Below, piece by piece: positions 1 through 64,000 of a stretch of DNA of 64,000 nt; the first letter of the stretch is position 1, and each line of letters begins with the position of its first letter. The stretch covers positions 1 to 64,000 of the forward strand of contig CDMY01000304.1 in the NCBI GenBank assembly GCA_001179505.1, given 5' to 3'. The position numbers were made by a program, and so were the translations under genes. The DNA is from Vitrella brassicaformis CCMP3155. Its lineage: Eukaryota; Protista; Chromerida. The notes beneath the pieces are model-generated. The model saw only the letters and a list, made by a program, of their open reading frames with translations. It ran no database searches and was not told the origin of the DNA.

Positions 1-765
1 GGCCGCCACCGTGCTGACAGCGACAAGCCCGACTTCCGCCCCATCCGCCGCACATCGTCCCGCACCAAGGGTCTCAAGGAGAACGACGGCCCGTACCACC
101 CGTCCAAGGGCGGGTCGCCGTCCAGCAAGCGGGGCCGCAGCAACGGCAGGGGGCGGGGCGTGGGCAAGGGCAAGATGACGCCGGGAGACAAGGGCATGAA
201 GGACATGCAGGCCATGTATGGCGGCGGCTTCATGGGCTACGGGTTCGACTCCAACATGGTCGTGGCTGGCGTCCCCCTCAACAACACTGGTGGCGGGGAG
301 CAGCTCGGCCTCCCCACCCCAATCCAAGGCATCCCCGTACACACACCCGGCAACCCCACCACCTCCTACGCCGCTTATGGAGTCGACCCCACAGCATACT
401 ACTACCACCACACCGGCGCACAGGGATACCCCTGGGGCGCTCCAGGCGCCGCACCACCGGGCGCCGACGCAGCAGCGGCTGCTGCTGCTTGGGGGCAACA
501 TGAGGCCTACCACGCCGCTGCCATCGCTGGGGAGGGGGGCGAGAAGGAGGGGGGTAAAGAGGCGGCTCCGGCTGGTGCTCAGGCGGCTGGCGGTGAGGGT
601 ATGCCGCTGCATGCTGTCGAGGGCGAGATGAAGCCTGAGGAGCATGCCGCCGCACAGCAGCAAGGGCCACCGGAGGCCAAGCTGGAGAGCGAGTCCGAGC
701 GGCCGCAGGAAGGTGCGGCGCCACTGACTACGGAGGAGGGGCAGCCGAATGGGGAGGAGGCGTGA
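1..765 (+). CDS. 3' end of a gene entering from the left; low-complexity G/A/P/E-rich C-terminus, function unknown
   Basis: Frame 1 is open from base 1 to TGA 763-765 with GC3-rich codons (SDKPDFRPIRRTSSRTKGLKENDG...). An (AACT)n tract follows the stop. No domain recognised. Confidence 0.7.
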   Translation, partial: GRHRADSDKPDFRPIRRTSSRTKGLKENDGPYHPSKGGSPSSKRGRSNGRGRGVGKGKMTPGDKGMKDMQAMYGGGFMGYGFDSNMVVAGVPLNNTGGGEQLGLPTPIQGIPVHTPGNPTTSYAAYGVDPTAYYYHHTGAQGYPWGAPGAAPPGADAAAAAAAWGQHEAYHAAAIAGEGGEKEGGKEAAPAGAQAAGGEGMPLHAVEGEMKPEEHAAAQQQGPPEAKLESESERPQEGAAPLTTEEGQPNGEEA

Positions 766-1821
766 AGTGAACAAAACACCAAACATAACATGCACAGTCA
801 GTACACATGCCTAACTAACTAACTAACTAACTACTGTCTTCTGACCGTCCCTGCACACACACACGTACTCGTAGGCAGCTGGATGGATGGATGGGTGGTC
901 GACTGACTGTCTGATCGCTTTCTTTTGTGGCTGGCTGGCCGGCTGGCCGAATGTCTGTCCAGTGCCTGGATTGGTCTGCGCCCGCTGCTTGTGTGTCGGG
1001 CGGGGCTGAAGAGTTTTCTTTTCTGGCGCTGGGTGGGCGGCCGGCCGGCTGACCATGTAAGTATTTTTTACCAACACGAAGACCACGAAGACCTCACTGT
1101 GTGGGTGGGTGGGGGAGAGACTGCCTGCACAGAAACGTCGATCGCTCCTTGTCGCACACTAACGGTGATAGCTCTGCTTCTGGCTGGCTTGTCGTACGTG
1201 ACGGACAGATGAGGCGGGCAACCCACACCCAAACATACACCACACACCACGCACGGATCACCACCGTGTGCCTGTCTGCTGTCCAGAACAGTCTGCCGTT
1301 TTGTTTTTGTGAAGAACCGTTGTGTGCGTGTCGAACGAGTGGATGGATGGATGGATGGCTGACTGACTGGCGGAATGTCTGTCGATGGTGTGGCCTGCCT
1401 TCTCCCGGTGTGTGCGTGTAAGATAAGCTGACCTGACTTGACCTGACCGCACCTCCTCGCTCTGACTCGCTTGGTACTCACCCTCTCTCTCATGCCATCC
1501 ATCCATCTATTGGACACAGAGGACACTCTCGCACTTTTGGTCACAAAGGACCTTAGTGCGACCATTCACCCACCCGACGCCCATGGACTCTCTAACCAGA
1601 CCTGATAGGTGAAGCCTGTCGTCTCTTGCGTGTGTGTGTGTGTGTGCAGCTGTATGAGACTGCTCGTTGCATCTATGTGTACATTCCTCAATCACTCAAT
1701 CCCGAAAGTTCTTGCCAAACAAAAGGTGCGCACCTTCAGCCATCTCGCGCTTTTAGCAGAGCACAGGGAACAAACATCTTGGCCGCCGTGACTGTACGGA
1801 TGTAAATTTCCTCGACGACAT

Positions 1822-4346
1822 ATGGAAATGGTTGTTGTTGGCCTCGTGGTCGCCCTGTTGGCCTTCCTGGGAGTATTAGCAACCTCAGAGGACCCCTCAG
1901 TCGAGATCTCCACCGGGCCAGACACCGCTGTCACCTACATCGGCACCTGCATACCGCAAAATGGCGTGGGCGACGACGAGAGCGGCGTCGACGCCTACCT
2001 GGGCATCAAGTACGCCGACGCGCCTCGCTTCACCGCCCCCTCCACCCTCCTGCCGAAACAAGGCGATGACCTCACGATCGACGCCACGCAGCTCGGCCCT
2101 GCCTGCATCAGCCTCTGTGGAAAGATCAACCAGAGTCCCTTCTTCTGCGGGGACATCGAGAGCGCGGTGGAAGACTGTCTGTTCCTCAACGTGTGGGTGC
2201 CACGCAAGGCCGCCGCCGAGGCGAAGCAGAAGAACCAGACGCTCCCGACGATCGTTATCAATGTTGGCGGAGGCTTCTACACGGGAAGCGCCACTGCCCC
2301 TTTCAATGATGGAGCTGCGTTAGCGCTCGGCACCAGCTCGGTTGTGGTCAATTACGGGTATCGGCTTGGGGTCTTCGGCTTCCTCTTCTTGCCGCCCGCT
2401 ATCGAGGGCAACTTCGGCTTCTTGGACTCTATTGCTGCACTCCACTGGACGAGCGAGCTCATCGAGGTGGGCAACAACAGGCAACCACGTGTGTCAGTCA
2501 GTCATCAGTGATGATCGTTCTGCTGTCGTTCTGCCCACTTTCAGAACTTCGGTGGCTCGTCCGAGTTGACTTTGTGGGGCTTTTCTGCGGGAGCAACCCT
2601 CATCAGCTGCCACCTGGTCTCTCCTTTGATCGAGGAGCTTGGCATTAGCATCAAGAACGCCATCCTCACCTCATCGAGCTACGGGCTGCCCTTCAACTCA
2701 CCCGACCAAGCAGAGAAGTTCTCGTCATTGGCCCTTTCAGTGGTGGGTTCGTGCAGCCGCGGTGACTTTGACGATGCCGAGGCGTATGCCGATTGCCTCA
2801 GGAATGCCCCGCTGAAGGAGATTGCGCAGTCCAATTCGATCAACTACCTGGCGCAGGTAGTGACCGACTTCTTTAAGTTGACGGAGGCCATCACGCCCGT
2901 CCCTGACGGGCATGTTATTCCGCGAGAGTGCTACCAGTCCCTGCTAGATGTGAGCAGCACTCGCATGACATGACAAGGCAGACCAGTACATGGGCTGGTT
3001 CTCTGGGCTTGTGTGCAGGGTGAGGGTCTGCAGGTGCCACTGATCCTCACTACTACCAACAATGAGGGGACGCCATTCATCCGGCAGGCACTCACCGTCG
3101 TCGACAGCGTGGCCAAGGTGGTGACGCCCCTCATCACCAACCCCGTCACATACACCAGCCTTATCATATCGCTCTTTGGCGTCAAGAGAGGCCTGGTCAG
3201 CCAGCTGAACAGAAGAAACGACAACCGTCACTTCAGCGCATCACTCGCTCTCCGTCTGTCTGCTTTCAGGACGTGCTCAAGCTGTATCCCCCTCTCGGCA
3301 ACCCAGGTGCCCCCGGCGAGCCATCCGGCAGCTTGCCAAAGCCGTCAGATCCCGATGCAGGCAGCTCTTTCTCATCGGCGTTCGGTGACTACATCTACAG
3401 CTGCCCCGCACGGCCACTCTGCGGCTTAAGGGACAACTGCTACCTGGGTTACTTTGATGCCGGCTTCTCATCCAGCCGGTCGCCATCCCTTGCAGACGAG
3501 GTGGACGCGTCGCTGGGGGGCACATATCGGGAGTTCTGCCAGCCAGACGATGTGAGGTGTCATCTGGAGGAGCAGCCGTGGATGCTGCAGAGTGCAGGCA
3601 TCTTCTTGGAGGACGACAATGGGGAGCGGTTCAAGTACACGGACGCTGAGCTGGAGGCACTTGAGGTGTTTTGGGCATACATACGGAATTTCATCAACAG
3701 CGACGATCCCAATAACGGGGAGGAGGTGCCTGAGTGGAAGGACTATTTTTTCAGCGCCGACGGCGATGACCCCTTCCAGGCGCTCGCCGTGATTGACGGC
3801 GATGTGAAGGCCAAAACGTCTCCAGGATTCAAACAGGAAGTCTGCAACCTATGGGACTCGATCGACCCACGGTGAGGGACCCACAGAGACGACTTGTTTG
3901 GCCACATGACGCTTGTTTGTGTGCGTGTGTGTAGGTACTCGGTCTCATGGAAGAACCTGCCTTCAGCCTTCAGCCTCTTTGAGGATGAGCAGCCGCCCGT
4001 CGCCTCCACACCACCACGCCTGCATTGTGTCGGCCACCGGGCCCTCTCCCCCGCCGTCAAAGAGACATGGAGGCAGGCGATAAGGGAAGACCCCGTCCCG
4101 ACAGGAATGGGTCTCTCTCTCGTCAACGACTTCTTTTGCGAGGCCGCTGACAGCGAAAGGGAAGGCGAGACAGAGTCTTCCACCAACGACCGCGAGCCAC
4201 CGTCTGAAGAGTTTCTGTCAGTCGTCAAGGTTATTGAGGAGCAGCGGGCAAGGGAGAGGGCGCGATGGGATCGTGCGGTGTCGATTGATGACACTGCAGG
4301 CTTGGAGGTTGAGGCGCTGATGAAACAGTATGGCTTCTTTCGGTAG
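1822..4346 (+). CDS. Secreted type-B carboxylesterase (alpha/beta hydrolase), 5 exons
   Basis: Signal peptide MEMVVVGLVVALLAFLGVLA; EDCLFLNVWVP signature; GGGFYTGS oxyanion loop; NYGYRLGVFGFL; GNFGFLD; nucleophile GFSAG (Ser codon 2584-2586); acid TTTNNEG; His in RCHLEE. GT-AG exons about 1822-2466, 2545-2949, 3019-3195, 3270-3871, 3935-4346, all phases consistent. Confidence 0.92.
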
Positions 4347-5185
4347 CCTATTTGGTCTGGCCGATGGTAGGGTGCTGTGTCCCCCCAATGAATGCATGTG
4401 CTTTGGACTTGCCAGCCGGGGTGCGTTCGTGCTGTCTGCCTGCCTACCTGCCTGTCTTCTGCCTGACTACGTACTTGGGCTCACATCACATATCACATAC
4501 ACGTACACCTTTTGCCGATTTCTTGAAGGATTTGTCTTTGGCCTGGCTGCCTGGCTGCTTGTCTGTGCCTGTGCTCGCGTAGATCGGTGTGAATCGTGTC
4601 ATTGTACTCATTGCATTGGCCCCTTGACGTCTCTCAGAGAGGGAGAGCATTGGCTGGACAGACAGAGGAGTGGATATGTGCGGAGACAAGTGCGAAGATG
4701 AAGGAAACTGGATTGAGAGTATCCGACTTCACTGTGTCAGCAAGCGCAATATATATTGAGCAAACGTTTCGTGAATAGGTCTGTCTGTCCACGTATCAAT
4801 GCACTCACTGTCCACACACAGGAGAGAGAACACTGCTAGCAAGTCCATCATCGCACATGCACCGCCAGAAAGGCAGGCACATGCTGGCAGAAGGCAGGGA
4901 AAGTACGCTAAGACGCAGAGCATCCATCCCATCACACCATAGGCAAAAAGCCTTGCAGACTCGCATCCATCCATTCCGTGAGCCATCCAGCCATTGCAGA
5001 CCGCTGCGTAGCGTCTCTCTCTCTCTCTTTCTCTCTCTCTCTGCCGTTTCTGAGCGTGTGGATGACCCGCATCAAAAAGCGGCGTGGCTTGGCATTTCTC
5101 CCCTCCCTCTATGTACATCCATCCATTCATCCATCCATCCATGCCTTCCCTTCCCGTGTATGTCTCTGTCTCTCTCTTGTATGGG

Positions 5186-5583
5186 TCAGTTGAGAGGTCG
5201 CACTGGGCCCTGGCACTGGCGTCGGAGGAGCCTCCCGCACAGGCGGCTGACGGCGGCTCTGGGCGTGTCGTCCTCCTCCGGCTTGATCATCGCCAGGATG
5301 CTCTCCCCCATGGCCTTGCGGACAATGGGCGGAATGGGCACCTCCTCGGGCCTGTCGGTGGATAGAAACAAAGGATGCATGCGCATGCAATGATGACAAA
5401 TCCCTTCTGCAATGAGAGCATGAGCGCAGGGTGCGCGCGATGCCGTGCTTACCGAGGTGTCCGCTTGTAGGCGGGGCGATAGTACGTCGGGATGATGAAG
5501 TGGTCGTGGGCTTCGGCGTCGTCGAGCAGCTGAATGCCCGGCACCCACAGCGACAGACGGCTGCCGCTGACGCGAGTCGACAT
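5186..5583 (-). CDS. Small two-exon hypothetical protein (~98 aa)
   Basis: MSTRVSGSRLSLWVPGIQLLDDAEAHDHFIIPTYYRPAYKRTP, then CG|gtaagc...acag|G restores Arg and continues PEEVPIPPIVRKAMGESILAMIKPEED...PLN*. The splice phase is consistent; no homolog recalled. Confidence 0.5.
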
Positions 5584-5873
5584 GGGACGTCGAGTGGTGA
5601 CTTTGCACTGAAAAGAAGAAGCGGAAAGCGTCTCAGCGACGAAGGCAGGGGCAGGCTCGGCTCTGCTCTCGAAGAAAAGCTCCGGGTGGTTTTTCGACCC
5701 AGCTCGCACTTGAGCTTGCAGGTTGAGGCCAATCTCCCCGAGAGAGAGAGCTTCACAGGAGCAGCGAAGCGACGCAGAGTGCGGCATCTGTAGATATCGA
5801 TCAAATCAGCGCCCATTCACTCATCCCATCTCCTCGCTGCTTCCCTCTCTGACCCTGGAGCAGCGCATCAGCC

Positions 5874-8350
5874 ATGAAGGCATCGGCGCCCAGCAGCAAA
5901 GCAGACGGCATCCACAAACAAGCAGATCAAGCATCACCAAGTAAGACGAGTGGCCGGCCGATGCTGCTCAACGTGGGCGGCTTCGTCATGGCGTCCCTTG
6001 TCATGTGCTGCTGCGCGAGGGGCTGCGGGACACCTGCCTGGCGGTGCTGCTGAACCGCTTCGACAGCTGGATGATCACAGACGACAATCGCATTCACTTT
6101 GTTGATGCCGACCCCTTCTACTTCATCTGGTGAGGGGGAGGGAAGAGCAACACACTGGCTGACAGGCAGCAGCACTCGCCGTGTGTGTGTTCGGGTTGGC
6201 TGTCAAGCTTCGTTACCTGAGCTGCAACCGCATCGACGTGAGTGACATCATCGAGGGCTGCCCCGCACTGGCCTTCTACCACGACCGCTTCTTCGCCAAG
6301 ACGGCCGCTAGCATCGAGCCGCAGCACGGCGACCATGACAGCGAGGCGTTCCGTGGCTTCATGGCCGTCATGGGGCCATTCATCAGCTCATCGGTGGCGG
6401 GCGGGGCGGGCGGCAGTGAGGTGCTGAGTGTGCCTGTGGCGGATGGTGGTGTGGTGGCCACGACCGACGCGACGCTGGCTGACTACAGCATACTGCACGA
6501 CCGATTCATCAAGTAGGGCTACAGGCGGAGATGAGATGGCGTGGTGGTCATCTTTGCACTCCGTGTGTGTGTGTGTGTGTGTGTGTGCAGGTATGGGCCC
6601 GTCGCGGATGTGTCGGCAGACACCTTCCACAAGTAAGACAACCACAGCCAGACGGCACACGAAATCTCCATGTGTGTGTGCTGTGGCAGAGTGGTGGATT
6701 ACGTTCGCCGCATTCGGCTGGCCCCCGACGCCGCCACGCCGCTGCCGACGAGCAGTTGGCCTGACGAGCTGCTGTATGCCTGTGACATGTATGGCCTCAT
6801 GGAGCGGGTGTATCTCTCAATGATCGGCAAATCGCACAGCCACATCAAATGCCTCTTCAAGTGAGTCACAACACACATTAGAGGGGCGCAGGAGGGAGAT
6901 GCCATTTTTTGATTTGGATGCCTTTGTGTGTCAGGAGTTCGCTGCATGGTGGAGAGTTCGGCACTCTGGTAGAGCGAGTGGCGGGTGTGAGCGGCCTGCT
7001 GTTCGTCGTCGAGGACGAGAAGCAGCACACCATCGCCAGCCACATCGACGGGCCCCTCATCCCCCCGGCTGACCCCACATCGACGCTGCTCACCGGCTGC
7101 CCCGTGACCCTCTACTCCATCGGTGGTCCATTTGAGGAGGGCGGCATCGCCAAGCTCACCGTGCCGCACAGCTATCAGTGGGTGGAGGTAGCCGGCGTAG
7201 AGGGGGCGGTGAAGGACCACGAGGGTCTGCCCTGGGGCAAGGTGTGCACCGCTGGCGGCCGCCTGTGCCTGGGGTTATGCAAGGACGGGCCGACTGATGA
7301 CGTCACCTGCTGCAGTCATTGGGTGGGGAGGCATGAGCTGCCCGACGACAAGACGTACGTGGGGACCTTCAGCGAGCAAAAAGATCCCACCCTGGCCGCC
7401 AGCCACTACTTCACCGCCCAGCGACTGGAGGTCTACCAGGTCAGACCGACATCAAGTCGATGGCATGTCCGTGTGATAATATGAGTCTGTGTCTATGTGT
7501 GTGTCTGTATAGGTGTGGACGACTCTTCCGGCCGACCCCATTCTCCCCGACGATGAGCTGCAGGCCCTCATCGACAGGACCCGCGACATAGGGATGACCG
7601 CACAGCTGCTGTACAAGTGAGTGAGGCATTGAAGAGCCGGGGGCCGTGGTCGTATCATCGTATCCCTCTCCTGTCTGTCCGGCTGTGTCAGGGGCGAGCG
7701 TGACGGCTGGGCCCACGAGACCATGCTGGCCAAGGTGGGCGAGGCGGCCAACCTGCTGATGCTCTTCAAAGACACCGGCAGTCACACCTTCGCCTGCCAC
7801 ATCGAGGGACAGCTCAAGCAGCCGGCCGACCCCATCGGAATGGAGAGGACAGACTGCCGAGTGACCTTCTACTCCATCAGTGGCGCATTTGAGGAGGGCG
7901 GCATCGCCAAGATTTCCGTGCCACAGAACAAGCAGTGGGTGGTAGTCGCTGGCACAGAGGGGGCGGTGGTGGGCAACAAGGGCGGCGGCAGCAAGGTGTG
8001 CATCTGTTGCGGGCGCTTATGGCTGGGTTACGGGGATGATGGGCAGCCGGCCGGCGACCTCCGCAGCTGCTGCCAGGTGGTGGATAGGAGTCAGCTGCCC
8101 GACGACAAGACGTACGTGGGCAAGATGAGCAAGCAGGGCCGGGCCACCCTGGCTGCCAGCCACTACTTCACACGTGTCGATTTGGAGATCTACACACTGC
8201 AGGTCAGATGAGAAAGGGAGGAAGCGGAAGCACATGGGTGTTTCGCCCACGCTGATCGCCCTGCTGTTCCTGTCTACCTGTGTTCAGGTGCCGGATGGCT
8301 GGCAGTGGCCGAGTGCGGTGGCGGATATCATGCTCTCACAATCGCCGTGA
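5874..8350 (+). pseudogene. BTB/KCTD-type (x2) + TLDc (x2) protein with a frameshift and a damaged splice acceptor
   Basis: BTB start LLNVGGFVM and ...DNRIHFVDADPFYFIW; second BTB-like unit ...VVDYVRRIRL...ACDMYGL; two TLDc-like domains (KSSLHGGEFGTLVERV...LEVYQ and LLYKGERDGW...LEIYTL). Frame break at ~5991; acceptor reads GG at 6193-6194. Confidence 0.75.
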
Positions 8351-8900
8351 GCGAGAGCTGTCGAGGGGCGGAGGGGAGCGGGGCGAGTAGCAAGTGAGTG
8401 CATTAGCATAGTCGACAGGGGCGGGAACGTCTGCCATCGCCTATAATTATGCTCGCATGTGTCCATACCGTCCGTCCTCTGTATGTATTTGTCTATCGTC
8501 CGTCTAGTGTGGGCATACATATCGGCGGACATACGTGCAGTGAATGTGAGTGAATGCGTGTCACGCTGCGTGTCATTTATCGCCTCGTGTGCTACATGTC
8601 ACAATGTGTTTTGTCGCTACATATGGCTGTTAATGCGTCCGCCTCTTTTATTCATCGTCTTGCTTGGTCCACGCATGTGGTCTCTCCCATCTGGTGCATC
8701 GATTCGCTGCATGGTCGCCACATGTCCCGACTCTCCATCTCGTCTCACGAGGCTGCGATGAATCAATCGTTCTCGTCCATCATCCGAACCGTTGAGTCCG
8801 CTGGAAAAAGCTGCCTGGTGGCCCCATTTGCTGGCCCCCTCAGAAGTATTGTCTACGGGAGAGGAAGATAGTGGACACAGACTCTTCAGCTCACCTTCGC

Positions 8901-8909
8901 AAGTTCGCA
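8901..8909 (-). promoter_or_regulatory. Variant of the recurrent upstream motif (AAGTTCGCA = TGCGAACTT)
   Basis: One mismatch from TGCGAGCTT; ~100 bp upstream of the TMEM138 ATG (9009). Confidence 0.3.
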
Positions 8910-9008
8910 GAGGGCCTCAAGCGTCGAGATCTGTCGATTCGGGCCAGAGGCATCCATTTACTGCAATCTCTGCCTCTCATTCGCGTCTGTCGTTTCTCCC
9001 CCATCATC

Positions 9009-9723
9009 ATGGCCGCCAGTGGGAGTGGCCTCGCGCTGAAGATGGGCGTGATGTACCTTCTGCTGGTGGGGGACGCCATCATCAACACAATCTTCGAGCA
9101 CGAATGGAACGACCACACACACCTCACGGCACTCATATGGTACGTCTGGACGGATTGATGGATGGATGGATGGATGGGCGGTGGGTGGTTGTTTGTGTGT
9201 GTTTGGTGCGCTGACCGTGCAGCACTCAGGTGTCGGTTCGGCTCCTGCTGCTGGTGTGGTTTCTGGTGCTGCTGGCGCCGACCTTTTTGCTGCGGTGGGG
9301 CCTCACTCTTGTGGCGCTGAGGGACTTCATGCCCCTGTGCGTCACATGGGCGGCCTCCATCGTCTTGACACTCGCATTCAGAATACCCAGAATGGTATGC
9401 AGTTGAGAAGGAGAAGAGGGAGGGGTTTGCCGGGCTTTGCTTCTTGTCTGAGTGTGTCTCAGCAAGGTTACGGAATGGACTACTTCCTTGACGGCTGGAC
9501 GTACCGAATCTTCCTCGTACTTCACACATTCGGTACGCGCAGCGAAAGGCACTCAGTCAGGCAGCACATATGGTGGGGGTGTGTGTGCGTGTTGGATGCC
9601 TGTGCAGCGTCTGTGGGTCTGTACGTGGTGTGTCTGTGGAGCTGCATGCGGCTGGCGAGACCCCACTACTACCTGCCCCACCTGTGGAACAAACAGGGCA
9701 AACGGGGCGGGCAGTCACGGTAG
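9009..9723 (+). CDS. TMEM138: TMEM138-family ciliary membrane protein, 4 exons
   Basis: Spliced product LLLVGDAIINTIFEH...LLAPTFLLRWGLTLVALRDF...ASVGLYVVCLWSCMRLARPHYYLPHLW matches the recalled TMEM138 pattern (YDLFVNSF...NTFVFQAGL...AAVLY...VRLGDPHFY...LW). Exons about 9009-9139, 9223-9393, 9463-9532, 9608-9723. Confidence 0.8.
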
Positions 9724-10110
9724 GTAGAGTGTTGCTTGCGACGCTGTGATGCACATGCTGTTCATAGTACACGGCGTTAAACCACACTGGCAAAACCGCA
9801 CAGTGCAGTCGTTTCTGTGGGTGCACCTGGTCAGTCACGGGCAAGTCCCACAGCGAGCAGTGTGCAGCCTCAAAACACCAGCTGCACTCAACACGTCCAT
9901 CTGGTACGCAGTGGTGTCTGTGGCTCTGCCGCCTTCCCCGAAGCACTGTGCGAGAGGTTCATCGCCACACAGCACTGCCGAGAAAGATGACGAGTCACAG
10001 GCCACCACCGTGCACAAGAACGGACACCGACTGCATTCAGACTCCAATGAACGAACGCATCCCTTCCTCCCTCCCTCCCTCCCTCCCTCCCCGCACACAC
10101 ACACAATCGG

Positions 10111-11104
10111 CTACGAGTAGAACATCTTGGCGAAGAGGCTGTCATGACTGGCCTGGCAGTACTCCACCAGCGGATACACACAGTGGGCCTGGCAAACAGC
10201 AATGCCTTCACTCATCCTCACTGCCTGCCGGATGGGGTCTCGCAGCGCCGCCTGCAGCCGCTGGGCGTTGAGGGGGCCGGTGAGCGAACCCTCGCGCACC
10301 GCGGCAGACAGTGCGGTTCGGGATGAAGCGAACAGGTAGCTCTGAAACGACACACACCACACACACATAAAAATCGTTTGTGTGTGAGTGTGGGTGGGTG
10401 GGTGTCTCGGTCACTGACCTCCATTGTGTCGGTGAGTGGTACACCGAGTGCTCGGCAGACGGCCCCCCACAGGATGGGGAAGTGGCCGTCGAGCTGCCCT
10501 GTCGCCACGGCTGCGTCAAGCCCACTCAGCGAGACCCCACTACACGACGCATCTGACACTCACACACAAAGCAACACCACATCACGCCGCTTGTGTGCCA
10601 ATTCCCTCCCTCCCTCCCTGCCTGCCTGTCATGTCACCGACCTCCAAATGCGGCCACAACGCTTCCGATGAGGCCCCTGCCCTGCTTGACGCTCGCACGG
10701 GAAGCGACGTGGTTGTGGCTGCAGGCCTTCCACTCGGCCTCCAGCACACACAGCGACGCCATAGTGTGGCCACACCTGTAGGCCTCGCGGACGAAGGGCA
10801 GGTGGAGCGACGCTACGTTGCTGACCGACTGCAGGAGGAATGAGTGTAGGGGGGTGGGAGGGGGAGAGGGGGAGGGGGGAGGGGCTGTCTGTTTGCCGGA
10901 GGGGACCAGGCCCAGCTGAATGGACGCCTCGAGACCTGATGGACAACCAAGTCGGTCAGATGGCTATTTGCTTCCATTCGCTCCCTCTCGTCTGTGCGTA
11001 CCGTTGCTGTGCGAGAATCCGCCCACAGGGAATGCTGAATCGACCAACTGCAGCAAGGTGAGCAGCGTTGCTGCCCCCCGCTCTTCATCAACAACACTGC
11101 CCAT
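10111..11104 (-). CDS. UREF: Urease accessory protein UreF, multi-exon
   Basis: LLQLVDSAFPVGGFSHSN|GLEASIQLG; SVSNVASLHLPFVREAY; NHVASRASVKQGRGL; GHFPILWGAVCRALG; SYLFASSRTALSAAVR...GPLNAQ; C-terminal QASHDSLFAKMFYS*. These are the eukaryote-type UreF motifs, in order. The exon 2/3 junction is uncertain. Confidence 0.9.
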
Positions 11105-11207
11105 TGCCGCCACCGCCAACAACGCCGATGACAAGCCGACCCACGCAGAATAGAACAAACGACGCCTCTGCCTCTCTGCTGGGTTGCTGGGGGTTGGCTT
11201 CGCTCGC

Positions 11208-11765
11208 TCAATAAAACCGAGCGAGTCTGTCCACCTCTTTGAACTCGCTGGTGATCTTGGTGGCCTCCCACGCAGTCGCAAGCTCTTTGTATTCTTCCTC
11301 GAGCCTCTTAGCCTTGACCTTCTTGATGTACTCGTACTCTGCAGGGACAGTCGCACACAACACAGCCAGACCACAGACAGCTGCAGCGCGTCTTTGGGTG
11401 GTGTGTCGGTGGCGCGCCGTTCTCACGGTCAATGACGCGGTCCACTTGGTTGTCCTTATTCCAGAAGACCTGACACACACACACTCACACGCGCCGATGG
11501 ACATAAGTGATTTGGCCACGCCCTCCCTCCCTCCCTCCCTCCCTCCCCCTCTCCCTGCCCTCACCGTCTTGAGGAAGTAGCCCCAAAGCAGGCAATAGCC
11601 GACGATCACCGCTGTGTATGTGTTGCCGAGTGTGTTCTTGAAGTCCATACGCGACCACGAGTACTCATTCTTGCCGCGGAAGCGAAGACCAGGGCGCTGC
11701 TTGGGAGCCCAGAAGTTGCCCTGGCTGATCTTCCCAAAACTCTGCTTCCGGCCGTTCTGCCACAT
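11208..11765 (-). CDS. Small single-pass membrane protein (~125 aa) with basic N-terminus and coiled-coil C-terminus, 3 exons
   Basis: MWQNGRKQSFGKISQGNFWAPKQRPGLRFRGKNEYSWSRMDFKNTLGNTYTAVIVGYCLLWGYFLKT|VFWNKDNQVDRVID|QYEYIKKVKAKRLEEEYKELATAWEATKITSEFKEVDRLARFY*; both splice phases are consistent. Confidence 0.7.
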   Translation of the reverse strand: MWQNGRKQSFGKISQGNFWAPKQRPGLRFRGKNEYSWSRMDFKNTLGNTYTAVIVGYCLLWGYFLKTVRAGRGGGREGGREGVAKSLMSIGACECVCVRSSGIRTTKWTASLTVRTARHRHTTQRRAAAVCGLAVLCATVPAEYEYIKKVKAKRLEEEYKELATAWEATKITSEFKEVDRLARFY

Positions 11766-12000
11766 CACCGTCACACCATGCCGCAATATCGCCGCTCACA
11801 CCATTCCAGGCGGTTTCATGCAGCGCCCTAAGCGGCAAGAAGGGAAGGCCCCTCCGTGTTTCGCCTGTGCTGTTCGAGAAGAAGAGAGCGCCCCAGGTCC
11901 AGGTGAGATCTTATCTGAGTTTTTGCGCACAAAACGCTGCAGCTGTGTTTTGGTCTGATTGCAGTGGTTCTCTGGCGTGCTGCCGGGAGAGATCTTGCCC

Positions 12001-15000
12001 GATGAGCAGCGAGGAGACGAAAGGAGATGAAGGTACGATGAAGAGTGGGTGGTCGCTGCATCGCAGATGCCGTTTCCCTGACTTCGGATGCAGGGGCCGA
12101 ACGGGGCTTGTGGGAGGAAGAACGTACGCTGCCCTCACACGCCGCACAGACACGCATCGAGTCATCCACCCATCCAATCATGGCTGGCACACGCGGGCTG
12201 ACCGCACTTTTTGTTCTTGCATGTGCACATGGGTTGCAGCTCTCGTCCTGGTTGATACGAAAGGTACGTGCGGAAGAGAAAGTGAGTTGTGCCTGTTTCC
12301 TTGACTTTTGCGATGCCTGTCAGGCAATAATTGTGGGTACAGCATCCCCCTCGAAAACTCCCCCGACGGCCTGGATTTCGTCGTGTGCCAGAAAGCCGGG
12401 AGCGAGGGCGACTTCCCGCTCACCGGAGTCCCACTCACCGGCCGGCAGGTTCAGCCCGAGGACACTGCGGTGAGCGGGACTGCAAGCATTGCGATTTCAC
12501 GATTCGCGTGTCAATGTGTATCGGCGGCAGGCGGGTGCTCTGCTGCTGGATGTCATGGACTCGTTCAAGATGGCCCAGTCGGAAGTCAGTGACGTGTTGC
12601 ACAAGTGAATATGACGGCAGAAGGGGGGGAGGAGAGACTCTTCTTACAGAGATTCGTCTTCTCCTCTCTGTTGTGTTGCGTCTGCAGGGTGGTATGCACG
12701 CCGGGCCCCTGTGATGGCAGCCTGCGTAAGTTGACCACACCCGGATCTTGCTGCACGGGATGTCAGCTTTCTGCTGCTGTATTTGTCGCAGAGTCCCTGC
12801 GTGGCATGACGGATCAGGAGTGGGAGGTGCTGCAGGTTCCCCGCCCGCTCGTCAAGACCATCCAGGACAGGATCAACCGCGCCTCACGGGACACATCGAG
12901 AGGCGGCCAGACCATCCAGCGGCTCCGGTCGAAGCTCATGCAGCGCGAGAAGCAGAGCACCAAGATGAGGCAGACCGACGCACTCGAGATGACAGAAGAC
13001 AGGCAGGGAAACAAGCGCCTGTAAGACGGACAGAGGAGCAGATTGCGGGCATGAAAGTGGCCGTAAATGGGTGTTTGTTTGTGCAGGGACTCGGACACCG
13101 AACCTGACGGCGACGGGTAAGCCGACAAGAGCACGGTGGACATGAAGGACGGATCTCCTTGGCTCCCAGCAGTGCGGTGGGGGCCAAGGAGCGGACGTCC
13201 TGGCAGGGCAAGGGCGGGGGCGAGGAGCTCGTGATGACCTTTGATCCACCGGGCTCACCTGACGCTGCCACACAGCGTAGTCCGGTGGTCATCCGCCTCC
13301 CAATCCCAACGTAAGATAAATGAGGCGATAGGCATCCACCGATTGAGAGTGGCCGCGGCTGATGGATTGTGTGGTGACCATGTTTGCTGTCCTGCAGGAC
13401 GTTAGAGGAGAAGGAGGAAGCGGGGAGGGAGCTGAATAGAGGCCTCGAGAAGCTGCAGGACGCCTGGAGGAAGCCGGAGGGTGTCCATGCCACAGAGAAG
13501 GAATCGTAAGCAAAATGGAGGGTGGTATTTGCGCGTCCTTTTCATTTCGTGCAGATCCATGTCGGAACGCGCACCATTCCCCGACGCGGGCGTTCTGCAC
13601 AGCCTCATGGAGAAGCACGAAAGGTCAGTCATCACCACTATCACGGAGCGCGCAGACAACTAGCGACACACAGACCTGATGTGATACATGCAGCAAGCTG
13701 GCTGCAAGGGACAAGGTGGTTCAGAGGTACATACGGACGCACCCAGACGACCACAGACGCTCAGCAGCTCATGCACATGCGTCACCTTGGTTCCTGCATT
13801 GCATGTGGGCTGGGCAGCCTGAAGGACGCACTGGCGGCCGCGCAGGGGGCCCAGGAGAAGGCGCTCAAGGATGAGGTGGACAAGGTGAACCGCAAGAACA
13901 TCGCCAACGTGTCCAAGATGCAGGAGGCCTACAAGAAAAAAGTCATCAGGTGGGGGATGGAGGGATGGAGGGAGGGACGGAAGGAGGGAGGGAGGGAGGA
14001 TGTTGTTCGTGTGTGTGGGGGTATGGTGACTGTCAGTTTGGAGAAGAAGTGTGAGAGCGTCGCCGCACAGAAGGACAAGGAGATACAGCGGTCAGTCGAT
14101 GGATCGATGGATGGATGCGCACAGACAGGCCGGCCTCTTTTGCTTCCCTTCCCCATCTTGGTCTTTATCTCAGCCTGAAGGCCCAGCTGCAGCAGCAGGA
14201 CGTCACGCAACAGTGAGCGGCGACCAGGAGAGGGGAGGGGGCGAGGGAGGTGCGATAATGTGCGTGTGTGCACGTGTGTGTGTGTGGTGGGTCGGTCAGG
14301 AAGGACTACCAAGAGCTCAAGAGACAGGCAGAGGCCCTAAAGGACGACAAGAAACGGTAGATGTATGACTGACAAGACACGTTGCAGACGTCCATCGACA
14401 TCTGTCTGTGTGCTCTCTCGTGAGCTTTTTCCTTCAGCTTGGAGCAGACCATCAAGGCTAAGTCGACCTCCATAGCCCAGAAGGACCAGGAAATCAACAA
14501 GTAAGTAGGCGGCACGCAAGGCGCCACACACGCATGGCCGCTTCTGCTACCGTCACTGCAGCTTGAAGGCCGCCATGCAGAAGCAGGATGCGGCGTGCCG
14601 TCAGCAGATGAAACAACACGAGGACCGCCTCAAAAGGTCCCACAATCCCTCAGCCACAGTACCTCTCGTCGCTGCTCATTGCTTGTGTGCTGTGTGGTGT
14701 GGTGTGGTGCAGTGAGTTGGCCGAGGAGAAGGCGTCGATCCAAGCCGCCTGCAGCGCCTCACAAGTGGCCCTCAAGGACGAGATACGGAGGTGAGCCCTT
14801 TACCCCGGCACGTCTTTCGTGCATCTCTCTGTGGCGCCTTTGTTGTTCAGCCTTCACGCAGAGATCGAGCTCCTCAAGGCCAACGATTTCGACACGTGAG
14901 TGAGAGCAACACACACACGCCCGCCGATTGTGTATGTGGGTGTGGTGTGGTCTGTCAGGTTGGAGGCGTCACTCTTGTGGCTCGAGGGCGGCAAGGCTTC

Positions 15001-15495
15001 ATCAGCCGACGAGCTGACGACCTTCTGCCGCAGCCTGCACGACCGACTCGTCGATGTCACGGCCACATCCACCAAGCTGCAGGGCCTGATCGCAAAGGCC
15101 AACGATGCCGCAGCCAAGCGACGCGAGGCAGAGCTGCAGGCGCTCTTGCGAGGGCACAATGCAGAGGTGGAGGCACTGCATAGCAAGCACAAGGCGGCGA
15201 CGGACGAGGCTGTCGAGGCGGCCAAGGCAGAGGCCAAGGACTGCATGATCTGCATGGCGGCACCCAAGACGACATACTTCACCGCATGTGTAACCAACAG
15301 AAGAAACCATCTCGACATTGTCAAGGGTACTCACCCAGACACCATGACTGCGCTTGTGTGCTGCTGCTTGATCAGCGGCATTTGAGTGTGTGTCCCAGCT
15401 GCCGCGACAAGCTGCTGAACGGGCCCCCCAACCGGCGCAAGTGCCCTGCGTGTCGGGTGGCCGTCAGCCAGTGGCGAGAGGTGTACAATACCTGA
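12001..15495 (+). CDS. Multi-exon coiled-coil protein with C-terminal C3HC4 RING (putative E3 ligase); possible SAM-like domain
   Basis: C-terminus CMICMAAPKTTYFTAC|RHLSVCPSC...RKCPACRVAVSQWREVYNT*; long heptad exons at 13.8-15.2 kb; SLRGMTDQEWEVLQVPRPLVKTIQDRI resembles a SAM helix pattern. The 5' exons are less certain. Confidence 0.75.
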
Positions 15496-15932
15496 CGCCT
15501 GACGGATGGACGGGAGGAGGGAGGGAGGAGGCGCGGTGCTGTCGATCGGTGTAAGTCGTTTTGTTGGGATGTGCTGATACGTACATCCGTACTGCATACA
15601 TTTGTCCGGTCTTTATTCATCTCGCTCCATTGCACATTGTGCCGTGAGTGAGGGGCTCTGCCATTTCGTGTGCATGCAGTAGACACATTCACACTGACTG
15701 TGTGCCAGCTGCAATGTTATGCGAGGTCTCCCTGATTGGTTTCATAGGTGTTTATATGTATGTGCCGTTTGCTCATCGATAGCTGCTTTCTGGATGGTGC
15801 ATACACGTTGCGACCGTGCTGCTTGAGTACATGTTTGTGCCTATATGCGACTCGAATGAGTCTACGAATGTGCCGTCAGCATCATTGCCAAGAAAGCAAT
15901 GGATACAGCCGACACAGAAGATCGTCGTTTCC

Positions 15933-15941
15933 AAGCTCGCA
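15933..15941 (-). promoter_or_regulatory. Recurrent upstream motif TGCGAGCTT (AAGCTCGCA on +)
   Basis: Exact 9-mer ~110 bp upstream of the CBP20 ATG (16052). Confidence 0.45.
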
Positions 15942-16051
15942 CCGTTTGGCGATTCCTTCCCTCTTCACTTCCTCTTCCGCCTCTCCCCTCCCGGTGCTCA
16001 GCGCATCCCTCAAGTCGGTGGAAGTTCTTTCAGTGCCGCGTTGTGTTGAGG

Positions 16052-17205
16052 ATGGCGCATCTGTATGTGGATCTGGACCCTCACAAGACCGACTACTGGG
16101 ACAAGAAGAGCGGTAAGAGGGGATGGATGAAGCAGCAAAGCGCCGAAAGCAAAGCCGCTGTGCTTCTGGTGTGCATCGTCGCAGGTATGTCTCGCGAGGA
16201 GTGGTTTGACCGCATTCGCAAGTCGACGACCGTCTACGTTGGTGAGTGCTGGCCACACGCAGCCGTTCATCATCGTGCGTGGCAACTCGGTGGATGTCAT
16301 CTTGGCGGTCGCCAGGCAACCTGTCGTTTTACACGACGGAGGATCAGATCTACGAGCTGTTTGGCAAGTGCGGTGAGGTGTTGCAGATCGTCATGGGACT
16401 CAACGCCAAGAAGAAAATACCTTGCGGATTCGCTTTCGTCAAGTGAGACTGATAGACCGACCGACAGACGGACAGACAGACAGCAAACCTTTAACCGCTC
16501 CATAGCACCCCATATCATCGTGTTTCTCTCTGTTGGTGTGGTGGGTGTGTGGGTCAGGTTCCGCATGAAGGCGGCGGCTGTTGCGGCCGCTCAGCTGCTC
16601 AACCAGTGCGAGCTCGACGGCAGACCCATACGCGTCGACTGGGACACTGGAGAGGGTACACCTACAGATACGACACGCACACACGCACACACAGACACAC
16701 ACACGTCCACCTCTCTTTCCGTGTCTGTGTGCGTTCAGGCATCGAGGGCGACCGCAAGTATGGTCGCGGTGATCACGGCATGCAGTGGCGCGATGAGTTC
16801 CGAAGGGACTACGATGCTGCGCGGGGCGGACATGGCGGCGGACTCGACTACGACGAAGTCAAAGAGAGACTCAGATATGAGTCGAGAGGTGAGTCAGCAG
16901 CGGGCAGACGAAACACAAGCACAGTTTCACACCCTCATTTCCGGCATGTGTCGTTCTCCTTTCCTCGCATGTCGTCAGGTCGTGGTGGCGGCTGGCGTGA
17001 TGGCCCTTCCCGTCCGATCCTCGGCAAGCGCCACCGTGAGGATGAAGGCCTCCTCCCCCCACCCTCATTCGGCCCCCGACCACCTCCCTACTTCCCCCCG
17101 CACTTCGGCCCCCCTGGCGACTTCGGACCCCATCGTGGCGGCAGAGAGGGAGGGAGGGGCAGGCGGCCTGCCTTCTCGGGCAGGGGGAGGGGGGCTGGTA
17201 GATAG
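16052..17205 (+). CDS. NCBP2: Nuclear cap-binding protein subunit 2 (CBP20), RRM plus RG-rich tail
   Basis: RKSTTVYV|[42 protein letters not shown]...[13 protein letters not shown]|[30 protein letters not shown], the canonical CBP20 pattern. Confidence 0.95.
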
Positions 17206-17772
17206 CTGACTAGCTGGGTGGGAGTGCCGTGTTTTGCTGGCGAATTGTGTTTGTATATCGACAGAGTATGGGTCTATGCGTGTCCCTGTCGTTTCTGCGT
17301 CGGCGAAGGGTCCTGTGCTGTCGATGGCTCCAGCACTGGGCCATTGGCAGTTCGTGACCCTTGGCACCAACAGATGCGACAGGGACACTTATGACCAGCA
17401 TCATTTCCTTCTCTTCATGCTGTCTGCATCTCTTCTTCTTTGACTACGACTGGAGCAGTGTCATCATCAGAAGTCTCGTGTGGCCCTGTGTCTCGTTGTT
17501 CTGTCGACGAGTAGCAGAGTCACGCGAGAAGGAGGACGATGTCACTCCGTCAGTCAGCCAGCCAGTGCGGACCGAAGAAAGAACGAATGAATGAACGAAT
17601 GAGTTGTCGACGTGTGTGTACTGTATGCGACTGTTATGTACACACACGTGTATACCAAAATCCGTACAGACAATCAATGTGCGTGTGAAACACGATCGCG
17701 TGATCATCCATCCGTTGACTCATTCTACTGCCTGTCTCAGGTGACAGCTTGACTGTGTCACGCGTCTCTCTC

Positions 17773-19979
17773 ATGATCATGAGTCTCTTCGTGCTTGTCT
17801 TGGCGCTCACCGCCAAGCCGCTGGCCGCCAAGAGCAACCCCTACCCCAAGCCGTATGCCGCCTACATCGGCTCCCCGCCCCCGCCCGGCACGCCAGTCAA
17901 GACCCTCATAACACGCGCGGAGATGGGCATTTCAGATGAGGAGTACAAGGCCATGCTCAAGCCGAGCCCACCGATCTCATACGAACGAGCGATGGAGACA
18001 CTGATGAGCGGCTTTGAAGACGGACACTTCCCCAAACCATTCAAATGTCAGTCAGAGACAAACAAACAATCCATCTCCTTCATTCCACGTGTGTGTCTCT
18101 TGTGCGGTGTCTCACTCACATGCAGCTGGCATTGAGGAGTTTGTCATGCCATCCAACGAGCAGTTGGGCGTGGCCGAGTTTGCCCCACCTCCTGGAGAGG
18201 CAAGACAACCGACACACAGACAGACAGACAGACAGGAGATGTCTTGATTCCATGTCTCTGTGTGTTTATGTGTGTGTCAGGAGGAGAGAGGTGTGGAGGG
18301 CGAGCTGGTGGGCAACCGCGTGGTTGTAAAGGGCGAGCGTGTGTTGCAGCCGCAGCCGAAGGTCCAATACATCATCCAAGAGCTGCCAGAGGAACGCAAA
18401 GCTGCAGAGCTCTCGTCATACCCCAGACCGGGACTGCCGAAGGCCATCGTCGAACCGCAAGAAGGTAACTCGTTGGTGGGAGAGAGAGGGGAGAGGGGAG
18501 GAAAACAATCGGTGAGAGGGGAGAGGGGGGTAACTCGTGGGAGAGGCGAGAGGTGACGAAGGGGAAAGGCACGATCGGTCGTGTTTGTTTGTTGTGTCAG
18601 CCGTGGTGCATCCGCCGCAGTACGCCATCCTCGCGTACAAGGTGGTGCTGATCGTCGTCTCCGTCTCAAGCATCATCTACTTCCTACTCGCAGGCCTTCT
18701 TGGTCAGCGGCCGGCCACACAACATGAGGAAACACACACACGCACATTGGCCATATGTCTCCTTGTGTCTCTGTGTGATTTTAGGTGAGACACTCTTGGA
18801 GGTGCTGAAAGAGCAAGTCTTCCTCAGCGTGAGTGCCAGCCTGAGTGTCTTCTACATCGTCCTCATCGTTGGCATCAACCTCCTCGACGCCGTTCACTCG
18901 CTCGACGTGGCACTCACCATCGTCCTCGCCCTCCTCGCCGGTCAGACACACAGAGACAGCCAGAGAGTCGTGCAAGTGCACGCTGTATTGTGTGTTGTGC
19001 GTGTGTGCATTTGTGCAGGTGTGGGTGTGTTGTTGGTGGGCCGGCTGCGCGACACGTCTGCCATCAGCCGTGAGGTGGTCATGTCGTTTGTGGCGGCGGC
19101 CTTCATCAACCTCGTGTACCAGGGCGTCTGCTGGCTCATGCGCAACCCGTTGGGACCCATCGGCCTGCTCACCATCCAAGTGAGCACCGAGACGCCACAT
19201 GGACGGACACACCAATGTGTGTGTGTGTGTGTGTGCGTCTTTGAAGCCCAAGACGGCGTGTGTGACGTACTTTGTGTTGCTGCCCTCGCTCGCCTACGCC
19301 GTCGTCCTGCTGGTCGGCAGACAGACAGACAGACAGACAGACATGCCACTGTCACGTGTGTGTGTGTCGTGAATAAAATGTCAGCTGCGTCGCGTGGTCC
19401 CTGCTGCCACCATCCAGAGTCTCCTGCGCACGTTCGTGTCGATCTTCTTCGTCGTGGCCGGTGGGCAGCCAACTCAAAATGCACACTCACCGGATTCGCT
19501 CATCTGTCTCCCGTGTGTGTGTCTCTATGTGTCTCTCTCTCTTTGTGTGTCTGTGTGCAGCTGCCAGCTATGCCGTCCACGCACTCATGCCGCGCCTCTT
19601 CCCTCTCATCGCACTCGTACACACACACTCCGATGGATGAAGGGGATGGACAATGATCATGTGGCCTGATGGATGTGCTGCACGTCTGTCTGGGTGTGTC
19701 CGTCCGTCTGTGGTGCAGGAGCCGATAGCCTTCTTCGCGCTGCCGTCGATCGTCTTCAACGCATCTTGGCGCGAGGCCGTGTTCTTCGCTGCCTTCGCCG
19801 GGCTGTGGAAGGGACTCACTTTCCTGACGGTCCTCTTCAAGGCGCCAACCGTCCAGCCAGCAGAACCAGCACCACGAAGAGAGGCCGAGGTGAGTGAGGC
19901 AGAGCAAGAAAGAAAGATCGGGGGAGGGGGAAGAGACGCACACATTTATCCTCTCGCGTTTGTGTGTGTGCAGGGCTGA
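17773..19979 (+). CDS. Signal-peptide-bearing multi-pass membrane protein of unknown function
   Basis: N-terminus MIMSLFVLVLALTAKPLAA, Pro-rich luminal exons, then several hydrophobic exons (YAILAYKVVLIVVSVSSIIYFLL; VFLSVSASLSVFYIVLIVGINLL; EPIAFFALPSIVFNASWREAVFFAAFAGLWKG). Last exon GGC TGA at 19974-19979. Confidence 0.7.
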
Positions 19980-20292
19980 GAGGGATGGTCGAGCAGCGCA
20001 AACAGACAGACAGACAGACAGACAACAGACAGAAAACCGGACCGACATGTTTTGGTTGAGATGAGCGACTCCTTTGCACTGACGACACACTCGTGTGTAT
20101 GAATCTGTCCATGAACGAGTCCCACCAGTGCGTCCATACTCATCAAACTACATTGATATCTTTCTACAGAGTCCCTCCTTCTGCACTCCTCATCAAGGGC
20201 ACGAGCCCATAACGCAACACATACCGACCTGACACACACACACACACATACACACACACACGTACACGTCATGTACACACCAGCGCACATGT
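19486..20292. repeat. Left arm of a long inverted duplication (partner 22387-23475)
   Basis: Reverse complement of 22387-23475 apart from scattered substitutions, small indels and the N gap. Confidence 0.93.
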
Positions 20293-20386
20293 GTCCATGA
20301 ACGCATTGGCCTCCCGTTTGATGAGTATGGACGCCCTCCCTAATGTCATATGACTCCCGTAAATACATGTGTTCCAGCCAAATAAG

Positions 20387-21774
20387 ATGTCATCGTTTTC
20401 TCGCGTCGGGGTGCTCGCCAAGGAGCTAGAAGTGGAGCTGGGCAAGATCACCGCCGACATCGAACAGCTCAAGAGGGAGCAAATCGCACAGTTGGAGAAG
20501 GAAAGGGAAACGTACGTGAGCCGCACGGACGCCCGGACAGATGGACAGATGGTTGGTCGGTTGATGGCGTGGTTGCAGGTTGGAGAGCGAATACCGTGAG
20601 AAACACGACGCCTTGGTTCGTGAGCGGGCTGCCCTCGAGGCCGAGAAGAAGATGATGTACGCACGGCACCCAGAGCCGCTGCAACACGACGTGCTGCAGT
20701 TCAACGTCGGGGGCCGACAGATGGCCGCCAAAAGAGCCACGTACGGCATGGAGTCCTCTGCGTGTGCGTTGTTTCGGCCTATCCTTGTGGCTTTGTGTCC
20801 ATGTGTTCAGTTTGTGCGTGGTTCCTGGCAGCTACTTGGCCAACTGTTTCTCGGGCCGGTGGGAGCACTGCATAGAGCGCGACGCCGACGGGTGCTACTT
20901 CCTGGATTTCGACCCCGAGTGCTTCGAAGTCATACTCAACTGGCTGAGGTGTGCAATGAGAGGTGGGGGGATGGCGAGGCTAGAATGGGCAGGGAGATGT
21001 GCCTTGTGTGCAGGGATAGGCGTGTGCAGGGATCGGGCATTGGCGCCAAGCCGCCAGGTTGGTACACGTCTTCTCACTTTCGTACACGTCATTTTTCGCT
21101 GTCTTCAGTGCCTTCTGTCGGTAAGGAGAGCCACTTCGCCAACCTCGTGGAGTTTCTCGGCCTCAAAGAGTCTGCAGACAACCACCAGCACACATCCACG
21201 GCCATTAGCTGCACGTCCGCACAGGACATCACCACCCGAGAGAATAGCTCTGAAGGTGAGCAGACAGCCACCTGTACCATGATCCGCACTGATTCCGCAG
21301 GTAATGCTGTCCTCCTTCGTCTTCTCTGCTCGTGCAGGTGTGTCGGCCCCTGCGCTGGCATCATCTGCAATGAGAGCTGCGTCCAATCTGCCTCAGTGGC
21401 GCGTGGTGCCGGGCGTGTGGGTGTGGGATGAGAAGCACGGCGGGGCTGGGTGCGGACTGCCCGACACGAGAGCCAGGGGCTGCTCCCAAACCATCAGAAC
21501 AGAGGAGCCCGTCGCAGATATAGGTCGGTCCCATCGCGAATGAGATGGCACACTTTCTCGTACAGCTGTTGGTTGGATATGGTTGGCGTGTATGTGTGTA
21601 TGTGGTCAGGGGGTATCGTGTGCTGTTGGGAGGTGGAGGTGCGGACCGTGTCCGATTGGAGCTATGTCGGCTGCGTCACTGAGGAGTGGGGAGGCAGCAT
21701 GGCCGCCTGCAAACCCCTGGGCAGGACCCACCACTCCTGGGCCATCGCCAGCAATGGTACGTACTCACTCTTGG

Positions 21775-21811
<37 letters not shown>

Positions 21812-22515
21812 GGCACACAAACAGACGGGCACTCGTACAATACGATGTTTGGGTGTCTTTAAATTGCGTGTAATCTGAGCGAGCAGGTAGTGTGTTGTCG
21901 TGCGGCGTCGAAAGACCCCCAAAGAGCCCCAACACTACTGCCTACACCACTGGTACGTGGGCATGGCGCAGACGTCCGTACGCGCTCGATTGGTGCTGGC
22001 CTGTTCGTATGCATGTGCACACGTACATCTTCTGCCGCTGCACGGCAGGCGCCCGTTTGTGTTTCGTCTGCCGGCTGAACGAGCCAAACAAACCGGTGAG
22101 CGCTCAGGGAAAGATCGAACGCCTCGCCCCAATTAAACAAGGAGACGCCCGTACGTCCGTGTGTGCAGGTCACGGTCATTGTCGACGGTCGGCGCCACGA
22201 AGGTGCTTCGGAGATGAAATGAATGCACGTGTGTGGGCTTTGATTTCATCATGTGCTGGTCTGGATGTGTGGTGTATGCTGCTGTCCTGTCAGCCCTGTT
22301 CCATCTAGGACCCAACGCTGACGCAGTGTTCCCGGCGGTGTCCAACGGCCGATCTCCAGGTGGGTTTCCATCCGCTCATCGGCTCGACATGTGCGCTGGT
22401 GTGTACATGACGTGTACGTGTGTGTGTGTATGTGTGTGTGTGTGTGTCAGGTCGGTATGTGTTGCGTGATGGGCTCGTGCCCTTGATGAGGAGTGCAGAA
22501 GGAGGGACTCTGTAG
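20387..22515 (+). CDS. Coiled-coil + BTB/KCTD + SPRY-like protein
   Basis: LQFNVGGRQMAAKRAT...SYLANCFSGRWEHCIERDADGCYFLDFDPECFEVILNWLR (KCTD BTB); CCWEVEVRTVSDWSYVGCV...LGRTHHSWAIASNG and VFPAVS (SPRY). The terminal exon GRYVLRDGLVPLMRSAEGGTL* (22451-22515) lies inside the right repeat arm. Confidence 0.8.
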
Positions 22516-23475
22516 AAAGATATCAATGTAGTTTGATGAGTATGGACGCACTGGTGGGACTCGTTCATGGACAGATTCATACACACGAGTATGTCGTCAG
22601 TGCAAAGGAGTCGCTCATCTCAACCAAAACATGTCGGTCCGGTTTTCTNNNNNNNNNNNNNNNNNNNNNNNNNNNNNNNNNNNNNNNNNNNNNNNNNNNN
22701 NNNNNNNNNNNNNNNNNNNNNNNNNNNNNNNNNNNNNNNNNNNNNNNNNNNNNNNNNNNNNNNNNNNNNNNNNNNNNNNNNNNNNNNNNNNNNNNNNNNN
22801 NNNNNNNNNNNNNNNNNNNNNNNNNNNNNNNNNNNNNNNNNNNNNNNNNNNNNNNNNNNNNNNNNNNNNNNNNNNNNNNNNNNNNNNNNNNNNNNNNNNN
22901 NNNNNNNNNNNNNNNNNNNNNNNNNNNNNNNNNNNNNNNNNNNNNNNNCTGTCTGTCTGTTTGCGCTGCTCGACCATCCCTCTCAGCCCTGCACACACAC
23001 AAACGCGAGAGGATAAATGTGTGCGTCTCTTCCCCCTCCCCCGATCTTTCTTTCTTGCTCTGCCTCACTCACCTCGGCCTCTCTTCGTGGTGCTGGTTCT
23101 GCTGGCTGGACGGTGGGCGCCTTGAAGAGGACCGTCAGGAAAGTGAGTCCCTTCCACAGCCCGGCGAAGGCAGCGAAGAACACGGCCTCGCGCCAAGATG
23201 CGTTGAAGACGATCGACGCAGCGCGAAGAAGGCTATCGGCTCCTGCATCACAGACGGACGGACACACCCAGACAGACGTGCAGCACATCCATCAGGCCAC
23301 ATGATCATTGTCCATCCCCTTCATCCATCGGAGTGTGTGCGTACGAGTGCGATGAGAGGGAAGAGGCGCGGCATGAGTGCGTGGACGGCGTAGCTGGCAG
23401 CTGCACACAGACACACAAAGAGAGAGAAACACATAGACACACACACACGTGAGACAGATGAGCGCATCCAGTGAG
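22387..23475. repeat. Right arm of the inverted duplication, containing a 300-N gap
   Basis: Reverse complement of 19486-20292. Carries minus-strand copies of the last exons of the 17773-19979 gene with a 1-nt deletion near 23218. Confidence 0.93.
22649..22948. other. Assembly gap (300 N) at a (TCTG)n microsatellite
   Basis: N run; the homologous left-arm position holds only a short (CAGA)n tract. Confidence 0.99.
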
Positions 23476-23668
23476 GGCATGTCCTTCAGCACAATGCATC
23501 ACATACAGAGACATGCAATTGATTGTGGGCATACATTAAGTCATAGCGCAACGGCACACATTGATGTCAACCTTCCAACTCCCTCCACAGTGTGCATACT
23601 CCTTCTATCTATCATGACTTCATCTCAATCAGTGTATCTATCGCGTCTACCAAAGCCGGGTGGGTCAG

Positions 23669-25436
23669 TCACTCAGCAATGGTCGAACCGAACCCTCTAC
23701 CCGACCCAGAGAGACCTCTCTGCCTCCCCACAGCCACGCACCCCGCCAGCCCGCCAACTCTCACCCCCCATCCATCCCACTCCCACTTGCCGCGTGCACG
23801 ACGCATCACCTTCGTCAACCACTTGGCCATCCGCGGAGGGCCCAGCATGACGATCACGCCATCATCATGCACCACACGCATCATCTCACCAAGGGCACCA
23901 TCCATAAGCGCTTCCCATGACGCAGCTGCCGTGGTAGTGTCTGTGGTGGCGAGGGGCGTGAGAGTGGTGCGGTGGTGGAATGGGAGGTCGGTGACGACCA
24001 TGTCCACGTGTGGGGTGGAGGGGGGCAGGGTGGACGACAGGGCGAGGGCATTGCCGACGTAGCACGACAGATGGGCTGAGAAAGGGATACAGCACACAGG
24101 CAGGGCACATCAGCAGGGAACCGCGGGGCTGGCTTCATGTTCTCTTATGATGCAGGCTGGCTGACCATCTCCCGTGGTTTGTCGGTCTTTGGCGGCCTGA
24201 ATGTTGGCTGCGAAGGCATCAATGCAGGCAGCATCACTATCAACACCGATCATGCGACCCTGCACCAACCTCACCAACGAACGGCTATCGGTTGCCGCGC
24301 CAGGATACATTCGCATCTGTACATTACCTTTCTATCGACAGTAGCCGCCTCCAGCAGTATGGTGCCTATGCCACAGAAGGGGTCCAGCCACACCAGCCCC
24401 TCCCCCTGTCGCCCCCTCTTCTGTTCCAGCGCCAGCCGCACCATGAGATGAGCGGTGGACGGCCGCAGACGCACTCGTCGGTCGGTGCCAGAGACCAGGA
24501 AAGGCCGCTGCTCCATTGGGATTGAGGCGTGGGGATGGCCTTCGCCGTCTTCCAATGAGAGCAACATGAAGGTCTCTTGGTAGCTCACCAGGCAGAGGAG
24601 CGTGTGGTGACGGAGGGAGGGGTCAGGCCTCACGGATGGAATCCAGCCGGTCTTCTGATGCACCCACGAAGACATCTGCACACACAAAGGCCGGCAAGCA
24701 CAACACACAGAAAGGGTGTGGTGGGTGCCTTCACACGTTTCCCTTCCGGTGGACCGTGAACCCGCCTTGCCTGTCTCATGATGGTCTCGCTGGTGAGGCC
24801 TCCATGCCACCCATCTCTCAGACACGACGCACGAACACGCGAAGGGGCCGTCCTGCCCTCCTCTTGCCGCATCCCGCCCAACACCATTCGCTTCAGCGTC
24901 AACGCACTTGACCATCTCCCGGACTGGTCAACCAAATGCCGCAGCTGCGACAGCACCAGGTCCGCATAGCCTTCATTTTCGCCATCGGTAGCCGGTGGCA
25001 GCTTGGAGGAACCGACGAAGGCATAAACAGCAATGAGGAACGGGCAGTGCCTCAGCAGCTCTTTGTAGAGTCCGGCCGGCCACTCTCCCAGGTCGCTCAT
25101 GAGGATCTTCCCGACAGTTGTGACACCTCCCTTGCCAGAAGGCGCCCCAGGCAACACGCGGAAAGAGGGAAAGGCGTCGTGAGCCGCTGCTGATGCCTTC
25201 AGGAGGCGCACCGCCAGCTGCTCGAAGCCGCGAGTAACGAGCAGACAGAAAGCTGCGTCGACCGATGTGCTCGTAGTTGCAGTTGCTCCAAGGGAGAGCG
25301 TTGACGCATGATGCCTGGTCGAGGAATCACGGACAAGAGGCTGTGCTGAGATGGAGAAAGAAGGGAAGAATGGACGAGGGGATGAATGGTGGGTCGGCAG
25401 CATCTTGGTTGACAGCCAGCGGCTGATGACTGGCAT
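23669..25436 (-). CDS. THUMP/UPF0020-family RNA guanine-N2 methyltransferase (THUMPD2/3-like)
   Basis: LRPSTAHLM, SAM-binding motif LDPFCGIGTILLEAA, GVDSD..CI..FAANI, GNALAL and DMVVTDLPF. The start Met is uncertain (25436 or 25403). Confidence 0.85.
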
Positions 25437-25926
25437 CCTCACCGGCACCAGCAGCCGACCCACCCTCGAAGATCTCCACCCACAGACATTGAATGGCGAG
25501 ATGAGATGAGTGATGACGCTTCGAATCGATAGATCTCGACACAGAGATGGGCGTCGTCCGGATGCTCTGGAGAATGCTCCGGGGAAAGGTTGGGGTTTCC
25601 ACCGCGAGCTAAACACCCGGGGGGCGTCTCACTTTTTGCAAAGAAAAACTTTCTGCCAGTGCTCATCGCAAAGTCAACTGCAACGGCCGTTCGGACTGTC
25701 CGTCATGTCGACTGGCAGCCGCCTTGCGATTTGGGTGCGGGGTATTCGTTTTCTGGACGACGATGAGGCCCACGAGTCATTCATGTATGAGCATGAGAAG
25801 GCCATGGAGGCCGCCGAGCGTCGCTGGCCTGAGGTCAGGGAATCATTCGACTCGTGGGCCGGGAGGCAGGCAAAGTGAAATCCATCGCATGCATAGCATT
25901 GCTTGCATGTTTCTTCATTCGTCCAG

Positions 25927-28744
25927 GAGAAGATGCATGAGGCCTTCGGAGCCACCGACTTCAATTAGCAGAGCGGCCTCATGGACACCGACTGGCAGCG
26001 CTGGCACGCCCGCCTCGGCCCGCTGCGAGGGTGCCTTTGGGATCCGCCGGGTGCTTCGGGGAAGCGGCTGGCCCGACTGCTTGCCACCGAGGGCCGTCGG
26101 TGGCGTGAGGAGCAGCTGCCGAGTGAGCGCATCCTCATCTGCGCATGCACGATTCTCTTTCGGGCGCCAGATGTCACTGGCAAGGACATCGCCAAGACGG
26201 TGGAACGGCGGATGGACCAATGGGAGAAGCGCGACTTCGAGCAGCTCGTACAGGAGGCTGAGCGGAACAACGCCCTCCTGGCCACAAGGCCTGTCGGCAA
26301 GGACGACACCAACGAGGCCACTCTACGCCAATTCCGTCGCCTGATCGACAAGGGCAAGGTCAAGCAGGGCGTCCGGTTGCTGACCGAGCGGGGAGGGGGA
26401 GGCGCGCTGGACCCCAACGGCCTGGCTGAGGCCGATCCTGCGGGCCGCACCGTCCGAGAGGTCCTCGAGTCGAAGCACTCCGCCCAGAGCGACCCTGACC
26501 CATCCTCCTTCCTCGACCGGCCCCTCCCTCCCCTCACCCAGGTCGAGATCACCACCAACCACATCGACCGAGCCGCACGGGCAACGAAGGGAGGCGCCGG
26601 CCCTCTCGGTGGCGGGTCATCGGTCTGGCACCTTCTCCCTCTCAAGTTCGGCGCGGCAAGTGCGGAACTGCGCCGAGAGTTAGCGGCCATGACCTCACAC
26701 ATCGCCAACGAGGATGTGCCCTGGGAGCAGCTGCAGGCCCTACGCGCATGTCGGCTTATCGGACAGGACAAGCAACCGGGTGTGCGGCCCATCGAGATCG
26801 GGGAGGTCCTGATGCGCATCATGGGCAAGGCGATGGCCAAGGCGGTCGGGGTGGATGCGGAGATTGTATGCGGTGCGGACCAGCTGTGTACCGGGCTCAA
26901 GGGGGGGGGGCCTGGAGGGTGCCATTCATGCGATCTCCGGCCTATTCGACTCGGGTGGTGTAGAGTGCGCGCTGCTGGTGAATGCGACGAACGCCTACAA
27001 CACGATGGGTCGCGCTGCCGCCCTGTGAAACGTCCGCGTCCTGTGGTCGCGGTGCTCTCGCTTCCTATTCAACACCTATCGCGGCCATGCGGCCCTCTAT
27101 ATGCGTGACCAGTCCGCGCCGCTGTGGAGTTGAGAAGGGACCACACAAGGCGACCCCTTGGCCCACCTGTTCTACTCCGTGGCCACCCTGCCCCTCGTAT
27201 GGGAGATGAAGCGGCCAGTAGAGGGGGGCCCTCAGGCGTGGTTTGCCGACGACTCCGCCAAGGCGGGAGACCTCCAGGCGGTGCGTGATTGGTGGGCTGA
27301 GCTGCAGCGGAGAGGGCCACCGAGGGGCTATCACCCCAACGGCAAGAAGAGCCAGCTGGTGGTGCGGGCGGGTTGCGGAGCGGGCGCGAGAGGTGTTTGG
27401 CGATACCGACGTGGAGATCGTGAGTGGCGCTCGATATATGGGGGGATTTGTGGGGACCGCGGAGGGCAAGCGGGCCTACACCACCGAGAGGGTGCAGGAG
27501 TGGCAGCGGTGTGTCAACCGAATGGCGGAGGCGGCGGCCAAGTACCCACAGGCAGCCCACACGGCACTCACAACGTCTCTGCAGGCCGAGTGGGATTTCT
27601 TCATGCGAGTGATGCCTGAGGAGCGGGCGACATTCGAGCCCCTGCGAGATGCCCTCACTCACTACCTCACCCAGCTCTCCAGCCATGCAGTGACCCCCAC
27701 TGAGGCCCGGCTGATGATGCGGCCTGCGCGTCATGGGGGGATGGGGGTGATGGACCCGACGGAGCGAGTGGCAGCGGCATACGAGACGTCCACCAAGGGC
27801 ACTTCCCTGCTGGTGTCCACCATCCAGAACGGCGACCCACCTGATGGCCCCCCATTCAACCCCTTCCAGCACCGTGCCGATATGCACCAAGCGGTCAAGG
27901 AGGGGCGGTGGGCGACCGATGAGGCTGCCAAGGAGCGCTTCGAGGACGGCCTCCAGCAGCTGCCCCCAGAGAGACGACGGGCGGTCCACCGGGCGATCGA
28001 AGCCAAGACGGCCCCTGGGTGACTTGCCGGCCTGACGCAGAGGACCACACCGACCCGACGCTAAACGAGTTCCGCGACAACATGGCCATCCAGTACGCCT
28101 ATGAATCACCCAAGATGCCCACCCACTGCGACGGCTGCGAGGCTGCATACTCGCTCGACCACGCCCTCAACTGTGGAGTGGGTAGGTTGGTGATTCGGCG
28201 GCACGACGAGGTGGTGGACGTGCTGTGCGACCTTTCCGCCAAGGCTTGGGGCGAGTCGGCGGTCAGGAAGGAGGTGGTGATCGTGGAGCCGGAGGAGGGG
28301 GAGAAGGGGGGCGGACGGACGTGATGGGGGGGGGTGTGGGCGCGACAGAAGGACGTGTCGTTTGACCTCTGCATGACAAACGCTGACGCGTCTTCCTACC
28401 GCAAGCAATCAACCGCCTCCATCCTCAAGAGCAAGGCCACGGCCAAGAAGGTCTACCACAGCCGTGTGTGCGAGGACAAGTCCATCCACTTCACCCCTTT
28501 GTGCGTCACGGTGGATGGTGTGTGGGGCAGAGAGGCCAATGGTTTTGTCAACCGCGTGATTGAGAAGCTGCGCACCAAGGCTGCGTGGGCAGACAAGTTG
28601 TATAGCCAGGTGATGGGGTGGGTGCGTGCTCGTTTGTCTGTTGCACTGGCACGTCGTGCGAGTACGTGTGAGCGTGGTGGGCGGCGCCGCTGGAAGATAC
28701 GCCAGGCGGGCGCTGAGGATGGTGCTGACATGTTTGTCGCGTAA
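25927..28744 (+). mobile_element. Degenerate CRE-clade (R2-group, RLE-type) non-LTR retrotransposon
   Basis: RT motifs GVRPIEIGEVLMRI, LV(N)ATNAYN, GTTQGDPL, WFADD, GYHPNGKKS, YMGGFVG, PARHGGMG; zinc knuckle CDGCEAAYSLDHALNC; RRHDEV and ADV...FDL..TNAD...K endonuclease. Stops at 25966, 27026, 27131 and 28020; frameshifts near 26905, 27380, 28025 and 28315. No introns. Ends not resolved. Confidence 0.9.
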
Positions 28745-29064
28745 TTGAGGGTTGGTCGATTGACACAGTTCATTTCATGAGAGACCGACAGACTCTGCCT
28801 GCCGTCGCGCTATGAGTTAATGGATTTCATCCAAAAAATCATTTGTATGGCGTGCGTCCTGTCTGAATGTGACAGACATGTCCGCACACAATACATTTGC
28901 AAATAGCCCGACGCTCAATTGAGTGACGAAAGTGATTCCATCCACCATTCCTTCCTCTGTACACACAGCCCAACAGCCATGCAGTCAGTCGCCACACATG
29001 CAATGCTGTCCCACACGAGACGAGTCCACGGATGCCCACATGACCACCGTCTTGGCCGCCTCGC

Positions 29065-29142
29065 CCTCCTGTCTGTCTGTCTGTCTGTCTCCTCCTGTCT
29101 GTCTGTCTGTCTGTCTCCTCCTGTCTGTCTGTCTGTCTGTCT
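29065..29142. repeat. Three perfect tandem copies of the 26-nt unit CCTCCT(GTCT)5
   Basis: Units at 29065-29090, 29091-29116 and 29117-29142, directly after the MDC1-like stop codon on the minus strand. Confidence 0.9.
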
Positions 29143-29144
29143 CT

Positions 29145-32100
29145 CTATGGCTTGATGCGGTGTTTGTCCAGGAGTTTCTTGTCCACCGAGTACTGCATGA
29201 TGGCGTCAAACAGCAACTCCACACTGTAGTAGCTCACCACCCTGCTCCGATACGTCGGCCTACAAGACACATGACACACAACAACACATGACACCAGCCA
29301 GATAGCAGGCAGGCTGCACTGCACTCACTTGTATTTGGGTGTCTTGAGGTCGTGATCGGTAGCGATACAGAGGACGGTGCGCGTGCCGCCCCGCGAGTCG
29401 GCCTCCTCGTTGCTGTCGGGCACCTTGGTCGTCGAACTCCACAAGTCGCCACCAGCAGCTGCACAGAAAGCAGAAGGCAGCACAGCACGCACATAGCCGC
29501 AGCCGCCTAGAGTGTGTGTTTCGGTTCCTTTCATCCATCCGTACCTTTGACGAGGAGGGGCAGCAGTGGGTGTTTGGGGTCGTCCTTGACTGAGGGGCAC
29601 AGGTGCACCGTCGCGTGGGACAGGATGGGCTCCTGGTGCGCCTTGGCCAGCGTGTCGGCCAGACGAAACGAAAACTTCTTCTCGGCTGATGAATCCTAGA
29701 TACACTCAGAACCAAACACATACACACGGTCATCGACCGTGTGGAGGCATGTGTTCACTTATCTCACCTTAAGCAGATAGTCTTGGGCGTCGAGCAGACG
29801 GCCGCCGGAGCCACGAGTGGAAGCCTGGCTCCCCGTATGGCCCTCAACCCTGCACATAGTGACCCACCATGGTCCACACATCAACATACAGTCCTCCAAC
29901 AGCCAAAGTCCTTCTCCATCCCTCCTCTCCCTCCATCGTCCACTCACTTGGCGTCGTTGCAGGCGTCGATGTACTCTGGAGTGACGATCGGAATGCCCGC
30001 CGCCATGCCGTACAGCAACTTGGTCGTCCGCTTCGCTGCAGCCACACACACCGGACCACACCAACACAGGCGCATGGCATGGTGAAGACAAGAGCCCCCC
30101 CGCCTCCCCTTCTCCCTGGTCTGTCTGACCTTCCTTTGCGATGATGAGTGTGACGGGCGGGCTGTCCTCCCAGCCGCCATCATCCTTGTCCTTGAGCAGC
30201 CGCAGACCCAGCGACTGCACCACATGCTTGTTGAGGCTGTCCGGCCTGCAGCCGCCCGTCGTCAGCACACCGCCCTTGCGCACCGGGAAGCCCGCTCCTG
30301 CTGCTGCTGCTGGTGAGGGAGAAGCGGCCGCGGCTGACACAAAGACAGACAGACAGACAGACACGATGTGTGTGAGGGCGACCGTGTGCTGTACCTGGGG
30401 ATAAATGACCTGACTCCTTCTTGATACGTCGTCGTGGCGGCGGCTGTCTGTCTGTTCGCTGGCTGCGCCCGTCATCCGATGATGGCTCGCGCCGACCCCT
30501 GTTGCCCCGCCCACGACCGCCACCCCTCCCGCGCACAGCCATGACCTCACCATCACGACCGTCTGCACCGTCGTTGCTGCCTGCTCGCCCGGCGGCACCT
30601 CCGGAAGAACGGCGAAGACGGGACGGGGCATCCTCAGCTGACACGAAAGACACAAATGGCGGAGGGAGAGATATCAATGATCGGTGTCAGGTATTTCGCG
30701 CCGGCGTCTCACCTGATGCGATGGCGGGAGGGTGTTGGTCGTCGTCATCGTCATGCGATGGTGTGGCTCGTGAGGCAGGGGGCTTCTTGCGTTTCTTGCG
30801 AGGGGGCGCGGGCGGCTCGGCCACTGCGGGCTCGTCTGCCGCCTCGCCCTTCTCGTCAGCGTCCATCAGGTCCGCCCTTCTGCCCCTCTGAGGACGCTCG
30901 TCACCTGAATGAACAGTTCGACACACACGCACGCATCATGGCGTGAGTCAGCGGTATGTGTGTGTGATGCGATGGCCATACCGTCCGGTGATTTGTCCAC
31001 TGGGGACCGTTTCCTCTTCGGACGTCCCTTGGCCTTGCCCTTGGGCTTGCCGGTGGCCTTCTCGCCCTCATCGTGATCACCACCGTACTCATCTGAGACA
31101 AAGGGACAAGGATTCGAGAATTCGCAGATAATGCCATCTTTGACCCCCCCGTGCGTGTGTACCGTTCTGGTCGATGGGATGTCCGCTCGCCTTTGCCTGT
31201 TTCTTGGCTCTGGCCGCTTGGCGTTTGCCCTTGGCCTGGGGCCTCTTGCGGTCCTCGTGGTGCTCGTCTTGGCCAGCCGCCACTGCAGCGGCAGCAGCAG
31301 CAGCAGCAGCACTCGCAGGAGTCGCAGCCGGCTCGCCACCCTCGTCGACATCCATCGCCTTCTGGTCCCGACCATCTGACAAATGCATCACAGAGCGATT
31401 CATTCGTTGTCGGCACGCGTTGATCTGACCTGCCAGCGTACCTTCTCCCTCGTCCTCACGGCTCTTCTCCTCCTGCTTGACGTGGACCGCCTCCCTGCCC
31501 CTCTTGGCACCGCGGCCTCTCCTGGCCGTCGCCCTTATCTCAGGCTCGTCATCTCTGCCTGCATCGTCTTCGTCATCCTCTTGCTTGACACGCGGCCGCA
31601 GACCTCCGCGCCCCTTCTGCGGCGGGTGCGGCTCGTCTGACGGGTCGAAGGGCTTCGGCCGTGGCTTGGGCGTCCTACTCGAGGGCAGAAGACCAAAAAG
31701 ATAAGAAGAATGAGCCGATATGATGTGGCGGTGTGGGTCGGCTCTGGCTTCCCGCGTTCTCACCGTTTCTTCCTCTCCTGTGGTGGTGGTGGTGGCGGCG
31801 GTGGTGCTGGGGCCTCTTCCTCGGCTGTCGCCTCAGGATGCGGCTGGTGGCCATCGTCGTCCACTTCCATCTCGCGCACTTCGTCCCCGGCGCCCTCAGG
31901 CTGTGCCTCAGGCGGAGCCGCCTCTTGCTGCTGCTGATCCGTCATTTCCTCCTCTCCGTGGTGGTCAAGTGCAGCTGCCGGCGCTGCAGCTGCTGCTGCA
32001 GCACTGGCTTCAGCCGCCGCTCCCTGCCGCTCCTCCCCGCCCTCTTGCGCTGCTGCATCCTGCTGTGCTGCCGGTGCAGCAGCTGCTGCTGCTGCTGCAG

Positions 32101-33957
32101 CTGATGATGCCGCTGGAGTGGGAGCTCGCTCGCCTTCATCCGCCGATCTATTGGCCTCGCCGTGACCGTCACCAGCCGCTCCTTGCCCCTCCAACTCACC
32201 CTCACCCTCATCTCCCTCGTGCTGTGGAGCCGCCACTGCCTCTTCCCCTCCACCACCTGTCGGCTCCTCTTGCTGCCGACCCCCATCGTCGGCTTGTTGC
32301 TGGTCGCCGCCTGCTGCCCCATCGTCTAGCGGGGCAGCTGCTGGTGGTGCAGCTGCCGGGGCTGCCGCCTCGGGTGTGTTGTCTGGCTCGGTCTTCTCGG
32401 AGTCGTCGTCATTGTCGGGCGGTGGAGGGGGGTGCTCGTTGGCTGCTGGGGAGAGGTCCATGACAGTGGCGTCTTCGGCATCATCGTCGGCATTCGCTGC
32501 AGCCTCACCACCACCACCCGCTGCAGCAGCAGCGCCCGCCTCCCCAGCTGCACCTGAAAACACATACATACAGAGGGAGAATTCACACTTGCCATGTGGT
32601 TGCAGTGTCCTTATCTCACCTGCATGCTCGTTGTCATGCTGCGGTGGTGGCGACAAGGGATGGCCGGCATCCTCTGCAACCGTCGCGTCGTCGTCATCCG
32701 CACCGCCCCCGCCCTCGCCATCCATCTGCTGCTGCTGCTGCTGCTCTTGCTCTTGCTCCTGCTGCTGGTGGGGGTGTCCTTCATCAGCTGGAGGGTTCGG
32801 TGGCGGCTGGTCAGGGGGAGGCTCGGGGGGCTCCGATTGGCTGTCATCACTGTTGGCTGCGATATCTGCTGCAAAAAACAGTGCTTGCGACTCTGATAAT
32901 GGATGGATCGACACACAAGCACAGGAACAAACAAGGCATTCAAGTGCGTTTGCCCATCTCGCCCCCTCATTTGCACACAGCCCCCTTACCAACGATGTGA
33001 CGTCGCCCTCGATCGTCACTCCCCGGTGCCCCTCCCGACGTGCGTGCGGGCGGTGCCCCCAGATCCCTCTCGCCCTCCCCCTCCTGCTCATCGTCGGCGG
33101 CAGGTGCGTCGCCCTCACCTCCAACATCGCCTCCACCAGCAGCTCCAGCCTCTTCGCCAACCTGTTCCTCATCATGGTCGACAGCCGCTGCTGCTGCTGC
33201 TGCCGCTGGCTGGTATGGCACCGTGGCGTCTGCCTGGTACACATCATGGTACACATCGTCTTGACCCGCTGGCTCCCCTCGTGGCGGGCTGCCGGGTTGT
33301 TCGTCCTCGGTGACGGGTGGCGGCTGTCTGTAGTTGAGCGTGGGGCCTTCCTCCATGGTGTCTGGGGGGGGCTGGGGCATAGGGATGAGATCCGCACCAT
33401 ATGCCTGGGTGGGCTGCTCGTCGCCCGACGGTCTGGGAGGAGGCGCGGGAGGCTGTTGCTGTCTCACCGGTGGCTGGTTGGTGTCTGTCATTGGCTGTGT
33501 GGGTGACTGTGAGAGCCGTGGGGCGGCGGGGGGAGGGGGTGGGGGCGGCATAGGTGGCGGGGAGGGCATCAGCCGACGGTCCAGCCACTGCTTGAATGCT
33601 GGGACCATGACGAAGCGACAGCGGACGGCTGCAAGCGATAGGGAAGAACACACAATCATGGTGAGCGACGTTGCTATCCGTTGTGTGTGAGCGAGGGGAG
33701 TGAGGAGTGTCCGCCCGCTTACATCCAAATCGAATGATGCAGCCGTCGGACAGATCGTATCGCACGCCTGTCTTCAGTTTCTTCTCTCTGTTCTCTCTGT
33801 TCACAAAGCTGAACACGCGCAGACCCACACATCACCATGCACAAAACACAAGGAACGGTCGCTGCGTTGCGGGCTGCGAGTGTTACAGGCAGGCCTACAA
33901 TGTGCCATTGCTGCTGCCGGCGTCACGCATTTCGACGTTATCACTCTCCACATCTGA

Positions 33958-33989
<32 letters not shown>

Positions 33990-34546
33990 GCATTATGTTG
34001 TGCACGCACACATGGGCGCCTGGCTGGTCTCCCTACCTATGATTGCGTGTTTCTTCGAGACGGTGAGACTGCTGTCGCCCTCCACGAGCAGGTGCACACG
34101 ATGGCTGTGGACATCCTCCCCGTCCACAGCGACCTCCTCACCCTGCGAAACGAACGAACAGACGTCAGTCACGCAGAGGCAGTTGCGCGCAGAGTCAGTG
34201 TGGGCTGACCTCTTCCTCATGCCGTCGTCCGATGGTGTTGGCGCCCTTGCGTATGGCGAAGCGAGGCGGGTCGGGAGCAGCAGTGCCCTCTAACACAAGA
34301 TGACCGACCTGAGTGATGACACACACGCAGATACGGACAGTGGATGAGCGAGCAGAAGTAACTCACGCGACGTGTGTTTGGTCACCTCCTCTCCGAAGAA
34401 TTCCGATTCCCGGTCGTCATCATCGAAATTGCCGTACAGCTCACCATCTGAGTCAAGCAAAGCCATCCATCCATCCATCGTGCTGCCTTCCCTGCCTGCC
34501 TGCCTGCCTGCCTGCCAGCCTGCTTACTCATCGGCTGCGTCGCCAT
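29145..34546 (-). CDS. MDC1: MDC1-like DNA damage mediator: N-terminal FHA, long acidic disordered linker, C-terminal tandem BRCT
   Basis: Exon 1 MATQPM; FHA VGHLVLE...FAIRKGANTIGR...TVSKKHAII...MRDAGSSNGT...KLKTGVRYDLSDGCIIRFG; BRCT1 GGVLTTG...KRTTKLLYGMAAGIPIVTPEYIDAC; linker DYLLKDSSAEKKFSFRLADTLAKAHQEPIL; end YSVELLFDAIMQ. These closely parallel recalled human MDC1 segments. Confidence 0.8.
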
Positions 34547-34789
34547 CTTGTCTGTGCGATTGACTCAGCAAAGCGCCACTGCTCGGCTGCGTGATTCAGC
34601 AGCCCTCCCCTCACTCAAAGACGACGGACGCCAGCCGGCGGATGAATCAACAAAGCTATACAGCCGATGTCGCGCAGGTGAAGCAAATGTTGCTGCGCAT
34701 CAAGAAACACATCATGAGCGGCACCGTGCCTCCATCACCGGTCTATCAGCCGCTTTGAAAGCGTAAAGCGCGACGGTCACCCGATCCAC

Positions 34790-34802
34790 TTTGCGAGCTT
34801 AG
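34790..34802 (+). promoter_or_regulatory. Recurrent motif TTTGCGAGCTTAG in the divergent MDC1/NDH2 promoter
   Basis: The identical 13-mer also occurs at 57611-57623 in the divergent POLK/CHD1 promoter. Confidence 0.5.
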
Positions 34803-34925
34803 CTTTTGCAACACAACTCCTTCCTCCCGCTTCAAGGGTCGCTCGAAGGCCTCGCGTCATCGAGCTCAACAGATCCCATCGAGAAAGGCGTGAAATCGAT
34901 GACTTGAATGTGAAGCAATCAATCA

Positions 34926-37280
34926 ATGAGGCGGCTGACGGCGTGCTCTCTGTCCCTGGTGAGAGGTCCCGGGTCTGTGCGTGCGTGTCGGCTCATTCAC
35001 GTGACGGCCGTGCGGCTCAAGCGGCGCGATGAAATGGACTTCGGCGGCGATGTGTATGGGTCAAACCGCAAGGCTCGCCAGGGCCAGTTCGACGAGAAGA
35101 GGGTCGGTAGGCACGCCAGGCGCACAGACACTCGAGCGACAGGCATTGTTGGCGATTTCTGCTTGGTTGTTCTTGTGTGTGTCGGTTCGAATGCGCGTCT
35201 GTAGGAGAGGGTGGGTGTCGATAAGCTTGCCCAGGGGGTGGACGATCCCGAGTGGGATGTGGGCAAGATGATGGACAACGTAAGGAGCCCTGCACACTGA
35301 GAGTGCACCGATCCATCCCTTTCGGCCTGCCTTTGTCTGTGTGGGTGTGCAGGAGGACCCCACGAAGGCTCTGCCTCGCCCCGGTGACACGATGTCCGAG
35401 CGGTCGCTGGTGCAGGACTCCCTCGAGGAGGCTAAGCCCCTCCCGCCCAGCCAACAGCTGGAGCCCCCGAGCAGCATGCCGCGGCCGCGGCCAATCAAGC
35501 GGCGTGCTCGCATGGTGATCCTGGGCACCGGATGGGCCGCCATGAACTTCGTCAAAGACCTCGACAAGGAGCTCTATGACGTCACTGTGGTGAGTGACAA
35601 AAAGAGTCAGCCAGGAAGGGGAAGGATTTGGGCCGGGAGGGAGGGCGGGTGTGGCCGAGGGGCAAGTGTCGTGCGTGTGTGTGTGGTAGGTCTCTCCACG
35701 GAATTACTTCACGTTCACGCCCTTGCTGCCGTCGGTGTGCAGCGGCACACTCACCCCATTCAGGTGTGTCAAAAGAGGAAACTTTCTGTCGTCGTGTGTG
35801 CATCAGTGAGTGGTCATGGGGTGTGTGTGTGCGCAGCTGCATCGAGCCCTTCCGCCACTTCTGCCGGAACCCCAAGACGGGCAAAGTGGACGTCACATTC
35901 TATGAGGCATACGCAGAAGGTATTTGTTACTCACCCAGACAGACAGACACACACACACACACACACAAATGTTCCCTCCTCTGTGTCTGCAGACATCTCC
36001 TTCGTGCAGCAGCGGGTGACGTGCAAGTCAGCGGCTCAGCAGGTGAAGGCCCGCTCGAAGCCCAAGCCGTCCGCCCACCCCTTGCCGTTCCCATCCGAGT
36101 ACATCCCTCTGGAGGAGTACGACACGCTGTTCCACATCCCCTACGACTACCTGGTGGTTGCCGTGGGGGCGCAGAACAACACCTACAACATCCCTGGGGT
36201 GGAGGAGTACTCCTACTTCCTCAAGGAGATCGAACACGCACGCGACATCAGGAAACGCATCATGAACAACTTTGAAAAGGCATACCTACCGGGTAGGTCA
36301 GTAGCTGGCTGCGGGATGACTGCTCTCTCTCTCTCTCTCTCTACTCTGCCCACCTGTCTGTGTGGTGCAGGCGTGAGCTACGAGGAGAAAGAGCGGCTTC
36401 TTCACTTTGTCGTCGTGGTGGGTGGTGCCGGCAGACACAGAGTGCAGCCAAGGCCATTGAAATACACGTGTGTGTGTGTGTGTGTGTGGTTGACCGACAG
36501 GGTGGCGGCCCCACAGGCGTCGAGGCGGCCGCCGAGTTCATGGACTTCATCAGGGACGACATGAGCAAGTACTTCCCGGAGGAGGTGAGACGATCGACGC
36601 GACACAAACGGCCGTGGCTGACATGTTCTCCTCCATTTGGTGTTGTCCAGCTGATGTTGATGGCCAAAGTCACGCTCATCGAGATGGTAGGCGAGAGAAA
36701 AGATGGAGAGACACAAAGACATACGGCTGGACACGAAGAGTGCATTCATCGGTTTTGTTGGTGCATTGCAGAGTCCGCGATTGCTGCCCATGTTCTCCGG
36801 GGTAATCCATATTCAGTGACCTGCAAGGGACCAACACGTCTGTCTGCTCTCTTTGTCACGTTCCTTGCCATCAGGCCGTGAGCAAGCACACCAGGAAGGT
36901 CTTCAAGAAACTGGTGAGCGCTTGTCGCCGAGCCGATCCGCCCACCACAGAAACCTACCACTAGCGTGCTTCGGCCGTGCGTGTGTGTGTGTGTGTTGGT
37001 TAATGTATGTTGATATCAGGGCATCAGTGTGATGAGCGAGTATGCGGTCAGCGAGATCAAGGAGAAGACCATGACCGTCAAGAACCTCCGGACGCCGCGG
37101 CCATACGACGAGGACGAAGCCATCGGCAAGGACAGACCAGCTCAGGGGGAAACGGTGAGCAGGGGGTGCGTGGCAAGCTCAAGCTCACGTGAGCACGTCC
37201 CCCGCTGACCTGTGTTGTGTTGCTGCAGAAAGAGATGCCCTACGGCTTCGTTCTCTGGGCAGCAGGTGATTATTGACGCT

Positions 37281-37311
<31 letters not shown>

Positions 37312-39094
37312 GCCAACGAGAGGACGCATCTCATCGGATTGATGCATGGATGGACGAGTGTGTGCAGGTGTGGGTCAGGTGGAGCTGTCGCAGAAGGTGC
37401 TTCAGAAGCTGCGCGAGCAGAAGGGCAGGTCGAGAATGGCCGTCGACGGACAGTAAGGAGAGACGCACACAGACACGTAGACACACATACATGCCGCGCC
37501 GACGCATATATCCCAGCCATGTGCTTTGTGCCTGCCTGCATCAGGTTGCGTCTTCTCGGCACCGAGAATGTGTATTGCCTGGGCGACTGCGCCGAGATCG
37601 TCCCCAAATCGATCGCCGAGGCCGCCCCTGACCTCTGGAAATGCATGGCGTACAGACAGACAGACAGACAGACGCAACACAGACAAACAAACACACAAAC
37701 ATGCAGATGGGATGGATGCTCTCCTGACTTGCCTGTTGGTGTGCGTGTGTGTGCCTCAGGCCGCATCACGGTTTCTTCCTGCCGTGGGACGATCGTCACA
37801 AGATCGTCACACAGAAGACGCAGACCTTCGCCATGGCCGTCCAGTGGCTGATCTCCAACCAGGCCCAGCTCGCAGCCGACTTCCCACAGGTGAGAAACGG
37901 CCGACAGACAGGACGATTAGTCGCCTGTGTCTGTCTGTGTGTGTGAGCACGTGTGTGTGATGTAGATGTCTCCGACCAAGTATGACTTCCGGGAGGCCAT
38001 CGAGAGGAAATGGGACAAGAAACAATTCGACTACCAACAACTCAAAAATTTCCTGGGTGAACAGCCAGCCAGCCAGCCAGCCAGCCAGGCCACCCACGCC
38101 CACAACCACGCACTGATGCCAGTGCATTTTGTGTGTGCCAGCTTCGATTGACGAGAACTACCGGTCGCCAGCACCGACGGCCCAGAATGCGGCTCAGCAG
38201 GGGACGTACCTGGCCGACACCTTCACCAAATTCAGGACCAAGTCAGTCAGGAGCTGACGAACAACCACCCAATCGGTGTGGGCACTGACGTGGTTGTTGG
38301 CGTGTGTTGGTTGGCAGGGCGTCTAAGTTCGAGGCGCCCGTGTTCATTGAGAAGTGGAAGGGCACTCTGGCGTACGTCGGCGACTCGCAGGTGGGGAAGA
38401 ATCACACACGATGCGCTCGTTCGACTCCACAGACATGACATCTGTCTCCACACAGGCCGTCGCTGATTTGCCGCCCGACCTGAGTGCGCTGACGTACCTG
38501 ATGCCTGGCGGCACCATCCTCAAAGTCGAGAACGACGTGCAGCCGCCGCCAAACCCCAGCAACAGCAACGACACGGAAAAAATCGAAGAAAACAAGACGG
38601 AAAACGCTGTACAGGTCAGAGGACACGAACACACCTGAAGGGGCGTGGATCAGTCCTGTGTATGCACCTCCCTCTATCTCTCCCTCTCTGCGTGCGTGTG
38701 TGTGTGTGTGTGTGTGTAGGATGCTTCGGCTGGCGAGGAGGAGGATGACCTGCGGGTGATGCCGTCGGGCGCCAAGAAGGACGACAAGTTCATCTGCATA
38801 CTCGGGGGCAACTTCAGGTATGCTCTACTTCACTGCCAACGCGCATTCCCGGAACGTCCTGCCCGAATGGCCCTCTCTCTGTGTGTCCACAGTTCGCTGT
38901 TCTGGCGTGCGGTGTATTTGCAAGAGCAGATGACCTGGCGGAACCGCATCATCACCACGTTCGACTGGTACGTCGACACGGCCAGCCACACATGTGTCAC
39001 TCACTCACTGCCTCCGTGGTCGGGCGGTGCCCACAGGCTGAAGAGTCATTACCTTGGCCGTGACGTTGGGAGGGACCACATCCACTACAGCTAG
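34926..39094 (+). CDS. NDH2: Mitochondrial type II (alternative) NADH:quinone oxidoreductase, apicomplexan NDH2-like, many exons
   Basis: Arg-rich presequence [14 protein letters not shown]...; [11 protein letters not shown]; [20 protein letters not shown]; [10 protein letters not shown]; [12 protein letters not shown]; [11 protein letters not shown]; VTLIE; GDCA; [10 protein letters not shown]; LFWRAVYL...[11 protein letters not shown]...LGRD. Confidence 0.95.
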
Positions 39095-39484
39095 CTAGGG
39101 ACGGATGGCGGGCCGGCAGTGTGAGTGTCTTGGTCTGAAGGTGTGGTGTGAGGGACTGAGGTGCCACCACCTCAGGAAGGCAATTCTCATTTGTGACAGT
39201 TTTGCTAGTAGTGAGTGGAAGTCCGATGAGTATGAGGGGGCTGGCCCGGTGTGTGTCGGGGGGACATACATATTGCAGTCATTGATGGATGGATTGACTG
39301 ACGTGCTCATGCACTCAATAGGTCACGTCCAACGAGCATGCAATGCATTCACACGTGGACATGCAGACAGAGAGCTGTACACGAGTACATCGAGAATGAG
39401 CCAGACAGACAGAGAAGTACCCATACCGCCCACCCCACCACCCCTTCTATCTACCAGGTCCCTCTCTGTCGGCCGCACAGCTCG

Positions 39485-41566
39485 TCACGGCTCGTCGGGC
39501 CAGTTGGGCGGGCTCACGCTGATGCCGGGGAACCCCTCCCACCTCATGTGATAGGCCTGCTCGCGCTGGCCGTCTTCATCAAAATGCTGCTCGATGATGT
39601 GCGAAGTGCCGCCTGTGGTCAGCACCCGGCCCCTCGTGCCGGTCTCGTAGAAGGCCACCAGCAGGTCCAACACGCGCTCGTACCACTGAGCATCAGTCAT
39701 GTCGTCAGGAATCTCACCTGGCGCGCACACACACAAACACAAACACAAATGCAAGCACATACAGAAACACACACACAGACACATAAAGTCAAGCGCTACG
39801 ATCCTTTCTTCCTTTCCTCACCTGTTGCAAACACCGTCAGATCATTGGGGTGATGGTCCGCAAACAACTGCGAGGCTTCACGCCACCTGGTGGCCACCTC
39901 AGCGTCGGCAAAGGCGGCAGGGTCGAGGGAAACGTCCATGTTGAAGCCGATGTCGCCGCCAACCTGGTGGAGTTTCGCCAGAAACCGCGCCGCCATGTCG
40001 AGCGACCCAGTGTGATCGGCGTCATCACTACGTGGATCGTTGTCCACCGTATTCTCACCCGCCGCGGCCCCTGCTACCGTCACCTCCAGCCACTGCTCCT
40101 GCATGCCGGCGACGATCTTGGCCATCTGCTCCATGTCCTCCTCGGACACCTCCTCCGCCTGCAGCTTGAACACCACAGGGTCCTGCTGGGTCTCGGGGTC
40201 TCGCTCGCCGAACATGTCGCTGCTGATGCCCGCCAGATGTGTCCCGCGGCCTCCTCGGTACACGATGGTGTCGGCAGCCTTGGCATGGGCCGCCACGAGC
40301 TTCTTGACACAGCTGGTCTCCGCCTGGGCCCATGCAATGATGTCAGTGGCGACCGAGTCATCTCTCTCCATCTTGAAGGCTCGCGTCGTCGGGTCGGCGA
40401 CCTCGGGCTCACACAACGGGTCCATCACTGCACCACTGCAGAAAGACGGAAGGGACACAGACACGTCGCTGTTGACACGTTGTCTGTGCGTGCATCGCGT
40501 CCTGGTGGCTTGCTGCTTACTGCAGGTAGGCGAGGCTGCACAGCCGTCGCTTGTCAGCATCGGCCCCTCCCACGTAGCCGAGGAAGATGGGCATCTTGGT
40601 GAATGTCTTGTTGCACCCACGCCGAACCAGCTCCTGCCGCAGGGCGCTGATGTCCGCCGCATCCGTCCCTCTCGGCACGTACAGACACCCGACCGTCCGC
40701 AGCTGCTCCAGTCGCTGGGGCAGCAACTAGAGCAGTCCAGTGGGGGTCAAGTGTCGCAGCTCCCCCGGCAGCCCACGCTGCTTGCGACTGATGAAGTCCA
40801 CCTCCTGAAGCGCATTGCTTCCGCTCACCCATGCAGGTGCGGCATCCACGTCAGCCGCCCTCGCCTCTTCCTCTTCTCGAGTGATGTAGATGGGGTTGTG
40901 GTGGACCGTCCCGTCCAGATCGAACGAGATCGAGGCGATGCCGGGAGTCCGCCACTCGCGGCCCACCCGCACTGGCGTGCACTGCGATGGCAGGTTGTTG
41001 ACGGCCGAGAGGGCCGGAAGGACCACCGGCCGCCCGGAGGGAGGGAGAGGGGTCGATGAAGTGTGGCTGAAGCTGGCGCGGAGGGACGCATTCGGCTGGG
41101 GGTACTCGATCCGTGTGAATGTCAGCTTGAGCAGGGTGCCCTCCACTCGCAGCTGGTCCTCTGACGATGCCGCACCACTGCTGCCGCCTCCCTCCGGTCG
41201 TCTCGCCTCCTCCATCTTCCGTGCGATTCCCGCCCGGGCGGCACCGTGGCCTTCAAGCAAAGCCACCCAGGTTCCCATGCACCAGGTCGGGTGGAAGCTG
41301 GGGTAGTGGACCTCCAACTCCCGCAGGTGGTTGGCTCGCTCGCCCCACTTGTGGGCGACACGGAGAGGCATCCGCTGCCACAGTCGACGGGTCGCCCGGG
41401 TCGAGCAGGTGACGCTCAGATGCGTGTACTGCGATGCCGACTGCTGGAAGAGTGGGGTGCCGATGGAGCGGCGCAGACGAGTGAGGCCCCGGGGATGGAA
41501 GTGACCGTGGACGTTTGCCACCGCATCACGCGAAATACAATGGCGAGCCTGACAAACCACAGACAA
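39485..41566 (-). pseudogene. Lineage-specific expanded-family gene (F-box-like start, LRR-like body) with an in-frame stop
   Basis: Long coding-like exons (QYTHLSVTC...LWQRMPLRVAHKWGERANHLRELEV...; LPQRLEQLRTVG...; ...WREASQLF...). TAG at 40727-40729 interrupts TPTGLL*LLPQRL. The first exon was not found. Confidence 0.55.
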
Positions 41567-43179
41567 CGCACACAGGTGTCATGCTTGTCATGCGTGGTAT
41601 CGTGCTTTCCTCTGCTTACTGGTATGTGGTTTATCGGTGGCGGCTGTCCTGATCGATGCACCAAGCGAAACGAAGGCACTCGAGTCCCGTCAGCCTCTCG
41701 GTCAGCCTGAGAGATGCAGCAAACAAGCGTCACATGACAATGGCGGCGACGGCTTCCTTTCTCTGCCGTATCCTCTCACCATGGGCGGAGGTTGTCTTAT
41801 GCAGTCGTGTTAGATGGATGCGGCAGACGTGTCAGCGCCAAGGCGGACGCCCGGCAGACGTGCACACAAGCGCCTCCACGGAATCCGATGGGGAACATCA
41901 AACGATGGAATCATGGCAAAGGAGGCTCGTAGGCATGAGGAAGTCGATGAATGAGGATGCTTTCTTGCCGCCGAAGAGGCGAGCTTCTTTGGCGAGAATT
42001 CGCTTGCTGGCCGAGACGGTCAATTTTTTCCAATGATGTTTCGGCCATTTGGCGGATTTTGTCGCCATCCCAGCGGTTTCGGCGCCCTGTTGGCTGTCAG
42101 CGGCCTCTGTGCCACTTCTGAGCTGTCCTCCTTCGACACCGACAGCTTTCGCATGCCGGGTACCTCTTCCTGCTCGGCCCTCGACTCGCACTGCCCTCCC
42201 TCTATCTCCGCTTCGAGGGCCGCCTCCCACGTCTACGCCCTCCCCCCCTCAACCATTTTGGTCGCAGGGTCACCTGGGTTGCCAATAGTTGCCAACAGCA
42301 TGTTCACTTACAATTCACTTACGACACCGCCGTGTCAGAACTGCCGAGGGAGAAGGTGCTTTTCGTCTTCGACCGGGTAAGTAAGCAATTGAAAGGCGTT
42401 TTCGTGCATGTGTGGGTATCTTCTTGTGGCGGGGTTGCAGGATTGTACCCTCTTTCCCACCGAGCATATGAGTAAGCTGAGCCACTCGCTACAGGGCTGC
42501 CATTGCTGATGGTGGCCGCCAGGCAAGTCATCGAAGACTGCCTGCAGCTTGAGGGCGAGGTCATCACCATCACAAACGCCAAGATGAGCTGTCGACAATG
42601 CAAAGATTGGAAAGATGACAGGTAATGTGACTGTCTCGAGTACGCTTGTCTCTGGTGCCGGAGTTCGGGAGCTTCCTGCGGGACAACAAAATCCCCATCT
42701 ACACGGCGAGGCAGAGAGCGGAGCGTCGCGAGGTTGATATTCAAGCGGAGGAGTTCTCCAAGGTACACACACATATGAGGGAGATAGAAACATTCCCCCA
42801 GCAGCGTCTTGGTCTCTCGCCCCTTAGACCCTGACCCTCTTAGAAGAGCTTGACCGCCGTCTAGGTGGCTCACCTCATCAACCACCGCTTCCCGTCGGGC
42901 ATTGAGGAGGGAGTGGTGCGAGTCAGGATGATCCACGCCAAGCCCGTCGAGATCGTGCGCAAGTAGCTCACGGCGGCCGGGGGCATCTTCCCCACCTTGT
43001 TCAAGAGCGAAAGTGCTGGAGACATCAGCTAGAAGCCCGACGACCCGGTGTTTCGTCCGCTGCTGGCCAAGTCCATCGACAAGGACATGCCCAAGATCAT
43101 GCGTGCGCTGAAGATGCAGAACTAAGCCTATCCGCTCCTCTGGCTGGCCGAGCTCAAGACGACGGACTCCAACGATATG

Positions 43180-43524
43180 TATTTCCTCGACAGCCTCAAC
43201 TGCAGCTGTGTGGATATGAGACAGCAGCTGCACCCACCTCGCAAGGTTGGCCGTATGGAAGGGTTGGCTGTATGTCTGTCAGTGCAGTGAGGGCTCATCC
43301 TGGGTAGGCTTCGCTCAACTTGTGTGCGCGTGTGTGTGTACGCAGATGGAAGCCAAGCACCTGGTGGTGAAGACCCGCCATCTGGCCTGTGCCCTTCCGG
43401 ACGCGTATGCTCACTCCGACTTCCCCTCTTTCAAGGAGCACTTCTGCGAATTGATCGCCGAGGGTCCAAGAGTGCTCAAGGTGGGTGGGTGGGTGAACGG
43501 CAATCGATAGCGAGGGTCGGGTCG
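43180..43524 (+). repeat. 345-bp direct repeat, copy 1
   Basis: Four mismatches counted against 44227-44571; spans exon-intron-exon-intron sequence. Confidence 0.95.
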
Positions 43525-44226
43525 CATGTACACGCATACATATTGATTCGCTCGCTGGTTGGTTGGCTGGCTGGCTGGCTGTGCCATCCAGACACCGATC
43601 AAACCGCTGATGTCTCTCTCTGTGTTGTGTCTCGTGTTTGGTGTCTTGTTATGTCAGTCTAGCGAAGCCATTTGGATCTGCAAGTTGAAGGAGGGGCACA
43701 CAGGCCCGGTGAGGGGAAGCGCGAGGCTGGAGCTGCAGAGGGTGGGGGACGAGCACGAGGAAGAGCGGACGGTTGATGACTTCATGACATCCTGCAATGA
43801 GTATCTTGTCGGTGAGGACGGCCACCTCATCGACCACCGCTCCCCGTCGGGCATTGAGGAGGGAGTGGTGCGAGTTGAGTCCTCCTCGGCCTTCTCCTCG
43901 GTCACGGTCTCCTCGCCACCTCCTTGGTGCCATCGGTAGCGGCCGCACCCTCACCCTCACCCTCAGCAATCTTGCCCTCGCCGCTAGAACCATCCTCCTT
44001 GGACTCGCCAGCGCCCCCGTTCACGACCTCTTCAGGCGCAGCCGGTGGGCTGGCAGCAGGTCAGGATGATCAACGACAAGCCCGTCGAGTCGATCGTGCG
44101 CAAGAGGTCCAAGGCCTTGGGCATCTTCCCCACCTTGTTCAAGAGCGGGATCGCTGGAGACATCAGCTACAAGCCCGACGACGCCCTGTTGCGCCCGCTG
44201 ATGACCAAGTTCATCGACACGACGTC

Positions 44227-44571
44227 TATTTCCTCGACAGCCTCAACTGCAGCTGTGTGGATATGAGACAGCAGCTGCACCCACCTCGCAAGGTTGGCTG
44301 TATGGAAGGGTTGGCTGTATGTCTGTCAGTGCAGTGAGGGCTCATCCTGGCTAGGCTTCGCTCAACTTGTGTGCGCGCGTGTGTGTACGCAGATGGAAGC
44401 CAAGCACCTGGTGGTGAAGACCCGCCATCTGGCCTGTGCCCTTCCGGACGCGTATGCTTACTCCGACTTCCCCTCTTTCAAGGAGCACTTCTGCGAATTG
44501 ATCGCCGAGGGTCCAAGAGTGCTCAAGGTGGGTGGGTGGGTGAACGGCAATCGATAGCGAGGGTCGGGTCG
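44227..44571 (+). repeat. 345-bp direct repeat, copy 2
   Basis: Near-identical to 43180-43524; ends abruptly before the PPR-coding sequence. Confidence 0.95.
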
Positions 44572-46162
44572 GCCAGCAACCTTCCCCCGCATACGGCCGC
44601 CTTGTCGACGCCATTCAACACAATGACCTAACAGGGGCCTACAGGATCTTGCAGGACCTTATGAAGCACTCGTTCCTGGAGCAGCCGCTCGTCGCCAGTG
44701 CGCAGGCGAGTCGACCAGAGGGCGGACACGAGAAGGGCGAGGTCTATGCCACGCTGGTGATAGCGCTGGCAAAAGGCGCTCAGGTGGGACAGAGAGACGC
44801 ATGGAATGCATGCACTTCATGGATGCCGCTCTGTGTGGTGCAATGCGATGTTGCATCACTGTGCAGGTCGATCTCGCGATGGAGGTTTACGAGGTGGTGA
44901 AGCGGGAGGGGTTTCAATTCAGCACCGTCACATTCAACACGCTCCTCGACGCATGCACACGGTACGTGCAAAGCAACGACCAGTGCACACCACACCACTC
45001 CCGCTGCCTCTGTGCTGTTTGTTGGTCGTGGTATGTGCGCAGTAACCAAGACGCCCGTCGCTTCAGCACAGTGGTGCAGGTGAGAGTGACACACAAAGAG
45101 ACACAGCACATAGGTGCATGCGTTTCCTCTCATGTAGGCCATGGTCGCGGCGAAGGTGCAGCCAGACCAGACGACCTATCACCTCCTCATCCAGGCCTAC
45201 TCAGAAACAGGCAAACTCGAGGGGCAGGTACCACACTTTGTGGATGGCCACTCACACACGGGACGGCACGCCACACACACACAGACGTGCTCTTGTCATA
45301 TGGCAACCTGTGTGCAGAGCGTTAGGGCTGTTGAACGGCATGAAGGCCATCGTGCGAGCTGGGCAGCTGCCGGCGCAGGGCATTTCTCCACCACAACGCA
45401 CCTTCAGCATACTGGTATGTATCTGATGCACCAACACATTGACCTGGGGATTATCCATCGCGTGTGCGCGTGTGTGTCGTGTGTGAGTGGCTATGTCAGA
45501 CCTGGTCACCTTCTGCAAGAGTTTTCTAGAGATTGGTGCGAGGAGGACATTGGGATTGCTGCATTAAGAGCGACAGAGAGTGGTGCGCGATGTTATTGCT
45601 GCTTACATTTTATATTTGTCGGGCCCTTTCAGCATGCTGTCGGAGGTAGCCGGTGCCGGACACACGAAGAGGGAAAGCGCCCCCTTAAGCTAACGTCACC
45701 ACACACGTGTGTGTGTATTATGTGTGTGCGCAGGGTGGCATCTGTGCAGAAGGCTAAGATGGACAGCATCAAGAAGCACTAACACGACCACAATTCTAAG
45801 AATCAGCGTGCACACCACACGCAGACACACGTGCACACTGTATGTGAGTCTCAGGCATAGAGAACCCAAGAATTCAGCTGGCCAACTTCACTCAGGGCCC
45901 TACAGCAATGACGCCCCACCAAGCAGCTGGCCATGGTGTGAACGTGTGCGAGGCGCACATGGGCCCTCCCTCCCTCCCTCCCTCCCTGTGTGGATGTGTG
46001 GCTCTCTCTGTGTGGGTGTGGATTCGGTGGCTGTCTTCTGCTGGCTGTCTTCTACAGGCATCGTTTCCAGGATCAGACAGACAAACGAATACCAGATGTA
46101 TTGAGGAATTGCACCGTGCTTCTATTTGCATTTGTGTGCGGTACAGGGTACACACGCTCGTG

Positions 46163-47400
46163 ACGACCCCCTGTTCCGCCCGCTGATGACGAAGTTCATC
46201 GACAACGACATGCCGCAGATCATGCGTGCCCAAGGCCGTGGGCATCTTCTCCACCTTGTTCAAGAGCGAAAGTGCTGGAGACATCAGCTACAAGCTCGAC
46301 GACCCCCTGTTCCGCCCGCTGATAACCAACTTCATCGACAACGACATGCCCAAGATCATGCGTGCGCTGAACATGCAGAACGAACCCTATCCGCTCCTCT
46401 GGAGTGCCGACCTCAAGACGACGGAATCCAACGAGGACTATTTCCTCGACAGCCTCAACTGCAGCTGTATGGATATCCGCCAGCGGCTGCACCTCGCCGA
46501 ACACGTAGCTGAGGGAGCCATCGAAATCATACAAGAGGCCAGGGCTGCTAGCACGCCATCCGCTCCTGCCAAGGCGCCCCCTGCGCCGTCCTCTGAGGCG
46601 TCTGTGGCCCCCATTCCCTCAGCCGAATCACAGCCCTCGCCGGGTGCCGCCCGTCGGCCTCCCTTTCAGGCGATCGTTGCCCACATTTTATATCATGAAG
46701 TCTCTTTTTCTGTGATCGAGATGCGCGAGGCCACCAAGGTGCGGCCGACGTCGCCCGGCATGCAGGAGACCTCGAATGGCCTCCACGCGGCCCACCGGAT
46801 CTTCCAGCAGATGGCAAGCGAGAGATTCCAGCAGGAGGGCGGCCAGATGGCCAATTCCATACCATATGCCAAACTCATCACAGCGTTCGCCGACAACCGC
46901 ATGGTGAGTGCCAGGCATTTGGGCGGGATGGGCGGACGTATGCGTGGGTGTTGTTGGCATCGTTGTGCAGGTTGACCGTGCGATGGAGGTATACGAGTGG
47001 GTGAAGAAGGAGGTGTTGACCGCTCCAGGCATGCTCATGGTGAACATCCAACACATACGACACAGAACCACACACTCACACACACACACACGTGACATCG
47101 AGCGCCTGCGTGCTACCAGACGGGCCTAGGGTCGGGCGGGTGCTTGCAACAAACAGGTCGAATGGCGATCTGTGTGCTGTTTGCAGGCGTTCAAGTTGAT
47201 GAAGACCCATGGCGTGACTCCCCCTGCAGTCGCCTTCGCACAGGTAACACACACACACACACACAGACAGAGACCACCTCTACAAACCAGCATACGCACC
47301 CTTCTCAGTGTGGTCAGTTGGACGTGTGTGTCGAGCTGCTGGACGAGATGCAGTGTGTCGGCCACCGCCCCACGGCGGTGCCGTGCGGCGATGTAAGGAG
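46163..47400 (+). pseudogene. 5'-truncated ATP-grasp(C-half)-PPR fusion (unit B)
   Basis: Open frame 46226-46902 links DMPKIMRALNMQNEPYPLLWSADLK..DYFLDSLNCSC..LHLAEHVAEG to IPYAKLITAFADNRM|VDRAMEVYEWVK; later AFKLMKTHGVTP and GQLDVCVELLDEMQCVGHRP. 46163-46228 duplicates 46298-46367. Confidence 0.65.
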
Positions 47401-47586
47401 GACATTGGGAGTGCTGCGGCTACGTTATCGCTGGTTACATTTTGTATTCGCCGGTGCCGTCTTGCATGTCGTTATGTCATTGACTGCAATTGAGATGAGG
47501 TCCCCCCACACCACCCAGCGCCCCAGCCCTCTACCAGTGTGAGTGCGTGTACACGCGTGTGCCGACCGACGGGGGGGGGGGGGGGG

Positions 47587-47886
47587 NNNNNNNNNNNNNN
47601 NNNNNNNNNNNNNNNNNNNNNNNNNNNNNNNNNNNNNNNNNNNNNNNNNNNNNNNNNNNNNNNNNNNNNNNNNNNNNNNNNNNNNNNNNNNNNNNNNNNN
47701 NNNNNNNNNNNNNNNNNNNNNNNNNNNNNNNNNNNNNNNNNNNNNNNNNNNNNNNNNNNNNNNNNNNNNNNNNNNNNNNNNNNNNNNNNNNNNNNNNNNN
47801 NNNNNNNNNNNNNNNNNNNNNNNNNNNNNNNNNNNNNNNNNNNNNNNNNNNNNNNNNNNNNNNNNNNNNNNNNNNNNNNNNNNNNN
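47587..47886. other. Assembly gap (300 N) flanked by poly-G runs
   Basis: G16 before the gap (47571-47586) and G19 after it (47887-47905). Confidence 0.99.
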
Positions 47887-48063
47887 GGGGGGGGGGGGGG
47901 GGGGGTCTGTATGGAGGGCGGGAGGGACGACAGACCCGCTGCTGCAAACCCTACAGAACAATACAGAACATGACTAATCAGGGCCTAGTCACTGCGTCAG
48001 CAGCCTCTCCACCCGCCCGCAATGGGAAAAACCCTCAGGGCACCGATCGGGGAAATGCATTTG

Positions 48064-48083
48064 AGCTCGCAGATCTGCGAGCT
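48064..48083. promoter_or_regulatory. Perfect 20-bp palindrome AGCTCGCAGATCTGCGAGCT (two inverted TGCGAGCT half-sites)
   Basis: Read directly from the sequence; ~120 bp upstream of ATG 48203. Confidence 0.55.
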
Positions 48084-48202
48084 TGCCCTGTGCTCCACGG
48101 AAAGGCCTGAAGAGAGGTGCTTCGTCAAGAAATGGCCCAGATGTAGCGATTGGTAGAGGTTTTGACGTAGATCTGTCGATCTGTCGTATCGTCGTCATCA
48201 AC

Positions 48203-50361
48203 ATGACGGACAACAAGTTCAGGGAGCACTTCTGGGAAGCTCCAAAGGAGTACTTCATCCCTTTCTGGTACCTGTGAGCCACACGCACACTCACAGATGG
48301 AATTGGACATACCGGTGTCTGTCCCTCGGTTCTCTCTCTGTCTACGTCCACTCGCTGTCTGCCTGTCAGGATCATATCGAGCGTGTGCATGGTTGTTTCC
48401 GTGGTAGTTGGCACTCTACAGTACCTGAAGCTCAGGAAAATCGGCAATGAAATCAGAAAGTGAGAACAAAGAAGAAAGGACCAACGACAAACGTTTTACA
48501 CGCACGGAAGTATGTCACACGTGTGTGTGTGTATGGTTGGTGTGTTTCTTGCTTTCTGCTCGATCAGACATCGGCAGGCTGTGTTCCTCCCTCGCAAGGT
48601 GGGTGGGGGGATGGGCAAAGGAAGGGTACACACACACCTGACCGACAGACAGACAGACAGGCAGACCGACAGACAGACAGAGAAGCAACCAGTGCTGCCT
48701 GCATGTGCTGTTTGTTTGTCGTGCGTGTGTTGTGTGTTGGTTTGGTTCTTCTGTCTGTTAGACACAGCTGTCCGTGGCAATGTCCAACCTCCCGCCGATC
48801 CTGGCTTTCCTCAACTGGTACTTTCCCGCCTGTCTACCATTGCACGAAGGAAGGGAAGGAGGCCTGCCGGCCTAGCAGCACTTGTTGTCTGTCTGTCTGT
48901 CTGTCTGTCTGTCGGCAGGGGCACATTAATGTTTCCGCACCAGAAGCTCACCTTCTGGGTGCTGTGTAACGTCTACATCGCACTGGTAAGACCGGCAAGA
49001 CACACACACACACACATTCTCTCTCGTTCTCTGCCATCGCGCACACGTGTGTGTGTGGAGTGTGTGCAGGCTTTGTATCGCTCCTGGGAGATGATCATCA
49101 TCTGTTTGGGAGGCCCTGAGCGGTTTGTGGAGCGTCTGAGAGGCAGGGGGCCCTACAGGGTCTACGTCGCCGTCCCTTGCTGCTGCTTCGGTGCACTGGT
49201 CAAGAAACGAGCATTCGGAGAGGTGAGCTGGCCATACCCTTACTCACAGAGAGACAGAGGGCATCTGTCTCTCTGGGGGCTTGGTTTGGTTTGCGTGTGT
49301 GTGCCTTGCGTTTTGTCGTTTCAGCTTGAGATGTGGGTGACCTACCTCTTTGTGGCCCAGCAGCTGTACGTTGGGCCCATCATGGCAATCATCAGGTCGC
49401 TCAACAGAGACAATGTGCTCGGACAGGTGGGGTGCAGCGGACACACACACACACACACACACACACCGGGATGGGATGCCTGTGTCCACCACTGCAGATC
49501 AGCAGCCCGATCAGCCTTTTGTCTACGCTGTTCGCCATGTATGGAGTGCACATTGTCTTCCGGGCCGCCAAGCCTTTCTTCATGAAGCAGCTCCACGACG
49601 CGGCAGGTGTGTGGGTGTGTGGGCGGGCTGGCCAGCGACACACGCCTGCGCATGACTGTCCGTCCGCTGTGTTTGGGTGGGCAGGACCTCGGTTCTGGGT
49701 GGTCAAGTCGACGGTAGTGCTGATGCGGCTGACCGAGCTGATCTGCAATATCAATGGGGTCGCCCAGGGCTTCCCTAACACGGTCTACACGCCGGTACGT
49801 GGGGACGTATGCGTGTGGCCGCAGAGCCATACACATACATCATGATGTGTGTGTGTTCATTGCTCATTGATTCAATGGCATGTGTGTGCCCTTCACTCTC
49901 ACTGAAGGAGGTGATGGGTGTGATGTGGTCGGCCGTCTTCATCAGTGTGTGGTGTGCCATCATCACCTGCCTCTCCTACTTCTTCTTCGACGCGCGGGAC
50001 CTCAACATACTAGAGGTGTTGCAGAAGAAAACGTCCACACACGAGGCCCTCTGAGTGTCTGTCTTTCTGGATGGATGGATGGATGTGTGTGTGTGTATGT
50101 GTGAAGGTTGAGACGAATCGCTTTCCGTCTGAGAGTGTGAAGAACTCGATGACGCCCACGGGCTACATGGAGGCGCCACAGCACACAGAGGAGAGAGGCG
50201 GTGAGCCACACATTATAGTGGACGGAGCCACCAATGCCAATGCCCCAGCAATTGTGAGGGACAACCAGACCACCTCCACCACCGCCACAACGACGGCACA
50301 AGACGACAACGCACACAGCCGGGAAGGCTCTTACGGCACCATGGGGGACACATCACTGTAG
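48203..50361 (+). CDS. Organic solute transporter alpha (OST-alpha/TMEM184) family multi-pass protein
   Basis: About 10 hydrophobic exons; VYVAVPCCCF Cys cluster; FVAQQLYVGPIMAII; STLFAMYGVHIVF; RFWVVKSTVVL; MWSAVFISVWC..SYFFF.RDL; disordered tail ending GDTSL*. Confidence 0.8.
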
Positions 50362-50962
50362 CCAGGACAGGCAGCGTGTCTGTCTCTCTCTCCTCTTTAT
50401 CCAAGGTAAGTGTACGCGATGATCGCAGGCCTAACTGTCTTTGCAGTTTTTTCCCAGTCCGTCTAGTCTTTTTGATGTGTGTGTGTGTGTGAGTGTGTGT
50501 GTGTGAGTGAGTGAGTGAGTGGAGCGTCTTTATTTATGTCACATGACTGACAATTGTGAGATGGAGTGTGCAGGTAGATAGGTGCACATGAGTGATGCTG
50601 GGCGAGTGAGTAAATAAACAAAGTGCGCGTGTGTCACGTGTCTATGTGCTGGGTGATCGATCTTTTGGTGCCCTCATGCAGCCAGCCGAGGGCAACCAGT
50701 AGTAGACGCCTGTTGAGCACAGGCGTGCATGCAGCCCTTCTCTTCGTCCTTGTACGAAGCGCGCCGAGACCTCCAGAGGCCTTTTGCATGTTTAGTGTGT
50801 CGGCGGGTCGTGCAGAAGGCCGGATAAGGAAGAGTGAGTGTGGCTTTCCAATGCGGGACCACAAAATTTACGCCGCAAGCCAAACCCAGGAGGTCCGCCT
50901 TCACGCGTTTACAGGAAAGATTTCTGTCCCTGACGAGACCGTCTGCCATTTTCCTGCGCACG

Positions 50963-52682
50963 ATGGCCGAGCTCACTCGTGTTGACGTGACGTCCCGCTT
51001 CGACAACCACATCGTCACGCTGCTGGAGGGCCTCGACGCCCAACGGACCGAGGTGGCCTCGGCATACGACTTCAACAAGCTGCTGAGCGACCACGGTGGG
51101 TGTGACGGCGCGGCCTCCGGTGACGACCAGCTGCAGCTCAACGTGGGCGGCCGCCTGTTCGAGGTCCGCCGCAAGCACCTCACGAGCGTCAAGGACACAC
51201 TGCTGGGCGCACTGTTCGGCGGCCGCTGGGACAGTCGCCTCATCCCGCTCGACGGCCACGGACAGCAGGCCCAGAGGGTGTTCGTCGATGTGTGCCCTCG
51301 CGCCTTTGAGGTGGTTCACGAGGCGCTGCTGGAGGGGAAGCCGGTGGTCGACCAGCTCATGGCCGACGCAAAGACGCGCAACTACCAAGGTGACCCAATG
51401 GCGCACACACATGGCAGGCAGGCAGACAGGCGCTTGCGCAATTTGTTCTCTTTTCACCTGAGTCCGTGTCTGTGTGCAATTACTGTCTGGTCGGTTGGGT
51501 GTGCAGGTCTTCACGACTTCTACATTGCACTCTTCCGCCCATCCAGAAGCCCTTCGCCGACGTGCCTGAGGCCGACGTGCGCAACGAGGTGACTGTGACG
51601 ACATCGGGAGAATCCGGAGCGCTGGGAGCTTTCATCGGCACTATGCAGAACTTCATCGCGGCATACCAAGCCCGGCAGAAGGAGATCGACACGCAGCGGC
51701 AGGAGCTGATGCTGCAGCATGGAGAGCTCACCAACGAGATCAAAGTAGGACACAGAGAGAGAGAGAGAGAGAAGGCACGTCTGTCTGTCTGTCTGTCAGG
51801 CCGTCACCCCCTTCTTTGCGCCTCTGATGGGGGCCGACCCCATCAGGTCAGTGAGTGTGTGCGGCCACAGCATCTCGACGGTGCAGTCCACTCTCGACAA
51901 CATGGGCTGCATCGCGCTCTCCAATCGCTTCGACATGTACGCAACCACACCACACCACACCAGACCACCCCCCCATCGATGGCATCCCTTGCTCCCACCT
52001 CCCATGTGCCATCGATGCGATTAGGTGGCCGTCTCCCATCGAGGACGTGCCTGTCGACCACATCGGGAGGCTCATCGACTACTACCGCCGCAAGCGGCAC
52101 GCGGCCTCCCTCACCGACACCCAGCTGCTGGGCGGCGTGCGGATGCCGCTGCTGGTGGACGGCGCGGCCAGGCAGGAATCGTTCAACAAGACGGCGGCCA
52201 TGTACGGCGTCGAGACGCACAGGTCAGCCAAAGGCAGGAGCGATCGCCGAGTAATCGATGATCCCTTCCCTCTCTCTCTCTCTCTCTCTGTTTTGCTCTG
52301 CTCTCTCCTCTCAGCAAGCCCGTTGGCCAGCTGCTGGAGGAGAAGTCTGAGGAAGGCACGTGTGTGCTCTGCCTCGACAGACCCCCCACTGTCGTCTATT
52401 TCCCATGCAAAATGGTACGCACGCACACACACACACACACACACATATACACGGAGGAATGTGTGTGTCTGTCCCTTTGCCTGCCTGGCTGCCTGCCTGC
52501 AGCAATGCGTGTGCGCGGCGTGCCATGAGCGGCTGCTGCAGCGCGTGCCCCGAGCAGCTCGGCCGGGGAGCGGCAGCAGGGCCGGGTCGCTCTACCGCGA
52601 TCATCACGGCCTCAGATGTCCCGCCTGCCGCTCTGTGGTGGAATACGCGACAGAGATCGACGGCGCTCGCAGGACGGCCTAG
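50963..52682 (+). pseudogene. BTB/KCTD (x2) + C-terminal RING protein with an apparent frameshift
   Basis: LQLNVGGRLFEVRR...LLGALFGGRWDSR...RVFVDVCPRAFEVV; second unit IRSVSVCGHSISTVQSTL...IGRLIDYYRRKR...AAMYG; RING CVLCLDRPPTVVYFPCK|QQCVCAAC...CPACR. Frame break at ~51538. Confidence 0.75.
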
Positions 52683-54014
52683 TGAATGATGCGACTGACT
52701 GATGCGTACGGGGGGGTGGGGTGGACGGGCGGTGCATTGCGTTTGTGTTTGTGGCGAGAGGGGTAGCCACACACACACACACACACTGCATGCCCGTGTG
52801 TGTGTTGCGGGGGAAGAGAGTGTTTCTTTTGCGTCGCCTACACATGACATGTGGCCATCCATACACAGCTGAACACACTACACTACCCACTGTCCGTACT
52901 CGTCTCTCTGTTCTGTGTGTGTGGGCGTGTCGAATCAGAGACGCTTTTGTGCATACCTGCATCAGCATCGTGTGTGGTGGCTGGCTTTGTGTGTATCATC
53001 ATCTCTCTGGTAGAACAATACGCCTGTCTCTCATCTAGGGCGTTCCGCCCCTTCACCAAAAAACCATCCATATGCACAATCTGATGTGAGTCCCTTTTGA
53101 TGTGTGGAGGGAGGGGCTGAGTGCGCAGGTAGACAGGTGGTGGTGCCGAGTGAGCGAACGAGATATGCTCACGTGTGTGTGCGGTGCCATTATGGTGCCC
53201 TCAGCAAGCCGACAAGAGAAGGGCACGGCCATGTAGAAGGGTGTGGTGTGTATGTGGGAATTGCATTGCATGGTGATAACACGAGAGAGAGAGAGAGATG
53301 CGAATCAATCCAATCACCACCAAGTCGTTTTTCTGCACACTTGCGTGCGGTGGGCTGGGCTGTGGCTTTGCGAGTACACATGCATATTCATGACCTGTGG
53401 GGCAGACAGGCCAGGCCGAGCACATCCATTCATCCACACACACACATGTCGCCGGGTGTCGGCGGTCTGCCAGGCCAGCTCTTTTCATTCATCTGAACTT
53501 GGTGAGTGACGACTGACTGGTGTGGGGTGGTTCGTTGTCGCTCTCCTCTCGTCGGTGCCGTAGAGGCCGCCCATAATGCGACAGCGTCACCTTCACTCAC
53601 TGTGACACTTACTGTTGCATTCGGCAGCGTGTACAGTCCAATGTGATGTGTGTGGAGGATGCCGACCGACGGCCGACAGACGGACAGTCACTTGCTTCAT
53701 ATCGATAAGTCAACGAATTTGGCGGCATGGCATGTGGCACACACACAACGGTCAACACGGGAGTGTCATCCTGGCCTCCGTCCATTCCATCATCGCTTGA
53801 CCATCATGCCCCTGACCTGACACATCGCTCTCCAGCTTGTTCGGGCCAGAGGTGAGTGTCACGCTGAGGGTGCGATGGAAAAGCAACAACGACAGGAGGA
53901 CGTCCACTCTCACACACCAAGACACTGGAGAACAAACCGCCCCTCGCTCCCATACTGATCTGACCCAACTAGTCAGTTGCATCACAGCACACCAGACCGC
54001 ACCACATCAGTCAG

Positions 54015-57000
54015 TCAGTCCAACTCAATGCACTCGCCATCCACACCACCACCACCCGCCGCGCTGCTCCCACCACCGCCACCCCCGGCCGCCTTTCTGT
54101 CTGCCATCCTCTTGAGCAACGCGTCCATCGGCCCTGACACACACACCGTCGCAGCATCCTGGTTCCGCTTGCCGCCCTTCTTGCCTCTCTTGGGCGCTGG
54201 CTGCTTTGGCTGTGCGGCGGCCGATGATTGGGGCAGCTGACGCTTCTGGGGGAGAGGGAGGGGGAGGGAGGGTTGGAGAGAGGCCGACGAGGGTGCCGGT
54301 TGGCAGGGGCTGGACGAGCATGACGGCGGCTGTGGCTGTGGGTGGTTGACGTCGACATCCTCCTCCCATTCCTCCAGGTCGATTATGTCGGGCAGCAGCA
54401 GCTGGTTGCCGGGGTGGTCATCTCCGGCTGGCGCGTCAGCGTTATCGCCCATCTGGTCAATCTGATCCATCTGCTCGTCGTCCTCGATCTCGATGCTGAT
54501 ATCCCCCACCTCACTGGCTTTGCCCTTGCCGCCCTTCTGCTTCTGCTGCTGCTGCAGGAAGTAGTCAATGGTGCCCTTGGGCGCCTCCCTCTCCTCGCCA
54601 TCAGGCCCGGTCCCGCCAAACACATGAGTGAGGTTGGCGCACTTGATGCCCAAAAGGCGGATGGCCGGAGGGGCCTTGGTGTCGTCCTGCACAGAGGGGG
54701 TGCGTGAGGGGGGGCGAGGTTGCGGTTGGGGGAGGGAGGGGGGCTTGGGAGTGGCGGGGGGCGGGGCGNNNNNNNNNNNNNNNNNNNNNNNNNNNNNNNN
54801 NNNNNNNNNNNNNNNNNNNNNNNNNNNNNNNNNNNNNNNNNNNNNNNNNNNNNNNNNNNNNNNNNNNNNNNNNNNNNNNNNNNNNNNNNNNNNNNNNNNN
54901 NNNNNNNNNNNNNNNNNNNNNNNNNNNNNNNNNNNNNNNNNNNNNNNNNNNNNNNNNNNNNNNNNNNNNNNNNNNNNNNNNNNNNNNNNNNNNNNNNNNN
55001 NNNNNNNNNNNNNNNNNNNNNNNNNNNNNNNNNNNNNNNNNNNNNNNNNNNNNNNNNNNNNNNNNNNNGGGGCCGTGACGCCATGTGTGTCGATGTATTT
55101 GCTGAAGGCCCTCTGTGCGCCAGCGTCGATGTCGTCGGCCTCGTCGGTGCTGCGGGAGAGCGGCATCGCCAGCTGCTTCACCTGAATTGCAAGACACACA
55201 CACACACACACAGGGAGAGGTATGGAGACTGAGTGAGTGTCCCACCCACTGAGTCTGCACACCTTGAAGTCGGCCGTCTTGACTTTGAGCGTGATGTGTC
55301 TGCTCCTCATGAAATGCGATTTCAGATCCTCTGCAGAGATGAGCCCGACCACAGTCGACAACAACTCCAATGTGCTGCGGCGTGTGTGCGTACCAGCTAG
55401 GCTCTCGGCGATGTCTCTGAGCTTTTCCTCGAGAAATTTCCGATCTTGGGTCGCTCGGAAGGTCCGCTCGCAGCTGAATGACTTGCGCTCTGACGCCCGG
55501 CCCTCGCCGTCGATGCCCATGGCCGCACGCAGCAGAAACTGGGTCGACTTGTCGCTACACGCCTGCAGCAGCCATACCAATGATGCATTGACTGCATCAT
55601 CATCATCAAGAATTGGCATTCCTGGGAGTCTTTCTCCTACACACACACCTGTGTGATGAGGACGGCATTGTCGAGGATGTCGCGGCAGGTCTTGATGTTG
55701 AGCGCCTCCAGCTTGTGCTCACCCACCTGTAAGCACAACACACACACAGAAACAAAGGGACGCTCGAATGCATCCATCCATCCATCCACTTCTGGCGCAG
55801 AGAGAGGCCGGCTGACGTAGGTACCTTGCCCACACCGGGTATCTTGCGCACACTGAGGCTGTCCATGAAGCCCGCTGCATCACGCTCCTCGATGATCGTC
55901 TGACCTGATTGATCGGTGAGCACATGGCACAGGGAGTGTCAGCAGCAGCCCATTGGGGACCCACTCGGTGTATTGTGGTGCGCACCATTGGGCTTGTTGA
56001 AGTCCGATGCGATCTTGGCCATCATGCGGCCGGGAGCGATGCCTGCGCTCGCCGTCAAACCTCTCGTGGCCTCAGTGATCCTGATAACAAAGCGAGGGGC
56101 GCAGCAGCGGTGCCCATGACAGGTGTGGGTGTGCCTGGTGGGGTGGGGTGGGTGCGATGTTCACTTTTCGCGGATCTCTGTGGCGACCTTGACCCTTCCC
56201 TCGTGGCTGTCCAAATCATTCTCCCTGTGGGCAGCCCACGGACACGTTCAAAATGGCAGAGTGGCTTTCTGTGTGGGTGGTCACTTGAGGTAGTCAGTGA
56301 GGTTGAGGAAGGCCTCGTCGAGCGAGCCCATCTTCAGGTGAGGGTCAAACTCCGACAACACCTGCACACACACACAGCCGGGCGCGCGGGTGTCGTGTCT
56401 GTCTGCCTGCTGGGTGCCCTGCCCACCCTTCGCACGGTCATGGACTCTGCTTGGTACTTCTGCATGTTGCCGCTGCAAAGACACAAGGGCACAGACAGAC
56501 AGACAGGCTGCGTCCTCGCTGTCCGCCGCATCAGGCAATCCTTGTTGCCATGGCCTTACCCGACGAAGACGAGTTCTGCGCCTTGATCTGCGCATAGCTT
56601 CTTGCCGATGAAGCCGGGCATGGCCGCCCGCACCCCGTACCGCCGTGCGACGTAGTTGGCGGTGCAGATCATGCCGGGGCCGCCCACCGCCACCGGCTTA
56701 TCCTTCAGAGATGGGTCGTCGCGGATCTCGACTTCATAAGGGAAGCAGGACGACACACAGAGGTGACGATGTGATGTGCGTGTCGTGCTGTGTGTTTTGA
56801 CGTACGTACCGGCGCAGTAAAACATGTCCATGTCTACGTGGCACCACCATGAGCCCCTCTTGCTCTCCCTCTCCTTCTCCAGACGCTGCAGCACCCCACG
56901 CACCGACTGCTCGGCCTTCAGGCGCATCTCGGGCTGGGAATTGCTAAGAGGGAGGGAGCCACACACACGGACACTCATACGCACCACCACACTGCAGGCG

Positions 57001-57402
57001 AGCACCACCATTCCCACCCAGTACCGATAAGCCTCTAGGTGTGCCTTCATTCTGTCGATGTCCTCCTTGCGGTTATCGTCTTTGCGCTGTTCGTTCTTGA
57101 AGTAGCTGCTGTTCTTGGACATCTCATAGATGGTCTGGTTGGCCTTCTCGCGGTCCACCTTGTCCATCCCTGCACACACCACAAGGGACACACATCACAT
57201 GACCTGTCATTCAGGAAGATCTCACATGAGGCGCTGCACCACCGTGGTGAGAATTCTCACCGGCCTTATTGTTTGTGAAGTTGAACAGATGGTGGTAGTC
57301 CTTCTCCGCTTGGCCATATAGAGGGCCGCCATCAGCGGCAGCAGTGCTGCTCGGCGGCTGACGTGACGAAGTCGGCTGTTCTGCAGCGCCCTCCTTCGCC
57401 AT
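54015..57402 (-). CDS. POLK: DNA polymerase kappa (Y-family, DinB)
   Basis: NKA|GMDKVD...[11 protein letters not shown] (N-clasp); [28 protein letters not shown]; [24 protein letters not shown]; [10 protein letters not shown]; [20 protein letters not shown]; VRKIPGVGK; [10 protein letters not shown]; [10 protein letters not shown]; IRLLGI. Confidence 0.97.
54769..55068. other. Assembly gap (300 N) inside POLK at a G-rich tract
   Basis: N run flanked by G-rich sequence. Confidence 0.99.
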
Positions 57403-57599
57403 GATGCTACAACAGCTACCAACTAGAGGGAGTCCTCCTTTCTTGAGTTTCCCTTCGCAGCAGCGGTTTCATGGAGCACCCTAGGCGGCCTGACGGCCAA
57501 GTTCTACGCTCGCCCTCCAAACGACCCTCTCCACACAGTTTCCCTATGCTCACGGTTGCTTCAATGCGCCACCAACACCTTCCACACACTCGCCGTAAA

Positions 57600-57623
57600 T
57601 TGCGAGCTTTTTTGCGAGCTTAG
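57600..57623 (+). promoter_or_regulatory. Tandem TTGCGAGCTT x2 in the divergent POLK/CHD1 promoter
   Basis: Copies at 57600-57609 and 57612-57621, between ATGs 57402 (-) and 57901 (+). Confidence 0.55.
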
Positions 57624-57900
57624 AAAGTTTTTAGGACGAATGGAGTGATGAGGAGAACGGGACCGACCATGAGTAGCAATCCGGCATCTTTGACAAACCG
57701 AGGTGATAAGCTCCAACCTCGACGAGTCCCACTCTGTCCGAGAGCAGTTTTGACATCCGCTCGCGGATTCTGACCTTGGCTGTCCTCTCATCGCACTCAC
57801 TCGGCGTCGAGTGACAGCACACGGCGTGTCATTGCTTCCCAAGCCCGCTGCATCCCTTGTGTCTCCCTCCCGCTGCTGATCCACGTGTGAGTCGCCAACC

Positions 57901-64000
<6,100 letters not shown>

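What the first reader, a model, noticed from the sequence alone, without database searches (positions are those of the whole stretch)
42865..47400. ATP-grasp (Cj0069/DUF6815-like) domain fused to PPR repeats, with the catalytic Glu replaced
Translated pieces follow the recalled bacterial Cj0069-family ATP-grasp protein in order: EAKHLVVK..PDAYAHSDFPSFKEHF..GPRVLK (cf. GAKDALVK..PDDTYAYYD..F..GERVLK); AIWICKL..DDFMTSCNEYLVGEDGHLID (cf. GIW..EFMDFCDQY..GENGMLVD); RFPSGIEEGVVRVRMI..KPV (cf. RFLPRI.EGEIR..P); PLLWSADLK..YFLDSLNCSC (cf. PLIWTADFI..Y.LGEINCSC). ORF 46226-46902 joins this domain without a stop to PPR repeats, which are established sequence-specific organellar RNA binders. In all three copies the metal-binding E-x-N reads S-L-N, so the domain may be a pseudo-ligase or nucleotide sensor attached to an RNA reader. 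I know no described ATP-grasp-PPR protein. These copies are broken, so an intact parent should exist elsewhere.
Basis: partly seen in the sequence, partly recalled or inferred. Interest (0 to 1): 0.78.

Follow-up and report, generated by a model that had tools for sequence, protein, structure and literature searches.

The report
Decayed ATP-grasp gene copies beside PPR genes
The ATP-grasp pieces are real, but they are broken, neutrally drifting partial copies of an intact gene elsewhere in the alga Vitrella brassicaformis, lying next to two PPR genes; a working ATP-grasp/PPR fusion protein is unlikely.

Summary
The window is the first 64 kb of Vitrella brassicaformis CCMP3155 contig CDMY01000304.1. 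Translated pieces between 42865 and 46972 (+) match the Cj0069/DUF6815 ATP-grasp family in colinear order, and E-x-N reads S-L-N in three copies.

The fused pseudo-ligase interpretation is not supported.
- All pieces come from a DNA-level duplicate of an intact Vitrella gene (P0087, CEL93230.1, another contig) and share both introns around parent exon 2.
- No copy holds the N-terminal third of the fold.
- Copy A has three stops. Copy B has a 91-nt frameshifting deletion and a 186-bp insertion. Copy C is a single exon. Copy D is only the last ~100 residues behind a partial duplication.
- Eight to ten of 23 invariant family residues are lost, including the glycine-rich loop.
- Ka/Ks is about 1.2-1.3 between copies and 0.51 against the parent, whose own value is 0.16.
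- The stretch joined to copy D is only faintly PPR-like. The clear PPR exons lie behind copy C.

Two annotated gene models (425 aa and 238 aa) do stitch these pieces to PPR exons. The scan had already noted an intact Cj0069-like gene on other DNA of this genome (s1-231202). Verdict: ordinary pseudogene debris.

The parts
42865..43245 (+). Copy A: 3' end of the central domain plus the DUF6815 part, in one frame. In-frame stops at 42964, 43030 and 43123. S-L-N at 43192-43200. 5'-truncated near 42871.
   Evidence: DNA repeats.
43231..43345 (+). Tandem junction. The codons after the E3 'QQLH' (HPPRK, then a GT donor) look like a remnant of the last codons of parent exon 1 (HPDVMQK, then GT). An intron follows. 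Repeated at 44278-44392.
   Evidence: side-by-side with L002. 353 nt at 98% identity.
43346..43480 (+). Copy B exon E1, equal to parent exon 2 (P0087 residues 117-161). AG and GT borders fall at the same codons as in the parent.
43658..43873 (+). Copy B exon E2, matching P0087 residues 169-238. The glycine-rich loop QNRGSQG is missing and reads SSEA.
43874..44059 (+). 186-bp GT...AG-bounded insertion in copy B. It is absent from copy A and from the parent's continuous exon 3.
44060..44292 (+). Copy B DUF6815 part. A 91-nt deletion near 44219 shifts the frame. S-L-N at 44239-44247.
   Evidence: offsets 2121 versus 2212 against copy D.
44393..44527 (+). Copy C: exon E1 only, 98% identical to copy B E1, with the GT donor kept.
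44544..45567 (+). PPR-1: small PPR exons at 44655-44783, 44867-44961, a 37-nt micro-exon at 45043-45079, 45138-45227, about 45319-45417, and 45500-45567. It lies inside the annotated 425-aa gene model 43216-45567.
   Evidence: Pfam PPR_2 at 4.9e-5 and 2.3e-5 on single exons. Gene model with PPR_3 on record.
46152..46229 (+). Partial duplicate of 46290-46365 (90% identical). It replaces the start of the DUF6815 part of copy D and is out of frame with it.
46226..46975 (+). Copy D ORF. The DUF6815 C-terminal ~100 residues run to about 46540, with S-L-N at 46451-46459. A Pro/Ser/Ala-rich linker follows, then a PPR-like half motif ending at a GT donor at 46903. The annotated model P0001 (CEM01009.1) starts at the ATG at 46346.
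46601..47586 (+). PPR-2: a diverged paralogue of PPR-1, colinear with 44551-45707. Its PPR signal is faint. It runs into the N gap at 47587-47886.

Best explanation
This is a cluster of pseudogene fragments.

Origin. An old DNA-level duplicate of Vitrella's own DUF6815/Cj0069-type ATP-grasp ligase gene landed next to a PPR gene. The parent is P0087 on contig CDMY01000149.1. The duplicate lost the parent's exon 1, which encodes the N-terminal domain, and lost catalytic residues.

Later history. It was partly re-duplicated head to tail in a 1047-bp unit and broken further by stops, a deletion, an insertion and a partial internal duplication. The neighbouring PPR gene exists as two diverged paralogues, and each now has an ATP-grasp fragment directly upstream.

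The fusion. The open frame linking copy D to PPR-like sequence, and the two annotated gene models, are most likely by-products of this debris and not a working two-domain protein.

Shown: family membership of the pieces, the parent gene, shared intron positions, the lesions, loss of invariant residues and near-neutral substitution pattern.

Inferred: that the pieces make no functional protein.
For: - Parentage. Every longer piece (E1, E2, E3-B, copy D) has P0087 as its best hit among 176 family proteins, at 51-64% identity; the short copy A pieces rank it 2nd to 18th.
- Shared introns. E1 equals parent exon 2 with both intron positions shared.
- Missing N-terminus. No fragment anywhere in the 64 kb matches HMM positions 1-145. 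The AlphaFold model of the parent (pLDDT 89.5) aligns over about 355-365 columns with whole RimK, DcsG, LysX/ArgX and GshB chains, so the N-domain is part of the fold.
- Lesions. Three stops in copy A, a 91-nt deletion and a 186-bp insertion in copy B, only one exon in copy C, and a 5'-truncated copy D.
- Lost residues. T136A, loop 162-168 gone, G170A, N198E, R231G, E236V, Y269D, F313L, E330S, G329D and G337D. These are shared between copies, so they predate the local duplications.
- Substitution pattern. Ka/Ks is 1.17 for A against D and 1.3 for B against D. The pieces against the parent give 0.51, while the parent against a close relative gives 0.16. This implies about 0.86 on the window lineage.
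- Transcripts. Transcript-derived proteins exist for the parent (JGI L004). None exists for copy D in the 137-436 aa range or for E2 in the 69-220 aa range.
Against: - Two gene models are annotated across the pieces: 43216-45567 (425 aa, with PPR hits) and 46346-47129 (238 aa).
- All the relevant splice junctions are phase 0. These are E1, E2, E1 of copy C, and an acceptor at 44655 leading into PPR-1. In-frame GT-AG chains therefore exist on paper.
- PPR-1 keeps a 37-nt micro-exon that restores an exact 35-residue repeat, so at least that PPR gene may be alive and would need upstream coding exons.
- Ka/Ks rests on few substitutions, for example 5.3 synonymous differences for A against D.
- Expression was not tested directly.
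Confidence: 0.75

Rival explanations
1. Chimeric but real gene. A PPR protein, chiefly PPR-1, is expressed with decayed ATP-grasp exons serving as its N-terminal coding exons. These would act as a start codon, spacer or targeting leader, with no ligase or nucleotide-binding role.
For: - The annotated 425-aa model starts at 43216 inside copy A and ends after PPR-1.
- E1 of copy C keeps the parental donor site, and an in-phase acceptor lies at 44655.
- PPR-1 has no upstream ATG of its own before the Met at about 44661.
- The PPR-1 exons score as PPR.
Against: - No transcript-derived protein was found.
- The junction after PPR-1 exon 45138-45227 needs a non-canonical GC donor or else breaks the frame (my reading).
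- The fragments do not include the parent's N-terminus, so they bring no known targeting signal.
- The exon chain of the 425-aa model could not be recovered.
Confidence: 0.15
2. A non-catalytic ATP-grasp module, acting as a pseudo-ligase or nucleotide sensor, is functionally coupled to a PPR RNA reader. These would be broken copies of an intact fusion gene elsewhere.
For: - S-L-N stands in all three copies, while the neighbouring Asn, Cys-x-Cys, Trp309 and Asp312 are kept.
- The open frame 46226-46902 is real.
Against: - The only intact Vitrella relative found has E-F-N and no PPR.
- No close relative of the S-L-N form exists among 1.84 billion representatives; the best non-self hit is 41-45% identical.
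- No PPR Pfam family occurs in any family hit seen.
- The N-domain and the glycine-rich loop are gone, and Ka/Ks is near 1.
Confidence: 0.03
3. Assembly artefact. The array is a mis-assembly of reads from one locus, and the apparent fragments and junctions are not all real.
For: - A 300-N gap lies at 47587-47886.
- The parent locus itself seems collapsed in this assembly. Transcript L004 and Logan contig L003 both show a second module joined after position 11680, which the genome record lacks, and the parent's intron 2 holds an N run.
Against: - The copies differ from each other by 10-17% and carry different lesions, so they are distinct sequences and not duplicated reads.
- Only the 98% B/C stretch of 353 nt could be such an artefact.
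Confidence: 0.07

Closest known systems
DUF6815 / Cj0069-family ATP-grasp proteins (Pfam PF20668, NCBIfam NF033816). The Vitrella member is CEL93230.1 (P0087).
   Same: The pieces align colinearly with profile positions 101-334. They share both intron positions around parent exon 2, and P0087 is their closest relative at 51-64% amino-acid and 67-77% DNA identity.
   Different: The N-terminal third and the glycine-rich loop are absent, 8-10 of 23 invariant residues are changed, and stops and frameshifts are present. No piece reaches the NCBIfam cutoff (17.8-35.3 bits against 150). The family itself has no tested function: six papers mention Cj0069, as an antigen or a locus only, and none mentions DUF6815.
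RimK / LysX-ArgX / glutathione synthetase type ATP-grasp ligases
   Same: The model of the intact parent matches these chains (Foldseek E 1.8e-12 to 1e-10, TM up to 0.72 by target). A profile of the family aligns its Lys plus Gly-rich loop and its hinge with RimK.
   Different: That resemblance belongs to the parent. The window's copies have lost the loop, the Glu of E-x-N and the whole N-domain.
Unprocessed (duplicated) pseudogenes and gene-finder chimeras built on them
   Same: Introns are retained at the parental positions, the copies are partial and tandem, disabling lesions are present, Ka/Ks is near 1, and gene models start at internal Met codons.
   Different: Both PPR paralogues have a fragment of the same pseudogene directly upstream, at different breakpoints: the E1 intron near 44551-44571 and the C-terminal tail near 46600. 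This history is not fully explained.
PPR (pentatricopeptide repeat) organellar RNA-binding proteins
   Same: PPR-1 exons score with PPR_2, PPR_3 and PPR, and a micro-exon gives an exact 35-residue repeat.
   Different: The stretch actually in frame with copy D (PPR-2) scores only 15 bits, against cutoffs of 25-30. Both PPR genes are short, and PPR-2 runs into an assembly gap.

Membership tests
Cj0069 family / DUF6815 ATP-grasp (NF033816, PF20668) | Significant colinear similarity to the family profile | tested here: met
   (DUF6815 at 42.9 bits against cutoff 28, profile 36-104 of 105). (four pieces in order). (own HMM, E down to 1.5e-26).
Cj0069 family / DUF6815 ATP-grasp (NF033816, PF20668) | Full-length match reaching the NCBIfam cutoff of 150 bits | tested here: not met
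   The pieces score 17.8-35.3 bits and cover only positions 101-334.
Cj0069 family / DUF6815 ATP-grasp (NF033816, PF20668) | N-terminal domain (parent exon 1, residues 1-116) | tested here: not met
   No six-frame fragment of the window matches HMM positions 1-145.
ATP-grasp ligases (working enzyme) | Lys plus glycine-rich loop (RVLK-QNRGSQGEG) | tested here: not met
   Lys161 is kept. The loop 162-168 is absent and G170 is Ala.
ATP-grasp ligases (working enzyme) | Acidic residue plus E-x-N magnesium ligands on the last two strands | tested here: not met
   Asp312 is kept in copy D and is Glu in copy A. E330 is Ser in copies A, B and D. N332 is kept. The assignment as metal ligands rests on motif position and on strands 308-315 and 326-333 of the model. 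It was not checked by residue-level superposition.
ATP-grasp ligases (working enzyme) | Uninterrupted reading frame over the whole fold | tested here: not met
   Stops in copy A, a frameshift in copy B, a single exon in copy C, and a truncated copy D.
PPR proteins | Tandem 35-residue repeats scoring with Pfam PPR models | tested here: inconclusive
   Single PPR-1 exons score 23.8 and 24.8 bits (cutoff 30), and the whole 425-aa model has PPR_3 on record at E of 1e-5 or better. PPR-2, the one joined to copy D, scores 15 bits.
ATP-grasp/PPR fusion protein | One transcript and protein holding both parts | not testable with these tools
The two metagenome scans were blank, but so was the built-in positive control. 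Protein searches found no transcript-derived product.
Duplicated (unprocessed) pseudogene | Parental intron positions, disabling lesions and neutral substitution pattern | tested here: met
   (introns). (lesions). (Ka/Ks 1.2-1.3 between copies, and 0.51 against the parent, whose own value is 0.16).

The most novel reading that the evidence does not exclude
One or both PPR genes are really expressed with exons salvaged from the dead ATP-grasp duplicate as their N-terminal coding part. That would be a fresh case of pseudogene debris being exonised to give an organellar RNA-binding protein a new front end. The stronger form, a retained non-catalytic ATP-grasp-derived module working with the PPR tract, is not strictly excluded, but I put it at about 0.03.
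Probability: 0.12. Interest if true: 0.45.

Novelty: new member of a known kind. Interest (0 to 1): 0.15.

Why it matters
It matters mainly as a correction. Two public Vitrella proteins are probably gene-finder constructs on pseudogene debris and should not be counted as a new domain architecture. They are CEM01009.1 and the 425-aa model at 43216-45567. The locus records a clear stepwise decay of a duplicated algal ATP-grasp gene. It also points to a likely collapsed two-module parent gene in the reference assembly. If RNA data showed that the PPR genes use these exons, it would be a modest example of exon salvage.

Tried and rejected
- Metagenome scans. Two exact-pattern scans of metagenome contigs found nothing. 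The second pattern was built to match the parent's known JGI transcript as well, which it does locally. That control also failed to appear, so both blanks say nothing about expression.
- The 425-aa model. It could not be fetched because of the length window of the search for homologous proteins. Recovering its exon chain by enumeration failed: timed out, one search gave about 1e22 GT-AG paths, and with a hand-picked site list gave in-frame chains of at most 361 aa and none of 425.
- Joined models. Joined translations were made only inside scripts, to check frame compatibility. No joined or spliced model was handed to any search tool; all searches were exon by exon by reference.
- PDB by sequence. 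phmmer of the parent against PDB sequences gave nothing. The profile gave only marginal RimK hits at E about 0.3. The fold search settled the fold.
- Retrocopy idea. I first took copy A for a retrocopy because it lacks the 43874-44059 'intron'. I rejected this because the parent's exon 3 is continuous there too, so copy B gained an insertion.
- Recent bacterial transfer. Rejected, because the family is widespread in dinoflagellates, haptophytes, cryptophytes, pelagophytes and green algae.
Full report
**Where this is.** An exact look-up of the annotated protein P0001 places the window at bases 1-64000 of Vitrella brassicaformis CCMP3155 contig CDMY01000304.1 (GCA_001179505.1). Window coordinates equal record coordinates. 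This is an intron-rich nuclear genome of about 58% G+C.

**The observation.**
- Pfam DUF6815 hits ORF 46226-46975 at E 9.4e-11.
- NCBIfam Cj0069_fam (334 positions) is matched in order by 43346-43510 (positions 101-144), 43658-43939 (154-219), 42865-42960 (202-230) and the 46226 ORF (250-334).
- I built an HMM from 15 full-length relatives and scanned all 1777 stop-to-stop fragments of the window in six frames. Hits lie only on the + strand between 42865 and 46972, with E from 1.5e-26 to 2e-4. Nothing matches HMM positions 1-145.
- S-L-N replaces the family's E-F-N at 43192-43200, 44239-44247 and 46451-46459.

**Anatomy**.
- Copy A (42865-43245) holds the end of the central domain and the DUF6815 part in one frame. 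It has stops at 42964, 43030 and 43123.
- A 1047-bp head-to-tail unit follows. It consists of a five-codon remnant resembling the end of parent exon 1, an intron, E1 (43346-43480), an intron, E2 (43658-43873), a 186-bp GT...AG insertion (43874-44059), and E3 (44060-44292). E3 carries a 91-nt frameshifting deletion near 44219.
- The next unit, copy C, stops after E1 (44393-44527) and about 45 nt of its intron. It is 98% identical to copy B over 353 nt.
- PPR-1 exons follow, from 44655 to 45567.
- After about 560 bp of other sequence comes a 78-nt out-of-frame partial duplicate (46152-46229).
- Copy D follows (46226 to about 46540). It covers only the last ~100 family positions. Its frame stays open through a Pro/Ser/Ala-rich linker to a GT donor at 46903.
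- Beyond that lie PPR-2 exons, which run into a 300-N gap at 47587.

**The parent.**
- A library-wide HMMER search with the copy D ORF found no close relative except the annotated P0001. The next best hits are 41-45% identical.
- A search with the relative P0004 found about 1950 family members from many algal groups. Among them is an intact Vitrella protein, P0087 (CEL93230.1, 406 aa, on contig CDMY01000149.1).
- P0087 is the best hit of E1, E2, E3-B and copy D among 176 family proteins, at 51-64% identity; the short copy A pieces rank it 2nd to 18th.
- Its gene has three exons, encoding residues 1-116, 117-161 and 162-406.
- The window's E1 is exactly exon 2, with both borders at the same codons. 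The duplication was therefore at the DNA level within the Vitrella lineage. It was neither a retrocopy nor a separate bacterial transfer.
- P0087 keeps E-F-N. Its neighbours are RabGAP, VPS9, aminotransferase and ferredoxin-type genes, with no PPR gene among them.

**The fold.**
- An AlphaFold model of P0087 on a 30-sequence alignment has mean pLDDT 89.5.
- It matches whole chains of RimK, DcsG, ArgX/LysX, glutathione synthetase and D-Ala-D-Ala ligase over about 355-365 columns.
- DUF6815 is therefore the C-terminal part of a full ATP-grasp fold, and the N-terminal ~116 residues belong to that fold.
- The family profile aligns its Lys and Gly-rich loop and its hinge with RimK.
- Taking E330/N332 as magnesium ligands is an inference from motif position and from strands 308-315 and 326-333. 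I did not make a residue-level superposition.

**Decay.**
- The pieces cover 23 residues that are invariant in the 30-sequence alignment. Of these, 8-10 are lost: T136A, G168 gone with the whole 162-168 loop, G170A, N198E, R231G, E236V, Y269D and F313L, plus S265E and G266S in copies A and D.
- Nearly invariant E330S, G329D, G337D and Q226H are lost as well.
- Most of these changes are shared between copies. They therefore predate the local duplications, and the Glu loss is not a special event.
- Nei-Gojobori Ka/Ks is 1.17 for A against D (84 codons) and 1.3 for B against D.
- The pieces against the parent give 0.51 (216 codons, dS 0.55). The parent against a 97%-identical relative (Logan contig L003) gives 0.16. 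With equal branch lengths this implies about 0.86 on the window lineage.
- The substitution counts are small, but all point the same way.

**The PPR side.**
- Single PPR-1 exons score with PPR_2 at 4.9e-5 and 2.3e-5.
- A 37-nt micro-exon (45043-45079) restores an exact 35-residue repeat (my reading).
- The next junction needs a GC donor or the frame breaks.
- PPR-2 is colinear with PPR-1 (44551-45707 against 46601-47533). It is much more diverged than the ATP-grasp pieces are from each other.
- Its only Pfam PPR signal is E 0.02-0.03 on the spliced model P0001.
- The colinearity starts upstream of the first PPR motif. The linker in the copy D ORF therefore belongs to the PPR unit.
- The two ATP-grasp/PPR junctions lie at different points, the E1 intron and the C-terminal tail. 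I cannot reconstruct the full order of events.

**Is there a fusion?**
- The annotation has two models: 43216-45567 (425 aa, with PPR hits) and 46346-47129 (238 aa, P0001).
- The first starts at a Met inside copy A and must use ATP-grasp exons. In-frame GT-AG chains through E1, E2, E1 of copy C and an acceptor at 44655 do exist. I could not recover the annotated chain itself.
- Direct expression evidence was out of reach. Two collection scans were blank, but so was their built-in positive control.
- There is indirect evidence. The protein collection holds transcript-derived products of the parent: JGI contig L004, which is spliced and 99.7-100% identical to the genome. It holds none for copy D in the 137-436 aa range or for E2 in the 69-220 aa range.
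- No family member seen carries a PPR domain.
- The paper library has no paper on DUF6815 and no paper describing an ATP-grasp/PPR fusion.

**Handling note.** Searches were exon by exon by reference.

**Verdict.** The sequence observation is confirmed. The locus is best read as decayed partial duplicates of an ATP-grasp gene lying beside two PPR paralogues. There is a minority chance that some of the debris is transcribed as the front end of a PPR protein.

Noticed in passing
L002:10001-11832, L004:256-2538, L003: The intact parent gene seems to have two ATP-grasp modules. JGI transcript contig L004 encodes 760 aa: exons 1-2-3 up to genome position 11680 of L002, then exons 1-2-3 again. An independent Logan contig (L003) shows the same 11680-to-10022 junction. 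The reference assembly has one module and an N run in intron 2, so it is probably collapsed there. Relatives of 735-760 aa exist (P0063, P0064).
   Followed up: partly
window 43874-44059: A 186-bp insertion bounded by GT...AG sits in copy B exactly between two codons that are adjacent in copy A and in the parent's exon 3. Its reverse strand reads as a low-complexity Gly/Glu/Ala-rich frame. It could be a newly gained intron-like element, but no other copy was found in the window.
   Followed up: partly
window 45043-45079: A 37-nt micro-exon in PPR-1 turns a 23-residue gap into an exact 35-residue PPR repeat. The following junction (45227 to about 45318) works only with a GC-AG intron.
   Followed up: no
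window 46152-46229 versus 46290-46365: A 78-nt local duplication (90% identical) has replaced the first ~18 codons of the DUF6815 part of copy D.
   Followed up: partly
window 43216-45567 and 46346-47129: Two annotated Vitrella proteins are built on these fragments: a 425-aa model and CEM01009.1 (A0A0G4ETM1). Each starts at an internal Met of a broken ATP-grasp copy, and P0001 ends by reading into an intron.
   Followed up: partly
one search hit list: DUF6815 ATP-grasp modules occur in dinoflagellates and other algae, and are fused to other domains, for example GST N- and C-terminal domains, Torus and another ATP-grasp type. None is fused to PPR.
   Followed up: no
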